From Escherichia phage HP3, in sequence record NC_041919.1: a DNA stretch of 64,000 nt; one strand, written 5' to 3'. The position numbers and the translations under genes were made by a program. This document shows positions 1 through 64,000 of the stretch, in pieces (positions within the stretch are counted from its first letter, which is position 1; every line of letters begins with the position of its first letter). The notes beneath the pieces were generated by a model. That model was given only the letters and a program-made list of their open reading frames with translations. It ran no database searches and was not told the DNA's origin.

Positions 1-1486
<1,486 letters not shown>

Positions 1487-1527
1487 GATTTCTCCTAATC
1501 TGGGCTTTAATTAGTTTATAATATTTA

Positions 1528-3229
<1,702 letters not shown>

Positions 3230-3241
3230 TTAAAATCCTTT

Positions 3242-3257
3242 GGGGCCCTGCGGCCCC
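3242..3257 (-). terminator. GC hairpin between wac and gene 13
   Basis: ggggccctgcggcccc inverted repeat; weak T-run on minus strand. Confidence 0.3.
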
Positions 3258-3260
3258 ATG

Positions 3261-4718
3261 TTATGCTGGTGATAAAAAGGTAGAAAGTAGTACCCATTCG
3301 CCGTCTTTACGAACGTAAGCTTGGCCATCTTTTGGAGCTTCAGGAATATAACCTGCTTCTTGTAGAGCTTGAACGCTGCTCTGTAAAGAGGATATATTGT
3401 CTTTAGCTGTATTTACTTCATGCGTGACTACCGCAATGTTAGTTTCATTCGTTTTTATAGAATTAGTTAATCCTCGTTCTTCAACAGTTGATCCGTCAGG
3501 ATTATTTCCATTTATAAGTGAAGTAAGTTCAATAACTTGACCTTTAATTCCTGTTCTATTATTTCCTATTTCAACTTGTATATTTTGAACATTATTGTTT
3601 AAAACTGAAACTTCTCCTTCAAGCACTGAAACTTTATTTAATAGAGATCCAGAAGGAGACGGTTGTCCTCCGCTGGAGTCAGTTCCAACAATTTGATTTA
3701 ACCACGAAACATTCGCTCTTAAACCAGACGAAGTGTTTTCACCAACAATTCCGTTTAAAGACTCAATAGAAGTTGTGTGATTTTTAATTTTTCCTTTAAT
3801 ACTAGAAGGAATATCATCTGAACCTATAGAAGTTTCAATAGCCGTTAAGCGCTGTTTAACACCTTCACTCTGATTTAATTCATTATTAATAGCTTCAATG
3901 CTACTTTTGTTATTATTAATTTCTGTTATTATAGAAACATTTTCTGGGTATCCAATAGAAGATTTAATTTCTGCTATATCAGAAATTATTAAAGTTTGTT
4001 TATCATCTATGGTGTTTAATCTATTATAAATATTTGGCCCAAAATCTACTGGTTTATTACCAAGTTCATCACGTAATTTACCAACTTCAACAGTTAATGA
4101 TCCTACGTCAGATTCAGTAAATTTATTTTCTAATTCACTTAAACGAATGCCTTGTGAAGATAATAATGTACTATTTGTTATTATTCTGTGTTTCATTCCT
4201 GTGCTAGCATTACCAACAACAGGAAGACCGTTAATGTCTTGGCCAGAATATTGTCCTAATTCCTGTTTAATCCACAATAAATCATTTCTAATTGTTCTAT
4301 AAACAGAGTTTTCTTCATCATTAAATGGACCTATATCAGCAATAATTTTGTCAACTGTATTATTAGTTCCAGTTAATATATCAGTGTGTTCACTGGTAAG
4401 TGTCTTTAAATTCGATATGTCATTTTTATTAACACTGATCTGCGATAGTGCTTCTATATCTCCTGATACATCTAAAACTCCTTGAATTGTTTTAATATCT
4501 TTCTGTGATGTTTCAATGGCAGTTTTAAGAATTCCCACATTTTCATCAAGAACTTCGACGTTTTTAAACACGGAAACAATTGGTCTATTCATTGATCCAT
4601 CATTTCCATACTTAGTACTAGCTCCTAATATTTCTTCACCATTTTTAATCCATGAAATACGTTCCTGACCTTCGTCAGGAACGCTATCAACAAAAGGTAA
4701 CTCTTTTAATTCAATCAT
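3261..4718 (-). CDS. wac: Fibritin (whisker antigen control) with C-terminal foldon
   Basis: 485 aa; heptad-rich coiled coil; C-terminus [27 protein letters not shown] matches the T4 fibritin foldon. Confidence 0.9.
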
Positions 4719-4727
4719 TTGTAATCC

Positions 4728-6278
4728 TTAGTAATGAACTTTAATAATATAGTTTAATGATATATTCCATGGTCTAGTTTCATAACCAATTAATCCTTCA
4801 CGATTAAGTGTACCATGAGCATCTCTCGGTCCACCTAATTCAAATCCATCATTAGTGAAGTATGAAGCATTATCCCAGTCGGAATATTTTCTAGTTCCAA
4901 GATATCCTTGATAAACTGACGCGCCAAATGGGCCTTCACTTCTGTTATATTCACCCCAACCACCAGCATGTTTATGGTATGACATTTGTTGTGCCTGAAC
5001 ACCACCAACATGCATTCCGTCACATCCTACGCCCAGTCTATCCTTTCCATAGCCATCTTGTCCACGTTGATTTAAAATATGACCGCCTGTGCCGGCTCCT
5101 CTGACGAAAAGACCCCGCATATCAGGAACGCCAGGATTATTCCAATCGCCACCAAATCTTGTTCCAACTACGTTTCTATAATCAGGAAATTGGTCACCTG
5201 ACACGGTTCCACCATGACACATAATCCAACCTGGAGGTGCTGAATCACCCGCAAACATCATAATAGTTCCAACCGGAACTCGTTCGGACGCATATCTTTC
5301 AGTGGCAACAGGTTGATCGCCATTTTTCCACATTCCACCGCGTGACCAAATTCCATTTGCTGTAAGATGGTCTAAATTTAAAGAACCATTAATAGTTTGT
5401 CCACCACGAGTATTAATTACATCTGCGTTCCATGCTAATGCTCCAGAGCTATCACCTTCAGGGGCAATACCGGCTTGCGTCGTTAATTTAACTACTCCAC
5501 GCATAGAACCGGTAGCTCCTCGACCATTTAGTGTTTCACCTGTTACTGCAACACCACCCAAATTATTATTAATTTCAGTCTGCGTTCCTAGGCGTATAAC
5601 ACCCTTATATTCATGTGTTGCAACAGAATTCATAAAGGTATACGGGGAAATTGCATATCCTTCGCGGAGAGTTCCTTGACGAATTTGTGCAACAGTAGAT
5701 AATTGAACTACTCCTCTCACCGATTCTGTTGCAGTGTCTTCTGAAGGAGCTATTTGCGAAATTAATTTTATTGCAAGTTTTTGGGTTTTTAGCGGAGTCA
5801 TCGCAGTAGTATCATCAACTCCAGCCAAAGCTGCAGGTGTAGATGATATTTTAATAACCCCGTTTGATGACTCAGACGAATATCTATTTTTGAACACATC
5901 GTCAGTGTGGTATTTCAGTTTTTGTGGTGTTATTGATGAATTATTATCTGAGCCTTTTAATGTTTCTTCATTTGTTGAATAACGCGTTAAACCATATTTA
6001 GTTTCAGTAGCATTTGGATACAATAATCTTGTTGCTAATGTAGCTGGTGTAACGATTTTAGAATTATTAGTTCCATCTAAAACCTCTTGCTCTGACGCAA
6101 TCATTGCTATTCCTTTAACTTCCATAGTTGCATCAGGAATACCATTTACGCCGATATTACTTATTTTTGATAATGCAGACTGTACTGTCGTAACAGTGCC
6201 AGGAAAATTCGATCCAGTAGGATCGAATTTAACATATTTTGATTCATTTGATACGTGCTGATATGTATTGTTACTCAT
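4728..6278 (-). CDS. 12: Short tail fibre gp12
   Basis: 516 aa (T4 gp12 about 527 aa); position between gp11 and wac. Confidence 0.8.
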
Positions 6279-6952
6279 GCTACTCTCTCAAAATAATAAA
6301 ATACTGTAGGTTGTGTGTGACTATCTAGCGTAACAGTTTGCGCACCTAATAATTGCCAAGTTCCATACCCAGGTTTAGAAGGAGAAATTATTTCCTGTTT
6401 GAAAGTAATTCCTTTATCAGAGTATTGTTCTAAGATATGTTCTTGGTTATCTAAATACTTAACTTGTATTTTATTTCCTATGGTAGGATGGTCTTCAAAT
6501 GAATCAATTGCAATAAATTTTACAACCATTTCCTGTAGAGCTATTCTAACGGCACTAGTAAATTCAATTGAAGTCATTCCATTAGTAGCTTTAACTGGAA
6601 TACCAAACATGTTAACAATAACTGGGTCACCTGATTTGACTGAAGTATCAGTAACAGTTCCTTCAAATGACCAATAGTCGGTTTGTTGCACGCCAGTAGG
6701 AGATACGCCGCTTATATTAACTAATACAGCTCCAACCGGTTGCTCTGCCATATTTCTAACATCATTGATAGCAGATTCTACATTCGGGTCATAAAAACCT
6801 TTTGCTATTTGTGAAATTGTTACAGCGCCTACTGGCTGATTATTCATAACCGAAATATCATTTTTCTTAGTTCTAAAACCAAGAAAATCTGCTAAGCGGG
6901 AAATAACTCCCGCTTTATTATTAAGTAAACTCATTATGCAATCCTTATCCAA
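6275..6952 (-). CDS. 11: Baseplate wedge protein gp11
   Basis: 225 aa; synteny. Confidence 0.75.
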
Positions 6953-8739
6953 CGGTATACAGTAATAGACGGTTGAATATTACTAATATTAGTAGGAGGA
7001 GTATGTGAAGAGTTTGTTGTTGCGTAGTCTTCACGATATTTTGTATATATAGGACCAGTTTCGTCTGGGTCATATTGACAACCTCCAATAATAACTGATC
7101 CGTTTTCATCTTCAATTAAAACTTTTTCATCAGTTTTAGTCGCAGGAAGATTTGCGTTCTCAAGTGTCACCGATGTTGTTCCAACTGTTCCACCGGCAGT
7201 ATGTGAAGGATTTCCGCTAGAATCTAAATCATTATTGTTTAAAGCAAAGTTTGGATCCGTAACATCATCATTCCATCCTACTAAAACTTGTCCTTTACCA
7301 AATAATTTCCATGAACCAAATCCCATATAAGTCACCGGATTATTTGGATTTATAGCATTTTCATAAATTGAACCTACAGGATAAATGCTATCGAAAATAG
7401 ATGATATTGAATTATACGTTCTAGTATAAGAATCAACTTTTTCAACATTTGGCCAACCGATTTTATCAAAATCTGTTAAGGCTACATCACCAGTAACTTC
7501 GGTAGATGATCCTTTACTAACATAACGGTCATCCGTTAATTCAATGATGTCATCTTTTTCTAAAAGAGTTCCTAAATCATTATTGAACCACGTTATAACG
7601 ATTATATCACCTGATTCAAATTTTCTATCAAATAAAAGACTAACAGGTTTTCCATCTTCATATTCTATAGAATAATCTGTGTTAGATTCTTTCCATTCAC
7701 CACCAAGAGATATACATCCTGCTTGCGTATCTGAGTTAGCACCTTCACACAAAAACAGAGGATATCCTGCTGTTCCAGCTTGTTGTTGTAAAATTCCATT
7801 AAAACGAACTTCAAGAGAATTAGGATTAATAGGTTCTCCAGGAATTAATCCAAATGCAGAGAATGGAATTGATTTCATTGTTGATAAATCAGTAACGTAA
7901 ATACTTCCTTCTAAAGAAGTTTTTGACGTTAATTTTGAATCTAATACTTTTATTTGGCGTCTTGTATATGAACTTCTCCATTGTGATATACCATCCATAA
8001 ATGTTTCAATTTGAACAGTGTCACCAATATTACAAGGCTGTCTTAACCTAATATTAAATCCATCAAGAGGAATCAATTCTCCTTCATTTTCCCCAGGAGA
8101 GCCAAAGTCACTGTTTTCACTAAATACATCGCCGTAATATAATTCATTACCACGGTGTTTTACTCGGATGTTATTAACATTATAGCTAGTTCCGCGGAAA
8201 ACATCTAAAAAGTCTGTTTGTCCTTGAACTTCGACTAAAAATTCTTTACGTGCTACATTACTAATATCTGAACTAATAATTTTGTCAATTTGTTTGTTTT
8301 TGACATATTCCCAACGTCCTGGAGCACAATAAACGAGCTCTAAATCACTAAATTGAATATTAATTTCAACTGACGATGACGACCCTTTAATTGTATCCCC
8401 AGAAGCAGCTACTAAAGTAACTGGATTAATGTTCCATGTTGCAAATACATCCCTAGCTCTAATTACTTTATTATAATCATTAACAGTTCCTTTAGGAAGT
8501 TGTAAAGTTACTCTTCCAGAAGAGGTATTAATAGCGTATGATTTTCCCCACTTAGCTTTTAATGTTTGACCGGATGAAGCATTATAAGTTTTCCAGGCAC
8601 CGGCTGAATATGGAACATCTCCATCGCCAAGTTCATAATAAAGTTCATCAAAGTTTTCATTTATTTTTATACCACCTTTACGCAGGTAGTCACCGGTACC
8701 ATCATCAACAACATTACCGATATTAATATTTTGTTTCAT
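6934..8739 (-). CDS. 10: Baseplate wedge protein gp10
   Basis: 601 aa (T4 gp10 about 602 aa); synteny. Confidence 0.8.
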
Positions 8740-9605
8740 TATTGAGCCACCCCGATTTTCTGCGTAGCGATAACTTTAACTGCTGCTCTCATACCGACAG
8801 TTGAAGAACTTATAGTTGCCGTTACATAATTTTCTTTAATACTAAATGCAATATTAGCGATTTCGTCTTCTTCTGTTTCATTTCCAACCCGCATGACAGC
8901 ATATTCAGAAGAAATGACCGCTGAATTAACAGTATCTACAAGAATATTTATTTCTGCCGTTTTAATTTTTCTTCCATCTACTGATTGGCATGTAACTAAC
9001 AATTTAGCCATGTTATATTCAGTACGATGAAACAATGGAATGTCAACTGACCCAGATGTAGAAATATTCCATGTACCTTCGGCCGGTGATTCCTTTTGAC
9101 CAAACATACTTTCAATAGAATAATTCCAAACCGACGTAGAATTATCAGATGAAATACAACGTAAAGTAACTTTACTATATGGACTAGTTACTACTAAATT
9201 ACCTGAAACGCCTTTAATTGAATCAATAGCCTGAATCGTTAAAGGATTAGTAACTGATATTGATCCATTAGAGTTAATGAATTCAACACAATCGCCAAGT
9301 TCTCCTCTTTCAATAATAACTTTAACACCTACAGTAGAGGTATCAATATCATGTCTAGTGCCAACTTTCACTGGAGTTGCGTACTCCGCGATAGAGTGCT
9401 TTTGATAATATCCAGTAGCATGGATAATTTGACCATCTGCTCCAGTGCCATTTGCTACTGCCATTTTACGCTGATCGCCAAACGCATTATAAATTGCGTT
9501 AAAATCACTATTAATTTTATTACCACCGTCGAATAAGATATCACCAGTAGAAGCGTTACCAATTTCGCCGGTATCAATCAATTTCTTTGGTTCTTGAATG
9601 AACAT
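8739..9605 (-). CDS. 9: Baseplate wedge / long tail fibre attachment protein gp9
   Basis: 288 aa, same as T4 gp9. Confidence 0.8.
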   Translation of the reverse strand: MFIQEPKKLIDTGEIGNASTGDILFDGGNKINSDFNAIYNAFGDQRKMAVANGTGADGQIIHATGYYQKHSIAEYATPVKVGTRHDIDTSTVGVKVIIERGELGDCVEFINSNGSISVTNPLTIQAIDSIKGVSGNLVVTSPYSKVTLRCISSDNSTSVWNYSIESMFGQKESPAEGTWNISTSGSVDIPLFHRTEYNMAKLLVTCQSVDGRKIKTAEINILVDTVNSAVISSEYAVMRVGNETEEDEIANIAFSIKENYVTATISSSTVGMRAAVKVIATQKIGVAQ

Positions 9606-9629
9606 AGCGGTTTCCTTATGAGTTTATAG

Positions 9630-9637
9630 TATTTATA
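9630..9637 (-). promoter_or_regulatory. Late promoter TATAAATA upstream of gene 9
   Basis: Plus-strand tatttata at 9630-9637 is TATAAATA on the minus strand, about 25 nt upstream of the gp9 start. Confidence 0.5.
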
Positions 9638-9639
9638 AA

Positions 9640-9666
9640 GAAAAAGGGAGCCCATGGGCTCCCTTA
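9640..9666 (-). terminator. Hairpin terminator downstream of gene 8
   Basis: aagggagcccatgggctccctt perfect inverted repeat followed by a T-run on the minus strand. Confidence 0.5.
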
Positions 9667-9668
9667 AT

Positions 9669-10673
9669 TTAAAATGTAAACAGAATATTGATTTCTTCTG
9701 TCTGATCCATTGCCATGATAATAGGTGGCCTATTTTCCATATAAATCATTTCGCCCGAATGCCTCATTAAATCTTCTGGATCATAATAATCCTTTTCAGC
9801 TTTAACATTTGGGTCATTTGGATGAGCTTTAGCTTCAAGAGGATTTGTGATTATTGATATTTGTCTAAATCCTTTATTTCCTGGCAATGCAGCATCAGGA
9901 AAGTAAACTGAATCTAAATATGCTTTAAAACGGATAGTATTTGCCTTAACCCGGTAAATTAATCCAAAATCATCTTGTTGCCAAGTGAGATTATCTTCAT
10001 ACCCCCATCTAGTTGGGTCTTCTTTTAATTCCTCAGGCCAAGGAACTACGATATATTCATTTGTGCATCTATTTATAGATACATCGGGCGGAATCTCAAA
10101 AAGATATTCCCAAACATATCCGTCTCCAGGTTCGATTGTTCCTTCCGCATCTCCTCGACCTTCAGGAGGAGTCATTGACCTAACAGAAGGAGTCCATTTT
10201 CCGCCTAATTTGAGGCATTCATCCTTATTAGTTAAAGATGCTATTGAACACATTCCGGTATCAGGAACATCTAAACAACGATATACTAACCAGCCTGCGC
10301 CTGATTCAGTAGCGTTGTAAGGAGCTGAGTTACACACTACAATATCGTTAATTCTAAATGTGTATGGATCCGGATATCTAGTATCTCCCCAATCTCTGCG
10401 AGGAATAACAGCATCAAGCATTGATGGAAGAACTTTTACTGTTCCCATCATATGCGTCCACATGTCAGTTACGCCTAATACAGAATCGGTTGGATAAGGT
10501 GGGGCAAAGCCCACCTCATTTTCATTTGATGACCACGGTTCTGATCTTCCAAATGTGATAAAGATAGTGTTTTTATCCGGACCACTTCCAATTGAATTAT
10601 AAAAATTCAGCATTTTTTCTGTTCTAAATTTTGAAGTAACTATCGCACGATAGATAACACTTGAATCATTCAT
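9669..10673 (-). CDS. 8: Baseplate wedge protein gp8
   Basis: 334 aa, same as T4 gp8. Confidence 0.8.
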   Translation of the reverse strand: MNDSSVIYRAIVTSKFRTEKMLNFYNSIGSGPDKNTIFITFGRSEPWSSNENEVGFAPPYPTDSVLGVTDMWTHMMGTVKVLPSMLDAVIPRRDWGDTRYPDPYTFRINDIVVCNSAPYNATESGAGWLVYRCLDVPDTGMCSIASLTNKDECLKLGGKWTPSVRSMTPPEGRGDAEGTIEPGDGYVWEYLFEIPPDVSINRCTNEYIVVPWPEELKEDPTRWGYEDNLTWQQDDFGLIYRVKANTIRFKAYLDSVYFPDAALPGNKGFRQISIITNPLEAKAHPNDPNVKAEKDYYDPEDLMRHSGEMIYMENRPPIIMAMDQTEEINILFTF

Positions 10674-13600
10674 CTATTTTAACCTGTGTTGGATTTTCAG
10701 GGTCTCTTGGATTTCCTATATTATCTTTTAGACGTTTATTAACTAAATCCCTAAATTGCGCAAATGTTGTTCCAGAAGCATCAAATAGGGGACTCATTAA
10801 TTTACGTCGTTCAGACGGCAATTGACCTTGAAATATTGAATTATTATTTTCAGCATTATAGTCATCAGGAAGAGGATATTCTACACCAGCCATTGGGCCA
10901 GGCTCATAAATTGCTTCGCCTGTTACTGAATCATACTCAATTTCACCGGTTGGAGTTAATTTAGCTACTCTATCAGCATATTCAGTAGGCAATCCAGAAT
11001 CCCATTTATAGTTTTTGTATTTATTAATTATAGTCTCTGTATGTTTAAGAGTTAAACCAACATTAATAAACATCGTTAAAAGGGTAATTGCTATAAATCC
11101 AAATCCTACTGGATGAACAAAACGAATAACGTCAGATTTCCAGCGGGAAGAAGGTAAATTGGATTTAATTTTCATTACATAGTATGATCTACTTCTATTA
11201 ATATAGTCTATATTGTTTTGAAGCAAATCCTTTCCTTTAACTCCACGAATAATTTCGCCTTCAAAACTAGGGAGTCTTTCTGCTTTAACTTCTTGACCAG
11301 CAATTAATCTTCCCAAAAGATTATGAATAGTTACGGTCCATTGCAATTTACCATTAGAATAACTTCTTTCTATATAAGTAACATTACATCTTCCTGTGGC
11401 TGTATAAATCGTTTGTCCTACTAAATCTTCAGTCAAAGAATCAGATTGAACGATTATGTCATATTCAGTACCAGCCCCAGATTCAATTTCAATTTCAACT
11501 TCTTCATTATAAAGAACTTTAAAAAGAAATTTGTATGATGCTTCAATTCCTTTAGTAGAATAAAAATCATAACTACGTGATTCAAAAAATCTTGCAACAG
11601 CATCACGTTTGTCAGCATTTAAATAAATGTTTCTTTTATATATCTCTGACCACAAATATTCCCACGCATGCTCTTCTCGTGGATACTGATTACGAATTAA
11701 ATTTCGTAAATTATTATACTGAGTTCCGTATCCGTCAGAAAGATATTGAATATATGCTTCACAAAATGCCTCAAAATTCGAATCCTGCAACAAATAAGAA
11801 TCAGGCATCATTGTGCCAATTAATGGTCTTAAATCAGGGTCAGCTAATCCATGCTCTTCTTCTGGCGACCAAGGAGTCTCATGCTCTTGGTTTTGTAAAA
11901 ATGCTTTTAAAAATACTCCAGTCGGCTTCCAAATAATTTCTACTGTATCTCTCACACGATAGTTAAAATCATAATAAGAAATTATTTCACCAGAAGATTT
12001 ATAAAAAAGCATCCCAGACGCATATTTTTTAAATCCCGTGAATTTAACATTTGGCATTACTATCGTACAATCACCATCATCCCAGTATTCATGAACTAAT
12101 CTATCTGGTGATGTTTCCGGAATATTTTCTATAACTTTAGTGTATTTTAAATCAGCATAAACTACTACAGCTCTATTAGAGTTGTTTATCCAGCACCGTG
12201 TATTAGACTTTTTAGACCAGTTAAAGAATGGTTCTGCATAGTATTTCATTGGCTGAGGCGTAAAAGTTTCCCAATCAGACTTTTCATCTGCTATAAATGC
12301 CATCATATGATAATGCTTATCAGCTAACCATTCACGAGGAAATTCATATTTAACGGCACCGATTAACTGATATTTTGCTACAGTTTCAGGGTCATTAACA
12401 ACGTTATCATTTAAAAATTTAAAATTACTCGAAGATAGAGAAACTAATTTACCATCAGTTGACATATTCGCATACCCAGGTTGAATACGTCTTCTTTCTT
12501 CTTCAGTGTTGCCAAAAACTCTTTTCCACGTTTTTGTGTCATGATTTAAAACATATATTCCTTTATCAGCAGAATCAATTATTTTTGACGTTCTAGGATT
12601 AGCATTTAATGTTTCAACTTCACCGATAATAAGAGCAAAAACTTTATCACCAATAGAATCCATTTTATAGCATACTGCTTTAGGATTTCCAGTTATAGTC
12701 ATTGTATCAGGTTCAAATAGCCTTTCTGAATATGTTGGAGATAATGGATCAGAATCTATAGGTGCATTGCTCGTTTTTATATATCTAACTTTATCTCTGG
12801 CAACAACATAGATATAATCATCCGTACAAGTAATGGCTTCAGCTATACGATATACATTCGCTGGTAAAGTCGCATAAGTACCAAAGATTTCTACATCAAA
12901 TCCTAAATGTAACTGGTCGCCAAGTTTAGCAAATGTTATATCCTGCGAACTGAATCTGACATCATCTGCTGACCATCTAACGTCAGTCGATTTACGGCCA
13001 TAGAAAATCTTGTCGTATCCTAGAACGTATGTTGTGTTCGCAGATTGGTAATATACTGTCTTAGATAAAGGATATCCTACACGGTCATTGAAGAGCTTTA
13101 CGGCTTTCCAGGTTTGTCCTTTATCATTGGATACTTTAACTACAGGTTGATAGCGCTCAAAAAGATATAGAATTCCTTCTGATTCCATCAAATAAACTCG
13201 GTTAATATCCTTACATACTTGCTGAATAGAACCTTGTATTTCATGATACTCATTTTCACCAATAATAAAATTACTTATTGATGAAACATCAACATACGAT
13301 GGGCTGAATTGAAATGATTCATTCATCAATGCAGCCATTATAGTGTCATTATTAAAATTGACATAATTAGAATTGTTAAGAGTAAACTTTTCCTGAATGA
13401 ATTTATTGGCTAATTGCATTTCAATCATGTTTTGAAATGTGTAAGCATTCGTAGCAAAAGTTTCAAACTCTTCCGTATAAACCCAATCAGATTGCTCAAA
13501 ATCTTGTGCAGCTGTAGCTACTCTAATGATGTATGATGTTAGTGGATCAGCATCATCAAAAAAGAAACTATTGTTTGCTGTATATCCTAAATTAATCCAA

Positions 13601-13764
13601 CGATATTGATCACTCGGGAGATTTTCCCCCGAGTCTGTTTTTGTCTCAGCGATTTCTACAAAATAGTAGAAATTAGCACCAACGTCATCCCAGCGTACTT
13701 GCATCTGATTTGCGGATAACTTGGAAATTCTGAGACTAGTGACTGAAGGTGCTTTTACTGTCAT
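10666..13764 (-). CDS. 7: Baseplate wedge protein gp7
   Basis: 1032 aa, same as T4 gp7; synteny. Confidence 0.85.
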   Translation of the reverse strand: MTVKAPSVTSLRISKLSANQMQVRWDDVGANFYYFVEIAETKTDSGENLPSDQYRWINLGYTANNSFFFDDADPLTSYIIRVATAAQDFEQSDWVYTEEFETFATNAYTFQNMIEMQLANKFIQEKFTLNNSNYVNFNNDTIMAALMNESFQFSPSYVDVSSISNFIIGENEYHEIQGSIQQVCKDINRVYLMESEGILYLFERYQPVVKVSNDKGQTWKAVKLFNDRVGYPLSKTVYYQSANTTYVLGYDKIFYGRKSTDVRWSADDVRFSSQDITFAKLGDQLHLGFDVEIFGTYATLPANVYRIAEAITCTDDYIYVVARDKVRYIKTSNAPIDSDPLSPTYSERLFEPDTMTITGNPKAVCYKMDSIGDKVFALIIGEVETLNANPRTSKIIDSADKGIYVLNHDTKTWKRVFGNTEEERRRIQPGYANMSTDGKLVSLSSSNFKFLNDNVVNDPETVAKYQLIGAVKYEFPREWLADKHYHMMAFIADEKSDWETFTPQPMKYYAEPFFNWSKKSNTRCWINNSNRAVVVYADLKYTKVIENIPETSPDRLVHEYWDDGDCTIVMPNVKFTGFKKYASGMLFYKSSGEIISYYDFNYRVRDTVEIIWKPTGVFLKAFLQNQEHETPWSPEEEHGLADPDLRPLIGTMMPDSYLLQDSNFEAFCEAYIQYLSDGYGTQYNNLRNLIRNQYPREEHAWEYLWSEIYKRNIYLNADKRDAVARFFESRSYDFYSTKGIEASYKFLFKVLYNEEVEIEIESGAGTEYDIIVQSDSLTEDLVGQTIYTATGRCNVTYIERSYSNGKLQWTVTIHNLLGRLIAGQEVKAERLPSFEGEIIRGVKGKDLLQNNIDYINRSRSYYVMKIKSNLPSSRWKSDVIRFVHPVGFGFIAITLLTMFINVGLTLKHTETIINKYKNYKWDSGLPTEYADRVAKLTPTGEIEYDSVTGEAIYEPGPMAGVEYPLPDDYNAENNNSIFQGQLPSERRKLMSPLFDASGTTFAQFRDLVNKRLKDNIGNPRDPENPTQVKIDE

Positions 13765-15743
13765 TGTGATATAGGCTCCAAATCGATAGTTAAGTATTGC
13801 GGACGTAAATCATTTTCAAATACAATCAGTGAACCATCACGGGTAAAGATAACATCATCGGTTGGGTCAGAATATAATTCAATAGTCTGAACCTCAAATT
13901 TTTCAGATGTTAAATTAATTTTAGCGATATTCCAATAAATCATGTCAGCCGGATAATTTATTTCACCGATAACATAGTATTTGTCGCGTCCATCAGAATT
14001 TGCTAATTTATTAAAATCATTGCCTGTATATGGCTGAATGTTTTCATTTTCTGTAACATCGCCAGAAGCAAATGGACCAATAATAACTTTACCAATTCCT
14101 TTAGAATCTCGGTCTGTTGATACTATACGAACATCATATAATACATCTTCTTCTAAACCAGTATCAGGATTTACAACCTTTCGTCCAGAATTAAATGAAA
14201 ACGTATTAGATTCCATAGAACGATCTTTTATTTGATTATTGTATTTAATACCTGCTTCAGGTGTTTTATAGAAGTTTTGTACTTCACGAACCATTTGAAT
14301 AGTCGCTGATGAACCAATGACAGAATGATCTGCATCATCTACATAAGTTAACATCTTAGATTTAGCGAAAGACGAGTTAAAAATTTCTACATCTTCGGTA
14401 TAATAACGATCAATTTTATCAATTATTTGACCTTCGAGCCACTGTTCGGATTCTTGCAGCTTATTTAAAGCATATGTGACTTTTAAATTAGTCTTAATAA
14501 AAAGATAATTAGGAGAAATAATTGATGGCGTAATAGGAGCTAAATTATAGTCTTTGAGATAATTTTTAATATCTTCGCGCTGTACAGTAGTTAAATACAG
14601 ACCTGATTTAGGTTTAGCAGCAATAAATGCATAACCAGGTTTAGTAGAATCAGTGAAAGTCTGAACTGCTTGAATAATAGAACCAAATCTCTCTGAAACG
14701 AATGTATCATAGTCAGTCGCAGTTACGCAGCGTTGCTGGGTTTCGCGTTTAATAGTACCCAATTCGCGGATACGCTCAATATCTTCTGGATCACCGCCGC
14801 CATCTGCCCCAACAAAATCTGGGTCATCGTTTGGATTTTCATTAATATTGATGACAGTTATATTTGTTAATGTATCTGCGTATGAAAATCCGACTGCTCC
14901 GTTCGCGTCAGCACCATTAGTACTGATGTACTCAATAACAATCGTAGAGTTCTGAGTAGGTTTAAGACCTCCGATATAATTGGCAGTTAAAGCTCCTTCA
15001 GAAGCATTAACAGAAATTTCACCTTCACCAAAATAGAATTCAGTGTTTCCATCAATAGTTTCACGCATATAGTAAATCGTTGATGTTGAACCAGCATGAA
15101 CCATTGACTTTCTCGTCCAGTTAATCCATTCCGCTCCATCAACATATAATTTAACCTGGTTTCTATCAATATTTTTATCATAAATGATAATAGGTGTTAA
15201 TTTATCATAAATGATTTCAGTTCTTACTATACGTCCCTGGGCCAATTTTAAACGCGGAAAATATTGGTTATTTTTATCACGAATAGCAATAACGTCTTCG
15301 GTAGAAACGAAGTTATATGGATTAACAGAAGTATCTTTTGCATATGCTAAAAAGCGAGTTCCGCGAGGAATAGTAATGTAATTCCTATTCAATGCGTCGG
15401 TGCATGTTAACATAATTTCGGTCTGCGCAGCGGATTTTGAAGTAGGTAAATATCCGTTATCTTGTGCAGCTTGAACAACTGAACTTCGTAAGTTAGCAGT
15501 ACGCATAAAGCTTTCATACACAGCAGCATTACCAAACTGCTGAATGTACAATGTATTATAAGCCAAAAGGTCACACAGAACGTTTAATCTTGAGCCTTCA
15601 AAATCATAATCCAAAAATTCATTTTGGCCATTAAGCCATTCAATGAGGTTTTGTTTTATTTCAGCAAACGTACCCCCGACGAATATCTCGGGAATAGCAT
15701 TTGCTGTTCTTGTTAATTGATAATTTACAGGGGTATTTGCCAT
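13761..15743 (-). CDS. 6: Baseplate wedge protein gp6
   Basis: 660 aa, same as T4 gp6. Confidence 0.85.
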   Translation of the reverse strand: MANTPVNYQLTRTANAIPEIFVGGTFAEIKQNLIEWLNGQNEFLDYDFEGSRLNVLCDLLAYNTLYIQQFGNAAVYESFMRTANLRSSVVQAAQDNGYLPTSKSAAQTEIMLTCTDALNRNYITIPRGTRFLAYAKDTSVNPYNFVSTEDVIAIRDKNNQYFPRLKLAQGRIVRTEIIYDKLTPIIIYDKNIDRNQVKLYVDGAEWINWTRKSMVHAGSTSTIYYMRETIDGNTEFYFGEGEISVNASEGALTANYIGGLKPTQNSTIVIEYISTNGADANGAVGFSYADTLTNITVININENPNDDPDFVGADGGGDPEDIERIRELGTIKRETQQRCVTATDYDTFVSERFGSIIQAVQTFTDSTKPGYAFIAAKPKSGLYLTTVQREDIKNYLKDYNLAPITPSIISPNYLFIKTNLKVTYALNKLQESEQWLEGQIIDKIDRYYTEDVEIFNSSFAKSKMLTYVDDADHSVIGSSATIQMVREVQNFYKTPEAGIKYNNQIKDRSMESNTFSFNSGRKVVNPDTGLEEDVLYDVRIVSTDRDSKGIGKVIIGPFASGDVTENENIQPYTGNDFNKLANSDGRDKYYVIGEINYPADMIYWNIAKINLTSEKFEVQTIELYSDPTDDVIFTRDGSLIVFENDLRPQYLTIDLEPISQ

Positions 15744-15751
15744 TTTAAATC

Positions 15752-16045
15752 CTATTTAATGAATACTTTAGATGATGCCTGAGCCACAGTATCACCGCAT
15801 GATATTGGATCAGCCATTTGAACCGCTTTCTTTCCAGTGACATATACCTTAGAAGTTCTAGGTTGTGTCACTCCGCCATGTGTTTCATATGGCTTTTTAA
15901 TTTCTGTATGTTCTGTAATTGGATCACCTGCTACGAGAACAGCAATTCCTCCAGTGAATACTTTACTTTGTGTAGCATTCACAACTGTTGGAGGCCATGC
16001 TTCATGGCCGGCAGTAACACACTTATCATAACTTAATCCTGACAT
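15752..16045 (-). CDS. 5.4: PAAR-like spike tip protein gp5.4
   Basis: 97 aa, same length and position as T4 gp5.4, between gp5 and gp6. Confidence 0.75.
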
Positions 16046-16603
16046 CTATGACCTCTCATACACATAGCTTCTTAATTTATTAGCCCAACGACTCCAATTT
16101 CCAACTATAGTTTTAGTATAATTTTTAACGAGAGTTTTTCTTACTGGAGCAGGAGGATCTGTCGGTTCAGTAGTATCAGAAGATGACCTAGAATTACTGC
16201 CAGAACCTCCAGATTCACTTTGTTCTTGGTAGTCATATATTAATGTTACTTCGTAAGTGAATGTCTTCTGGAGGTTTTGAGGAGCTTTCCATAAATACAA
16301 CTGAGTATCAGAATCAGTAGGAAGTTCTTCCCATGAAGCAGCAGTTTTAAATTCATCGCCTAAACGATATTTCAACGCGTCATTTCCAAATCCAAACACA
16401 GATTCATATGTTCCGTATAAGCGATTTTCTTCTACTAAAACCCCAGGAGTTTCTTCGTAACTAGTTATATTTATAGATACTAACGTTTCACCTGTTTCTA
16501 ATTGAGCGGTAAAGGTGACGTCGATAGAAGAACCTTCCATGGATTCTCCTAAATCAGCGCTCATTGGAAGTATATTAGCCAATGTCAATCCTCGATCCAT
16601 CAA
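16046..16603 (-). CDS. 5.1: gp5.1-like protein
   Basis: 185 aa ORF between gp5 and gp5.4; synteny only. Confidence 0.55.
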
Positions 16604-18302
16604 TTGTGTATTGACCAGATGAAATAGAACTCATAGATGCCATTTTTTCTGTCCAATCACCACCAACGTCCCAATCAACTGTCCCAGCAACTTTCCAAGA
16701 AAGATTTCCATTTACTGTGTTAGTTTGATTTCCTTCAACTAAAGTGGTAGCATCTCCTTTAACTGTAATGTCAGCATTACCTTCAACTACAATAGTAACA
16801 TTACCTTTAACTAGGATAGTTCCATTGCCTTCAACAGTTTTCGTTTCGTCGCCACGTACAAATATTGTATTGCTTCCATCTATCTGGTGAAGACGATTAT
16901 CCATGTTGTAATAAATTTCTGATCCACCGACGTTAGTCTTTTTATCACCGGCTACCAAAAAATTACCATCAGCGTTGGTTATATCATACAAATTATCAAC
17001 AGTTTTTCTTGTTCTTCTTCCTGACGGTGATACTTCTTCATAAGTTCCAGTTGGATGAACTAATCTGTATCGTTCTTGCCCAGGGGTATCATCAAATTCC
17101 TGAATATGTCCACTTTCAGTTTCCATTGTATGCACATAAGGATATTCACCTTTATATGAAGAAACTGGTTCTTTGAATAAAATTCTCGAGTCATTTGGAA
17201 TAGGAGGGTCAGCAGGGTCAGAAGATTTAGCTACAGTAGCAGCCATTGCTGATAGAGACCTAGCTGGGGTTTTCACTTCAACGCCATATGATTCTAAATT
17301 TCCCGTAAGAATAATCATGGTAACACGGGATGCACGGCCTTTTGTTTGTTGATACCATAATGAATCACGACCGGCTTTATACGCTTTTTCCCAATCTCCT
17401 GCTAACATAGCAGTTAACATTGTGTTAAATTTAGCTACACCACCAACACCCATCTGAAATGCCATATTTTCTAACGCCATTTGACGAGAACGGTTGACAG
17501 CTTGCCAGACTGGTCCTACTTTAGAATGTGATTTAATGTCCCGTTGCATATCAGCCAAATCACGTTCAAATAAAGTCGTCGCCTCTTCCATCGTAATAGA
17601 ACCTGGGTTTCCAGTAATTTCACGACCAACTTGTTTTGATAAAACTTTATTAATTTGAGCCATATCACGAACTGGCTGCTTCATGATAAGATGACCAATA
17701 CCAATTGTCGGATATCCTTCGGTATCCCAATAAACTTTTAATCTTAATCCTTCATCACGGCGAAGCATTTCAGCCATTGACATATTTGGATTATCATCGG
17801 TTGGAATCTCTGATAGTGGTCTATCATCGGGATTTATTGCAGTGTCTAAGTTACTATCTTGGATAATGTTAGAAGACGAATCATATCCTACTTCTCCGCC
17901 TTGGTTTAATACATTAGTATCATTTCCTAAACGTCTAGGATATTGCCCAGTTGGGTCAGAAAATCCTTCAAGTCTATTCGGTTTTTCGCGAACTATTCCA
18001 CCATACGTGCCAAGGACAATTCCGTTAGTTTTCCATTTGTCTAAAAAATGACCATAAACTCTAGTTCCTTCTACCGGTCCAGTAACAGAACCTCCAATTC
18101 CAGACATTGCTGCAGAAGTTATAGGTTGAATAACTGACATCCATGGTAATTTTTCAGTTGGAATACCCATTACATCGCCTTGTGCTCTTTGAGGTGGATG
18201 CAGACCAACCACACGAACACGAACACGACCTAATTTTAATGGGTCCATTCTATCTTCAACAACACCAACAAACCAATTAAGGTTATTACTTATCATTTCC
18301 AT
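16575..18302 (-). CDS. 5: Baseplate hub / tail lysozyme gp5
   Basis: 575 aa; internal lysozyme motif EMLRRDEGLRLKVYWDTEGYPTIGIGHLI; C-terminal beta-helix repeats VEGNGTILVKGNVTIVVEGNADITVKGD. Confidence 0.9.
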   Translation of the reverse strand: MEMISNNLNWFVGVVEDRMDPLKLGRVRVRVVGLHPPQRAQGDVMGIPTEKLPWMSVIQPITSAAMSGIGGSVTGPVEGTRVYGHFLDKWKTNGIVLGTYGGIVREKPNRLEGFSDPTGQYPRRLGNDTNVLNQGGEVGYDSSSNIIQDSNLDTAINPDDRPLSEIPTDDNPNMSMAEMLRRDEGLRLKVYWDTEGYPTIGIGHLIMKQPVRDMAQINKVLSKQVGREITGNPGSITMEEATTLFERDLADMQRDIKSHSKVGPVWQAVNRSRQMALENMAFQMGVGGVAKFNTMLTAMLAGDWEKAYKAGRDSLWYQQTKGRASRVTMIILTGNLESYGVEVKTPARSLSAMAATVAKSSDPADPPIPNDSRILFKEPVSSYKGEYPYVHTMETESGHIQEFDDTPGQERYRLVHPTGTYEEVSPSGRRTRKTVDNLYDITNADGNFLVAGDKKTNVGGSEIYYNMDNRLHQIDGSNTIFVRGDETKTVEGNGTILVKGNVTIVVEGNADITVKGDATTLVEGNQTNTVNGNLSWKVAGTVDWDVGGDWTEKMASMSSISSGQYTIDGSRIDIG

Positions 18303-18876
18303 AAGATTTCTCCATTATACGTATAAGGTCGTTCATAAATGAATTAATGTCTGATTTTGCTATTATTTTTATTTGACGAAGTTTTTCATTTTCAAGAACA
18401 GCATCTTCATACGTATTAACAGCAGCAAGTGCTCCTTCATATTGAGGATATTTTCTAGCTTTATCACCTTTATCATACCAAACATATGGATTATCATCGT
18501 ATGATATTAAATTATAAAATTTTTCACCGTTCTCATTCACATGATATACTATTTGGTCTCCACCTACATTTTTGTATTTTTGTATAGATGCTTGATAAGC
18601 TGCTTCTTGTGAAGTAATCCATCCATAATACGGGTCATAATTATCATTACACATCAATAAAACCCAATACAACTGTGGATTTCCATATATAGTATTTGCT
18701 AATTCTTCCGGGCGTGGTGAACCTTTGATATAATAAGTACGTAAGCGGTATCCCGCAAGAGCGCGTTTAAAATAGTCTTTATAGTTTCTAAAAATATCTG
18801 TCATAGGAATAGTCGGCGCGTTTTTATTCACCGTTTTGGCCGCATATTCAATCGGATCAAAAAATGTAAAGAGCAT
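18286..18876 (-). CDS. 53: Baseplate wedge protein gp53
   Basis: 196 aa, same as T4 gp53; overlaps gp5 start. Confidence 0.8.
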   Translation of the reverse strand: MLFTFFDPIEYAAKTVNKNAPTIPMTDIFRNYKDYFKRALAGYRLRTYYIKGSPRPEELANTIYGNPQLYWVLLMCNDNYDPYYGWITSQEAAYQASIQKYKNVGGDQIVYHVNENGEKFYNLISYDDNPYVWYDKGDKARKYPQYEGALAAVNTYEDAVLENEKLRQIKIIAKSDINSFMNDLIRIMEKSYGNDK

Positions 18877-18889
18877 GGGCCCTCCTGTT

Positions 18890-18897
18890 TATAAATA
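18890..18897 (+). promoter_or_regulatory. Late promoter TATAAATA for gene 4
   Basis: tataaata 27 nt upstream of the gp4 ATG. Confidence 0.5.
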
Positions 18898-18904
18898 TAT
18901 TATC

Positions 18905-18912
18905 TATTTATA
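18905..18912 (-). promoter_or_regulatory. Late promoter TATAAATA for gene 53 (divergent)
   Basis: Plus-strand tatttata is TATAAATA on the minus strand, about 29 nt upstream of the gp53 start. Confidence 0.5.
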
Positions 18913-18923
18913 AGGAGAATCCA

Positions 18924-19376
18924 ATGGCATATTCTGGAAAATGGGTTCCTAAAAATATATCAAAGTATAGAGGTGACCCTAAAAAAATTACGTATAGATC
19001 AAATTGGGAAAAATTCTTTTTTGAATGGTTAGATAAAAATCCAGAAATTATTGCATGGGGTAGTGAAACAGCAGTAATTCCTTATTTTTGTAATGCAGAA
19101 GGGAAAAAACGTAGATACTTCATGGATATTTGGATGAAAGATTCTTCTGGACAAGAATTTTTTATTGAAATAAAACCTAAAAAAGAAACACAACCACCAG
19201 TTAAACCGGCACATCTAACAACTGCAGCGAAGAAAAGATTTATGAATGAAATTTATACATATTCCGTTAATACTGACAAATGGAAAGCAGCGCAATCTTT
19301 AGCTGAAAAGCGTGGAATAAAATTTAGAATTCTGACAGAAGATGGATTACGAGCTCTTGGCTTTAAGGGGGCATAA
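18924..19376 (+). CDS. 4: Head completion protein gp4
   Basis: 150 aa, same as T4 gp4; SD ggag upstream. Confidence 0.8.
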
Positions 19377-20200
19377 TGGCTATTTTTCAAATAATTAATG
19401 AAAGCACTCCCCAAGTTCCAAAGGTTAAGCAATCATTAAACGAAAAGAAATGGATTCAGATAGGTCTTGAATATAAAAAGGCCAAAGCAAAAGGAATGAC
19501 AGGAAAGCAATTTGCTGAAGAAAGAGGAATCAAATACTCTACGTTTACTTCAGCAATGTCAAAATATGCTTCAGGAATTAAAACGGCTGAAAAGATTCAA
19601 AAGCTTGAATCAAAACCAATGAATAAACTCAATAAGCAAGAAAGACAACTGCTTATGATAAATTCATTCAGACAAACATTGCGTGATAAAATTCGTAATG
19701 AAGGTGCAGCAATTAATAATAAAACCAGAAAGTGGTTTGCTGAAACTATTAAGCAAGTAAAAGGACATAAAGTTGTTCGCCCGCAGCCGGGACGAATATA
19801 TGCTTTTGCTTATGATGCTAAACACAAGGAAACTCTTCCTTACTGGGATAAATTTCCTTTAATAATTTACCTTGGTTTAGGTAAACATAATTTAATGTAC
19901 GGATTAAACTTGCACTATATTCCACCTAAAGCTCGTCAGCAATTTCTAGAAGAGCTTTTAAAGCAATATGCAAATACACCTACTATTACTAATAAAACGA
20001 AATTAAAAATTGATTGGAGTCAAGTGAAAGGATTTAGGGGTGCAGACCAAATGATTAAGGCATATATACCTGGTAATATTATGGGTAGCCTTGTTGAAAT
20101 CGCCCCGAAAGACTGGGCGAACGTTGTGTTAATGCCACTTCAGCAGTTCGTTTCAAAAGGAAAACGTTTCTCTGCAAACAAAGTCTGGTCAAATATCTAA
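19376..20200 (+). CDS. 2: DNA end protector protein gp2
   Basis: 274 aa, same as T4 gp2. Confidence 0.8.
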
Positions 20201-20306
20201 TTCTATTATCTTCCATTCTTTTCTATTGTTTGTTCTAATTGGAATTGAATGGAAGGGACTTAGACCCATTATACCACCAACATTTATAAAGCATTATGAG
20301 GAATAT

Positions 20307-20837
20307 ATGTCGCAAGCACTGCAACAAATTTTTAACCAAGCAAATACAACTAACTTTGTAGTATCAATACCACATAGTAATACTACATCTGCTTTTACTT
20401 TAAATGCTCAGTCAGTTCCTATTCCAGGAATTAGGATACCTGTTACTGATACCGTGACTGGGCCGTTTGGACTAGGCAGAGCACAACGTCCAGGAGTTAC
20501 ATTTGAATACGATCCACTCATCGTGAGATTTATAGTTGACGAAGAGCTTAAGTCGTGGATAGGAATGTATGAATGGATGCTAGGAACTAGTAACTATCTT
20601 ACAGGCGAAAATACTGCCCAAAAAACAGGTCCTGAATACATTACGCTTTACATTTTAGATAATAGTAAAACTGAAATCGTGATGTCAATAAATTTTTATA
20701 AGCCTTGGGTTTCTGACCTGTCTGAAGTAGAATTTAGCTACACGGAAGATTCAGACCCAGCTTTAGTATGCACAGCAACGATTCCTTATACGTATTTTCA
20801 AGTAGAAAAAGATGGCAAAATTATAGCAGAAGTTTAA
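20307..20837 (+). CDS. 3: Tail completion / tube terminator gp3
   Basis: 176 aa from internal ATG (MSQALQQ...), same as T4 gp3; the longer 203 aa ORF start at 20226 is less likely. Confidence 0.7.
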   Translation: MSQALQQIFNQANTTNFVVSIPHSNTTSAFTLNAQSVPIPGIRIPVTDTVTGPFGLGRAQRPGVTFEYDPLIVRFIVDEELKSWIGMYEWMLGTSNYLTGENTAQKTGPEYITLYILDNSKTEIVMSINFYKPWVSDLSEVEFSYTEDSDPALVCTATIPYTYFQVEKDGKIIAEV

Positions 20838-20886
20838 TGCTTCAGTTTCATGTGTTATAATCTTAACTAAATTTGAGGAGAAACAC

Positions 20887-21611
20887 ATGAAACTAATCTT
20901 TTTAAGTGGTGTAAAGCGTAGTGGAAAAGATACTACTGCAGATTTTATCATGAATAATTATTCTGCAGTTAAATATCAACTTGCTGGTCCTATTAAAGAT
21001 GCATTGGCTTATGCATGGGGTGTATTTGCAGCAAACACTGACTATCCTTGCTTAACTCGTAGAGAGTTTGAAGGAATTGACTATGATCGTGAGACTAATT
21101 TGAATTTGACTAAATTAGAAGTAATTATGATTATGGAACAAGCATTTTGCTATCTTAATGGTAAAAGCCCAATTAAAGGTGTGTTTGTTTTTGATGACGA
21201 AGGAAAAGAATCAGTTAATTTCGTAGCATTTAACAAAATTACTGACGTTATAAATAATATTGAAGATCAATGGTCAGTCCGTCGTCTGATGCAAGCCCTA
21301 GGTACGGATTTGATTGTTAATAACTTCGACCGCATGTACTGGGTAAAATTATTTTCTTTAGATTATCTTGATAAATTTAACTCAGGTTATGATTATTATA
21401 TCGTTCCTGATACCCGTCAAGATCATGAAATGGATGCGGCTAGGGCGATGGGTGCTACAGTAATTCATGTAGTTCGTCCTGGCCAAAAATCCAATGATAC
21501 ACATATTACAGAAGCTGGATTGCCAATTCGTGATGGCGATTTAGTAATTACAAACGATGGTTCTCTTGAAGAACTTTTTTCTAAAATTAAAAATACACTA
21601 AAGGTACTATA

Positions 21612-21612
<1 letters not shown>
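20887..21612 (+). CDS. 1: Deoxynucleoside monophosphate kinase gp1
   Basis: 241 aa; P-loop-like GVKRSGKDT; matches T4 gp1 length and position. Confidence 0.85.
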
Positions 21613-22297
<685 letters not shown>

Positions 22298-22310
22298 TTT
22301 CACAAAGTTG

Positions 22311-22339
22311 TTTACATACTGATGAGGTAGTGATACTAT
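22311..22339 (+). promoter_or_regulatory. Early promoter embedded in a stem-loop (PeSL-type)
   Basis: -35 tttaca, 17 nt spacer, -10 tactat; inverted repeat gatgaggta / tacctcatc (22321-22348) brackets the -10. Confidence 0.6.
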
Positions 22340-22370
22340 TACCTCATCAAAATTAATTAGGAAAATAAAA

Positions 22371-22628
22371 ATGAAAACTTTCAAAGAGTTTGCTACAAAA
22401 ACTACTATCACTGAATCTTCCCACGGTATGGAAGTAAAGCTTGGAATGGCTTTAGCTGAAGCTGAGCGTCTTTTCTCTCGTATTAAAGAACTTGCTGCTG
22501 CGGTCGATCCTTCATCTTTTAAAGGAGACCAAACTAAAGTTAAAGCACTTTTAGCATTATGCTCCGATGCAGGAGAAATTGCTAAAAATGGTTCTAAGAT
22601 GAAGAAACGATTAGAAGATTTAAAATAA
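22371..22628 (+). CDS. Internal protein (ipI-locus variant) with capsid-targeting sequence
   Basis: N-terminus MKTFKEFATKTTITE resembles T4 CTS MKTYQEFIAE with an L/I-x-E prohead-protease site; position after 57B as for T4 ipI. Confidence 0.55.
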   Translation: MKTFKEFATKTTITESSHGMEVKLGMALAEAERLFSRIKELAAAVDPSSFKGDQTKVKALLALCSDAGEIAKNGSKMKKRLEDLK

Positions 22629-22641
22629 TTTCACAAAGTTG

Positions 22642-22670
22642 TTTACATAGGGTTTTAGTTGTGATACTAT
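22642..22670 (+). promoter_or_regulatory. Early promoter embedded in a stem-loop (PeSL-type)
   Basis: -35 tttaca, 17 nt spacer, -10 tactat; flanking inverted repeat atagggt / accctat. Confidence 0.6.
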
Positions 22671-22704
22671 TACCCTATCAAAACAAAACCAAATGGAAAT
22701 CAAA

Positions 22705-22938
22705 ATGAAAACTTACCAAGAATTTATTGCTGAAACTGCTGATGTAAAAGTTGAGTTTATTTACATTGGCAAGAAAGATAAAATGGGTGAAATGCCTCAT
22801 GGAGTTCTTCGTGATGCATTAGATAATTTCGGTCAACTCGCCGCAGAAGATTACGGTGATAAAATTGTTGTTACTGGTCCTGCTGCAGTTATTGAAAAAT
22901 GGGCAGCAGAAAATAAATCAATTTTTCGTAAAAAATAA
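22705..22938 (+). CDS. Internal protein with canonical capsid-targeting sequence
   Basis: Starts MKTYQEFIAE (identical to the T4 CTS consensus); alternative ATG at 22693 adds MEIK. Confidence 0.55.
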   Translation: MKTYQEFIAETADVKVEFIYIGKKDKMGEMPHGVLRDALDNFGQLAAEDYGDKIVVTGPAAVIEKWAAENKSIFRKK

Positions 22939-22939
22939 G

Positions 22940-22968
22940 TTTACTTTTAGATAGGGTAGTGATACTAT
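22940..22968 (+). promoter_or_regulatory. Early promoter embedded in a stem-loop (PeSL-type)
   Basis: -35 tttact, 17 nt spacer, -10 tactat; inverted repeat agatagggta / taccctatct. Confidence 0.6.
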
Positions 22969-22996
22969 TACCCTATCTACTACTGAGGAGAATAAA

Positions 22997-23182
22997 ATGA
23001 AACGTTGTGAATTAATTCGAAATGTTGCTATTGCAATTTCTGCTTCCGCTTTTAGTTTTTCAATGTTTGTTGGATTTATATGTGGATTATTGACTACAGC
23101 AGAAAATGTGTTTTCACTTGTAGTAGCATTTTTAATTGGTTTAATTGCTATTGTTATGGATAAAATTTCTAAAGGTGAATAA
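22997..23182 (+). CDS. Small hydrophobic membrane protein
   Basis: 61 aa, mostly hydrophobic (VAIAISASAFSFSMFVGFICGLL...); SD gaggag upstream. Confidence 0.4.
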   Translation: MKRCELIRNVAIAISASAFSFSMFVGFICGLLTTAENVFSLVVAFLIGLIAIVMDKISKGE

Positions 23183-23580
23183 TGAACGTTGAATATTATG
23201 TATATGCGGATTACGAAAATAATCCGTCTAAAGATGAAGATAATCGTTTAGGTGTAGATGCTTTCGATTCCCCTGCGGCGGCATGGCAATGGGTTGAAAG
23301 AACCGATATTCCTTACCGTTATATTGAAGTGGTTGACCACGCAGGAAACAAGTATCCTAAGGAAGCATATGTTGCTTCCGGGAAGGTAAATTTCCTTTTG
23401 TTTGCAGGTGATAATTATTATCCCCGTGGTGGGTATACCGATTTAATTGCTAAAGCATTCTCTGAAGATGAACTCCGTGACATTATCAAAGAAAATGAAA
23501 ACAAACCGATGGATTCTAATCGCTTTGATTGGTGGCAAATCGTAAATGCTAATACTCACACTATTGTTGATGAAGGCTGA
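23182..23580 (+). CDS. Hypothetical protein
   Basis: 132 aa ORF, overlapping start/stop (taATGa) with the upstream gene. Confidence 0.45.
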   Translation: MNVEYYVYADYENNPSKDEDNRLGVDAFDSPAAAWQWVERTDIPYRYIEVVDHAGNKYPKEAYVASGKVNFLLFAGDNYYPRGGYTDLIAKAFSEDELRDIIKENENKPMDSNRFDWWQIVNANTHTIVDEG

Positions 23581-23582
23581 TA

Positions 23583-23870
23583 ATGATTCTTTATGCGAAA
23601 GTATCATCCATTGAAAATGGATATAAATATGATCAAGACGCGGCTAAAGCTTTGATTGATGATTATGGCATTTTAACATGTTTTGAAGTTGAAAAGGTTT
23701 ACATTGACCGTTCATCTTCTCAAGTTAAATTAGTGAAGGAAGAACGTAAATTTAATACAGTAAATTTTGATTTCTTTATTGAAACAGAAAAAGGTCCTCT
23801 TGAATATGATATTTTCAAGAATCCTTTGGGTCTTGAATGCATCGTAAATATGTATTATTATAAATGGTAA
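23583..23870 (+). CDS. Hypothetical protein
   Basis: 95 aa ORF, overlapping stop-start with the upstream gene. Confidence 0.45.
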   Translation: MILYAKVSSIENGYKYDQDAAKALIDDYGILTCFEVEKVYIDRSSSQVKLVKEERKFNTVNFDFFIETEKGPLEYDIFKNPLGLECIVNMYYYKW

Positions 23871-23967
23871 ATATGCTTTAAGAATTATTTGTTATTATTA
23901 ACTCATATCGCACTGATTAATACCCTCTATCATCAAGGGTTCTTGCTTAAGAGCCTTTGTTAATAAT

Positions 23968-24040
23968 TGGGAATTAGCCAAGTTGGTAAGGCACTGGATT
24001 TTGATTCCAGGATGCAAAGGTTCGAGTCCTTTATTCCCAG
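23968..24040 (+). tRNA. tRNA-Gln (anticodon UUG)
   Basis: Manual fold: acceptor tgggaat/attccca, anticodon stem ctgga/tccag, loop ttttgat, T-loop ttcgagt. Confidence 0.8.
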
Positions 24041-24041
24041 C

Positions 24042-24128
24042 GCGAGAATGGCCAAATTGGTAAAGGCACAGCACTTAAAATGCTGCGGAATGATTTCCTT
24101 GTGGGTTCGAGTCCCACTTCTCGCACCA
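24042..24128 (+). tRNA. tRNA-Leu (anticodon UAA), long variable arm, CCA encoded
   Basis: Acceptor gcgagaa/ttctcgc, anticodon loop cttaaaa, T-arm gtgggttcgagtcccac. Confidence 0.8.
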
Positions 24129-24133
24129 AATTT

Positions 24134-24207
<74 letters not shown>

Positions 24208-24217
24208 ATTTAATTTA

Positions 24218-24291
24218 CTCCGTGTAGCTCAGTTTGGTAGAGCGTCTGCTTTGGGAGCAGAATGTCGTAGGTTCAAATCCTGCCACGGAGA
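24218..24291 (+). tRNA. tRNA-Pro (anticodon UGG)
   Basis: Acceptor ctccgtg/cacggag, anticodon stem tctgc/gcaga, loop tttggga. Confidence 0.8.
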
Positions 24292-24293
24292 CT

Positions 24294-24383
24294 GGAGGCG
24301 TGGCAGAGTGGTTTAATGCACCGGTCTTGAAAACCGGCAGTCGCTCCGGCGACTCATAGGTTCAAATCCTATCGCCTCCGCCA
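24294..24383 (+). tRNA. tRNA-Ser (anticodon UGA), long variable arm, CCA encoded
   Basis: Acceptor ggaggcg/cgcctcc, anticodon stem ccggt/accgg, loop cttgaaa. Confidence 0.8.
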
Positions 24384-24388
24384 GTTTT

Positions 24389-24464
24389 GCTGATTTAGCT
24401 CAGTAGGTAGAGCAACTCACTTGTAATGAGAAGGTCGGCGGTTCGATTCCGTCAATCAGCACCA
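24389..24464 (+). tRNA. tRNA-Thr (anticodon UGU), CCA encoded
   Basis: Acceptor gctgatt/aatcagc, anticodon stem actca/tgaga, loop cttgtaa. Confidence 0.8.
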
Positions 24465-24465
24465 A

Positions 24466-24540
24466 GGCCCTGTAGCTGGAAGGTTCAAGCAAGCGACTCA
24501 TAATCGCCAGATGGTGGTTCAATTCCACCCAGGGCCACCA
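24466..24540 (+). tRNA. tRNA-Ile/Met (anticodon CAU; T4 reads this as Ile after modification), CCA encoded
   Basis: Acceptor ggccctg/cagggcc, anticodon loop ctcataa, T-arm ggtggttcaattccacc. Confidence 0.75.
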
Positions 24541-24549
24541 AATTAATTT

Positions 24550-24636
24550 GGGGAGTTATCCCGTAGAGGTAGCGGTGTGGACTGTAAATTCATTGTCATT
24601 GCGACTCGGGTGGTTCGACTCCACCACTCCCCACCA
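24550..24636 (+). tRNA. tRNA-Tyr (anticodon GUA), long variable arm, CCA encoded
   Basis: Acceptor ggggagt/actcccc, anticodon loop ctgtaaa, T-arm ggtggttcgactccacc; not one of the eight T4 tRNAs. Confidence 0.6.
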
Positions 24637-24640
24637 ATTT

Positions 24641-24715
24641 GGATGTGTAGCTCAATGGCAGAGCGATCGCCTGTTAAGCGATTGGTTATAGGTTCGAATC
24701 CTATCACGTCCGCCA
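24641..24715 (+). tRNA. tRNA-Asn (anticodon GUU), CCA encoded
   Basis: Acceptor ggatgtg/cacgtcc, anticodon stem atcgc/gcgat, loop ctgttaa. Confidence 0.7.
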
Positions 24716-24829
24716 AATTTGTGACAACTGTCACATTAATATCTACTTGACGCGATTATAGGGGTTGAACTGATCACTCTTCTCTTAATTTCGTGTGAAG
24801 ACATCTTGATTGTTGGAGTAGGTATTAAT

Positions 24830-24905
24830 GTGGCCGTAGTTCAGTTGGTAGAACTCGAGATTGTGATTCTCGTAGTCATGGGTTCGACTCCCATCGGTCA
24901 CCCCA
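24830..24905 (+). tRNA. tRNA-His (anticodon GUG) with extra 5-prime G, CCA encoded
   Basis: Acceptor gtggccg/cggtcac, anticodon stem cgaga/tctcg, loop ttgtgat. Confidence 0.7.
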
Positions 24906-24909
24906 ATTA

Positions 24910-24985
24910 CGGGGCATAGCTCAGAAGGAAGAGCAAGGACCTTCTAAGTCCTAGGTCGTAGGTTCGATCCCTACTGCCTCGACCA
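24910..24985 (+). tRNA. tRNA-Arg (anticodon UCU), CCA encoded
   Basis: Acceptor cggggca/tgcctcg, anticodon stem aggac/gtcct, loop cttctaa. Confidence 0.75.
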
Positions 24986-25003
24986 ATTATAAGTGAGGAA
25001 AAT

Positions 25004-25354
25004 ATGAAAGGTAATGTTTATTTAGTAGTTCATGATTTAACATTCTATTTTAATCATAATGATACTGTTATTTCTGAACGTGTAATTAATTTGCTTTATC
25101 AGCATGCAGATTATGTTTATGTCGAAAACGAATATGGTCATTGGCAATTTCTCAAAAATCGTTCATTTGGTTTAGATGGTTACAAATATTTTGATCGTAA
25201 AGACCTTTTAGATACAATTCCGTTATCTACACAATATCAAAATCATAAGTCTTTACATAAATGCCGGCTAATTCGAAATGCTGAATCCGCGTATGAAGCA
25301 ATTGATTTGTGGCGTAAACGCCGTGAATATATTGATTCTTTAAAAGAATATTAA
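25004..25354 (+). CDS. Hypothetical protein
   Basis: 116 aa ORF immediately after the tRNA cluster; SD gaggaaaat upstream. Confidence 0.5.
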   Translation: MKGNVYLVVHDLTFYFNHNDTVISERVINLLYQHADYVYVENEYGHWQFLKNRSFGLDGYKYFDRKDLLDTIPLSTQYQNHKSLHKCRLIRNAESAYEAIDLWRKRREYIDSLKEY

Positions 25355-25658
25355 GAAACCGGGTCGCTACCGGTAAGTCGTCGGACTGATGTTCCCTGGA
25401 GTATAGTTTCCTCCCACAGTTTTACTGTGTTCTGGCTCTTTACTATCACAGCAGAAACGGCGCACCGAATTATCGATTCGAGGAAATATCTTTGCCGTAA
25501 GCCGAGTAGCGTTTTTGACGGAACGTTCGGATATGGTCGAGATATGGCCTTTTAAAAATATTGAGTAGCGTCAACTACTTAATAACCGGGTTCGAATCCC
25601 GGCGTTTCGTACAAACACTTGCCTTAGCAGGTGGAACCCCGACAAGGTTGCCGCAAGG
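25355..25658 (+). ncRNA. Candidate structured stable RNA(s) with tRNA-like T-arm
   Basis: About 300 nt non-coding, GC-rich relative to surroundings; ccgggttcgaatcccgg is a canonical T-arm; repeated gagtagcgt; T4 encodes small stable RNAs next to its tRNAs. Confidence 0.35.
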
Positions 25659-25689
25659 CTTAGCCCCGACCGAAAGGTTGGGGCTTTTT
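25659..25689 (+). terminator. Intrinsic terminator hairpin, repeat copy 1
   Basis: cttagccccgaccgaaaggttggggcttttt: 10 bp stem, GAAA loop, T-run; identical copy at 26216-26246. Confidence 0.65.
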
Positions 25690-25691
25690 GG

Positions 25692-25699
25692 TATAAATA
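25692..25699 (+). promoter_or_regulatory. Late promoter TATAAATA upstream of the internal-protein-like gene
   Basis: tataaata about 38 nt upstream of the ATG at 25738. Confidence 0.45.
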
Positions 25700-25737
25700 T
25701 TAGTATATTAAATCTACAAATTAAAATAGGAAATAAG

Positions 25738-26211
25738 ATGAAATCATATACTCAATTTTTAAATGAAGCGGTGTTAAATGAAGCATCTAGCACCGAAATT
25801 CAAGCTGTTGCAAAAGCTGCCATTGCCGCGGGTAAATATTCCTATAAAGATGCTTCTGATGAATCGCGATTCCAGTTTGCACGCGACATGAAAGCGGAAG
25901 GATTTACGGGAAATGCAGTTAGTATGGCCTGGAAAAGTTTAGTTGCTACTGGCGCTGCTTTTGCAAAGGCTTCGGGTAAACCTGCTCCTAAAGCAGATCC
26001 TAAAGCGGCACAAGAAAAAAATATCGTTAAAGGAATTATCGCTAAATATGAAGCTATCCTTAAAGAGCTTTTAGTAATCAAAACCGAAGGCCAAAAGTTA
26101 GCCCGTGCTTATAGTTTCAAAGATAATCCACATGTTCACTCTCTTGAGTATGTTGAAGACATCCAAAAAATTATTAAAGACCGCATTTGGTCTGCTAAAC
26201 AAATCAAATGA
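25738..26211 (+). CDS. Internal-protein-like protein with CTS-like N-terminus
   Basis: 157 aa from ATG with SD aggaaataag; N-terminus MKSYTQFLNEA resembles the T4 CTS; the ORF-track start at 25561 lies in the structured RNA region. Confidence 0.5.
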   Translation: MKSYTQFLNEAVLNEASSTEIQAVAKAAIAAGKYSYKDASDESRFQFARDMKAEGFTGNAVSMAWKSLVATGAAFAKASGKPAPKADPKAAQEKNIVKGIIAKYEAILKELLVIKTEGQKLARAYSFKDNPHVHSLEYVEDIQKIIKDRIWSAKQIK

Positions 26212-26215
26212 CATT

Positions 26216-26246
26216 CTTAGCCCCGACCGAAAGGTTGGGGCTTTTT
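26216..26246 (+). terminator. Intrinsic terminator hairpin, repeat copy 2
   Basis: Identical 31 nt to 25659-25689, followed by a T-run. Confidence 0.65.
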
Positions 26247-26336
26247 AGTTTGAATCACTCGGATAACGCTGTTACGGATAGTAACAAAGTAATAAATAAT
26301 TAATAACCAACCGATAAATTATTTCAAGGATTTTAA

Positions 26337-26900
26337 ATGAAAACCTATGCCGAATTTTTAACCGAAGCAGCAAAATTACCATCTGAAGCAGATCTTACTA
26401 AAGTATTCTTCCAATTGGACCCAAAAGACCGCGGCGATTTTCTTAAGTGGAAAGCTAAAGCTATTGAAATGTACAACATCGATAATAGTTCTTTTACAAT
26501 GAGTCAAGAAAATAAATTCAATAAAGCATTTTTCAAAATTTCTAAGAAATTGGCATCTGGCGCTCAGGTTCCTAAATCTGTGTTAGCTACTCCTGAACGC
26601 GCACCTGTTAAAATTTCTAAGAATATGTTCGACACTAAAAAATACGTTAATGCTTTGAATAAAGCTCTTGATGCATTGGATGATGCAAAGAAGGCAGCCC
26701 GCGATCTTCAAGACGTGTACACCGATTTTGACCGCAAAACTAAAGGTTCTATTTCAAATAGCGAACGCAATAGTGTAAGTGTTTATTCTGATAGCCTTGA
26801 TGTTCTTGGCGATGCGTATACTGAAATTAAAAATCGTATTAACACTGCATCTAAGCTAAAAGCTGCTGCAGAAGCTATAATAAGTAAACTAGGTAAATAA
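26337..26900 (+). CDS. Internal-protein-like protein with CTS-like N-terminus
   Basis: 187 aa; N-terminus MKTYAEFLTEA; SD aaggatt upstream. Confidence 0.5.
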   Translation: MKTYAEFLTEAAKLPSEADLTKVFFQLDPKDRGDFLKWKAKAIEMYNIDNSSFTMSQENKFNKAFFKISKKLASGAQVPKSVLATPERAPVKISKNMFDTKKYVNALNKALDALDDAKKAARDLQDVYTDFDRKTKGSISNSERNSVSVYSDSLDVLGDAYTEIKNRINTASKLKAAAEAIISKLGK

Positions 26901-26906
26901 TTTTAA

Positions 26907-26933
26907 ATCCCTATCTAAATGATAGGGCTTTTT
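26907..26933 (+). terminator. Intrinsic terminator
   Basis: ccctatc / gataggg stem followed by cttttt. Confidence 0.55.
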
Positions 26934-27057
26934 GGTATCTAGGCCTTTCTGGACCTCTCTAGGCATCATTTAGTTTATACCCTTTATAATATATTATCCT
27001 ATCCTTTAATTGCCCATCCCTGCCCTAGAATTCCCTAAAAATTTTTTCACAAAACTG

Positions 27058-27086
27058 TTTACATCTCTGTTCTTCCATGGTACTAT
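27058..27086 (+). promoter_or_regulatory. Early sigma70-type promoter
   Basis: ttcacaaaactgtttaca upstream element, -35 tttaca, 17 nt spacer, -10 tactat, conserved leader acaactatcaact. Confidence 0.55.
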
Positions 27087-27129
27087 ACAACTATCAACTA
27101 CTGATACAGAAAACAACTTGGAGAATGAA

Positions 27130-27393
27130 ATGGATAATTACGGCGAACTGTTCAACTTCTTTATGAAATGCGTTTCAGAAGATTTCGGTCGTACAGTGAA
27201 TGATATTAAAGTTATCGGTCCTGATCATCCGATGTTTGAAACTTACGCAGTAATGGGTAATGAAGACGGTCAGTGGTATACTGTAAAAGTTGTGATTAAT
27301 ATGTTCACAGCAGAAGGTTATGTTAAACTGTCTTCTAAAGTTTACCATGATAACGACGAAATCGCAGAAGAATATTTCAATAATATGAAATAA
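27130..27393 (+). CDS. Hypothetical protein
   Basis: 87 aa from in-frame ATG after SD ggaga; the longer ORF start at 27010 overlaps the promoter. Confidence 0.5.
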   Translation: MDNYGELFNFFMKCVSEDFGRTVNDIKVIGPDHPMFETYAVMGNEDGQWYTVKVVINMFTAEGYVKLSSKVYHDNDEIAEEYFNNMK

Positions 27394-27494
27394 GTTTACG
27401 CAGGCTCATGATTGAGATATTATGAGCCTATAATTTGACGATAGAGTATTATACTCCTACGGATTTTAAATCTCAATTAACCTAAGGAAATACT

Positions 27495-28088
27495 ATGAAC
27501 ACACTGAAGAAAATTGTTGAGTTTATTCGCACTAAACTTGGTTCTGCTATGGCTAAAAATCTATCTGTCGAAGAACAGTATACTGCTGCAGCAGCAAAAC
27601 TACTTGATAAAATTAAAGATCTAAAAACTGCTTCTGTTAAATCTATTAACGAAGAAAAACGTATTCGTGAACTTGTTATCGAAAAGAATCGACAGGCCGA
27701 ATCAAAAGAGCGTGAAATTCGTAAACTTCTTTCCGAAGGCCAAGATGTAACAATGCATGCTAAACTCGGTTTACTATATCGTCGAACAGCTGAGCAGTTG
27801 ACTACTAAGGCTGACGGTTATGCTGAAATGCGAATTGAAATCGCCAAGAAAGTAGTTGAGTTAGATGATGCTCGTCAAGAACTTGCGGTTAAATTGGAAT
27901 ATATCCGTGAAACTCGTGCAGCGAATGCCCTTGGAATTAGTACTGCTGATGATGTAGTTGAAATTGCAGCACTGACTAAGGTTGATATTGAAGATACTCT
28001 TGCTCGAGTTGAAACCTTTAATGGTAATATTTCTGGGGTTGAAACTACCTCTGCCGATGTTCAGGAATATATTAATTCTCTGAAATAA
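27495..28088 (+). CDS. Coiled-coil protein (PspA/IM30-like composition, tentative)
   Basis: 197 aa, N-terminal amphipathic helix, long E/K/R-rich helical segments. Confidence 0.45.
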
Positions 28089-28093
28089 TGATA

Positions 28094-28116
28094 AGGGGCT
28101 TCGGGCCCCTATTACT
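28094..28116 (+). terminator. GC hairpin after the coiled-coil gene
   Basis: aggggcttcgggcccct hairpin; poor T-run. Confidence 0.35.
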
Positions 28117-28130
28117 TGGAGTAAATAGGA

Positions 28131-28739
28131 ATGAAAATGCAAAGTGATTTCAATTCAATGTTTGAAGAGTTTCAAAGACAGGTTGATGTTCCAGACCAAT
28201 TACTAAATGCTCTTAAACGCATGGCAGAAGGACGTAATTACTATTGGGGGTCTTCATATGAAACTGATGAAAGCCTTTCCGGAAGATTTTCTAGAGGTAA
28301 AAAGTCTTTAATACGTCCTGGAATACTCATTAACAGTATTGAATCAATTCATTCATTGACGTGTGATTTTGATGTTGAATTTACTGATTTCATTTCTCCT
28401 GAATGGACGGTTTGTTATTTAAACGACGATTTTGATTATCTCGGTGTTTATAGTTTAAGTGACGCATGGTTTAAACGTAATTTACAAAAGTCAAATTTAT
28501 TTTATATTGATACTACTGTAAAATTTCAGGGCAAGAAATATTTCTTTACTCTTATAGTTGATTCTGAAACGAAGCATGAAAATAAACGTATTCTTAGTAA
28601 AAAGAATATCTTAACTATTGTTGATGATCTTTTTGATAAATTTGTAGAAAATCCCAATTTTGAAAGTGATTTATTACTAGAAAAATTTGTTAAGGAATGT
28701 AGAGAATATGTCAAAGCCATCACTATACCTTCCAAGTAA
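28131..28739 (+). CDS. Hypothetical protein, first member of the junction-motif series
   Basis: 202 aa; C-terminal region contains EKFVKECREY; overlaps the next gene start. Confidence 0.5.
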   Translation: MKMQSDFNSMFEEFQRQVDVPDQLLNALKRMAEGRNYYWGSSYETDESLSGRFSRGKKSLIRPGILINSIESIHSLTCDFDVEFTDFISPEWTVCYLNDDFDYLGVYSLSDAWFKRNLQKSNLFYIDTTVKFQGKKYFFTLIVDSETKHENKRILSKKNILTIVDDLFDKFVENPNFESDLLLEKFVKECREYVKAITIPSK

Positions 28740-29100
28740 ACCGTTGAAGTATGAATTAAAGCGTCAGATAATTTCTACTGATGTGTTAATAGGTCCTGTT
28801 ATACTCATATCATTTGTAATTCTATTGATTATTGGAGGTGTTTTAGATGTTATGACTGATATTGATTCTGGCGAAATACTTGTGTTAATGCTAATTCTTC
28901 CATTAATAGTTCCACTTTTATTAGTACCCGTAAATTGGGTAGGATACTGGTATCAAGGAAGGCATTATCGTAAACGCGTACGTGATTGGAAAGCACAGTG
29001 TAAAAAGATTAAAAAGGAACATCAGCTTAAACTTGCTGCGTATGAATTTGATGAAATTATGAAATTTGTTAAGGAATCACGATGCAAAAGCCAAAACTAA
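28708..29100 (+). CDS. Membrane protein with C-terminal FVKESRCK motif
   Basis: 130 aa; two hydrophobic segments; start from ATG with SD aggaa. Confidence 0.5.
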   Translation: MSKPSLYLPSKPLKYELKRQIISTDVLIGPVILISFVILLIIGGVLDVMTDIDSGEILVLMLILPLIVPLLLVPVNWVGYWYQGRHYRKRVRDWKAQCKKIKKEHQLKLAAYEFDEIMKFVKESRCKSQN

Positions 29101-29444
29101 ATAAAGTCAAATATTCGTTTTCTGAGTCATTTTTAATTTTTGCTGTGGCGTTGGCTGCAGCTCTTGCAGGTAGTCTTTTTGGATTGTTAATTGACTGTCT
29201 TATTTTAAACATCGACGGCACAGTAAATATAACAGAAGTTTGGAGTGAGCTTTGTTATACTAAAATTATTTCATTGTTTTCATTCTTTGGTATCATTTTA
29301 TATTTTCATTATGATAATTTTAAAATAAATTGGCAAAGAAAAAAAGATTACAAAATACAATTAAAAGAATATAATAGCTACATGTCTTATATTGAAAATG
29401 AGTCAATGAAAGAGTTTGTGAGTGATTGTAGGAAAATTAAATGA
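29082..29444 (+). CDS. Membrane protein with C-terminal FVSDCRKIK motif
   Basis: 120 aa; two hydrophobic helices; start embedded in the upstream gene end. Confidence 0.5.
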   Translation: MQKPKLNKVKYSFSESFLIFAVALAAALAGSLFGLLIDCLILNIDGTVNITEVWSELCYTKIISLFSFFGIILYFHYDNFKINWQRKKDYKIQLKEYNSYMSYIENESMKEFVSDCRKIK

Positions 29445-29929
29445 TTTTAAAAACTCGCTGGTATGATTTAGATGATGGGGATGATGGCATTTCAGTTGAT
29501 AGAGTTGACTGGAATGGTTGTTCCGAAGATATGAAAAATTTGTTGATTAGGGAGTTTAGAATGGGATATCAAGCAGCTAAGCCATTTACTGTAACAGATG
29601 ATAAGTTCGTATGTATTCAAAACGGTCGCGCTAAGTTAACGAATGCTGATTGGTTCACAGATAAGAAGGTTCTTCTGTGGTATATCATTAGTCTTCCTAT
29701 ATCATCGTTCGTATTTTACTTTTTTATAAAAAATCCAATGGACAGAATAGGAGATTGGGTTCTTTTAACTATACTTGTTAATATTTTTACAGCAGCAGTA
29801 TTATCAGGAATATGGCGTATGTTCATTGAAATGCCATGGCGTTTACGCAGACAACAAAAGATTTTTGATGAAAAGAAATATGCTCAAAATTTAAATAACT
29901 TTATCACTGAATGCAGGAAATTAAAATGA
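29441..29929 (+). CDS. Membrane protein with C-terminal FITECRKLK motif
   Basis: 162 aa; two hydrophobic helices in the C-terminal half. Confidence 0.5.
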   Translation: MILKTRWYDLDDGDDGISVDRVDWNGCSEDMKNLLIREFRMGYQAAKPFTVTDDKFVCIQNGRAKLTNADWFTDKKVLLWYIISLPISSFVFYFFIKNPMDRIGDWVLLTILVNIFTAAVLSGIWRMFIEMPWRLRRQQKIFDEKKYAQNLNNFITECRKLK

Positions 29930-30366
29930 AAACATTATCAGCTGGTATTATCTTCATGACAGAAGATAAAGATTTATTTATGGGTCGGGTTACTGGTTCT
30001 CGTAAGCCTGGAATGATGGCACATCGCTGGGATATTCCAAAGGGACGTGTAGAAAGTTCTGATTTGAATGCACTGGAAGCTGCAAAAAGAGAATGCTTAG
30101 AAGAGACCGGTTTTAGCAATTATAATCCAGACCTTCTAGAAGACCTAGGTGTATTTAAATATTCTAGTAATAAAGACTTACAGTTATTTTATTATACGAT
30201 TCCAGTAGAGCATGAGATGTTTAGAAATTGCCATTGCGAGTCTTATTTTGAAAATAAAGATGGCGTTATGATTCCAGAGATGGATGCTTTTGCTCTTATT
30301 CCTCGTACTCAGTGGCAATATGTGATGGGTCCTTCACTTTACCGAATAATGAACAGCCTCTTTTAA
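29926..30366 (+). CDS. nudE: Nudix hydrolase NudE
   Basis: Nudix box GRVESSDLNALEAAKRECLEETGF; start at 29926 preferred because of SD aggaaa; the ATG at 29911 would give 151 aa. Confidence 0.75.
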   Translation: MKTLSAGIIFMTEDKDLFMGRVTGSRKPGMMAHRWDIPKGRVESSDLNALEAAKRECLEETGFSNYNPDLLEDLGVFKYSSNKDLQLFYYTIPVEHEMFRNCHCESYFENKDGVMIPEMDAFALIPRTQWQYVMGPSLYRIMNSLF

Positions 30367-30897
<531 letters not shown>

Positions 30898-30902
30898 AGT
30901 TG

Positions 30903-30931
30903 TTTACTTTCTCCTAGAATTGTGATAGTAT
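30903..30931 (+). promoter_or_regulatory. Early promoter with stem-loop over the -10
   Basis: -35 tttact, 17 nt spacer, -10 tagtat; inverted repeat tgtga / tcaca. Confidence 0.5.
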
Positions 30932-30956
30932 ATTCACAGTTACTTGGAGGGATAAA

Positions 30957-31373
30957 ATGACTCGTATTAATTTGACTTTAGTATCTGAACTTGCTGATCA
31001 ACATTTAATCGCAGAATACCGTGAATTGCCGCGTGTTTTTGGTATAGTTCGTAAGCATGTGGCAAACGGTAAGCGCGTTAAAGATTTTAAAATATCTTCT
31101 AAATTTATTTTAGGTTCTGGTCATGTTACTTTCTTTTACGATAAGTTAGAATTTTTGCGAAAGCGTCAATCGGACATTATAACGGAATGCTTAAAACGCG
31201 GGTTCAGTATAAAAGATACTGAAGTTCCTGACATCAGCGATATTCCAGTAGAATGGAAAAATGATTATAATCCATGCAAATCAGCTATTAAGTTGAGTCA
31301 ACAACGACTCGATGAAAAAATTTTAATGAAGCCACACTGGTATAAGTATTACGGCAAAAATATTTACATTTAA
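30957..31373 (+). CDS. denV: Endonuclease V (pyrimidine dimer DNA glycosylase)
   Basis: 138 aa; [17 protein letters not shown]...[11 protein letters not shown] matches recalled T4 DenV. Confidence 0.95.
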
Positions 31374-31518
31374 ATAACATGGGAATAACCTGGACCTCAT
31401 GATTCTGTGAGGGATTCCCGCCAACCTGTAATAAGGTCGAGCCCAAGTGCGGTAATGGGTAAATACAGAAATGGACAATTCATGCGCCATGGAATGGCCC
31501 AAACCTAGAGAGAACAAA

Positions 31519-32058
31519 ATGAGAACATTTTTAACTGGTCCTTATCTATCCCTGATGAATGCTTTTACACACCATTCTGATGCTAGAGTAGAAGAAATTT
31601 GTAAAAACGAATATATCCCGCCATTTGAAGACTTACTTAAACAGTATTGTACACTTCGACTAGATGGTGGGCGTCAATCTGGTAAATCAACTGCAGTAAC
31701 TAATTTTGCCGCTAATTGGTTGTATGACGGTGGAACAGTTATTGTTCTTTCTAATACTTCAGCTTACGCTAAAATTTCCGCAGATAATATTAAAAAGGAA
31801 TTTTCGCGTTATTCTAATGATGATATACGTTTTCGTTTATTTACTGATTCTGTGCGCAGTTTTATTGGTAATAAAGGAAGCAAGTTCAGAGGTTTATCGC
31901 TTTCGCGAATTTTGTATATAATTGATGAGCCTGTCAAATCTCCTGATATGGATAAGATTTATAGTGTCCATATTGACACTGTACACTGCTGCTGTAATAT
32001 TAAATGTTGCATTGGTGGTATTACTCGTCCACAGTTTTTCGTAATCGGAATGCAATGA
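31519..32058 (+). CDS. P-loop NTPase-like hypothetical protein
   Basis: 179 aa from ATG after SD agaga; Walker A-like GGRQSGKST; Cys-rich C-terminus. Confidence 0.5.
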   Translation: MRTFLTGPYLSLMNAFTHHSDARVEEICKNEYIPPFEDLLKQYCTLRLDGGRQSGKSTAVTNFAANWLYDGGTVIVLSNTSAYAKISADNIKKEFSRYSNDDIRFRLFTDSVRSFIGNKGSKFRGLSLSRILYIIDEPVKSPDMDKIYSVHIDTVHCCCNIKCCIGGITRPQFFVIGMQ

Positions 32059-32384
32059 TGACAGACACTCAGCTTTTCGAATATCTTTATTTTTCGCCAA
32101 AAACTATTAAAAATAAATTGGTGAATCATTTTGAAATTTTGGCAAATAACAACGTCTTGAGCGAATTTTATCCTAAGCAATACAAATTACAAAAAGGTGT
32201 ATTCAAAGGATGCAGAGTTTTGTGTACTGCTCCTAATGCAAGATTAATGAATAAAATTCCATATTTTACCATGGAATTTATTGATGGACCTTTTAAAGGA
32301 CTAATCACCCAAAGTTTAATGGCATATGATTCTGAGCCATTTTTAATTAAAGAACAGTCTTGGATAAATTTATTTTCTAATTGA
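32055..32384 (+). CDS. Hypothetical protein
   Basis: 109 aa; ATGA overlap with the upstream gene. Confidence 0.45.
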   Translation: MMTDTQLFEYLYFSPKTIKNKLVNHFEILANNNVLSEFYPKQYKLQKGVFKGCRVLCTAPNARLMNKIPYFTMEFIDGPFKGLITQSLMAYDSEPFLIKEQSWINLFSN

Positions 32385-32390
32385 GGTTAT

Positions 32391-32753
32391 ATGAAAGCAT
32401 ATCAAATTCTTGAAGGCACGCATAAAGGTACTATTTATTTTGAAGATGGTATTCAAGCACGAATTATTGTTTCTAAAACCTTTAAAGAGGACTCTTTTGT
32501 AGACCCAGAAATTTTCTACGGTTTGCATGCCCGTGAAATTGAAATTGAGCCACAGCCTACAGTTAAAATTGAAGGTGGTCAACACCTGAACGTTAACGTT
32601 CTGCGTCGTGAAACTCTGGAAGATGCAGTTAAGCATCCGGAAAAATATCCGCAGCTGACCATCCGTGTATCCGGTTATGCAGTTCGCTTTAACTCTCTGA
32701 CTCCGGAACAGCAGCGCGACGTTATCGCTCGTACCTTTACTGAGAGCTTGTAA
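32391..32753 (+). CDS. GrcA/YfiD-like autonomous glycyl radical cofactor
   Basis: 120 aa; glycyl radical motif [25 protein letters not shown]; C-terminal about 60 aa match recalled E. coli GrcA; host-like codon usage. Confidence 0.85.
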
Positions 32754-32974
32754 TGGCAAAGATAATTATTGAAGGTTCTAAAGATGTGTTAAATGCTTTC
32801 GCAGAATGGTTTAGTAATTCAGGCGAACAGCAATTTAATGAAGCGTGGAATATGGGTGATATTAGTGGAATTTATCCTACGACAGAAATTTCTGTTCAGG
32901 GATATGGCATTCATGAACCTATTCGTTTAGTTGAATACGATTTATGTACTGGTGAGGAAGTCAAATATGATTGA
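32753..32974 (+). CDS. Hypothetical protein
   Basis: 73 aa; stop-start overlap with the GrcA-like gene. Confidence 0.4.
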   Translation: MAKIIIEGSKDVLNAFAEWFSNSGEQQFNEAWNMGDISGIYPTTEISVQGYGIHEPIRLVEYDLCTGEEVKYD

Positions 32975-33233
32975 AGATATTAAAGGTTATAAGCCACATA
33001 CCGACGAAAAAATCGGTAAAGTAAATGCTATTAAAGACGCTGAAGTTCGTTTAGGACTTATCTTTGATGCTTTATATGATGAATTCTGGGAAGCACTAGA
33101 TAATTGCGAAGACTTTGAACTCGCGAAGAATTATGCTGAAAGCCTCGATCAGTTAGCTATTGCTAAAACGAAACTCAAAGAAGCCAGTATGTGGGCTTGT
33201 CGTGCTGTGTTCCAACCAGAGGAAAAATACTAA
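32967..33233 (+). CDS. Hypothetical helical protein (vs.4 position)
   Basis: 88 aa from ATG after SD gaggaag; positional only. Confidence 0.4.
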
Positions 33234-33511
33234 TGGCTCAATTAAGCGCAGGGTTTGGTTATGAGTATTATACTGCCCCTCGTCGTGTGTCTGCTGCTCC
33301 TAAGAAAATTCAAAGTCTTGATGACTTCCAGGAAGTAGTCCGTAACGCTTTCCAGGACTATGCACGGTATCTTAAAGAAGATTCACAGGACTGTCTCGAA
33401 GAAGATGAAATTGCTTACTATACGCAGCGTCTTGAACAGCTCAAAAATCTACATGAGGTTCGTGCCGAAGTTTCAAAGTCTATGAATAAATTGATTAGAT
33501 TTAAAGAATAA
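33233..33511 (+). CDS. Hypothetical protein
   Basis: 92 aa; ATG overlapping the upstream stop. Confidence 0.45.
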
Positions 33512-33514
33512 CTG

Positions 33515-33543
33515 TTTACTTTTCCTCTTGACTGTGGTATAAT
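33515..33543 (+). promoter_or_regulatory. Early promoter upstream of regB
   Basis: -35 tttact, 17 nt spacer, extended -10 tggtataat. Confidence 0.6.
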
Positions 33544-33570
33544 TTTTCTATCAGTTAAGAGGAGAATAAC

Positions 33571-34032
33571 ATGACTATCAACACAGAAGTTTTTATCCGT
33601 CGAAATAAGCTTCGTCGTCACTTTGAGTCGGAGTTTCGTCAAATTAACAATGAGATTCGTGAGGCATCAAAAGCAGCAGGGGTCTCATCGTTTCATCTAA
33701 AATATTCTCAGCATCTTCTTGATCGTGCAATTCAACGGGAGATTGATGAGACATATGTTTTTGAATTATTCCACAAAATAAAAGACCATGTTTTAGAAGT
33801 TAATGAATTCCTGAGTATGCCTCCGCGTCCTGACATTGATGAGGATTTTATTGATGGGGTTGAATACCGTCCTGGACGTTTAGAAATCACAGATGGAAAT
33901 CTTTGGCTTGGATTTACAGTTTGTAAACCTAATGCGAAGTTCAAAGACCCGTCGCTTCAATGCAGGATGGCAATTATCAATAGTCGTCGTTTACCAGGAA
34001 AGGCTTCTAAAGCAGTAATTAAAACTCAATGA
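33571..34032 (+). CDS. regB: Sequence-specific endoribonuclease RegB
   Basis: 153 aa; MTINTEVFIRRNKLRRHFESEF... matches recalled T4 RegB. Confidence 0.85.
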   Translation: MTINTEVFIRRNKLRRHFESEFRQINNEIREASKAAGVSSFHLKYSQHLLDRAIQREIDETYVFELFHKIKDHVLEVNEFLSMPPRPDIDEDFIDGVEYRPGRLEITDGNLWLGFTVCKPNAKFKDPSLQCRMAIINSRRLPGKASKAVIKTQ

Positions 34033-34039
34033 GGTAAGC

Positions 34040-34585
34040 ATGAGAAAAGCACTACTCGCTGGTCTATTGGCCATTTCAATGATGGCACATAGCTCCGAGC
34101 ATACTTTCAGTAATGTCCAACTCGATAACATGCGTTACGCGTATCAATTCGGGGAACAATTTTCTAAGGATGGAAAATATAAAACACACAAAAATATCCA
34201 CAAGAGCGGATTAGGTCATATAATGGCTGCTATTTTATGGCAAGAAAGCTCTGGCGGAGTTAATTTAAAATCTAAACCAAAGCATCATGCCTATGGAATG
34301 TTCCAAAATTATTTGCCTACTATGCGAGCGAGAGTCAAGGAACTTGGTTATAATATGACCGATGCTGAAATAAAAAGAATGTTGAATAAACGGTCCAATT
34401 CAGCTTCCTGGGCGTACATTGAACTTTCTTATTGGTTAAATATACATAAGGGCGATATAAGAAAAGCAATATCCTCTTATAATTCGGGATGGAATGTTAA
34501 AGCTGGTTCTAAATATGCTTCTGAAGTCCTAGAAAAGGCTAATTACCTTAAAAATAATAAACTTTTGGAAATAGTAAATGACTAA
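34040..34585 (+). CDS. Secreted lytic-transglycosylase-like protein (vs.1 position)
   Basis: 181 aa; signal peptide MRKALLAGLLAISMMAHS; LWQESSGG resembles an SLT catalytic motif. Confidence 0.5.
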   Translation: MRKALLAGLLAISMMAHSSEHTFSNVQLDNMRYAYQFGEQFSKDGKYKTHKNIHKSGLGHIMAAILWQESSGGVNLKSKPKHHAYGMFQNYLPTMRARVKELGYNMTDAEIKRMLNKRSNSASWAYIELSYWLNIHKGDIRKAISSYNSGWNVKAGSKYASEVLEKANYLKNNKLLEIVND

Positions 34586-34919
34586 AATTTTGGTTTTATG
34601 TATAGGATTAATTTCATTTTCTGCGTTAGCAGATACATCATATACTGAAATTAGAGAGTATGTAAACCGTACTGCCGCGGATTATTGTGGGAAAAATAAA
34701 GCATGCCAAGCTGAATTTGCGCAGAAATTAATATATGCATATAAAGACGGAGAAAGAGATAAATCAAGCAGATACAAAAACGATACATTATTAAAACGAT
34801 ATGCTAAAAAGTGGAATACCTTAGAATGTTCAGTTGCGGAGGAGAAAGATAAAGCCGCTTGTCATTCAATGGTTGACCGTTTGGTAGATTCTTATAATCG
34901 AGGATTGAGTACTAGATGA
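34578..34919 (+). CDS. Secreted/periplasmic small protein (vs position)
   Basis: 113 aa; signal peptide MTKILVLCIGLISFSALA; four Cys. Confidence 0.45.
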   Translation: MTKILVLCIGLISFSALADTSYTEIREYVNRTAADYCGKNKACQAEFAQKLIYAYKDGERDKSSRYKNDTLLKRYAKKWNTLECSVAEEKDKAACHSMVDRLVDSYNRGLSTR

Positions 34920-35383
34920 TTGTAAAATATATCAAGGGCGATATTGTCGCCCTTTTCGCTGAAGGTAAAAATATTGCGCATGGATGCAATTGTTTTCATA
35001 CTATGGGTTCAGGCGTAGCGGGTCAATTAACCAAAGCTTTCCCTAAAATTTTGGAAGCTGATAAATTACAGACTGAATGGGGTGATGTAACTAAACTCGG
35101 TTCTTACTCAGTCTATGAAAAATACTTTAGGACTCATAAAGCGTATTGCTTCAACCTTTATACTCAATTTCAACCAGGGCCAAATTTTGAGTATTCCGCT
35201 TTAATGAATTGTATGTTAGAATTAAATGAGTTTGGTGAAAATAAACTGATTAAACCTACAATCTATATGCCTAGGATTGGTGCAGGCATAGGTAAAGGGA
35301 ACTGGGATATTATTGAGGGGATTTTAGATACATATTCCTCTAAATTAGAAATTGTGATTGTTGATTGGGAACCGTTATTATGA
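34916..35383 (+). CDS. Macro-domain protein (ADP-ribose binding/processing)
   Basis: 155 aa; GDIVALFAEGKNIAHGCNCFHTMGSGVAGQL and C-terminal IGAGIGKGNW resemble macro-domain GDIT...NAAN...GGGV and glycine-rich loop motifs. Confidence 0.6.
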   Translation: MIVKYIKGDIVALFAEGKNIAHGCNCFHTMGSGVAGQLTKAFPKILEADKLQTEWGDVTKLGSYSVYEKYFRTHKAYCFNLYTQFQPGPNFEYSALMNCMLELNEFGENKLIKPTIYMPRIGAGIGKGNWDIIEGILDTYSSKLEIVIVDWEPLL

Positions 35384-35592
35384 ATATACATTATCCACAT
35401 CCATATGACCCAAAGAATAAGGCAGTAATTATTCGTCAATGGGAACGCATTTGCCGTACTAAATGTCCAATTAATAGTCCGCATGATGTAGATAAAGACT
35501 ACATTGGAACATTCGTTGAATATACCTTTATTGATAAGAAAGGTCGTAAACAGCATGTAGAAGAATACTGCTTAAAGGTTACATGGTTATGA
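35380..35592 (+). CDS. Hypothetical protein
   Basis: 70 aa; start overlaps the macro gene end. Confidence 0.4.
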   Translation: MNIHYPHPYDPKNKAVIIRQWERICRTKCPINSPHDVDKDYIGTFVEYTFIDKKGRKQHVEEYCLKVTWL

Positions 35593-35795
35593 GCCAAACT
35601 AGTATTCTTAAAAATGCCCATTGTGAAAAGTGTAAATGGCCAGTTGTTTTTGCTTTATGCAACGATGAAATGGCTTGTGATTTCGATTATTGGTGCTATT
35701 GTTCTAATAAAGGATGCATCAATCATAAAGGTGAAGGATTTTATTCGGGATTTTATCCTTATCCAGATTTCGTTAAAGAAGGTAAACCGAAATGA
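35583..35795 (+). CDS. Cys/His-rich small protein (zinc-binding candidate)
   Basis: 70 aa with HCEKCKW...CNDEMACDFDYWCYCSNKGCINH. Confidence 0.4.
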   Translation: MVMSQTSILKNAHCEKCKWPVVFALCNDEMACDFDYWCYCSNKGCINHKGEGFYSGFYPYPDFVKEGKPK

Positions 35796-35964
35796 ATAGT
35801 TTTGAGTTACAGTATGAAGTGTTACGTGAGCTTGATAATTTAATTGAACTCGCTGTCAATAAAGGTTTTGCCATTGGAATCGGTCAAAAAGATACTGGTC
35901 ATTTAACTATGGAAATATTTAAGCAAAAGCGAATTATTTTAAAACTCCTGGAAATTAATATATG
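35792..35964 (+). CDS. Hypothetical small protein
   Basis: 57 aa ORF (MNSFELQYEVLRELDNL...) with stop-start overlaps on both sides. Confidence 0.3.
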
Positions 35965-36147
35965 AGTCTGAGTAAAGAACAAAAAGATAAATTGTTTGAG
36001 CTTATCCATGAACTTCTAGATGAGCATACAGAAGCAAACACCTTTTATGATGAATACGGCCCGCTATCTCCCGAACAGCAAGAAGAATTTGCTGATCGGT
36101 TTGATAAGAAAGAAAACGAATTAATAGCTTATGTGAATATGCTTTAA
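35962..36147 (+). CDS. Hypothetical acidic small protein
   Basis: 61 aa. Confidence 0.4.
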   Translation: MSLSKEQKDKLFELIHELLDEHTEANTFYDEYGPLSPEQQEEFADRFDKKENELIAYVNML

Positions 36148-36156
36148 GAAGGTGAT

Positions 36157-36738
36157 ATGGCGAGTTTAATTTTTACTTACGCAGCAATGAATGCTGGAAA
36201 ATCTGCTTCTCTTTTGACTGCTGCACATAATTATAAAGAACGCGGAATGGGTGTATTAGTTCTTAAGCCTGCTATTGATACTCGCGATTCTGTCTGTGAA
36301 GTCGTTTCTCGCATTGGAATTAAGCAGGAAGCGAATATTATTACGGATGATATGGATATTTTTGAGTTCTATAAATGGGCTGAAGCACAAAAAGATATTC
36401 ATTGTGTATTTGTAGATGAAGCTCAGTTTTTAAAAACTGAACAGGTGCATCAATTAAGTCGAATTGTTGATACATATAATGTTCCTGTTATGGCTTATGG
36501 GCTAAGGACTGATTTCGCTGGAAAATTATTTGAAGGTTCTAAAGAACTTTTGGCGATTGCAGATAAACTTATTGAACTAAAGGCAGTTTGTCATTGTGGT
36601 AAAAAAGCTATTATGACAGCTCGATTAATGGAAGATGGAACACCAGTTAAAGAAGGTAATCAAATCTGTATTGGTGATGAAATTTATGTTTCTTTGTGTA
36701 GAAAACATTGGAATGAATTAACTAAAAAGCTCGGTTAG
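36157..36738 (+). CDS. tk: Thymidine kinase
   Basis: 193 aa; P-loop AAMNAGKSASL; C-terminal CHCGKKA...C zinc ribbon typical of TK1 family. Confidence 0.9.
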   Translation: MASLIFTYAAMNAGKSASLLTAAHNYKERGMGVLVLKPAIDTRDSVCEVVSRIGIKQEANIITDDMDIFEFYKWAEAQKDIHCVFVDEAQFLKTEQVHQLSRIVDTYNVPVMAYGLRTDFAGKLFEGSKELLAIADKLIELKAVCHCGKKAIMTARLMEDGTPVKEGNQICIGDEIYVSLCRKHWNELTKKLG

Positions 36739-36780
36739 TGCAAAAGTTATAAATAGGTTTATCTAACTAAAGGGGTATAT

Positions 36781-36993
36781 ATGCTACAATTAACTGAAAA
36801 GCAACTTCGCAATCTTACTGTTCTTCAATTAGATGAAATTCGTAGGGAAGTTGGAAATATCATTTCAGCTTTGCGTCGAGAAGTATCACTCAACCAATCT
36901 CCGGCAGACTATACTAGATTGCGAAATTTTGAAAAATACCTTGATAAAGTTAAGGCCGTGCATCGGCATAAAGTAAATACAGGACAAAAATGA
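36781..36993 (+). CDS. Hypothetical protein
   Basis: 70 aa between tk and rI. Confidence 0.45.
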
Positions 36994-37005
36994 TAGGAGG
37001 CCTTT

Positions 37006-37299
37006 ATGGCCTTAAAAGCAACGGCACTATTTGCCATGCTAGGATTAGCGTTTGCTTTATCTCCACCAATTGAAGCGAATGTCGATCCTCATTTTGATAA
37101 ATTTATGGAATCTGGTATTAGGCACGTTTATATGCTTTTTGAAAATAAAAGCGTAGAATCGTCTGAACAATTCTATAGTTTTATGAGAACGACCTATAAA
37201 AATGACCCGTGCTCTTCTGATTTTGAATGTATAGAGCGAGGCGCGGAGATGGCACAATCATACGCTAGAATTATGAACATTAAATTGGAGACTGAATGA
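37006..37299 (+). CDS. rI: Lysis inhibition regulator rI
   Basis: 97 aa; MALKATALFAMLGLAFALSPPIEA signal-anchor; matches recalled T4 RI. Confidence 0.85.
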   Translation: MALKATALFAMLGLAFALSPPIEANVDPHFDKFMESGIRHVYMLFENKSVESSEQFYSFMRTTYKNDPCSSDFECIERGAEMAQSYARIMNIKLETE

Positions 37300-37682
37300 A
37301 ATTCAGCGACTTTTCACAAAGTGGAAAACCTTCAAAGGCAGATGAATACTTAGGTTTATTAATGGCTGCACAAGCTTATTTTCATTCTGCGCATTTTGAA
37401 ACTAAAAGTTATGCTAGACACAAAGCATACGATTTTATTTTCTCTGAGTTGCCAGATTTGATTGATAAATTTGGTGAGCAATATTTGGGGTATTCTGGTA
37501 GAAAATACACGCCTTCTATTCCAGATGCCAGTAAACTTCCTACCGACACAATTAAAATGATTGATCGCATACTAGACCAATCTAACAGCATTTATAAAGA
37601 AATGCCTCCAGCCATTCAAAGCACGATAGATGATATTACTGGGATGTTTTACCAGAGTAAATATCTTCTTTCCCTCGAATAA
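37296..37682 (+). CDS. Hypothetical protein
   Basis: 128 aa; ATGA overlap with rI. Confidence 0.5.
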
Positions 37683-37686
37683 CATT

Positions 37687-37710
37687 AGTCTCCTTCGGGA
37701 GACTTTTTTC
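37687..37710 (+). terminator. Intrinsic terminator
   Basis: agtctccttcgggagact hairpin followed by tttttt. Confidence 0.6.
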
Positions 37711-37720
37711 ATTTTACCGG

Positions 37721-37749
37721 TTTACTTTCCATTTGAGCTGTGATACTAT
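37721..37749 (+). promoter_or_regulatory. Early promoter
   Basis: -35 tttact, 17 nt spacer, -10 tactat, conserved leader acaactatc. Confidence 0.55.
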
Positions 37750-37777
37750 ACAACTATCGGATAAAGAGGAGAACATC

Positions 37778-37966
37778 ATGAAAATTGAAGCACTTAATCA
37801 AGAAGGAAATATCTACGTCATCATTAATGGTGATTTTTTCGTCGACATGGATGAAGTTACTAGTGAAGAACTTGTAGAACTTCTTAAGAAACGTTATGAT
37901 ATGTGTGATGAAGCTGCAACTCATATGGCGTGTGCAATATTCTCTCTTTCATATGTGGTGGAATAA
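37778..37966 (+). CDS. Hypothetical small acidic protein
   Basis: 62 aa from ATG after SD aagaggag. Confidence 0.4.
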
Positions 37967-38169
37967 TGACTAGAATTGAACAAGCAGATAAAATTAAAGA
38001 ATTGGTAGCTTTAATTCGCAAAGCAGATGAGGAACTTAGTGACTTTGCTTGGTTTTCGGCAGGCATTGCAAATAAAGGTATTGAAAAATTTGAAGCTAAA
38101 GTTGATAATGCTTTAGAAGCGTTAGATATGTTTCTTGATGAAATTATCGATCATAATACGAGAGTTTAA
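37966..38169 (+). CDS. Hypothetical small helical protein
   Basis: 67 aa; ATGA overlap. Confidence 0.4.
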   Translation: MTRIEQADKIKELVALIRKADEELSDFAWFSAGIANKGIEKFEAKVDNALEALDMFLDEIIDHNTRV

Positions 38170-38171
38170 TT

Positions 38172-38366
38172 ATGCTAACACGTGAACAGTTTGAAAAAAT
38201 CATTAAATTAGCACGTGATATTGAAATAGATTCATACCAATTAGCAGTTGAGCATTGTGAAGGATATTCATACGACGGTATAGAAGCAGCTAAAAAGGAT
38301 TTGGATAAATCCAAAGCTAAGTTAGTTCAATATCTTGAAATGATTAGGTGGAATAATGAAAACTGA
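38172..38366 (+). CDS. Hypothetical small helical protein
   Basis: 64 aa. Confidence 0.4.
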   Translation: MLTREQFEKIIKLARDIEIDSYQLAVEHCEGYSYDGIEAAKKDLDKSKAKLVQYLEMIRWNNEN

Positions 38367-38529
38367 AAAGCAGATGTTTTTAATGAAGCTAATTGAAGAA
38401 TATGCTAATGCAGTTTCTGACTATGAGTATTCTGCTCGGGAAAGAGGTACAGCTTTCGCAAAGGAAGAAATGAAAATCATGGTTGATGCTCACACAAAGC
38501 TTCAGAATTTTATTGAAAACGTCATTTAA
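38353..38529 (+). CDS. Hypothetical small protein
   Basis: 58 aa (MKTEKQMFLMKLIEEYANAV...). Confidence 0.35.
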   Translation: MMKTEKQMFLMKLIEEYANAVSDYEYSARERGTAFAKEEMKIMVDAHTKLQNFIENVI

Positions 38530-38532
38530 TGG

Positions 38533-38561
38533 TTTACAAGTTGACAAGATTATGATATAGT
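38533..38561 (+). promoter_or_regulatory. Early promoter inside a 13 bp-stem hairpin (PeSL-type)
   Basis: -35 tttaca, 17 nt spacer, -10 tatagt; perfect inverted repeat gttgacaagatta / taatcttgtcaac across 38541-38574. Confidence 0.6.
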
Positions 38562-38589
38562 AATCTTGTCAACTGCCAAGGAGAAGAGA

Positions 38590-38694
38590 ATGAAAGTTTT
38601 GTTTGTTGTGTATGTGATGATTCAATATAATTATCCAATGTTTACTTATAATCTGGTGAACAACATTATTGATATTATTCAAAGGAGTATGTAA
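38590..38694 (+). CDS. Possible 34 aa hydrophobic leader peptide
   Basis: MKVLFVVYVMIQYNYPMF... preceded by SD aaggagaag. Confidence 0.25.
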   Translation: MKVLFVVYVMIQYNYPMFTYNLVNNIIDIIQRSM

Positions 38695-38696
38695 TT

Positions 38697-39254
38697 GTGG
38701 GTGAGTCGAAGAGAATCAATATGAAACGATTAGTATTAGAAGTTAGTCCGCTTTTTGGTGAATTAGCTATAGAAAAAGTAAATAATATGTATCGTTTGAC
38801 ACAAGAAGACGATATGCTATATTTTACGCCTAGTGAAATCATTCATTTAACCCAAATTGAATATCCTTATACTGATAAAATAGTAAGCATCAATGATGAG
38901 CACAAAATTCATTTTTATTCTTCATGCCCAGGATTTAATATTAAAAGTGAGTCAATGTGTTTATCAGTTATCCATTGGGATAGCTTTATAGCTAAGATTA
39001 AATATTTTTATTATTCTAATGAAAGAAAACATAGTTTAAAATGGCTCAAAAATTGCAATGCTATTATTACTAACGCTTGCAATCAGAATGATGAAACTGT
39101 TTTAAACGTATCAAAATGCTATGAAGATGGTGATGTCTTAACTATTCGTCAAATTGATGATTTTCGATCGTATATTGTCACATTTACCAAAGACGAAGCT
39201 ATTGCGCTAAAGACTTATCTCGATTCTGTCATTCCAACTATGATTTCAAAGTGA
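38697..39254 (+). CDS. Hypothetical protein, paralog 1 of a pair
   Basis: 185 aa, GTG start after SD aaggag (alternative ATG at 38721); C-terminus KDEAIALKTYLDSVIPTMISK resembles the next ORF. Confidence 0.45.
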   Translation: MGESKRINMKRLVLEVSPLFGELAIEKVNNMYRLTQEDDMLYFTPSEIIHLTQIEYPYTDKIVSINDEHKIHFYSSCPGFNIKSESMCLSVIHWDSFIAKIKYFYYSNERKHSLKWLKNCNAIITNACNQNDETVLNVSKCYEDGDVLTIRQIDDFRSYIVTFTKDEAIALKTYLDSVIPTMISK

Positions 39255-39260
39255 GGAAAT

Positions 39261-39782
39261 ATGTTTATTTCAAGTGGAAGTGGTTTAATTCGTGTTGAAT
39301 TTAAAAATGACATCTTCCTTATTCAAGGAGATGATATTATTAAAATGAGTTATGATGAAATTAAGAAAATTTGTAATGCTCTTGAAAGTCATGGAAAAGT
39401 GAACGCTGTTATTGATATTGGTGATTTATGGGTGACACTTTATGAAGTATCCGAAGGATTTAATATTGAAGATGAAAACAACATCTTAGCTATTGATAAA
39501 AGAAGCGATTTGTTTGATGTGTTAAAAGTTTATGAACAGTCAAACGGTGGAAGAAAAGCTGTATTGATTTATCAAAAACCACATTCATGTGGAACTGCTT
39601 CAATCATTTCAGATATTGAAGATGAAACTGATACTTATATGTGTGTTTTAAAAGCTGGTGGTGACCGTCATCCGGATTTTATTTCTATTCGTCAAAACAA
39701 TGAAGAAATTTCATTATCAAAATCAGAAGCTGAAGCTATGATTAAGTATTTAACAACTGTTACACCTTCAATGAAAGGATAA
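39261..39782 (+). CDS. Hypothetical protein, paralog 2 of a pair
   Basis: 173 aa; C-terminus SKSEAEAMIKYLTTVTPSMKG; shared IRQ segment with the upstream ORF. Confidence 0.45.
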   Translation: MFISSGSGLIRVEFKNDIFLIQGDDIIKMSYDEIKKICNALESHGKVNAVIDIGDLWVTLYEVSEGFNIEDENNILAIDKRSDLFDVLKVYEQSNGGRKAVLIYQKPHSCGTASIISDIEDETDTYMCVLKAGGDRHPDFISIRQNNEEISLSKSEAEAMIKYLTTVTPSMKG

Positions 39783-39784
39783 TT

Positions 39785-40246
39785 ATGATTATTAATGAAA
39801 ACTCTTGGCACTATAAATTATTCAAATTGTTTAACGATGAATGGCAACGACCTAAGACGCTGTGCGCATACTTTTGGTCTATTGTTATCCCTACATTTTT
39901 CGTTTCTTTTTTCGGATGTACTATACTCGTAGGTCTAACTATCATCTGCGCAGAAATCATACAGAAATGGCTTATTTTTGGTAGTTTATGGACTCTTATT
40001 CCATCAGCATTTATACTTGCCATTTTGCTTGTTTTACTTATTGTCGGTTCATTTGTTATTCCTGCACAACTGCGTGAAAAATATAAAGATTATAAATGGA
40101 AAAAGGATTATGCTTTACACGTAGAAAATATTGATAGGGCGTATAAAGGTTTACCTCCTATTCAACCCAAGAAATCGATTATCGTTGAATTTTTAAAAGC
40201 TCGTAAAGCTAAAGTATGTCCTGTTATTGAATATAAGGCTGAATGA
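39785..40246 (+). CDS. Membrane protein
   Basis: 153 aa; two long hydrophobic segments then a basic tail. Confidence 0.45.
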   Translation: MIINENSWHYKLFKLFNDEWQRPKTLCAYFWSIVIPTFFVSFFGCTILVGLTIICAEIIQKWLIFGSLWTLIPSAFILAILLVLLIVGSFVIPAQLREKYKDYKWKKDYALHVENIDRAYKGLPPIQPKKSIIVEFLKARKAKVCPVIEYKAE

Positions 40247-41256
40247 TGAAAACAGTAATGAAAAGCTATTTTGGTAGTCATCTTTATGGAACTTCTACCC
40301 CAGAATCTGATGTAGATTTTAAAGAAATCTTTGTTCCTCCTGCTCGTGATATTCTTATCGGAAATGTTAAAGAGCACATGAGTAAAAACACTAACAACAC
40401 ATCATCTAAAAACACTAAAGATGATATTGACCATGAACTATACAGTCTTAAATATTTCTTTAAATTAGCAGCAGATGGTGAAACTGTAGCGTTAGATATG
40501 CTTCACACTCCACCTGAACTAGTGGTTAAATCTGATTTGCCTGATGTGTGGAAGTTTATTCAAGACAACCGTTCTCGTTTTTATACGACTAACATGAAAT
40601 CCTATTTAGGATATGTCCGTAAGCAAGCTTCTAAATACGGCGTTAAGGGTTCTCGTTTGGCTGCATTACGTGATGTATTGAAAGTAGTTAATCAAATCCC
40701 TGAGCAATGGGTTGATTACCAAGAAGATGGTTCTATTAAGCAGCGTCGTACTAAAGTTGAAGATATTAAGCATCGTCTTCCAGAAAACGAATTCTGTGAA
40801 TGGGTGTTCCATAATCATGAGAAAACAGGCCCACAGACGTTCTACACAGTGTTGGGTCGTAAATATCAGACAACGCTTTCTCTTATTGAGCTTAAGCAGT
40901 CACTGAACAAATTAGATGCTGAATACGGTGAACGTGCTCGTAAGGCCGAAGCCAATGAAGGTATTGACTGGAAAGCTATGAGTCATGCTTGCCGTGGTGG
41001 ACTCCAACTATTGGAAATTTACAAAACTGGTGACTTGGTTTATCCACTCCAAGATGCTCCATTTATTCTCGACGTGAAGTTGGGTAAACATCCATTTAAA
41101 ACGGTTCAAGAGTTTTTGGAAGATGTGGTCGATCAAGTAGAAGCAGCATCTACTGAAGCTTCTAAGAACGGTATGCAGCAAAAAGTAGACATGGGTTTTT
41201 GGGATGACTTCCTTGAGAGGGTTTATCTTGAAAACCACCGAAGTTATTATAAATGA
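40243..41256 (+). CDS. Pol-beta-superfamily nucleotidyltransferase-like protein
   Basis: 337 aa; N-terminal YFGSHLYGTSTPESDVDF fits the GS-x(9-13)-D-x-D nucleotidyltransferase signature. Confidence 0.5.
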   Translation: MMKTVMKSYFGSHLYGTSTPESDVDFKEIFVPPARDILIGNVKEHMSKNTNNTSSKNTKDDIDHELYSLKYFFKLAADGETVALDMLHTPPELVVKSDLPDVWKFIQDNRSRFYTTNMKSYLGYVRKQASKYGVKGSRLAALRDVLKVVNQIPEQWVDYQEDGSIKQRRTKVEDIKHRLPENEFCEWVFHNHEKTGPQTFYTVLGRKYQTTLSLIELKQSLNKLDAEYGERARKAEANEGIDWKAMSHACRGGLQLLEIYKTGDLVYPLQDAPFILDVKLGKHPFKTVQEFLEDVVDQVEAASTEASKNGMQQKVDMGFWDDFLERVYLENHRSYYK

Positions 41257-41258
41257 TA

Positions 41259-41285
41259 GGGAGCCTTCGGGCTCCCTTTTTTTAT
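41259..41285 (+). terminator. Intrinsic terminator
   Basis: gggagccttcgggctccc hairpin followed by a 9 nt T-run. Confidence 0.65.
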
Positions 41286-41308
41286 TTCAAAAATTTTTCA
41301 CAAAATTG

Positions 41309-41337
41309 TTTACAAGCATAAAGCTTTATGGTACTAT
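41309..41337 (+). promoter_or_regulatory. Early promoter
   Basis: ttcacaaaattgtttaca, -35 tttaca, 17 nt spacer, -10 tactat, leader acaactatcaact. Confidence 0.55.
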
Positions 41338-41370
41338 ACAACTATCAACTGATACGGATTTGGAGAATAA

Positions 41371-42340
41371 AATGAAAACTGTAACTATCAATAAGGGTAT
41401 CTACTTCGGTAAAGAAATCTCTGGAACTTTTGAGCTCTTAGGTGAATGGTTCCCAGATAATGCTCCGGTAGATGCACAAGGAGATGGTAAAGTTTTTGTT
41501 GAAATTGACGGTAAGCGTCGCGGTGTTTGGGTTTACAAATCAGACATTTCATATGATGGTGTAAAAGTTGAAGAAGTTAAAGAATCGTATGAAGATATGA
41601 AAACCCGCATTAATAAAAGATTTAATGTTATGGGAATGATGACGAATGGTATTATTAACGGAAACATTCGTTCATTAATTATCTCTGGTGCGGCGGGTAT
41701 TGGTAAAACGTATTCTTTAGATAAAGCTTTAAATAAAGCAAATGATATTGGATACATTGAATATAAAAGCATTAATGGTAAAATCTCTGGTATTGGTCTT
41801 TATGAGCAGCTTTGGAATAATCGTGAAGAGAATTCTGTACTTTTGATTGATGATGTGGATGTTTTCTCTGATATGGACATTCTTAATCTTCTGAAAGCTG
41901 CTCTGGACACCGGAGAGACCCGCAAAGTCTGCTGGAGCACTGCATCTTCTTACTTAGAAGAAAAAGGCATTGAGCGTGAGTTTGAATTTAAAGGAACGAT
42001 TGTTTTTATCACAAACGTTGACATTGACCGCGAATTAGACCGTGGTACTAAACTTGCTCCACATTTACAAGCATTAGTTTCCCGCTCGGTTTATTTAGAT
42101 TTGGGTGTTCACACTAATGAAGAAATTATGGTCAGGGTTGAAGATGTTATTCTTTCAACTGACATGATGCAAAAACGCGGTCTTTCTGATGAAGAAACTT
42201 ATAAAGCATTATCATGGATGAAAGTCAATGTTAATCGTTTACGCAATGTTTCACTGCGTACTGCACTTTATCTTGCTGACTTTATTATGACCGACAAAAA
42301 CGGTTGGGAAGAAATCGCTGAGGTTACTCTTCTGAAATAA
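41371..42340 (+). CDS. AAA+/P-loop ATPase
   Basis: 323 aa from ATG after SD ggagaa; Walker A GAAGIGKT, Walker B LLIDDVD, sensor-like FITN. Confidence 0.55.
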
Positions 42341-42441
42341 TTCATAAGAGGCCTTCTATGACAAAAAGGCAGTTCAGAAATAGATTATATGGACTGCCAT
42401 CAAAAAGATGATTAGAATTAAACTGGTAAATGGAGGTAGTG

Positions 42442-42744
42442 ATGTTATACTCAAAGGCTCGTGAAATTTACGAAACTAAAATTAAAGACGCGGTTCATCA
42501 GTTCGCAACGACAATGCGTTGGACAAATGACTGGGAATACTCCAAGAATCATAAGAAGCCCTTGGTGACAAGAAAGGCTCATATGTTAGTGTTAATAGAC
42601 CGTGAGCAGATTAAAGCCCGAGAAGCCCTCCAGAATCATAAAAAGGCTGCCTTTGAATGGTTTATGGATAACACTGCTCCTGAGACTAAGAAAGCGGTAA
42701 GCGCATGGTTCAGTGGAAAAAATTGTGAAAGAAGTTTCTTTTAG
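42442..42744 (+). CDS. Hypothetical protein
   Basis: 100 aa from ATG after SD ggagg; alternative upstream ATG at 42430. Confidence 0.4.
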   Translation: MLYSKAREIYETKIKDAVHQFATTMRWTNDWEYSKNHKKPLVTRKAHMLVLIDREQIKAREALQNHKKAAFEWFMDNTAPETKKAVSAWFSGKNCERSFF

Positions 42745-42747
42745 TGG

Positions 42748-42776
42748 TTTACAAGACTGTTCCTCTGTGGTACTAT
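42748..42776 (+). promoter_or_regulatory. Early promoter
   Basis: -35 tttaca, 17 nt spacer, -10 tactat, leader acaactatcaact. Confidence 0.55.
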
Positions 42777-42804
42777 ACAACTATCAACTACGGAGGAACA
42801 CAAA

Positions 42805-43332
42805 ATGAACGCTAAAGATATTTTCAACCTGGTAAATTACAACGATGGTAAATTTAAATCTGAAGCACAAAGCAAGTTCTTTAATGACATCTCAATCGGA
42901 GGTGAAATCACGGTTGACGGAGGACAAATTTACAAATCTCGTTGGAATTGGATCGTTATTATCGATGAGATTGGTATTGTAGAAATTTACAAGAATACGA
43001 ATAAAAATCGTACATTACACTGGTCTCGTGATACTAACGAACAGTACAAAAAGGATAAAGCATCTAAATTATCTCGTGTAACTCAAGAAGATATTGAGTT
43101 CATCAAGAAAGATATTTTGATGTATGATAACTTAATTGCTGAAGAGCAAGCTGTTATTGATAAATTTGATGAGATTAAAGCTTCTCGTGAAATTCCTGAT
43201 TTTATGAAAGAATCAGTAAATGAACGATACACTCTCATTTCAGAGCGTATTGAAACTTACAAAAAGCAAAGAGCTGAACGCCAAAATACTCTTCGGAAGT
43301 TTGAAGAACGGTTAAAGACGGTACTCGCATAA
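42805..43332 (+). CDS. Hypothetical protein with C-terminal coiled coil
   Basis: 175 aa. Confidence 0.45.
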   Translation: MNAKDIFNLVNYNDGKFKSEAQSKFFNDISIGGEITVDGGQIYKSRWNWIVIIDEIGIVEIYKNTNKNRTLHWSRDTNEQYKKDKASKLSRVTQEDIEFIKKDILMYDNLIAEEQAVIDKFDEIKASREIPDFMKESVNERYTLISERIETYKKQRAERQNTLRKFEERLKTVLA

Positions 43333-43387
43333 CCGCTTTATACCAAGGATGGTATAATGGTTCTAAGCCCTTTTAATTGAGATTATT

Positions 43388-43795
43388 ATGAAACAGTTGA
43401 TAATTAAAAGATTGAATTTATTGATATGTTGTTTATGTGTAGTAGTTGCATATGGTTATTACGCAATTAATGATTATATGCATTATAAAGATTATGATGT
43501 TACTGTAGTTAATACCTTTACAGGAACTCAAGGAAAGGGGTCTAGTTTATCGTTTATTGCTGTATATGAACTCAAAGACGGTTATAGATTTAGCGAATAT
43601 ATTTCACCAGAGATGTATTCATCAATAGAAAAAGGCGATAATATTACTGTAAGTTTACGTCCTTTCGACGTAAAACAGACATTGTTTGATAATATTGTTT
43701 GGTTCTTTGGAATGGTATTAGTTCAATCTGTGTGTGGTGCTTATATAGTCTGTTCCATCTTATTCTGTATATTTAGTAAAATTGAAATTGAGTGA
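43388..43795 (+). CDS. Membrane protein
   Basis: 135 aa; N-terminal and C-terminal hydrophobic helices. Confidence 0.45.
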   Translation: MKQLIIKRLNLLICCLCVVVAYGYYAINDYMHYKDYDVTVVNTFTGTQGKGSSLSFIAVYELKDGYRFSEYISPEMYSSIEKGDNITVSLRPFDVKQTLFDNIVWFFGMVLVQSVCGAYIVCSILFCIFSKIEIE

Positions 43796-43802
43796 GGAAA
43801 AT

Positions 43803-44690
43803 ATGTCAGTAGTAATTAATAATGTCAATGCAGTAATTAAATCTTTAGTTAATAAAAAATTGAATGAATGGACTGTACTTCGTCGTGGAGAGCCAGATAA
43901 ATTTTTTCATAGATTTAACCCAACTTTGGATTTGAATGTTATTGACAGAGATGTTCATGCTGAAATTTTAGATAAATTTAAAGTTGATATTGGGTTTGGA
44001 TTAGATAAACATTTACAACGAACAAACGGGTCTGGAATGGGTTTATCTAATCGCATCATGAAAGCCCTTAATAAAATTGGAGCGTTGTCTCGTATTAATG
44101 CGAGTGAAATCCTTCGCAATTATAATAAAGGATATGACCTTTATGGTCGATTAATGCCGAAATTATCATTTGACCAAATGATCGCAGATTTGTGGGAAAA
44201 TCAACGACGATTATTAGCATTAGGCGCTCGATTAGCTAAAGGTCTAGATAAACAAATGATTTTTAAGACCAATAATACAGAAGACCTTAAATGCTTTAAA
44301 TTTAGTATTCGTGGCGATGATTATTATATCAGAGCTCACTCTACAGATTATGTTAATATGGGGCATCATCTCTGTTTAGCTTTTGAAGTTTTAAAAGAAG
44401 CCGGAACATTAGAATATTCATCTGGTGCAAAATGCCCTATTGGTTCAAGTTGTATTTTAATTTATCGCCCGGATGAATCCAGTTCAACTAAATTGCCTAC
44501 AAAACCTGTACCAGTTCGTAGTAATGAAAAACATTCTGAGCAAATTGATTATTTTAATAAGCAAATTGAAGAGCTGAATATTTCTATTCAACAATATGAT
44601 GATGAAATTTTCAGACTATCTGGACTGAGTAGTAAAGCTAAATCTGAGCGTGAAAAGTTAATTAAAATTATCGATTTACTTAAATCTTAA
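43803..44690 (+). CDS. Paralog family member A (coiled-coil C-terminus)
   Basis: 295 aa from ATG after SD gaggaaaat; central RRLLALGARLAKG motif and C-terminal heptad-rich tail, shared with the next three ORFs. Confidence 0.5.
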   Translation: MSVVINNVNAVIKSLVNKKLNEWTVLRRGEPDKFFHRFNPTLDLNVIDRDVHAEILDKFKVDIGFGLDKHLQRTNGSGMGLSNRIMKALNKIGALSRINASEILRNYNKGYDLYGRLMPKLSFDQMIADLWENQRRLLALGARLAKGLDKQMIFKTNNTEDLKCFKFSIRGDDYYIRAHSTDYVNMGHHLCLAFEVLKEAGTLEYSSGAKCPIGSSCILIYRPDESSSTKLPTKPVPVRSNEKHSEQIDYFNKQIEELNISIQQYDDEIFRLSGLSSKAKSEREKLIKIIDLLKS

Positions 44691-44698
44691 GGAACACC

Positions 44699-45721
44699 AT
44701 GAAAACTCGTTCTCAAATTGAAGATATGGTTCGTAATGCCAGCTATACTCGTGATGCTATGACATTTTTGTGCGAAAATAATTTAGACCTTGGTAAAGTT
44801 AATTGTTCCATTCACGCCTTTAAACATCTGAACAGCAGTGAATGGGTGCGTAATTTTAATGAAGCTGGGTATATTACTCAAATGACTGCTCGTGAACAGC
44901 TCACCGATTTCTGTAAAACTATTGATTATAAAAATCCTCTATTTGTTCAAGGTGTTGGTCAGAGTAAGGTCGATTTATCATCTGGATTTTTCAATCCAAA
45001 TCATTATCGTATTGAATGGAGATTTATTGCTCTATTCCGTAAACAATTAAAGCAAATTTTGTCTACTGCTAGTCGATTAAAAGGTTCTGATATTAACTTA
45101 AAGAATCTGAAATTTGATGGTTATACTCTTCAGATGGAAGTAAGACCATTAAAAGAAAATAACAGAACTGCACGAATTAGCTTTAAACCTAATACAAAAA
45201 ATTCTCTTTCAATTTGTGAATGCCTTAAATCACAGTTGACAGAAGCATTTAAGTATATGGATGTAGTTGCCGCGGTTCAGTCTAAGATTTTACCTCATTT
45301 TGAGCGAAATTGGGAACATACAACAACGTATGAACTTGATATGATCGTTTCATTTAAATACGATTTTTTGAGAAAGGACGAAGTCCCGCAAGAGAAAAAG
45401 CAGGAAGTGCAAGATATCTTAAATTTATCCAATTACTCATCAAACGATCCTAAATTTTGGATGTATAGTTCAGGTAATAAAGATACATGGAAATTCAATA
45501 AAGTGAATTTTCTTCCTGTTGAAAATCCGAGTCTTAAACCTGTTGAAAAATGGCACGCGGATGCGATTGAGAAGTCTATCAAGGCAGTAGATGATGAACT
45601 CGTTAAAGCAACTAATGAAGTGTTAGAAGCTGAAAAGATGCTAGAAAAAGCTCAAGAAAAAGTCAAAAATCTTACGAAGCAACGTTCTAAACTGAACAAC
45701 GCACTAAATGCACTAAACTAG
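44699..45721 (+). CDS. Paralog family member B
   Basis: 340 aa; FRKQLKQILSTASRLKG and KYMDVVAAV motifs; C-terminal coiled coil. Confidence 0.5.
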   Translation: MKTRSQIEDMVRNASYTRDAMTFLCENNLDLGKVNCSIHAFKHLNSSEWVRNFNEAGYITQMTAREQLTDFCKTIDYKNPLFVQGVGQSKVDLSSGFFNPNHYRIEWRFIALFRKQLKQILSTASRLKGSDINLKNLKFDGYTLQMEVRPLKENNRTARISFKPNTKNSLSICECLKSQLTEAFKYMDVVAAVQSKILPHFERNWEHTTTYELDMIVSFKYDFLRKDEVPQEKKQEVQDILNLSNYSSNDPKFWMYSSGNKDTWKFNKVNFLPVENPSLKPVEKWHADAIEKSIKAVDDELVKATNEVLEAEKMLEKAQEKVKNLTKQRSKLNNALNALN

Positions 45722-45750
45722 TTTACTTTGCCACAAGGATGTGGTATAAT
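45722..45750 (+). promoter_or_regulatory. Early promoter
   Basis: -35 tttact, 17 nt spacer, extended -10 tggtataat. Confidence 0.55.
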
Positions 45751-45778
45751 GTTCTTACTTTCTACTGAGGAGATTAAT

Positions 45779-46780
45779 ATGACTCGTAACGAATATATCA
45801 AATCATTCAATAGCGTTATTGATGATAAAGTTAAACCTGTGTTTAGTCAGAATAGTGTTATTTCCATTATCAATCAATGGCTCAATAATATTGATGCAAG
45901 TATTGTTTCTTCAAGCAAATTTATTCATGAAGTTCATAAAATTTCTAGTCGCGAATATAAAGATGATATTAAGGAAACTTTTAAAGGTTCTCGTCTTCTT
46001 TCATATTTAGTTAATCAAGATATTCTTGGTAAATTTGGGAAAGAAATTAAACGAACTAAAGATGTAGTAGGATACAGTTGGTTCGGTGATGTTAATTCTT
46101 ATCATCTTAATAATAAAGAAGACCCTGAGAATATTTTTACTCGTCGTTGGATTAGTAATTTTAGACTTTTCAAGAAGCAAATTCTAAAATCAGCTTCTAA
46201 ATTATGCTATGGTGATTATCGTCAAATCCATCCTTGGGCTTCTGATATGATTATCATAAAAGAATATGAGCTTGATAAAAATAAAGCAGCTATTTTTGTG
46301 AATTATGAATTTTTTACACCAGAAGCTAATCAAAAGAACATTAATAAATTTTTCTCAATTGCTAGCGATATAACTCGTCAGTTAGAGACCGCATTACTTT
46401 GTATGGAAACAGTAGAAAATATTCATACTTATCCTTTTAAGAATATATGCGGTTGGGAAGGATATAAAATTGTAGTTAGTCTCCGTGAAGTAAAGTGTGC
46501 GTACTCACCGACTGATAAAGAAATTTACCAACAAAAATGTGATGAAATTGTGAATACTCCTAAAGAAGAAACTACCCTTGAGGAACTAATGGAATGTCTT
46601 GACGATTCGCCTGAACCAGTAGAAATTCGTCCAGAAGTTATTGCACTAGAAAAAGCTTATAAAGAAGTTCTAGAAATTTCTAATAAAGCGCAGAAAGAAT
46701 ATGAGCAGGCTAAAAAGATTTGGGAAGAATCCGTTAATCGTCTTGATCGTCTTGAACAAGCTTTACAGTTAATTAAGTAA
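45779..46780 (+). CDS. Paralog family member C
   Basis: 333 aa from ATG after SD gaggag; FKKQILKSASKL motif; C-terminal coiled coil. Confidence 0.5.
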   Translation: MTRNEYIKSFNSVIDDKVKPVFSQNSVISIINQWLNNIDASIVSSSKFIHEVHKISSREYKDDIKETFKGSRLLSYLVNQDILGKFGKEIKRTKDVVGYSWFGDVNSYHLNNKEDPENIFTRRWISNFRLFKKQILKSASKLCYGDYRQIHPWASDMIIIKEYELDKNKAAIFVNYEFFTPEANQKNINKFFSIASDITRQLETALLCMETVENIHTYPFKNICGWEGYKIVVSLREVKCAYSPTDKEIYQQKCDEIVNTPKEETTLEELMECLDDSPEPVEIRPEVIALEKAYKEVLEISNKAQKEYEQAKKIWEESVNRLDRLEQALQLIK

Positions 46781-46832
46781 TTTAAAGCCAAGGATGGCTC
46801 GGAGTATAAACCATTAACCAAGTGAGAAGAAT

Positions 46833-47762
46833 ATGAAAACTCGTAAACATTATATTGATTATTTTGACAGTCTTATTACTAAACACCGTAATTATCAGAT
46901 CGGGCACAGAGCAGTAATCAATAATATTCTTCGTGATTTCCTTCAATATGTTGGTCAGGAAAATCATATCTGTAAAGATACTCAAAACGCTTATTCTCAT
47001 TCGTTAGGCAATTTGCTTGAATGGTTTAAACGTTCTCGTATGTTATCTTCTACTGTAGCTCATGAGAACATTAAAAACTTTATGAAGCCGAGCTTCATTA
47101 AATCTGAGACATCTATAACCGATTTGGTTGAATTTACTATTGTTAATGATGTTAAAAAGACTCATTTGGCTGATTGGTTTTCTACCATTCCTGAAACTAA
47201 ATTTGCTGATAAATTTGCTTGTCAATTCAATGACCAAGTGAATATGCTTTTTAAGCATGCTCGCAAACTATTTACCGCGGGCGATGACCGTACAAATACA
47301 GTTCATGTTAAGGACTGGGTTATTGCTGATGAAGTAACACACAAGCCAGGTGGTTCATCAGTATTAATTAATATCCAGGTTCCTTATTATTACTCACGTA
47401 ATCTTGGCACCATGACAGCTAAAGAAATTAATAAGCACAACAAAACTATTCGTTCGTTGTCTTATAAACTCCGCATGATGTTAAAAATTATGGACGTAGT
47501 GGAAATGTATGACGAAACCGAAGATAATGGTTCAATGTTATACAGTTCACGCATTCTAATTAAACTGAAGAACCCTAATACATATAAGACAGTTGTAAAA
47601 GAGCCTAAAGTAGAAAAGGTTGATAATCTGAGTGAAGAACGTGAATATCTCAATGCCCGTTTGATTGAAGTTGAAGCCCAAATTGCAGAACACACCAAAT
47701 TGTTAAAAGCTCTTAATGCAAAAGCAAATGGTTTACGTAATGCTATTGAGGTATTGAAATGA
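46833..47762 (+). CDS. Paralog family member D
   Basis: 309 aa; LFKHARKLF and KIMDVVEMY motifs; C-terminal coiled coil. Confidence 0.5.
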   Translation: MKTRKHYIDYFDSLITKHRNYQIGHRAVINNILRDFLQYVGQENHICKDTQNAYSHSLGNLLEWFKRSRMLSSTVAHENIKNFMKPSFIKSETSITDLVEFTIVNDVKKTHLADWFSTIPETKFADKFACQFNDQVNMLFKHARKLFTAGDDRTNTVHVKDWVIADEVTHKPGGSSVLINIQVPYYYSRNLGTMTAKEINKHNKTIRSLSYKLRMMLKIMDVVEMYDETEDNGSMLYSSRILIKLKNPNTYKTVVKEPKVEKVDNLSEEREYLNARLIEVEAQIAEHTKLLKALNAKANGLRNAIEVLK

Positions 47763-48148
47763 AAAAGCGTTTATTAGAAGACATTGCAGCTTCAAGTAAT
47801 TCCAGTTTAATTAAAATTATTATGGCTGGTGAGGAAGATGATATGGAAATGCGTGGAAAGATTCACGGCTGCGACGATTTAGATTTTAAACCTCCAGCAT
47901 GGGATGCTATTATGGCTATGGTTGAACGACGTGAAAGAGCTTCTAAAAACGTTCCTAATTGCCCTGAATGCGGTACTGAACAAGTTCAGTTGATTAACTG
48001 GCGTAAACCAGAGCTTGAATATAAATGCCGTCAATGTAAACATAAATTCAGTAAGCATGCTCCGGAAATGGTTAAATTGCCTGACTCTACTGAGTTCTTT
48101 AAAGAACTTGTGAGTGTTCAACCAATGCCTAATAATATTTTGGATTAA
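47759..48148 (+). CDS. Zinc-ribbon protein
   Basis: 129 aa; CPECG...17 aa...CRQC four-Cys ribbon. Confidence 0.45.
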
Positions 48149-48150
48149 AA

Positions 48151-48393
48151 ATGACCAAGCGTAAAGAATATATGGAGGCTGCTGAAAAGGCAGTCCGTGA
48201 ATTAGCAATAGCTTATTATAATGAACACGGTAAATTTCCTGATAGATACAGCGTGCTTAAATCTGCTTTAACTCGTTCATATAAAAATATGCTATCAGAA
48301 GTAAGTGATATTATATACAAACATAAAGAACAAACGGGCCAAAGTCTTGATTACGACGAGACTTTTAAACAAGTACTAGGAATTAAGGAATAA
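48151..48393 (+). CDS. Hypothetical protein
   Basis: 80 aa. Confidence 0.4.
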
Positions 48394-48394
48394 T

Positions 48395-48658
48395 ATGTTT
48401 AAAGTATATGGTTATGATAGCAACATTCATAAATGCGTGTATTGCGATAATGCAAAACGTCTTTTGACTGTGAAGAAACAGCCGTTTGAATTTATCAACA
48501 TTATGCCGGAAAAAGGTGTTTTTGATGATGAGAAAATCGCTGAGCTTCTGACTAAACTAGGTCGTGATACTCAAATCGGCTTGACAATGCCTCAGGTATT
48601 TGCTCCTGATGGAAGTCATATTGGTGGATTTGACCAACTGCGAGAATATTTTAAATGA
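48395..48658 (+). CDS. nrdC: Thioredoxin/glutaredoxin NrdC
   Basis: 87 aa; CVYC active site; MFKVYGYDSNIHKCVYCDNAKRLL matches recalled T4 thioredoxin. Confidence 0.9.
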   Translation: MFKVYGYDSNIHKCVYCDNAKRLLTVKKQPFEFINIMPEKGVFDDEKIAELLTKLGRDTQIGLTMPQVFAPDGSHIGGFDQLREYFK

Positions 48659-48870
48659 TGCTCGAAGGAACTGACTATATTCATGATTACCGCGGAAGCG
48701 CGGTATATGTAGGTGATGAAGTTGCAGTTTATTATGGGTATGGAACTTTGATGACAGCCAAGGTTATTCAAATTAAAAATAATCGTGCTAAACTCGAAGT
48801 TTATTATTCTAATGGCGAAAAGTCTATTTCTAAGTGGAAATACGGCGATTGCATGGTCAAACTGGGGTAA
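48655..48870 (+). CDS. Hypothetical protein
   Basis: 71 aa; ATGA overlap with nrdC. Confidence 0.4.
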   Translation: MMLEGTDYIHDYRGSAVYVGDEVAVYYGYGTLMTAKVIQIKNNRAKLEVYYSNGEKSISKWKYGDCMVKLG

Positions 48871-48872
48871 AT

Positions 48873-49043
48873 ATGATTTACGATATTAATGTATCACGAG
48901 CTCCGTCAATGGTTACTATTCCAGCCGAAGAACTAGATCGTCTTCAGAAAATTGAAGAACTTCTTTGGGAAATTGAATGTGACCTGCCATCAGGACTAGA
49001 ATCTTGGATTGATTATGAAGAACTTAATAAGCTTCGGGGTTAA
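48873..49043 (+). CDS. Hypothetical small acidic protein
   Basis: 56 aa from ATG (MIYDINVSRAPSMVT...). Confidence 0.35.
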   Translation: MIYDINVSRAPSMVTIPAEELDRLQKIEELLWEIECDLPSGLESWIDYEELNKLRG

Positions 49044-49165
49044 ACCTTGGTGGGCGGCTAGATGGGAAACTGTAGAGCCAGAGCCGGAAGAACCGGTTTA
49101 CACTGATGAAGAAACAATATATAATGAACCAACGATAAATGACTTAATTGATATGGAGATGGGAC

Positions 49166-49651
49166 ATGATTACAGTAGATAAGTGGTTTAGAATTAATCG
49201 TGCTGATACAGGGCTGTGTAATTACTGGCCGGAACTTAGTGCAGGTACTGTCTTTAAAGTTCGTGAACTTGCAAAAGAATGTGAAGATGATATAGAGCCT
49301 GATACTGGAATTATTGAAATTGAACTTTCCGACGGAAAGATTATTAACATCTACGATAAGCCAATTACGTATTGGTGCTTGTGGAATACTGAATCCATTG
49401 AAAATGGCGAAATTGAAGAAGTTGTAGAGCGAACTAATCAAGTTGTTCAGAAGCCTAAAGCCGATTTTCAAGGTGAACGTATTTCATACGCATTAGCTAA
49501 ATTAGCTGCACAAGAAAATAACGATGGCTATGAAGGAAATTTGATGCAAGCTGCGGCAGAATATATTGAATGGCTTGAAACCCAAATTTCTTTTTCTGAC
49601 CAAAAGATTCGGCAATATAAGCGATTGAATCAAATGTTTTACAATACTTGA
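49166..49651 (+). CDS. Pin-like protein (host Lon protease inhibitor position)
   Basis: 161 aa from ATG after SD ggagatggga; length and position match T4 pin; sequence not verified. Confidence 0.4.
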   Translation: MITVDKWFRINRADTGLCNYWPELSAGTVFKVRELAKECEDDIEPDTGIIEIELSDGKIINIYDKPITYWCLWNTESIENGEIEEVVERTNQVVQKPKADFQGERISYALAKLAAQENNDGYEGNLMQAAAEYIEWLETQISFSDQKIRQYKRLNQMFYNT

Positions 49652-49692
49652 AAATAATAAATACCCTTATCTATTTAAGGTAAGGGTTTATT

Positions 49693-50166
49693 ATGTTATT
49701 GACTGGCAAATTATACAAAGAAGAAAAACAGAAATTTTATAATGCACAAAACGGTAAATGCTTAATTTGCCAACGAGAACTAAATCCTGATGTTCAAGCT
49801 AATCACCTTGACCATGATCATGAATTAAATGGACCAAAAGCAGGAAAGGTACGTGGATTGCTTTGTAATCTCTGCAATGCCGCAGAAGGTCAAATGAAGC
49901 ATAAATTTAATCGTTCTGGCTTAAAGGGACAAGGTGTTGATTATCTTGAATGGTTAGAAAATTTACTTACTTATTTAAAATCCGATTACACCCAAAATAA
50001 TATTCACCCTAACTTTATTGGAGATAAATCAAAGGAATTTTCTCGTTTAGGAAAAGAGGAAATGATGGCTGAGATGCTTCAAAGAGGATTTGAATATAAT
50101 GAATCTGACACTAAAACACAGTTAATAGCTTCATTTAAGAAGCAGCTTAGAAAGAGTTTAAAATGA
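49693..50166 (+). CDS. 49: Endonuclease VII (Holliday junction resolvase)
   Basis: 157 aa; MLLTGKLYKEEKQKFYNAQNGKCLICQREL...HLDHDHE matches recalled T4 gp49. Confidence 0.9.
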   Translation: MLLTGKLYKEEKQKFYNAQNGKCLICQRELNPDVQANHLDHDHELNGPKAGKVRGLLCNLCNAAEGQMKHKFNRSGLKGQGVDYLEWLENLLTYLKSDYTQNNIHPNFIGDKSKEFSRLGKEEMMAEMLQRGFEYNESDTKTQLIASFKKQLRKSLK

Positions 50167-51980
50167 CAATTGAAAAAGAAATTGAAGGATTGATTCATAA
50201 AACTAATAAAGACCTTTTGAACGAGAATGCTAATAAAGATTCTCGTGTTTTTCCAACTCAACGGGACCTTATGGCTGGTATTGTGTCTAAACACATTGCC
50301 AAAAATATGGTCCCGTCTTTTATTATGAAAGCGCATGAAAGCGGAATTATTCATTTCCATGATATTGATTATTCCCCTGCTCTTCCATTTACTAATTGTT
50401 GTTTAGTAGATTTAAAAGGAATGCTTGAGAACGGATTTAAGCTTGGTAATGCGCAGATTGAAACTCCTAAATCAATCGGTGTTGCTACTGCAATTATGGC
50501 ACAAATTACTGCACAGGTTGCTTCCCATCAATATGGCGGAACGACTTTTGCGAATGTAGATAAAGTACTTTCTCCTTATGTTAAACGCACATATGCAAAA
50601 CATATTGAGGATGCAGAAAAATGGCAAATCGCTGATGCGTTGAATTATGCTCAATCTAAAACAGAAAAAGACGTATACGATGCATTCCAAGCTTATGAAT
50701 ATGAAGTAAATACTCTCTTTAGTTCAAACGGACAAACACCTTTTGTAACAATTACATTTGGTACGGGAACTGACTGGACTGAACGAATGATTCAGAAAGC
50801 AATTCTGAAAAATCGTATTAAAGGTCTTGGTCGTGATGGGATAACTCCTATTTTCCCTAAGCTTGTTATGTTTGTTGAAGAAGGTGTTAATCTTTATAAA
50901 GACGATCCGAACTATGATATTAAGCAGCTTGCTCTAGAGTGTGCAAGCAAAAGGATGTATCCTGATATTATTTCAGCTAAGAACAATAAAGCTATCACTG
51001 GTTCATCTGTTCCTGTTTCTCCAATGGGTTGCCGTAGTTTCTTGAGCGTATGGAAAGATTCGACTGGTAATGAAATTCTTGATGGACGTAATAATCTTGG
51101 TGTTGTAACACTGAATCTTCCTCGTATTGCGTTGGATTCTTATATTGGAACACAGTTCAATGAACAGAAATTTGTTAAATTATTCAATGAGCGAATGGAT
51201 TTATGTTTTGAAGCTTTGATGTGTAGAATTAGTTCCTTAAAAGGAGTTAAAGCGACTGTTGCTCCTATTCTTTACCAAGAAGGTGCATTCGGGGTTCGTC
51301 TTAAACCTGATGACGATATAATTGAGTTATTTAAAAATGGTAGAAGTTCAGTGTCTTTAGGATACATTGGTATTCACGAATTGAATATTCTTGTCGGTCG
51401 TGATATTGGACAGGAAATTTTAACTAAAATGAATGCTCGTCTTAAACAGTGGACTGAAAGAACTGGGTTTGCTTTTAGCTTGTATTCTACTCCTGCTGAA
51501 AACCTTTGCTATCGCTTCTGTAAACTTGATACAGAAAAATATGGAAGTGTAAAGGATGTTACTGATAAAGGCTGGTACACTAACAGTTTCCATGTTTCAG
51601 TAGAAGAAAATATTACTCCGTTTGAAAAGATTTCTCGCGAAGCCCCGTATCATTTCATTGCAACAGGTGGTCACATTTCTTATGTTGAACTTCCTGATAT
51701 GAAAAATAACTTAAAAGGTCTTGAGGCTGTATGGGATTATGCTGCACAACATTTAGATTATTTTGGTGTTAATATGCCAGTAGATAAATGTTTTACGTGT
51801 GGAAGTACCCATGAAATGACTCCTACTGAAAACGGGTTTGTTTGTTCTATTTGTGGAGAAACTGATCCTAAAAAGATGAACACAATAAGAAGAACATGCG
51901 GTTATTTGGGAAACCCGAACGAACGCGGATTTAATCTCGGTAAAAATAAAGAAATCATGCATAGGGTTAAACACCAATGA
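50163..51980 (+). CDS. nrdD: Anaerobic ribonucleotide reductase large subunit NrdD (intronless)
   Basis: 605 aa continuous ORF; C-terminal glycyl radical motif RRTCGYLGNP; Cys-rich zinc site CFTCGS...CSICG. Confidence 0.9.
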   Translation: MTIEKEIEGLIHKTNKDLLNENANKDSRVFPTQRDLMAGIVSKHIAKNMVPSFIMKAHESGIIHFHDIDYSPALPFTNCCLVDLKGMLENGFKLGNAQIETPKSIGVATAIMAQITAQVASHQYGGTTFANVDKVLSPYVKRTYAKHIEDAEKWQIADALNYAQSKTEKDVYDAFQAYEYEVNTLFSSNGQTPFVTITFGTGTDWTERMIQKAILKNRIKGLGRDGITPIFPKLVMFVEEGVNLYKDDPNYDIKQLALECASKRMYPDIISAKNNKAITGSSVPVSPMGCRSFLSVWKDSTGNEILDGRNNLGVVTLNLPRIALDSYIGTQFNEQKFVKLFNERMDLCFEALMCRISSLKGVKATVAPILYQEGAFGVRLKPDDDIIELFKNGRSSVSLGYIGIHELNILVGRDIGQEILTKMNARLKQWTERTGFAFSLYSTPAENLCYRFCKLDTEKYGSVKDVTDKGWYTNSFHVSVEENITPFEKISREAPYHFIATGGHISYVELPDMKNNLKGLEAVWDYAAQHLDYFGVNMPVDKCFTCGSTHEMTPTENGFVCSICGETDPKKMNTIRRTCGYLGNPNERGFNLGKNKEIMHRVKHQ

Positions 51981-52609
51981 ATTATGACAGAATCTATTCA
52001 AATCTAGTTAATTCTGCTGAACACCCATCTAAGCCCCGTCAAACTAAAGCCGGGTATGAACTTCATCATATAATTCCAAGAAGTATGGGTGGTTCAGATG
52101 ATTTAGACAACTTAGTATTTTTAACTTATAAGGCCCACTATACTGCTCACCATTTATTGGCTAAAATATATGGTGGAAAGATGTATGATGCATATTGGAT
52201 AATGAGTAATAGTAAGCATAGAAAAGTTACTTCTTCACAATACGCGTATGCAAAAGCTAAGAAATTTGAAAATCAGCGTGGCGCAAAAAGAAGCGATAAA
52301 ACTAAGAAGCTAATGAGCATAGCTAGGTCTAAAGTAACTCTTCCTGATGATTTTGGAAAAAGGATATCTGATGGGCTAACAGGAAGAACTTTGTCTACTA
52401 GTCATAAAGAGCATATCAAAAATAGTTCTAGAAATCGCTTTAACACCAAAACGGTTATTGGCTATTCACCAGACGGAAATACAATAGAACTAACTGGAGC
52501 AACTGAAATAAGAAATGCAGGATTTTTTCATTCTGCTGTTTATAAATGTTGCAAAGGAATTCAATCTATTCATAAGGGATATACTTGGAAATATAAAGAT
52601 GAATTATGA
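51977..52609 (+). CDS. Free-standing HNH homing-endonuclease-like protein
   Basis: 210 aa; HNH motif ELHHIIPRSMGGSDDLDNLVFLTYKAHYTAHH; first 20 nt nearly identical to the nrdG start. Confidence 0.75.
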   Translation: MNYDRIYSNLVNSAEHPSKPRQTKAGYELHHIIPRSMGGSDDLDNLVFLTYKAHYTAHHLLAKIYGGKMYDAYWIMSNSKHRKVTSSQYAYAKAKKFENQRGAKRSDKTKKLMSIARSKVTLPDDFGKRISDGLTGRTLSTSHKEHIKNSSRNRFNTKTVIGYSPDGNTIELTGATEIRNAGFFHSAVYKCCKGIQSIHKGYTWKYKDEL

Positions 52610-53069
52610 TAGAATTTATCCATGCGATTTCGTTAACGGCCCTGGATGTAGGGTCGTTCTCTTCGTCACTGGATGTTTGCATAAATGCGAAGGTTGTTAT
52701 AATCGTAGTACTTGGAATGCTCGTAACGGACAGTTATTCACTATGAATACCGTTAAAGAACTTGCGTCCCATTTAAGCAAATCGTATATCCAAGGCCTTA
52801 CCTTAACCGGTGGTGACCCACTTTATCCACAGAACCGAGAAGAGATTTCAAATTTAGTTTCTTGGGTTAAAGCAAGATTTCCTGAGAAAGACATTTGGTT
52901 GTGGACAGGATATAAGTTTGAAGATATTAAACAACTAGAAATGCTTAAATATGTTGATGTTATTATTGATGGGAAGTATGAGAAAAATCTTCCGACCAAA
53001 AAGCTGTGGCGAGGATCAGATAATCAGCGACTTTGGTCAAATACCGATGGGGTGTGGACACATGATTAA
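52599..53069 (+). CDS. nrdG: Anaerobic RNR activating enzyme NrdG (radical SAM)
   Basis: 156 aa from the internal ATG (MNYDRIYPCDF...); CLHKCEGCYN cluster; same length as T4 NrdG. Confidence 0.85.
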   Translation: MNYDRIYPCDFVNGPGCRVVLFVTGCLHKCEGCYNRSTWNARNGQLFTMNTVKELASHLSKSYIQGLTLTGGDPLYPQNREEISNLVSWVKARFPEKDIWLWTGYKFEDIKQLEMLKYVDVIIDGKYEKNLPTKKLWRGSDNQRLWSNTDGVWTHD

Positions 53070-53184
53070 ATTGAATTACATTATGGATACTATAAATGAT
53101 ATGATTTTTCATTTTGGTCCAGAATTTTATTCGCAGTATAGTTTAGTGCTTATCAATGCTTGGTTAATCAATTAAGGGTAAAAT

Positions 53185-53400
53185 ATGTATAAATTTCGTA
53201 AAGGTTTAGCTGATTTTCTTACAACTGTAACGTTCTTTCTGTTTATGGCAGTTGGAGCTATTTTCCTTATTCCTTTTATTGCTATATTTTTCGTGATTAG
53301 TTTGATTTCTCCAGAAAAGAGTTTATCTTCTAGCGAGTTCAATGAGCGTCTGGATAAAATTACTAACAAGCTGAATTCTGTTCTTGATAAAAAGGCTTAA
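53185..53400 (+). CDS. Small membrane protein
   Basis: 71 aa; hydrophobic core TVTFFLFMAVGAIFLIPFIAIFFVISLI. Confidence 0.4.
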   Translation: MYKFRKGLADFLTTVTFFLFMAVGAIFLIPFIAIFFVISLISPEKSLSSSEFNERLDKITNKLNSVLDKKA

Positions 53401-53402
53401 TT

Positions 53403-53714
53403 ATGATTAGTTTTGAGCGGTATGTGGTAGAGAGTTGGAAGGGTTTTGATATGTTCGGTAATGACTATTATTTTTACGAATGTAGTCTAAATCCTAGTTT
53501 TTGGGCTGGACGTGAACGAGATCTCGAAGAAATTAATGCTCGTGCCGAATTGTTAGGTGAACTGCCTACGGTTTATTTTACCTTTGATGCATCTGGATTT
53601 GTTATCCAGGTTTATTTTCCTGAAGAAAACTCTGGTGAGGATTCTGTTAACCCGCCATACTGGGCTTATCAAGGAATTATTTCTCGTGGAACAAAACTCG
53701 AACTTAAAGAATAA
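53403..53714 (+). CDS. Hypothetical protein
   Basis: 103 aa. Confidence 0.4.
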   Translation: MISFERYVVESWKGFDMFGNDYYFYECSLNPSFWAGRERDLEEINARAELLGELPTVYFTFDASGFVIQVYFPEENSGEDSVNPPYWAYQGIISRGTKLELKE

Positions 53715-54009
53715 GATTGAAATCTATGGCATCCCCGAAGAAGTAGGTCGTTGTCCTGGATGTCAATCAGTTACAAAACTTCTAAAGGAGCTCAATGCTC
53801 CTTTTACTTTCTATAAAGTTCTTACAAATAATGGTAAGATTGAGTATGATCGTCCACTGATTGTATCTCTTGCTAAACGTGCTGGATTCACATCTCTTAA
53901 CATTCGTTATCCAGTCATTTTCATTAATGATTCTAGACAAAAGAACATTAAACACTTCAAAGAAACTCTCATTTCACTTGGATATGATAGAGATATCATA
54001 GAAGATTAA
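53686..54009 (+). CDS. Thioredoxin-fold redoxin (NrdH/glutaredoxin-like) with probable GTG start
   Basis: CPGC motif in KIEIYGIPEEVGRCPGCQ; no in-frame ATG near the N-terminus; GTG at 53686 with SD aagga 10 nt upstream. Confidence 0.4.
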   Translation: MEQNSNLKNKIEIYGIPEEVGRCPGCQSVTKLLKELNAPFTFYKVLTNNGKIEYDRPLIVSLAKRAGFTSLNIRYPVIFINDSRQKNIKHFKETLISLGYDRDIIED

Positions 54010-54012
54010 GAC

Positions 54013-54035
54013 GGGCCCTCTGGGCCTTTCTTTCT
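54013..54035 (+). terminator. Intrinsic terminator
   Basis: gggccctctgggcc hairpin followed by tttctttct. Confidence 0.55.
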
Positions 54036-54108
54036 CACATTCTGTATATTACCATTCTAAGTTATCGTTCCCTTCTTATCATTCCCTAAAATATTTTTCA
54101 CAAAGTTG

Positions 54109-54137
54109 TTTACAACAAGTTCAAACCGTGGTATTAT
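54109..54137 (+). promoter_or_regulatory. Early promoter
   Basis: ttcacaaagttgtttaca, -35 tttaca, 17 nt spacer, -10 tattat. Confidence 0.5.
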
Positions 54138-54167
54138 TAACATATGAATTGCCTTTGAGGAATTGAT

Positions 54168-54345
54168 ATGGTTGATAAAGAGATTAAAAGAGATCAGTAT
54201 TATCGTGTTAATGGACATATCGTTATTGTTACAGCAGTAGATGATTTTGAGGTTCACTATACTTTACTTAAATGGAATAAACGCTTGATTTGCGATCGTG
54301 CTGCATTTAGTTCAGTTGCTAAGGAAATTAAACTCCATGGGTAAA
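54168..54345 (+). CDS. Hypothetical small protein
   Basis: 58 aa (MVDKEIKRDQYYRVNGHIV...) after SD gaggaa. Confidence 0.3.
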
Positions 54346-54630
54346 ACGTATCGTCGTAAAGACTTGAAAGTTCGTGATTATGACTATTTCGGAAAGCGTA
54401 AAGCTCCTGATGGTGTAAGTCATAAAGATATGGTTGAAAACATTTTTCGCTCAGATAAATGGCGTAGAATGAAAGGTATTGATTCAGAAGTTAAAGATGA
54501 GTTAAATCGTCAATTACGCGGTGAAGTAAGAAAGTTGAAAAAATCAGTTTACATTGACGATGATTTTGATTATAATACTTCTCAACGAGTTGCTAAACGT
54601 AAATCAAACGAGTGTTATCGTTATAGCTGA
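54337..54630 (+). CDS. Hypothetical basic protein
   Basis: 97 aa from ATG (MGKTYRRKDLKVRDYDYFGKRK...), Lys/Arg-rich. Confidence 0.4.
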   Translation: MGKTYRRKDLKVRDYDYFGKRKAPDGVSHKDMVENIFRSDKWRRMKGIDSEVKDELNRQLRGEVRKLKKSVYIDDDFDYNTSQRVAKRKSNECYRYS

Positions 54631-54637
54631 GGAAAAT

Positions 54638-54769
54638 ATGAATATCAAACGAATGCTTTTTAAGCAGGGGTTATATACTTTAAATGTTACTCCAAAAGGC
54701 GATACAACTAAGTGGTCAGTAAATGACTGGATTAAATTTATTGATGAAAATGGCAATTGGGAAATTTAA
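54638..54769 (+). CDS. Hypothetical small protein
   Basis: 43 aa from ATG after SD gaggaaaat; the longer track ORF start is in the overlap. Confidence 0.3.
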   Translation: MNIKRMLFKQGLYTLNVTPKGDTTKWSVNDWIKFIDENGNWEI

Positions 54770-54970
54770 ATGAATCCTGAATCTAAATTATCGCAGCGAA
54801 TTGCTGAAGAACGCGCCAAATTTTTCCAGAACATGAAACACAATGGTATTGAGGATGAAGTTTTTCTAAATTGGTTCTGGAATAATAAGTACACAGCATG
54901 TGAAGGAGCTTTGTCATTGTCAGTCGCAATGATGTACGAAGGCTGGAAGGGTGCCAAAAAGTTTAGCTAA
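54770..54970 (+). CDS. Hypothetical small protein
   Basis: 66 aa. Confidence 0.4.
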   Translation: MNPESKLSQRIAEERAKFFQNMKHNGIEDEVFLNWFWNNKYTACEGALSLSVAMMYEGWKGAKKFS

Positions 54971-54988
54971 GGGCTTCGGCCCTTTTTT
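54969..54988 (+). terminator. Intrinsic terminator
   Basis: aagggcttcggccctt hairpin followed by tttttt. Confidence 0.65.
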
Positions 54989-55023
54989 GGATAATAAAAT
55001 TTTAACGTAATTGAGGATAATGT

Positions 55024-55350
55024 ATGACTATTCAAATTAAAAACGCCATCAATTCTTACGCATATGATAAAGTAGTTTCTTTGCTAGAAAAAGGCGATAT
55101 TGTAACTCCTCAAATTTTGGATAAATGGGAAAAAGAGCTTCATCAGACGATGAAACAGAATGATCAGAAGATTGGACGCAATACTGTCCGTGAATTGTTG
55201 GTTCAATATATCTTGTCAGAATTTGATGTTAAAGCTTTTGGTGTAGAATCTAAAGCTTATCAAAAGCATGAAATTTCCGATAAAACTATTCGTCGCATGA
55301 AAAATCAACGCAAGAAAAAATTTGCTGACCTGAAAATTACTAAGGCATAA
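55024..55350 (+). CDS. Hypothetical protein
   Basis: 108 aa after SD gaggataat. Confidence 0.45.
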   Translation: MTIQIKNAINSYAYDKVVSLLEKGDIVTPQILDKWEKELHQTMKQNDQKIGRNTVRELLVQYILSEFDVKAFGVESKAYQKHEISDKTIRRMKNQRKKKFADLKITKA

Positions 55351-55352
55351 TT

Positions 55353-55568
55353 ATGAATGAAGCTCTTATTAACGATTTACGTCTTGCTGGGTATGAAGTA
55401 AATACAAACGGCAGTGGTTTAACTCAAATTGAAGGAAATGGATTCATTCTTGAGTATGAATTTAGCCAATGGTGGTTATATGCCAATTACGGCGAATTGA
55501 TTGAATATGTTGACCAATTTGATTCACTAGATGCAGCTCTTGAAGCGGCTAAGTTGATGAATGTATGA
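55353..55568 (+). CDS. Hypothetical small acidic protein
   Basis: 71 aa. Confidence 0.4.
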   Translation: MNEALINDLRLAGYEVNTNGSGLTQIEGNGFILEYEFSQWWLYANYGELIEYVDQFDSLDAALEAAKLMNV

Positions 55569-55834
55569 AATTTATTAATATTTCTATTACTATTGAAAAT
55601 TATGGCATTTTCTATGTTGACCAATACATGAAAATTTCATTTTTCCCAAATAAGACTGGTGTTGGATATTGGGAAAGCCATGTTTCTGAATTAAATGAAA
55701 GTGAATATGTTAGTACACATGAAAAGTTTTTAGACTTTTTATATCATGCTGATCTAACTAGTCATTATATAGATATTCATGAATTTAAAAAGATGATGGA
55801 GAAAGTATTCCAAGCATACTGCTTACTTAGATAA
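55565..55834 (+). CDS. Hypothetical protein
   Basis: 89 aa; ATGA overlap. Confidence 0.4.
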   Translation: MKFINISITIENYGIFYVDQYMKISFFPNKTGVGYWESHVSELNESEYVSTHEKFLDFLYHADLTSHYIDIHEFKKMMEKVFQAYCLLR

Positions 55835-55845
55835 CTGATATCCTC

Positions 55846-55875
55846 TATGCTTTAAGATAGATCTTCAAATATTAT
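55846..55875 (+). promoter_or_regulatory. Candidate MotA-dependent middle promoter for gene 55
   Basis: MotA-box-like tatgcttta followed about 15 nt later by tattat; spacing slightly off consensus. Confidence 0.3.
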
Positions 55876-55912
55876 GATATAATAGATCTATGAATTGAGC
55901 TAAGAGGTGAAA

Positions 55913-56470
55913 ATGTCAGAAACTAAGCCTAAATATAATTACGTAAACAATAAAGAGCTTTTACAAGCTATTATTGATTGGAAAACAGAATTAGCAAATA
56001 ATAAAGACCCAAATAAAGTAGTTCGTCAGAATGATACTATCGGATTAGCCATTATGCTTATTGCAGAAGGCTTATCTAAACGTTTCAACTTTTCAGGATA
56101 CACCCAGTCTTGGAAACAAGAAATGATTGCAGATGGTATAGAAGCTTCTATTAAGGGGCTTCACAATTTTGATGAAACGAAATATAAAAACCCGCATGCA
56201 TATATAACTCAAGCTTGTTTTAATGCATTCGTCCAACGTATTAAAAAAGAACGTAAGGAAGTTGCAAAGAAATACAGTTACTTCGTTCACAATGTCTATG
56301 ACAGTCGTGACGACGATATGGTTGCGTTAGTAGATGAAACTTTTATTCAAGACATCTACGATAAAATGACGCATTACGAAGAATCAACCTATAGAACACC
56401 GGGGGCTGAAAAGAAAAGTGTTGTAGACGATTCTCCTAGTTTGGATTTTTTATATGAGGCTAACGATTAA
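55913..56470 (+). CDS. 55: Late transcription sigma factor gp55
   Basis: 185 aa from [24 protein letters not shown], matching recalled T4 gp55 start and length. Confidence 0.85.
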
Positions 56471-56672
56471 CCTCTCCGGATTCTTGGAAGAAATACCTGA
56501 AGTTGAAGCTATTCCCTATTTACTTAAAATGTATCTCAGGGAAGTTTTAGCTCTTGACATTGATATTGATCCAGAAAATCCGTATGATACCGCTTTTAAA
56601 TCTAATGGTGTAGAATTAAACTATCGGTATCATTTAACAGATGATGATTTTTATTTTATATTAGAGAAATAA
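56454..56672 (+). CDS. Hypothetical small protein
   Basis: 72 aa ORF overlapping the gp55 end; start uncertain. Confidence 0.35.
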
Positions 56673-56673
56673 T

Positions 56674-56991
56674 ATGACTGATAAACCCGAAATTAATGAT
56701 GAAGTGAAAAAGCTTATTTCTTCTATTGAAGAAAAGAACCGTCTTGAAGCAGAAAGAAAAGCAAATAAGTTATTGTCTAAAAATAAACGCGAACTGAATC
56801 GTCTTTATAAGCACGCTCAGATCGCAGCTGAAAATAATAATTTTGCTCAATACGAATATGCTATCAAGAAAAGTCGGGATATTCTAAAACAGCCATATAA
56901 CGATGAACTCATCAGTATTCTTTGGAAGACTACTAGATCGCAGATTGAGGATATGATTGATGCTTACACACGTAAAATTCAAGCGTCTTAA
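56674..56991 (+). CDS. Hypothetical protein
   Basis: 105 aa. Confidence 0.45.
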   Translation: MTDKPEINDEVKKLISSIEEKNRLEAERKANKLLSKNKRELNRLYKHAQIAAENNNFAQYEYAIKKSRDILKQPYNDELISILWKTTRSQIEDMIDAYTRKIQAS

Positions 56992-57163
56992 AATTAATGC
57001 AGGATTTACTGAATCTTTGAATGGTCATCTTTGTGTGAAAATTTCTGAAAAAGAATACCATGATAGTTCAATTAAAGAAGTTAATCCTCCTATTGTAAGA
57101 GCAGACCCTAATATGAAAGTGTGGGTTGATTCTTATCAAGTCAAAAAATGGTGGCAGTTATGA
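56957..57163 (+). CDS. Hypothetical small protein
   Basis: 68 aa; overlaps the upstream ORF end. Confidence 0.3.
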   Translation: MMLTHVKFKRLKINAGFTESLNGHLCVKISEKEYHDSSIKEVNPPIVRADPNMKVWVDSYQVKKWWQL

Positions 57164-57336
57164 AAGATGAACACCCAGACTTCTGAAATAGATTATAATA
57201 AAATTCGTTCCTCTAAAGTAGAAATGATGAGACGCTTTAAAGAGTCTTACGATAAAGCTAAAGCAGAAGGAACTATAACATATAGGCGCAGAAAATTTAG
57301 AAGCTCTAATGAGCCTTTGTATGGCGTATTATGTGG

Positions 57337-57356
57337 ATAGGAGCTTCGGCTCCTAT
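57337..57356 (+). terminator. Hairpin upstream of a-gt
   Basis: ataggagcttcggctcctat hairpin; weak T-run. Confidence 0.35.
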
Positions 57357-57406
57357 ATTGCTTTATAAATTTTTGGTAAAATAAACCAAAACAAAGAGGA
57401 TATTAA

Positions 57407-58609
57407 ATGAAAGTATGTATTTTTATGGCTCGAGGTCTTGAAGGTTGTGGTGTAACAAAATTCTCACTCGAGCAACGTGATTGGTTTATTAAGAATGGTC
57501 ATGAAGTAACTTTGGTTTATGCTAAAGATAAATCATTTACTCGTACAAGTTCTCATGACCACAAATCATTTTCAATTCCAGTTATTTTAGCTAAAGAATA
57601 CGATAAAGCACTTAAGCTGGTAAATGATTGTGATATTCTAATTATTAATTCTGTTCCTGCTACTTCCGTTCAAGAAGCCACGATTAATAACTATAAAAAA
57701 CTTTTAGATAATATTAAACCTTCTATTCGTGTTGTAGTTTATCAGCATGATCATTCTGTTCTTTCTTTGCGTCGAAATTTGGGATTAGAAGAAACTGTTC
57801 GTCGAGCTGATGTTATTTTTAGTCATTCTGATAATGGCGATTTTAATAAAGTTCTGATGAAAGAATGGTATCCAGAAACTGTTTCTCTGTTTGATGATAT
57901 TGAAGAAGCACCAACAGTATATAATTTTCAGCCTCCTATGGATATTGCGAAAGTTCGATCAACCTACTGGAAAGATGTTTCTGAAATTAACATGAATATC
58001 AATCGTTGGATTGGTCGTACGACTACATGGAAAGGTTTTTACCAGATGTTTGATTTTCACGAAAAATTCTTAAAACCTGCTGGTAAATCCACTGTAATGG
58101 AAGGTCTTGAACGTTCCCCTGCTTTTATTGCAATTAAGGAAAAAGGTATTCCGTATGAATATTACGGTAATCGTGAGATCGATAAAATGAATCTCACGCC
58201 GAATCAACCGGCACAAATCCTAGATTGTTATATTAATAGTGAAATGCTTGAACGAATGAGTAAATCTGGCTTTGGATATCAGTTGAGTAAACTTAACCAG
58301 AAATACTTACAACGCTCACTAGAATATACTCATCTTGAATTAGGTGCTTGCGGTACAATTCCTGTTTTCTGGAAATCTACTGGCGAAAATTTAAAATTCC
58401 GTGTTGATAATACTCCTTTGACCTCGCATGATAGCGGTATCATTTGGTTTGATGAAAATGACATGGAATCAACATTCGAGCGTATTAAAGAACTGTCATC
58501 TGACCGAGCTCTTTATGACCGTGAGCGAGAAAAAGCATATGAATTTTTGTATCAGCATCAAGATTCAAGCTTCTGCTTTAAAGAACAGTTTGACATTATT
58601 ACAAAATAA
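57407..58609 (+). CDS. a-gt: DNA alpha-glucosyltransferase
   Basis: 400 aa, same as T4 AGT; position between 55 and 47. Confidence 0.85.
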   Translation: MKVCIFMARGLEGCGVTKFSLEQRDWFIKNGHEVTLVYAKDKSFTRTSSHDHKSFSIPVILAKEYDKALKLVNDCDILIINSVPATSVQEATINNYKKLLDNIKPSIRVVVYQHDHSVLSLRRNLGLEETVRRADVIFSHSDNGDFNKVLMKEWYPETVSLFDDIEEAPTVYNFQPPMDIAKVRSTYWKDVSEINMNINRWIGRTTTWKGFYQMFDFHEKFLKPAGKSTVMEGLERSPAFIAIKEKGIPYEYYGNREIDKMNLTPNQPAQILDCYINSEMLERMSKSGFGYQLSKLNQKYLQRSLEYTHLELGACGTIPVFWKSTGENLKFRVDNTPLTSHDSGIIWFDENDMESTFERIKELSSDRALYDREREKAYEFLYQHQDSSFCFKEQFDIITK

Positions 58610-58626
58610 AGGGCTTCGGCCCTTTA
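58608..58626 (+). terminator. Hairpin after a-gt
   Basis: aaagggcttcggcccttt; short T-run. Confidence 0.45.
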
Positions 58627-58648
58627 GCTTTATACGGAGTTTGATATA

Positions 58649-58789
58649 ATGATATTTCTTGGATATGTGATACTTTTTCTCGCGTTTTATCTATTCACTA
58701 GAGCATGTTGGATTGGGTTCTTTAGCACTCCAGATGGATTTATTTCAATAATTTTATTTTGCATTTCAATGACGGTTCTTGATATATGA
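58649..58789 (+). CDS. Small hydrophobic peptide (47.1 position)
   Basis: 46 aa (MIFLGYVILFLAFYLF...), overlaps the gp47 start. Confidence 0.3.
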   Translation: MIFLGYVILFLAFYLFTRACWIGFFSTPDGFISIILFCISMTVLDI

Positions 58790-59805
58790 AAATTTTAAAT
58801 TTAGGTGATTGGCATTTAGGTGTTAAAGCTGATGATGAATGGATTCGCGGTATTCAAATTGATGGAATTAAGCAAGCGATAGAATATTCTAAGAAAAATG
58901 GAATTACTGTATGGATTCAATACGGTGATATTTTTGATGTACGAAAAGCGATCACGCATAAAACTATGGAGTTTGCCCGTGAAATAGTTCAAATGCTTGA
59001 TGACGCTGGAATCACATTACATACTATTGTAGGAAATCACGATCTCCACTACAAAAATGTAATGCATCCAAATGCCTCTACTGAGCTTTTGGCTAAATAT
59101 CCTAATGTTAAAGTATATGATAAGCCTACTACAGTAGATTTTGACGGATGTTTAATTGATTTAATTCCTTGGATGTGTGAAGAAAATACTGGTGAAATTC
59201 TTGAGCACATCAAAACTTCATCTGCTTCTTTTTGTGTTGGTCACTGGGAACTGAATGGATTTTATTTTTATAAAGGAATGAAATCTCATGGTCTTGAACC
59301 TGATTTCCTTAAGACTTATAAAGAAGTGTGGTCTGGTCACTTCCATACTATCTCTGAGGCTGCTAACGTCAGATATATTGGGACACCATGGACACTAACT
59401 GCAGGTGACGAGAATGACCCTCGCGGGTTCTGGATGTTTGATACAGAAACAGAACGAATGGAATTTATTCCAAACAATACTACCTGGCATCGTAGAATTC
59501 ATTATCCATTTAAAGGAAAAATTGACTATAAAGATTTTACAAATCTATCAGTACGTGTTATAGTAACTGAAGTAGACAAAAATCTAACGAAGTTCGAATC
59601 TGAACTAGAAAAAGTTGTGCATTCATTACGAGTTGTGTCAAAGATTGATAACTCTGTCGAGTCAGATGACAGTGAAGAAGTTGAAGTCCAATCGCTTCAG
59701 ACATTAATGGAAGAGTATATTAATGCAATTCCAGACATCACTGATTCTGACCGTGAAGCACTTATTCAATATGCAAATCAGCTATATGTAGAGGCAACAC
59801 AATGA
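58786..59805 (+). CDS. 47: Recombination endonuclease subunit gp47 (Mre11-like)
   Basis: 339 aa; phosphoesterase motifs GDWHLG, GDIFD, GNHD; same length as T4 gp47. Confidence 0.9.
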   Translation: MKILNLGDWHLGVKADDEWIRGIQIDGIKQAIEYSKKNGITVWIQYGDIFDVRKAITHKTMEFAREIVQMLDDAGITLHTIVGNHDLHYKNVMHPNASTELLAKYPNVKVYDKPTTVDFDGCLIDLIPWMCEENTGEILEHIKTSSASFCVGHWELNGFYFYKGMKSHGLEPDFLKTYKEVWSGHFHTISEAANVRYIGTPWTLTAGDENDPRGFWMFDTETERMEFIPNNTTWHRRIHYPFKGKIDYKDFTNLSVRVIVTEVDKNLTKFESELEKVVHSLRVVSKIDNSVESDDSEEVEVQSLQTLMEEYINAIPDITDSDREALIQYANQLYVEATQ

Positions 59806-60065
59806 CTTTTGATGAATTTAAAAATGTTATGATGAGTCAGCATTTTGAATGCGAAGTAAAAGATGATATTGGGCATAAAGAAATTATTGAATATTGGTTT
59901 GAACCGTTAGAGGTTGAAGATAATTGTATTAAAAAGGTTACAGTCTGCACTGACTGGGCTGTATCTTTTAACTTCAACATTTTAGATAATGACACACCTA
60001 AATCATTACGAGATATGGCCGTATCTTGTATTAAGGATGCATACTGTGAAGTTTTCGACATTTGA
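59802..60065 (+). CDS. Hypothetical protein between 47 and 46
   Basis: 87 aa; ATGA overlap with gp47. Confidence 0.45.
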   Translation: MTFDEFKNVMMSQHFECEVKDDIGHKEIIEYWFEPLEVEDNCIKKVTVCTDWAVSFNFNILDNDTPKSLRDMAVSCIKDAYCEVFDI

Positions 60066-60252
60066 CATTAATGATGAATTCATAGCAAACATTGATTATA
60101 CCGAAGAAGATTCTAGATATGTTGGAATAATTTATATTACATCGAAAACAGCACAAGGCGTTGTTTGCATGGCTGAATTTGATGAATACTTTTTAGATTA
60201 TGATGATATGATAGAATGGTCTAAAAGATACATTAAAAGGAATCTTTTGTGA
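60046..60252 (+). CDS. Hypothetical small protein with probable GTG start
   Basis: 68 aa from GTG after SD aagga; the in-frame ATG at 59989 would overlap the upstream gene by 77 nt. Confidence 0.3.
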   Translation: MKFSTFDINDEFIANIDYTEEDSRYVGIIYITSKTAQGVVCMAEFDEYFLDYDDMIEWSKRYIKRNLL

Positions 60253-61931
60253 AGAATTTTAAACTAAACCGAGTTAGGTATCAAAATATAATGTCAGTAG
60301 GTGGAAATCCTATTGACATTCAACTAGATAAGGTTCAAAAAACTCTTATTACTGGACGAAATGGCGGTGGTAAGTCTACTATGTTAGAAGCCATCACATT
60401 TGGGCTTTTTGGCAAGCCATTTCGTGATGTAAAGAAAGGTCAATTAATAAACAGCACAAATAAGAAAGAACTTTTAGTTGAACTGTGGATGGAATATGAT
60501 GAGAAAAAGTACTATATCAAAAGAGGACAAAAACCAAACGTTTTCGAAATCACCGTTAACGGTACACGTCTTAATGAATCTGCCAGCAGTAAAGATTTCC
60601 AAGCAGAATTTGAACAGCTTATCGGAATGTCATATGCCAGTTTCAAGCAGATTGTTGTCCTTGGTACAGCAGGGTATACCCCTTTCATGGGTTTGTCGAC
60701 CCCTGCGCGAAGAAAGCTTGTGGAAGACCTGCTTGAGGTAGGAACATTAGCTGAAATGGATAAGCTTAATAAAGCACTAATACGTGAATTAAATTCACAA
60801 AACCAAGTGCTTGATGTTAAAAAAGATAGTATTATCCAACAAATTAAAATATATAATGATAACGTTGAACGCCAGAAAAAATTAACGGGTGACAACCTTA
60901 CTCGTCTACAAAATATGTATGATGATTTGGCAAAAGAAGCTAGAACGCTAAAATCGGAAATAGAAGAAGCTAATGAAAGATTAGTTAATATTGTTTTAGA
61001 TGAAGACCCGACTGATGCATTTAATAAAATCGGTCAAGAAGCAGTTTTAATTAAATCAAAAATTGACTCGTATAATAAAGTCATTAATATGTATCACGAA
61101 GGTGGATTATGTCCAACCTGTTTGTCACAATTAAGTTCCGGTGATAAAGTTGTTTCTAAAATTAAAGATAAAGTTTCTGAATGTACGCATTCGTTTGAAC
61201 AGCTTTCAACGCACCGTGATAATTTAAAAGTTCTTGTTGATGAATACCGAGATAATATTAAAACCCAGCAGTCGTTGGCAAATGATATTCGCAATAAAAA
61301 GCAATCTCTAATCACGACAGTAGATAAAGCTAAAAAAGTTAAAGCAGCTATAGAAAAAGCATCATCCGAGTTTATTGACCATGCTGATGAAATAGCACTG
61401 CTTCAAGAAGAACTTGATAAAATTGTTAAGACAAAAACTAATTTAGTAATGGAAAAATACCACCGAGGAATTTTGACTGATATGCTCAAAGATTCTGGTA
61501 TTAAAGGTGCTATTATTAAAAAGTACATTCCATTATTTAATAAGCAGATTAACCATTATCTTAAAATAATGGAAGCGGATTATGTGTTTACATTAGATGA
61601 AGAATTTAATGAGACAATTAAATCCCGTGGTCGTGAAGATTTTAGTTATGCTTCATTTAGTGAAGGTGAAAAGGCACGAATTGATATTGCTCTTTTATTT
61701 ACTTGGCGTGATATTGCTTCTATCGTATCTGGTGTTAGTATTAGTACATTAATTCTTGATGAAGTGTTTGATGGGTCATTTGATGCCGAAGGTATTAAAG
61801 GTGTAGCTAATATTATAAATTCAATGAAAAACACTAATGTTTTTATAATTTCGCATAAAGACCATGACCCGCAAGAATATGGTCAGCATCTTCAAATGAA
61901 GAAAGTTGGTCGATTTACTGTAATGGTTTAA
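60249..61931 (+). CDS. 46: Recombination endonuclease subunit gp46 (Rad50/SbcC-like ATPase)
   Basis: 560 aa; Walker A GRNGGGKST; central coiled coil with CPTC zinc hook; C-terminal LILDEVFDGSFD; starts with GTG. Confidence 0.9.
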   Translation: MKNFKLNRVRYQNIMSVGGNPIDIQLDKVQKTLITGRNGGGKSTMLEAITFGLFGKPFRDVKKGQLINSTNKKELLVELWMEYDEKKYYIKRGQKPNVFEITVNGTRLNESASSKDFQAEFEQLIGMSYASFKQIVVLGTAGYTPFMGLSTPARRKLVEDLLEVGTLAEMDKLNKALIRELNSQNQVLDVKKDSIIQQIKIYNDNVERQKKLTGDNLTRLQNMYDDLAKEARTLKSEIEEANERLVNIVLDEDPTDAFNKIGQEAVLIKSKIDSYNKVINMYHEGGLCPTCLSQLSSGDKVVSKIKDKVSECTHSFEQLSTHRDNLKVLVDEYRDNIKTQQSLANDIRNKKQSLITTVDKAKKVKAAIEKASSEFIDHADEIALLQEELDKIVKTKTNLVMEKYHRGILTDMLKDSGIKGAIIKKYIPLFNKQINHYLKIMEADYVFTLDEEFNETIKSRGREDFSYASFSEGEKARIDIALLFTWRDIASIVSGVSISTLILDEVFDGSFDAEGIKGVANIINSMKNTNVFIISHKDHDPQEYGQHLQMKKVGRFTVMV

Positions 61932-61986
61932 TTTATAAGAGATTATGCTTTAATTTATTAGAGTATAATCTCTATGGAGGAAAAAC

Positions 61987-62175
61987 ATGGAATATTCAAC
62001 TGGACAGCATTTATTAACTTTTCCTGAAATAAAACGATATATTCTGAGAAATAATTTTTCTAATGAAGAGCATATAGTTACTGAATCTATGCTTAGGAAT
62101 GCATTTAAAGCAGAATATACAAAAATAATGTCCAATAGAAATGAAGCTTGGACTGTTACTGATTATTATGACTAA
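61987..62175 (+). CDS. Hypothetical small protein (45.2 position)
   Basis: 62 aa after SD ggagg. Confidence 0.45.
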   Translation: MEYSTGQHLLTFPEIKRYILRNNFSNEEHIVTESMLRNAFKAEYTKIMSNRNEAWTVTDYYD

Positions 62176-62184
62176 AGGTGTATT

Positions 62185-62574
62185 ATGACTAAAATTACTG
62201 TGAATTATACTGTTGATGTAAAAGATATTCAGCCAAAACACGTGCGTTCTGAATCAAATCCACAAAACCAAAATAAAATTCGTCGAGCATGGGTTTTGTC
62301 TCTTTCTGATAACGCAATGGAAGTTATTCAGAACAAAATTAAATCTGCACCTGCTCGTCATGCGTATTATGAAGCTATCGATCGTGAAGTAAGTAATAAA
62401 TGGATTGAACTAATGCGCAAACATACTACAGAATCCCTAAACGCCGGTGCTAAATTTATTATGACTTCATGTGGTGAACGCCTTGAAGATGATTATTGTG
62501 GTAATGCAGATGAACGTCTGATTGTTGCTGCACAAATTGTTGCCGAAACAATCGCAACTGATTTTAATCGTTAA
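62185..62574 (+). CDS. rpbA: RNA polymerase binding protein RpbA
   Basis: 129 aa, same length and position as T4 RpbA, immediately upstream of gene 45. Confidence 0.65.
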
Positions 62575-62629
62575 TTGCTTTATTAAATTAGTTATAAAAT
62601 TAAATCTCATTTGAATTGAAGGAAATTAC

Positions 62630-63316
62630 ATGAAACTGTCTAAAGATACACTGAATATTTTGAAAAATTTCGCTACTATTAACTCTGGCATTATGCTTAA
62701 ATCCGGTCAATTTATTATGACTCGCGCAGTTAATGGTACAACTTACGCGGAAGCAAATATTTCTGACGTTATTGATTTTGATGTAGCAATTTACGATTTG
62801 AACGGTTTTCTCGGTATTCTGTCGCTAGTTAATGATGATGCAGAAATTTCCCAGTCAGAAGATGGAAATATTAAAATTGCTGATGCTCGTTCAACAATTT
62901 TTTGGCCAGCAGCCGATCCGAGTACAGTAGTTGCTCCTAATAAACCAATTCCATTTCCGGTAGCATCTGTTGTTACTGAAATTAAAGCTGAAGACCTTCA
63001 ACAACTGTTGCGTGTATCTCGTGGTCTGCAAATTGATACAATTGCTATCACGGTAAAAGAAGGTAAAATCGTAATTAACGGTTTTAATAAAGTAGAAGAT
63101 TCTGCTCTGACCCGTGTTAAATATTCTTTGACTCTTGGTGATTATGATGGTGAAAATACATTTAATTTCATTATCAATATGGCAAATATGAAAATGCAAC
63201 CAGGAAATTATAAACTTCTGCTCTGGGCAAAAGGTAAACAAGGTGCTGCTAAATTTGAAGGTGAACACGCGAATTATGTGGTAGCTCTTGAAGCTGATTC
63301 TACCCACGATTTTTAA
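62630..63316 (+). CDS. 45: DNA polymerase sliding clamp gp45
   Basis: 228 aa, same as T4 gp45; MKLSKDTLNILKNFATINSGIMLKSGQ. Confidence 0.9.
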   Translation: MKLSKDTLNILKNFATINSGIMLKSGQFIMTRAVNGTTYAEANISDVIDFDVAIYDLNGFLGILSLVNDDAEISQSEDGNIKIADARSTIFWPAADPSTVVAPNKPIPFPVASVVTEIKAEDLQQLLRVSRGLQIDTIAITVKEGKIVINGFNKVEDSALTRVKYSLTLGDYDGENTFNFIINMANMKMQPGNYKLLLWAKGKQGAAKFEGEHANYVVALEADSTHDF

Positions 63317-63317
63317 T

Positions 63318-63337
63318 AAAGGGCTTCGGCCCTTTAT
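63318..63337 (+). terminator. Hairpin between 45 and 44
   Basis: aaagggcttcggcccttt; short T-run. Confidence 0.45.
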
Positions 63338-63367
63338 AATTTACACTAAAACTTGAATGAGGAAATT

Positions 63368-64000
63368 ATGATTACCGTAAATGAAAAAGAACACATTCTT
63401 GAACAGAAATATCGTCCATCTACTATCGATGAATGTATTCTTCCCGCCTTTGATAAAGAAACCTTTAAATCTATTACAAGTAAAGGTAAGATTCCACATA
63501 TTATTCTTCATTCTCCTTCTCCAGGAACAGGTAAAACAACTGTAGCAAAAGCATTGTGTCATGATGTAAATGCTGATATGATGTTTGTGAATGGATCAGA
63601 TTGTAAAATTGATTTCGTTCGCGGTCCTTTGACTAATTTTGCCAGCGCCGCTTCATTTGATGGTCGTCAAAAAGTAATCGTTATTGATGAATTTGACCGC
63701 TCAGGATTAGCAGAGTCTCAGCGACATCTTCGTTCCTTTATGGAAGCTTATAGTTCAAACTGTAGTATTATTATTACTGCTAACAATATTGATGGTATTA
63801 TTAAACCACTTCAGTCACGCTGCCGAGTTATTACGTTCGGTCAACCGACCGATGAAGATAAAATTGAAATGATGAAGCAGATGATTCGTCGATTGACTGA
63901 AATCTGTAAGCATGAAGGAATTGCTATAGCTGATATGAAAGTTGTAGCAGCTTTGGTTAAAAAGAATTTTCCTGATTTTCGTAAAACTATTGGCGAGCTC
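63368..64000 (+). CDS. 44: Clamp loader large subunit gp44, N-terminal part (continues beyond window end)
   Basis: Walker A SPSPGTGKTT, Walker B VIVIDEFD, sensor SRC; ORF still open at 64000. Confidence 0.9.
   Translation, partial: MITVNEKEHILEQKYRPSTIDECILPAFDKETFKSITSKGKIPHIILHSPSPGTGKTTVAKALCHDVNADMMFVNGSDCKIDFVRGPLTNFASAASFDGRQKVIVIDEFDRSGLAESQRHLRSFMEAYSSNCSIIITANNIDGIIKPLQSRCRVITFGQPTDEDKIEMMKQMIRRLTEICKHEGIAIADMKVVAALVKKNFPDFRKTIGEL

Follow-up and report, generated by a model that had tools for sequence, protein, structure and literature searches.

mobC at the nrdD-nrdG junction of an HP3.1-like Tequatrovirus: a probable in-frame homing endonuclease insertion within the 5' end of nrdG

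Several phage endonuclease genes resemble the element described here in family, position or layout. Sandegren et al. 2005 reportedly stated that DNA cutting had by then been shown for no mob gene. T4 MobE, encoded between nrdA and nrdB, belongs to the same Mob HNH family as MobC, which by tblastn is approximately 30% identical to RB7 mobE. The mobE gene has no promoter of its own within the ribonucleotide reductase operon, its start overlaps the upstream stop, and the target of its product is the 5' end of the downstream gene (PMC2790892, PMC2988022). MobE introduces a strand-specific nick in T2 nrdB and drives co-conversion (Wilson and Edgell 2009, PMC2790892); the mobE papers examined describe no duplication of the nrdB start. 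Nicking has been demonstrated for MobE, unlike MobC, whose nuclease role is predicted, and a 2010 review of T4 mobile elements gave neither a determined activity nor a known target for MobC (PMC2988022). SegH, found in T6, RB3 and other phages, occupies the same nrdD-nrdG interval as mobC and is likewise sporadic (Sandegren et al. 2005), but its nuclease family is another one (TIGR01453-like GIY-YIG). The segH reading frame has a start of its own, preceded by a non-coding spacer, includes no codons taken from nrdG and accompanies an nrdD gene with a diverged 3' end. A Mob-type HNH gene, the mobE of Aeromonas phage Aeh1, reportedly lies inside the nrdA coding sequence with function kept, nrdA staying split in two polypeptides (Friedrich et al. 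2007; Crona et al. 2011, PMC3045599). The HNH nicking enzyme I-HmuI of Bacillus phage SPO1 (PDB 1U3E) may share with MobC an elongated modular layout, in which enzymes of its kind have an N-terminal HNH domain and then an extended DNA-binding region closed by a helix-turn-helix module; I-HmuI is intron-encoded, and the match to MobC is a resemblance rather than a demonstrated membership.

The window analysed here is a 64,000-nucleotide stretch of Escherichia phage HP3 (NC_041919.1), whose features at the nrdD-nrdG junction are collected in Table 1. Between positions 51700 and 52900, the window shares 100% identity with Escherichia phage HP3.1 and 98.8% with T4, with mobC annotated under the match. 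The 210-aa HNH ORF that the first-pass annotation had flagged upstream of nrdG matches T4 MobC (NP_049689) at 209 of 210 residues and 632 of 633 nucleotides, and lies in the same interval in the same orientation. By sequence and place, it is the orthologue of T4 MobC; that is, the flagged ORF is mobC, long annotated in T4 as a selfish endonuclease gene, and the element was already known. T4 likewise shows the repeated MNYDRIY start, and its mobC overlaps nrdD by the same ATGA and nrdG by the same 11 nt. Because T4 has the identical repeat, reading the gene as an insertion stands, but not as an event that is new relative to T4.

Table 1. Features at the nrdD-nrdG junction (window coordinates)
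Feature	Coordinates	Strand	Evidence
nrdD, anaerobic ribonucleotide reductase large subunit, 605 aa, one ORF	50163..51980	+	Pfam NRDD (1.3e-171); T4 alignment; T4 annotation
ATGA overlap of nrdD stop (TGA) and mobC start (ATG)	51977..51980	+	Sequence
Upstream copy of nrdG 5' end = mobC codons 1-7 (MNYDRIY)	51977..51997	+	End of megablast homology; allele comparison
mobC, free-standing HNH homing endonuclease gene, 210 aa	51977..52609	+	T4 identity; T4 annotation; PF01844; phrog_655
HNH catalytic core, MobC residues 28-58 (ELHHIIPRSMGGSDDLDNLVFLTYKAHYTAH)	52058..52150	+	Pfam; PDB matches; invariant residues
MobC C-terminal module, residues 155-207, ending GYTWKY; putative DNA-binding domain	52439..52597	+	I-HmuI match; phrog_20162
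Downstream copy = functional nrdG start (MNYDRIY), moving with the mobC cassette	52599..52619	+	Allele comparison
11-nt overlap of mobC 3' end (...KDEL, stop TGA) and nrdG start	52599..52609	+	Sequence; ORF list
nrdG, anaerobic RNR activating protein (NrdG-type radical-SAM activase family), 156 aa, mosaic	52599..53069	+	Pfam Fer4_12 (2e-50); binned identities

The assignment of MobC to the HNH endonucleases agrees across several searches. Pfam HNH (PF01844) matched residues 28-50 at 26.9 bits (gathering cut-off, 21.4), residues 25-58 were covered by PDB sequence matches to the HNH domains of solved structures, and the family alignment shows no variation at H30, H31, N45, H54 and H58. MobC matched phrog_655 (homing endonuclease) at 3.9e-43, and phrog_20162 matched residues 145-209. 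NCBIfam holds no MobC-specific family and gave only an IscB HNH match below threshold. The module at residues 155-207 is a putative DNA-binding domain; its sequence match to I-HmuI residues 118-171 is weak (E = 0.34). I-HmuI was also the top PDB fold match to the MobC model (E = 3e-3 over 82 columns, TM 0.22-0.25), a model of moderate confidence (pLDDT 73.9, with 53-73 in the C-terminal half), and these weak PDB links were kept out of the argument on mechanism. A word-indexed protein search returned 12 distant relatives, T4 MobC not being among them, and served the N-terminal alignment and structure prediction only.

The two MNYDRIY starts, at 51977 and 52599, were confirmed as first described. 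The first 21 bases are ATGAATTATGACAGAATCTAT at 51977-51997 and ATGAATTATGATAGAATTTAT at 52599-52619, with 19 of 21 identical; a repeat finder extended the match to 24 nt (88% identity, spacing 622 nt). At three or fewer mismatches the 21-mer occurs in only these two places in the window, whereas shuffling gives a chance expectation of 0.02 and two matches were reached in none of 100 shuffles. The repeat by itself is nevertheless no proof of duplication, because the peptides are the same, the codons are AT-rich and five of the seven residues match the consensus of the native Mob HNH family. With identical peptides and AT-rich codon usage, nucleotide identity would, on reasoning, not exceed the codon-usage expectation and so adds little. 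The native start of the family is MNYxKIY, within a consensus of MNYxKxYxxLIxxA that MobC residues 6-14 fit without an indel. Of the family representatives, 102 of 148 start with M.Y...Y and 54 with MNY..IY; one member (P0069), which lies among baseplate genes (gp5-like on one side, gp6-like on the other) and away from any nrdG, starts with MNYDRIY, and in KP27 the gene directly upstream of nrdG is MobC-like and unfused, starting independently with MNYQKIY. These observations speak for a reading in which mobC brought a start of its own and entered precisely between nrdD and nrdG, the two N-termini coinciding and nothing being duplicated. We consider this improbable, since D4 is rare in the Mob family, and since comparison with other phages, rather than the repeat, is what establishes from sequence that the 5' end of nrdG is duplicated.

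In that comparison, T2, RB51 and Klebsiella phage 5N have no insert at the nrdD-nrdG junction. In T2 and RB51, the same ATGA overlap links nrdD directly to nrdG, and the ATG of mobC stands exactly where the nrdG ATG stands in insert-free phages, overlapping the upstream stop, which counts against an independent start. In megablast searches, insert-free phages match the window up to query base 298 (window position 51997) and no further. These data support an in-frame insertion of mobC approximately 20 bases into nrdG, within its first seven codons. The resident nrdG starts with MNY in E. coli phages and with MNF in Klebsiella phages, which allows the two copies to be tracked by allele. The mobC of Klebsiella phage Wolf_ER13 begins with ATGAATTTCGACAGAATCTA (MNF...), and its bases 1-20 equal the first 20 nt of 5N nrdG; its F3 (TTC) is the resident Jiaodavirus nrdG allele, as opposed to the Y3 of all 102 motif-bearing family members. 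In the window, bases 1-9 of the upstream copy are of the Tequatrovirus resident type, and bases 10-20 are identical to the nrdG of 5N, a Jiaodavirus. The nrdG downstream of mobC in Wolf_ER13 is of the T4 type, and the downstream copy is identical in T4, the window and Wolf_ER13 despite their differing resident alleles. These alleles identify the upstream copy as the start of the resident nrdG and assign the downstream copy to the cassette, and coincidence of the N-termini is largely refuted by the allele tracking. The comparison also reversed one earlier proposal, namely that the gene had copied the nrdG start: mobC instead sits in nrdG after approximately 20 nt and uses the resident ATG (MNF in Wolf_ER13 versus MNY in T4). 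A free-standing HNH homing gene at nrdD-nrdG, with the 5' end of nrdG present twice, was borne out by T2, RB51 and 5N. The footprint had been called typical of homing genes, which held for the insertion itself but not for MNYDRIY as a purely copied sequence, as it is partly the native Mob start.

A second HNH gene, often also annotated as "mobC", is found at the same site in phages such as Ozark, PST, UFV-AREG1 and Klebsiella phage SmallBear_ER8. Like mobC, it uses the resident nrdG start, matches phrog_655 and runs into a replacement nrdG start, within which its stop codon falls after the ending ...WKYINEL. It differs in its length of 279 aa, its 13 captured nrdG codons versus 7 in mobC, and its nrdG 5' allele (PCCF), and its product shares only 38% identity with MobC over a 60-residue HNH core. 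The first 40 nt of this gene are exactly those of the resident nrdG, of T2 type in Ozark and of 5N type in SmallBear_ER8, its own family-type helix following about 25 residues further in, which again speaks against coincident native starts. The paired sequences also bear on staggered cleavage and fill-in at insertion, the way in which transposons duplicate a target site. Direct repeats of approximately 21 nt on both sides of the insert are what such an event would leave. However, the copies are not equivalent, as the upstream one tracks the host allele and the downstream one tracks the cassette; the repeat measures 20-21 nt for mobC, whereas the second HNH gene has one of 40 nt; mobC uses 11 bases of the downstream copy for its own C-terminus and stop; and neither a transposase among the Pfam domains nor terminal inverted repeats were found. 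With unequal copies and no transposase domain, a transposable element with target-site duplication was rejected, and we regard this origin as scarcely credible.

The occurrence of mobC is sporadic: it was present in 30 of 831 phage records matching the region, and tblastn gave 30 records at an identity of at least 99% and no MobC homologue between 60% and 99%. Since only 30 of 831 records carry mobC, the possibility that the same HNH gene is present in all T-even phages, which would make it ancestral, does not hold. An exact-pattern scan of IMG/VR for the left junction of mobC (GACAGAATCTATTCAAATCTAGTT) returned no match. The same site is occupied elsewhere by the second HNH gene (32 records) and by the GIY-YIG gene segH (71-73 records), so that three different endonuclease genes are found at nrdD-nrdG. 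As with homing genes, mobC is sporadic among close relatives and the junction is clean where it is absent. An alternative account of this pattern places mobC in the common ancestor of T4-like phages, followed by precise deletion, for example by recombination between the 21-nt copies. Direct repeats around mobC could in principle allow such a deletion and leave an intact nrdD-nrdG junction. We judge this highly improbable, given the three different genes at one site and given that mobC is 99.5-100% identical at the nucleotide level, whereas nrdD exons (96.2%), the 3' thirds of nrdG (~71%) and the left flanks (non-homologous) are far more diverged. In Tequatroviruses, moreover, the T4-type nrdG 5' segment occurs only with mobC among the records listed. 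Ancestral presence with repeated loss was rejected, the near-identity of mobC arguing against it.

Evidence of movement between phages came from the nrdG downstream of mobC, for which binned identities and mismatch counts were compared against T2, RB51, 5N and Wolf_ER13. In the window, nrdG bases 1-90 (52599-52688) are of the cassette type, bases 91-300 (52689-52898) are of the Jiaodavirus type (8 mismatches to 5N and 90 to T2), and bases 301-471 (52899-53069) are of the Tequatrovirus type (2 mismatches to T2 and 50 to 5N). By these counts, the mobC cassette in T4 and in the window also brought approximately 210 bases of Klebsiella-phage-type nrdG. The mobC genes of the window and Wolf_ER13 differ at 3 of 633 nt, although the left flanks are non-homologous and the 3' thirds of nrdG differ at 49 of 171 nt. 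Thus, near-identical mobC and an adjoining 210-nt nrdG tract of Jiaodavirus type point, on comparative evidence, to horizontal spread with co-conversion. The direction of transfer would be from a Jiaodavirus-like donor into the T4 lineage, as read from one mosaic tract, and stretches of microhomology 9-20 nt long appear to be where the left junctions arose. We give about an even chance to the broader proposal that two HNH genes have each captured the nrdG start (to codon 7 in mobC and codon 13 in the Ozark type), use the resident ATG and carry a spare nrdG 5' end, and that mobC passed with hardly a change between E. coli Tequatroviruses and Jiaodavirus-like phages of Klebsiella even though a few retained nrdG bases were its only left-hand homology, making T4 nrdG a chimera with bases 91-300 from a Jiaodavirus-like donor. 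A 2012 paper noted that the crossing of phage genera by a homing endonuclease gene with very short left-hand homology had not been convincingly shown (PMC3468402). The present comparison offers evidence for such a crossing, which is of modest wider interest. The start-capture anatomy and the cross-genus transfer were not found in the literature searched, and Sandegren et al. 2005 and Miller et al. 2003 may cover part of them.

We consider it very probable that the element is mobC, the T4 free-standing HNH homing endonuclease gene, lying in an HP3.1-like Tequatrovirus in frame within the 5' end of nrdG and bringing its own complete replacement nrdG start. As the cassette would enter approximately 20 bases into the resident nrdG, mobC would be translated from the resident nrdG ATG; the overlap of that ATG with the nrdD stop in ATGA implies translational coupling to nrdD. 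The nrdG ATG supplied by the cassette precedes the mobC stop by 11 bases, an arrangement that restores nrdG and would keep it coupled in the operon. Here nrdG remains whole through its duplicated 5' end, with only 7 codons donated to the endonuclease, in contrast to the split nrdA of Aeh1. A scan for sigma-70 promoters and terminators was at background (6 sites versus 7.6 expected). By analogy with MobE and I-HmuI, one would expect MobC to nick or cleave the 5' region of nrdG in phages lacking the insert during mixed infection, and recombinational repair from the mobC-bearing genome would copy mobC along with the adjacent nrdG. The comparative details predict that the MobC cut site lies in the first ~40 bases of nrdG. 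The differences between the downstream nrdG copy and the insert-free alleles are mostly synonymous, which was counted against the MobC model and leaves any immunity of mobC-bearing genomes to cutting hypothetical. The original fusion probably arose by recombination across microhomology between a native Mob start (MNYxKIY) and an nrdG start (MNY/F-DR-I/F-Y). Given the native Mob start, the fusion of mobC to nrdG is in register with the family consensus and the shared MNYDRIY is partly a pre-existing similarity, which probably supplied the microhomology for an in-register fusion. If coupling is read correctly from the overlaps, a selfish gene can reside in an operon without breaking translational coupling.

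For annotation, the value of these results lies in assigning the ORF as mobC, the nrdG start at 52599 rather than at the upstream in-frame ATG at 52515, and nrdD as intron-free; the element itself is textbook T4 biology. In its host genome T4 differs from the window, as was first noted for nrdD: alignment of the two nrdD genes showed a single 1033-nt gap with an exon identity of 96.2%, and the T4 insert, annotated there as a group I intron with I-TevII, follows the base matching window position 50700, where nrdD runs on uninterrupted.

The 210-aa HNH ORF immediately upstream of nrdG is T4 mobC. Between 51700 and 52900, the window is 100% identical to Escherichia phages HP3.1 and HP3.2 and 98.8% identical to T4, in which the matching ORF is annotated as mobC. 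Comparison of the HNH protein with T4 Mob proteins, as recommended in the first-pass annotation, revealed 209/210 residues identical to MobC (632/633 nt for the gene), and both starts recur unchanged in T4; the flagged ORF is therefore an already known gene. A 2010 review of T4 mobile elements (PMC2988022) classes mobC among the free-standing HNH endonuclease genes, places its insertion between nrdG and nrdD, and gives its activity as not determined and its target as unknown. The feature itself is real and had been read correctly: the MNYDRIY start claimed for both genes was borne out, with 19/21 bases identical between ATGAATTATGACAGAATCTAT in the ORF and ATGAATTATGATAGAATTTAT in nrdG, and no further copy of the 21-mer at ≤3 mismatches was found within the window (shuffle expectation, 0.02 matches). 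A repeat finder returned a 24-nt direct repeat with a spacing of 622 nt. The HNH core of MobC is intact according to Pfam, PDB sequence matches, and the family alignment. The protein ends in ...WKYKDEL, and its TGA lies 8 nt beyond the nrdG ATG, which produces an 11-nt overlap.

Locations of genes, nrdG tracts, and related features (window positions unless another record or nrdG bases are named)
Feature	Location	Strand	Remarks
gene 49 (endonuclease VII)	49693-50166	+	
nrdD	50163-51980	+	605 aa
mobC (210-aa ORF)	51977-52609	+	Pfam HNH, above threshold
nrdG	52599-53069	+	156 aa; NrdG-type radical-SAM activase family, 2e-50
nrdG, cassette type	nrdG bases 1-90		0 mismatches to Wolf_ER13
nrdG, Jiaodavirus type	nrdG bases 91-300		8 mismatches to 5N, 90 to T2
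nrdG, Tequatrovirus type	nrdG bases 301-471		2 mismatches to T2, 50 to 5N
Second HNH gene, Ozark	L005 2278-3117		279 aa
Second HNH gene, SmallBear_ER8	L008 2464-3300		279 aa
MobC-like gene, Klebsiella phage KP27	L006 2501-3142		44% identity
Small ORF, Jiaodavirus-type Klebsiella phages	L007, L008 and L009 2259-2498		~77 aa
nrdG as annotated, Wolf_ER13	L007 3002-3556		184 aa; window equivalent 52515-53069
nrdG as annotated, T6 (RefSeq)	L004 3179-3571		130 aa
nrdG as annotated, Ozark (RefSeq)	L005 3185-3577		130 aa

T2 and RB51 have an nrdG that starts MNYDRFYPCDFVNG, its ATG overlapping the nrdD stop as ATGA. The same ATGA overlap links nrdD and mobC in the window, and insert-free phages are homologous to the window as far as 51997, the final base of the upstream copy. 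Insert-free 5N has an nrdG that starts ATGAATTTCGACAGAATCTACCC (MNFDRIYPS...), the first 20 nt of which form the start of Wolf_ER13 mobC (ATGAATTTCGACAGAATCTATTCAAAT, MNFDRIYSN...), but the nrdG located 3' of that mobC is of the T4 type (MNYDRIYPCDF). This combination identifies the upstream copy as the start of the nrdG native to the host phage, and the downstream one as that which moves with the cassette, i.e., mobC plus a replacement nrdG 5' end. The junctions of T2, RB51, and 5N thus support the proposed insertion with a duplicated nrdG 5' end; the proposal that the endonuclease gene had copied this start did not hold, since the upstream copy is the resident one. In Jiaodavirus-type Klebsiella phages (Wolf_ER13, SmallBear_ER8, and 5N), a small ORF of ~77 aa, annotated as hypothetical in one record and as MazG-like in another, overlaps nrdD at its 3' end as well as the start of nrdG or of the endonuclease gene, and stands in place of the direct nrdD-nrdG overlap of T4-like coliphages.

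The shared MNYDRIY peptide by itself is no proof of duplication, because Mob-family HNH proteins natively start alike (MNYxKIYxxLIxxA). Among 148 family cluster representatives, 102 have an M.Y...Y start and 54 an MNY..IY start, and one, encoded between baseplate genes and not close to any nrdG, starts MNYDRIY. Pure coincidence of the MobC and NrdG N-termini, which such native starts favor, is nonetheless improbable and is contradicted by the 5N nrdG allele at the start of Wolf_ER13 mobC and the resulting F3, at a position that is Y3 in every family member with the motif. Duplication is established, at the level of sequence comparison, by this allele tracking together with F3. MobC residues 6-14 match the family consensus without an indel, and the nrdG-mob fusion is therefore in register; the simplest account of its origin would be recombination of an nrdG start with a native mob start across chance similarity. 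The confident N-terminal helix of the MobC model (residues 1-10, mean pLDDT 92) fits a possible constraint on this segment. The MobC-like gene of KP27 (Slopekvirus) is probably related to the T4 arrangement but unfused: it adjoins nrdG upstream, lies 1.5 kb away from nrdD, and begins beyond a spacer with a start of its own, MNYQKIY. This gene appears to be sporadic as well, because the KP27 record notes KP15 homologues for its neighbors but none for it.

We found mobC in 30 of the 831 phage records matching a 1.2-kb query, about half of the 30 being T4 strains; a search of phage records returned no MobC homologues at 60%-99% identity. The same interval holds a different HNH gene of 279 aa in 32 records (Ozark, PST, UFV-AREG1, and ten Klebsiella phages) and the GIY-YIG gene segH in 71-73 records (T6, RB3, PP01, and others), and is insert-free in T2, RB51, and 5N. 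Presence of mobC in all T-even phages, which would have made it ancestral, was thus not observed. These phage comparisons contradict both an ancestral mobC followed by repeated precise loss, which is very unlikely, and a transposon-type target-site duplication, which is scarcely credible. The second HNH gene captures the nrdG start as mobC does, and more of it: its opening 40 nt are those of T2 nrdG in Ozark and those of 5N nrdG in SmallBear_ER8, and MNYDRIYPCCF, a replacement start for nrdG, lies 3' of it. It has the HNH core alone in common with T4 MobC, although some records label it 'mobC' too. In the E. coli phage records, a second match occurs elsewhere in the genome.

Between the window and Wolf_ER13, mobC differs at 3/633 nt, two of the three being in the resident F3 codon, whereas the DNA to its left is unrelated (nrdD 3' end versus small ORF) and the nrdG 3' third differs at 49/171 nt. 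Mismatch counts against T2, 5N, and Wolf_ER13 resolve nrdG of the window and T4 into a three-part mosaic, with bases 91-300 showing ~96-97% identity to Klebsiella Jiaodavirus nrdG and ~56% to T2. Co-conversion during homing out of a Jiaodavirus-like donor would leave this pattern, and the comparison suggests a Klebsiella-phage-like donor as the source from which T4 acquired mobC and, with it, part of its nrdG. Consistent with such a donor, bases 10-20 of T4 mobC (GACAGAATCTA) are of the 5N nrdG type; bases 1-9 are of the T2 type, and the left crossover of the T4 lineage therefore falls within about CAATGAATT. In Escherichia phage 215Ecol030PP and relatives (about eight records, 95-96% match), mobC lies 12 nt past a T6-type nrdD stop without overlap, and a shared CATGCATAGG marks the point where the T6-type nrdD 3' end passes into the terminal ~20 nt of an nrdD end of the T4 type (L010 2240-2300). 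Because of these two junctions, the left ends of mobC look like short-microhomology events; repair of endonuclease breaks via short microhomology is known from T4 (Parker et al. 1999, as cited in PMC2790892). The nrdD of 215Ecol030PP is annotated as two pieces (1-530 and 950-2281), pointing to an intron or some other insert.

The nrdD intron was said to be absent here and present in T4, and indeed a 1033-nt T4 insert with I-TevII is missing from the window, where the empty site follows 50700; exon identity to T4 is 96.2%. This site is ~1.3 kb from mobC (51977). Since co-conversion in T4 homing extends up to 2 kb (PMC2790892), a MobC-induced event could take the T4 nrdD intron along in trans, modeled on MobE, which carries the nrdB intron in this manner; the window phage has mobC and lacks the intron.

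For the steps beyond insertion anatomy, distribution, and nrdG mosaicism, we infer that ribosomes re-initiating at the nrdD stop would make MobC. The mobC start has no usefully spaced Shine-Dalgarno sequence, and the 2010 review expressed the same doubt. By analogy with MobE, which nicks or cuts nrdB (PMC2790892), MobC may nick or cut insert-free nrdG close to the insertion point, and repair would then copy mobC with neighboring nrdG sequence. NrdG translation in mobC-carrying phages probably depends on ribosomes completing mobC. The best PDB fold match of the MobC model is I-HmuI, a weak match. Three aspects may be novel or have received little description: that the nrdG start was captured, that a further HNH gene is built in this way, and that T4 nrdG includes a tract of Jiaodavirus type.

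Within the 3' part of mobC (52517-52548 and 52592-52599) lie a 7-bp hairpin with a T-rich run behind it and two one-mismatch versions of the T4 late-promoter box TATAAATA, namely, TATAAATG at 52541 and TATAAAGA at 52592. The nrdG start varies between public annotations: an upstream in-frame ATG within mobC is used in Wolf_ER13 and an internal Met in T6 and Ozark, and the conserved MNYDR start gives a 156-aa nrdG in these three phages and the window alike.

Follow-up and report, generated by a model that had tools for sequence, protein, structure and literature searches.

The nrdH gene of Escherichia phage HP3, a glutaredoxin-like gene of the T4 type with a conserved GTG start codon

Background

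NrdC is the established reductant of the aerobic NrdAB of phage T4. Class Ib NrdH-redoxins (E. coli NrdH type) are characterized by a CVQC active site and a WSGFRP motif. T4 also carries nrdH (UniProt P07077; RefSeq T4 41805–42113; T4T ADJ39791.1), and the RefSeq CDS of 309 nt equals a gene model starting at GTG. In the T4 record, an annotator's note states that nrdH “has glutaredoxin activity”. In a T4 proteome/transcriptome time course (PMC9697503 supplement), nrdH (309 nt) was placed in the class “early-RNA_late-Protein”, indicating that its protein was detected by MS.

T4 uses GTG starts routinely: among 88 CDSs sampled from the first 50 kb of its curated record, eight begin with a codon other than ATG (seven GTG and one TTG). 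Besides nrdH, GTG is the start of genes 41, 46, 46.1, mobA and dexA.2 and of the internal start 49′; in these, as in nrdH, it follows an A/G-rich Shine-Dalgarno (SD) sequence, and in these compact early operons the start often lies within, or directly abuts, the gene before it. No mechanistic difference separates nrdH from these genes, and it is notable only for the shift from ATG to an upstream GTG among its relatives.

Here we describe the nrdH locus in a 64,000-nt stretch of Escherichia phage HP3 (NC_041919.1), referred to as the window.

Results

Layout of the nrdH locus

The features of the locus are listed in Table 1. A preliminary description had noted a CPGC-containing thioredoxin-fold ORF with no ATG near its N-terminus, and this agreed with the ORF and its translation: none of the 107 codons of nrdH, from the GTG onward, is an in-frame ATG. 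From this GTG the frame translates as VEQNSNLKNKIEIYGIPEEVGRCPGCQS... and ends at TAA (54007–54009). The spacer from AAGGA (53671–53675) to the GTG is 10 nt (9 nt when AAGGAA is taken as the SD), and nrdH overlaps the upstream ORF, with its TAA at 53712–53714, by 29 nt. The GTG, the SD 10 nt before it and the 29-nt overlap had all been described earlier, and each coordinate was confirmed. The ATT at 53716 is in the nrdH frame, 1 nt past the upstream stop codon. The gene had also been placed after nrdG; it is indeed downstream, but not immediately, with 55.9, 55.8 and the RB69ORF082c-like ORF intervening. The hairpin after nrdH is annotated as a terminator, under region 54013..54035, in other phage records.

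The sole in-frame ATG upstream (53587) is located 33 codons before the GTG, within the upstream gene. A longer N-terminus beginning there was rejected: this ATG has no SD, substitutions follow the other frame, and the frame is closed in relatives.

Table 1. Features of the nrdH locus and related genes in the window
Feature	Position	Strand	Basis or remark
nrdC, T4 glutaredoxin/thioredoxin	48395..48658	+	ORF list; ATG-initiated, CVYC motif; closest characterized paralogue
nrdG, anaerobic RNR activase	52599..53069	+	HP3.1 annotation mapped, and ORF translation
103-aa gene of unknown function, RB69ORF082c-like (phrog_2749)	53403..53714	+	phrog_2749, E = 3.7e-49
Predicted Shine-Dalgarno sequence AAGGAA	53671..53676	+	inside the phrog_2749 gene, at its 3′ end
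nrdH CDS, glutaredoxin-like, T4-type	53686..54009	+	107 codons and stop, GTG-initiated; ORF and translation
Predicted GTG initiation codon of nrdH	53686..53688	+	T4T and RB69 nrdH are annotated from the homologous GTG
AAT codon	53710..53712	+	site of the ATG/TTG start (MKIEIYG) in distant orthologues
ATT, nrdH codon 11	53716..53718	+	conserved Ile/Val, first β-strand (IEIYG); rejected as initiator
CPGC redox-active motif, Cys23-Pro-Gly-Cys26 counted from the GTG	53752..53763	+	read from the sequence
Terminator-like hairpin GGGCCC-TCT-GGGCC and T-rich tail	54013..54035	+	consensus scan; 4 nt past the nrdH stop

Identification of a T4-type nrdH

The 681 bases around the ORF matched 638 phage records, almost all of them from T4-like phages of enterobacteria; identity to Escherichia phage HP3.1 was 100%. 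HP3.1 is annotated as “Glutaredoxin” over exactly the interval of this ORF; orthologues are named nrdH in the curated T4 record and “NrdH glutaredoxin” in the RB69 record. The NrdH core, from Ile11, was 98% identical to T4 NrdH over 97 residues. The ORF was intact in 1,350 phage records, and in 1,195 of them at least 80% of it was covered; such homologues often lack an adjacent nrdDG. From these matches the ORF is assigned as the orthologue of T4 nrdH, and the window is assigned to Tequatrovirus.

The locus shares with that of T4 the CPGC motif, a GTG start behind AAGGAAT, with an SD of the form AAGGAR, the terminator downstream and the 55.x neighbours. It is positioned downstream of nrdD-mobC-nrdG-55.9-55.8 in both, and the flanks (nrdG, 55.9, 55.8 and 55.6–55.1) are as in T4T. 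It differs from T4 in its leader, which has 10 residues here and 5 in T4 (a 15-nt in-frame difference), and in a phrog_2749 gene between 55.8 and nrdH, present here and in RB69 but lost in T4.

Glutaredoxin fold and relation to NrdC

Residues 22–82 matched Pfam Glutaredoxin (PF00462) at 23.8 bits, against a gathering cut-off of 22.9 (E = 5.2e-5), and the product matched phrog_22 “thioredoxin domain” (E = 3.6e-16). The profile of a 10-sequence alignment (A1) matched the T4 glutaredoxin NrdC (PDB 1AAZ) with E = 5.9e-8, and other glutaredoxins in the PDB with marginal scores only. Both Cys residues and the Gly of CPGC were invariant in A1, and CPGC aligned with the CVYC of 1AAZ directly after strand β1 and at the N-terminus of helix α1, the place of CxxC in this family. 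Also invariant was the Pro of “RYPVIF” (P66 from the Ile), which aligned with the Pro of “TMPQVF” in 1AAZ, the cis-Pro position before β3. A single-sequence AlphaFold2 model was too poor for a fold search (pLDDT 46); its order of elements, E-H-H-E-H-E-H, was compatible with the β-α-β-α-β-β-α glutaredoxin fold. On the sequence profiles NrdH is placed in the glutaredoxin/thioredoxin-fold family. The Pfam, phrog_22 and 1AAZ matches, together with T4 orthology, bear out the earlier view of a thioredoxin-fold redoxin and nrdH-like gene of T-even phages.

NrdC (PDB 1AAZ, 1ABA and 1DE1/2) belongs to the same fold family and is the nearest solved structure to NrdH. The two proteins have CxxC in the same place after β1 and a Pro before β3, and nrdC belongs to the same early region, ~5 kb ahead of nrdH; BLASTP gave 23% identity (E = 2e-7). 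Unlike NrdC, NrdH has CPGC rather than CVYC, a GTG rather than an ATG start, an N-terminal leader and a C-terminal extension of ~20 residues ending in GYDxDIIED.

With class Ib NrdH-redoxins NrdH shares its name, its small size and a thioredoxin-superfamily CxxC fold. No NrdH-type NCBIfam model matched the protein, the only hit being to a YruB-family model below threshold (15.6 bits against a cut-off of 88.6), and no NrdH-redoxin chain was among the PDB matches. Comparison with E. coli NrdH by hhalign gave only 28% probability. Neither CVQC nor a WSGFRP-like motif was present in the translation. No nrdIEF genes were found within 45.5–56.5 kb of the window; the neighbourhood of nrdH instead comprises nrdD and nrdG, a gene for an HNH endonuclease, and small 55.x ORFs. 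The shared name is therefore nominal, and NrdH is classified as a paralogue of T4 glutaredoxin NrdC, not as a class Ib NrdH-redoxin.

Conservation of the GTG start codon

In-frame starts upstream of the conserved Ile of IEIYGIPE were tabulated for 48 distinct related loci from IMG/VR (designated by L numbers). The GTG was kept in 20 of these loci, always in frame and 15, 21 or 30 nt ahead of the conserved Ile codon, and all indels between GTG and Ile were multiples of three. In the T4-type loci and in L034–L037, L043 and L064, this GTG was the sole canonical start of the open frame. An ATG at −1, −2 or −4 codons from the Ile (MKIEIYG) was found in 23 loci, the more distant orthologues, and a TTG at −2 in 3 loci. 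At the ATG-equivalent site the T4 clade has AAT, AAC, ACT or TTA. The GTG is out of frame in Pectobacterium phage PM2.

The loci with TTG are L038, L039 and L073. L073 has a strong SD (GAGGTG); in L038 and L039 the SDs are weak and another in-frame TTG lies three codons before the first, which leaves the true start ambiguous. In L059 (1180–1400) an ATG occupies the GTG-homologous codon and an internal deletion removes the RCPGC segment; with 65 codons from the Ile, against the usual ~98, this nrdH is probably an inactivated copy.

The homologous GTG is the annotated start of nrdH in T4T, RB69 and HP3.1. Its context is AAGGAATagttGTGaaacaaaat in T4, and in RB69 it is identical to that of the window (AAGGAATtatttctcGTGgaacaaaac). 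Local alignment of the SD and GTG of T4 with those of the window scored 22, against 14 for an alternative placement, and 0.6% of shuffles reached 22. MAFFT had aligned the T4 junction segment with the 5′ end of the gene upstream, a placement rejected because the explicit local alignment favours the 3′-end SD and GTG.

In the overlapping arrangement, an Arg codon of the upstream ORF could account for part of the GTG conservation. In T4 and L035–37 no upstream ORF overlaps the GTG, indicating that its conservation there is not a by-product of other coding. A GTG behind an SD in a lone sequence is within chance expectation, and its significance stems from the conservation across relatives. That conservation, with the T4, RB69 and HP3.1 annotations, upholds GTG 53686 as the very probable initiator. 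The start had been called unusual, a view at odds with the 8 non-ATG starts among 88 sampled T4 CDSs.

Ribosome-binding site and initiation

The anti-SD duplex energy before the GTG was −5.4 kcal/mol in the window and −6.1 to −8.6 kcal/mol in relatives, within the top 1–7% of the window background; every lineage has a strong SD ahead of the GTG. The SD of the window is only moderate, at about the 7th percentile of background and with a longish spacer of 9–10 nt. An SD placed 5–13 nt before an in-frame GTG that orthologues conserve is nevertheless the arrangement of GUG-initiated bacterial and phage genes, and nrdH shows it. No RNA structure sequestering the start was found (MFE z-score 0.61 for the start region), Rfam gave nothing above chance there, and inverted repeats were absent. 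In the papers searched, no relevant T4 ribosome profiling or N-terminal data were found.

We consider it very probable that this T4 nrdH orthologue, encoding a CPGC glutaredoxin-fold paralogue of NrdC, is translated by SD-dependent initiation at GUG 53686, a start relocated during evolution. The 30S subunit would pair with AAGGA(A), located in the final codons of phrog_2749 just upstream, and the GUG would be read by fMet-tRNA as in ordinary SD-dependent initiation. The predicted product has 107 residues, with a variable leader of ~10 residues ahead of strand β1 (IEIYG). The gene would be carried on an early polycistronic mRNA ending at the hairpin and T-run after nrdH. Translational coupling may contribute, through ribosomes that terminate on the upstream ORF 26 nt past the GTG.

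ATT 53716 had been named as the other plausible initiator. An AUU start, possibly by termination-reinitiation after the upstream TAA, would give 97 residues at a low, IF3-sensitive level; AUU initiation has a precedent in E. coli infC. The codon is in frame just past the upstream stop, it aligns with Phe2/Lys3 of T4 NrdC at the start of β1, and residue 1 would be set at β1, near the starts of T4 NrdC (MFKVYG) and of the distant orthologues. However, the corresponding codon in orthologues is ATT, ATA, ATC, GTT, GTG, GTA or GTC, a plain conserved Ile/Val, and the anti-SD pairing before it (−0.9 kcal/mol) is about the background median, so that no SD is present. The combination of a conserved AUU and a ribosome-binding site, as in infC, was not found. 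In T4 proper no ORF ends beside the ATT-equivalent codon, which rules out reinitiation as a general mechanism, and the segment from GTG to ATT holds frame at three lengths, unexpected of an untranslated spacer. Initiation at ATT is thus very improbable, and GTG 53686 is retained as the predicted start.

Coding frames at the overlap

In the window, nrdH is read in the +1 frame of the upstream ORF, and this frame is open for 43 codons ahead of the GTG. Frame phase was examined in seven sequences sharing the overlapping nrdH/phrog_2749 arrangement. Variable sites fell on third codon positions of the upstream ORF up to 53669. In 53557–53685, 13 of 15 variable sites were third positions of that ORF, corresponding to position 2 of the nrdH frame, indicating that this interval is not coding in the nrdH frame. 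Past 53715, seven of eight variable sites were at nrdH third positions. Between them, the stretch with the SD, the GTG and the overlap (53670–53711) had zero variable sites in the seven sequences. Position 3 varies in 33 of 89 codons in the remaining upstream ORF, and the absence of variable third positions among these 14 codons has P ~0.0015, calculated from the counts.

The open frame would also fit a programmed +1 frameshift within the 29-nt overlap that joins NrdH to the phrog_2749 protein, or a split of one real gene by a sequencing frameshift artefact. A continuous ORF is in fact found in PM2 (L046 904–1503 = L074 355–954; NC_028940 41901–42500), where a phrog_2749-like ORF and nrdH form one 199-aa ORF named “glutaredoxin nrdH”. 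The PM2 junction hangs on a run of seven A (GTGGAAAAAAATATCC), and A8 would restore a separate GTG-initiated gene. Among the matches listed PM2 is the sole fusion, the others giving two pieces in different frames, and for PM2 a true fusion and a sequencing error in the homopolymer are equally likely.

Against a fusion in the window stand the substitutions upstream of the GTG, which fall on position 2 of the nrdH frame, and the closure of this frame 9–17 codons upstream in L035–37, L043, L044 and L064, or 8–17 codons upstream over several lineages. T4 lacks the upstream gene entirely and keeps nrdH with its GTG. No recognizable shift site was seen on inspection of the overlap, and a conserved upstream ORF, a shift site and a frame open in all members, as in prfB-type +1 frameshifting, were not found together. 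The same arrangement is present in hundreds of independently sequenced genomes. A “sequencing or frameshift issue”, as raised in the preliminary description, is refuted by the GTG, SD and frame kept across lineages and by the identical annotation in T4, RB69 and HP3.1. We regard a frameshifted or artefactually split gene as extremely improbable.

Purifying selection on nrdH

In comparisons with unsaturated synonymous sites, dN/dS of the nrdH core was 0.09–0.11. It had been proposed earlier that an ATG in orthologues at a position mutated here would mark a pseudogene. Such a position exists, the AAT at 53710–53712, but a dN/dS of ~0.1 and the detection of T4 NrdH are contrary to a pseudogene, and the AAT in place of ATG appears to reflect a start that moved rather than a gene in decay.

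The reading of nrdH as a decaying, untranslated pseudogene that lost its ATG could appeal to the ATG of distant orthologues, to the 2-nt gap truncating the copy in the RB69 record and to the L059 deletion of CPGC, but it is scarcely tenable in view of that dN/dS with synonymous sites diverged to ~1, the ORF intact in 1,350 phage records, the invariant active-site Cys and cis-Pro position, and T4 NrdH detected by MS. Together, the frame phase, the dN/dS and the detected T4 protein lead us to reject the pseudogene, sequencing-error and frameshift readings in favour of an intact gene starting at GTG 53686.

In the RB69 record (AY303349; L003 ~1555–1565, in the 3′ part of nrdH), the gap reads CAAA--GATATT against CAAAAGAATATT in the close relative L033. 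The annotated RB69 NrdH is truncated to 90 aa by the resulting frameshift, and the C-terminus ...LGYDSDIIED is readable in another frame. The gap is likely a sequencing error or a mutation of the laboratory strain.

The upstream phrog_2749 gene and a proposed relocation of the start

Pfam and NCBIfam searches gave no match to the product of the upstream ORF. The SD and GTG of nrdH sit in its conserved C-terminal ...YQG... codons. A phrog_2749 gene lies upstream of nrdH in all GTG-clade loci with readable upstream DNA, except the T4 type (L034 begins too near nrdH for its presence to be judged), and is absent from ATG-start orthologues. It adjoins nrdH in 542 phage records (at least 80% coverage of the PM2 fused query).

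In the simplest history, the ATG beside β1, still used by distant T4-like phages, would have been lost in the clade carrying phrog_2749, the start having moved upstream to the GTG when or after the phrog_2749 gene arrived. T4 would later have deleted this gene, keeping the SD and GTG. The 55.8-nrdH junction of T4 resembles a phrog_2749 deletion that kept the last codons with SD and GTG.

Neighbourhood and the anaerobic RNR

A redoxin beside the anaerobic RNR genes had been considered biologically sensible. The nrdD and nrdG genes are indeed nearby here, but the link is looser than this suggests: gene 49 (endonuclease VII) precedes the nrdH region in 17 of the 48 loci, with no adjacent nrdD-nrdG, and characterized class III RNRs take their electrons mostly from formate (PMC4493059). 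For these two reasons, that NrdH serves the anaerobic RNR is a weak assumption. NrdH would act as a thiol-disulfide reductase for phage nucleotide metabolism, with a partner that need not be the anaerobic RNR.

Gene 49 was directly upstream of 55.8/phrog_2749/nrdH in, e.g., L036, L040-46, L050-54 and L064 (L026–L073, 1.2 kb upstream). L035 and L036 are close relatives, yet they differ in their gene 49/nrdDG arrangement. The nrdD of the window (50163–51980) is one uninterrupted ORF of 605 aa, whereas the I-TevII group I intron interrupts nrdD in the T4 record. As in T4, nrdD and nrdG are separated by a mobC-like gene for an HNH homing endonuclease (51977–52609). A strong match to a sigma-70-like promoter was found at 54109–54137 (TTTACA-17 nt-TATTAT with a TG extension, 10/12 matches), just past the nrdH terminator and before the 55.6 ORF; it is consistent with a T4 early promoter of the next unit.

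Discussion

The curated T4 and RB69 annotations already contain this gene, with its fold family and GTG start, and nrdH of HP3 is an ordinary intact gene. For annotation, its correct start here is GTG 53686, and the locus should not be recorded as an ATT-initiated gene, a pseudogene or a frameshift. The name “NrdH” should not be taken as membership of the class Ib NrdH-redoxins.

It is conceivable, though we think it rather unlikely, that relocation of the start into the acquired phrog_2749 gene has coupled the synthesis of NrdH to that gene and that the two proteins cooperate, the phrog_2749 protein being a partner or substrate of NrdH. Such cooperation is hinted at by the two genes being strictly adjacent in 542 phage genomes and fused in frame in PM2. 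If the link is true, the phrog_2749 protein could explain the purpose of a second phage glutaredoxin.
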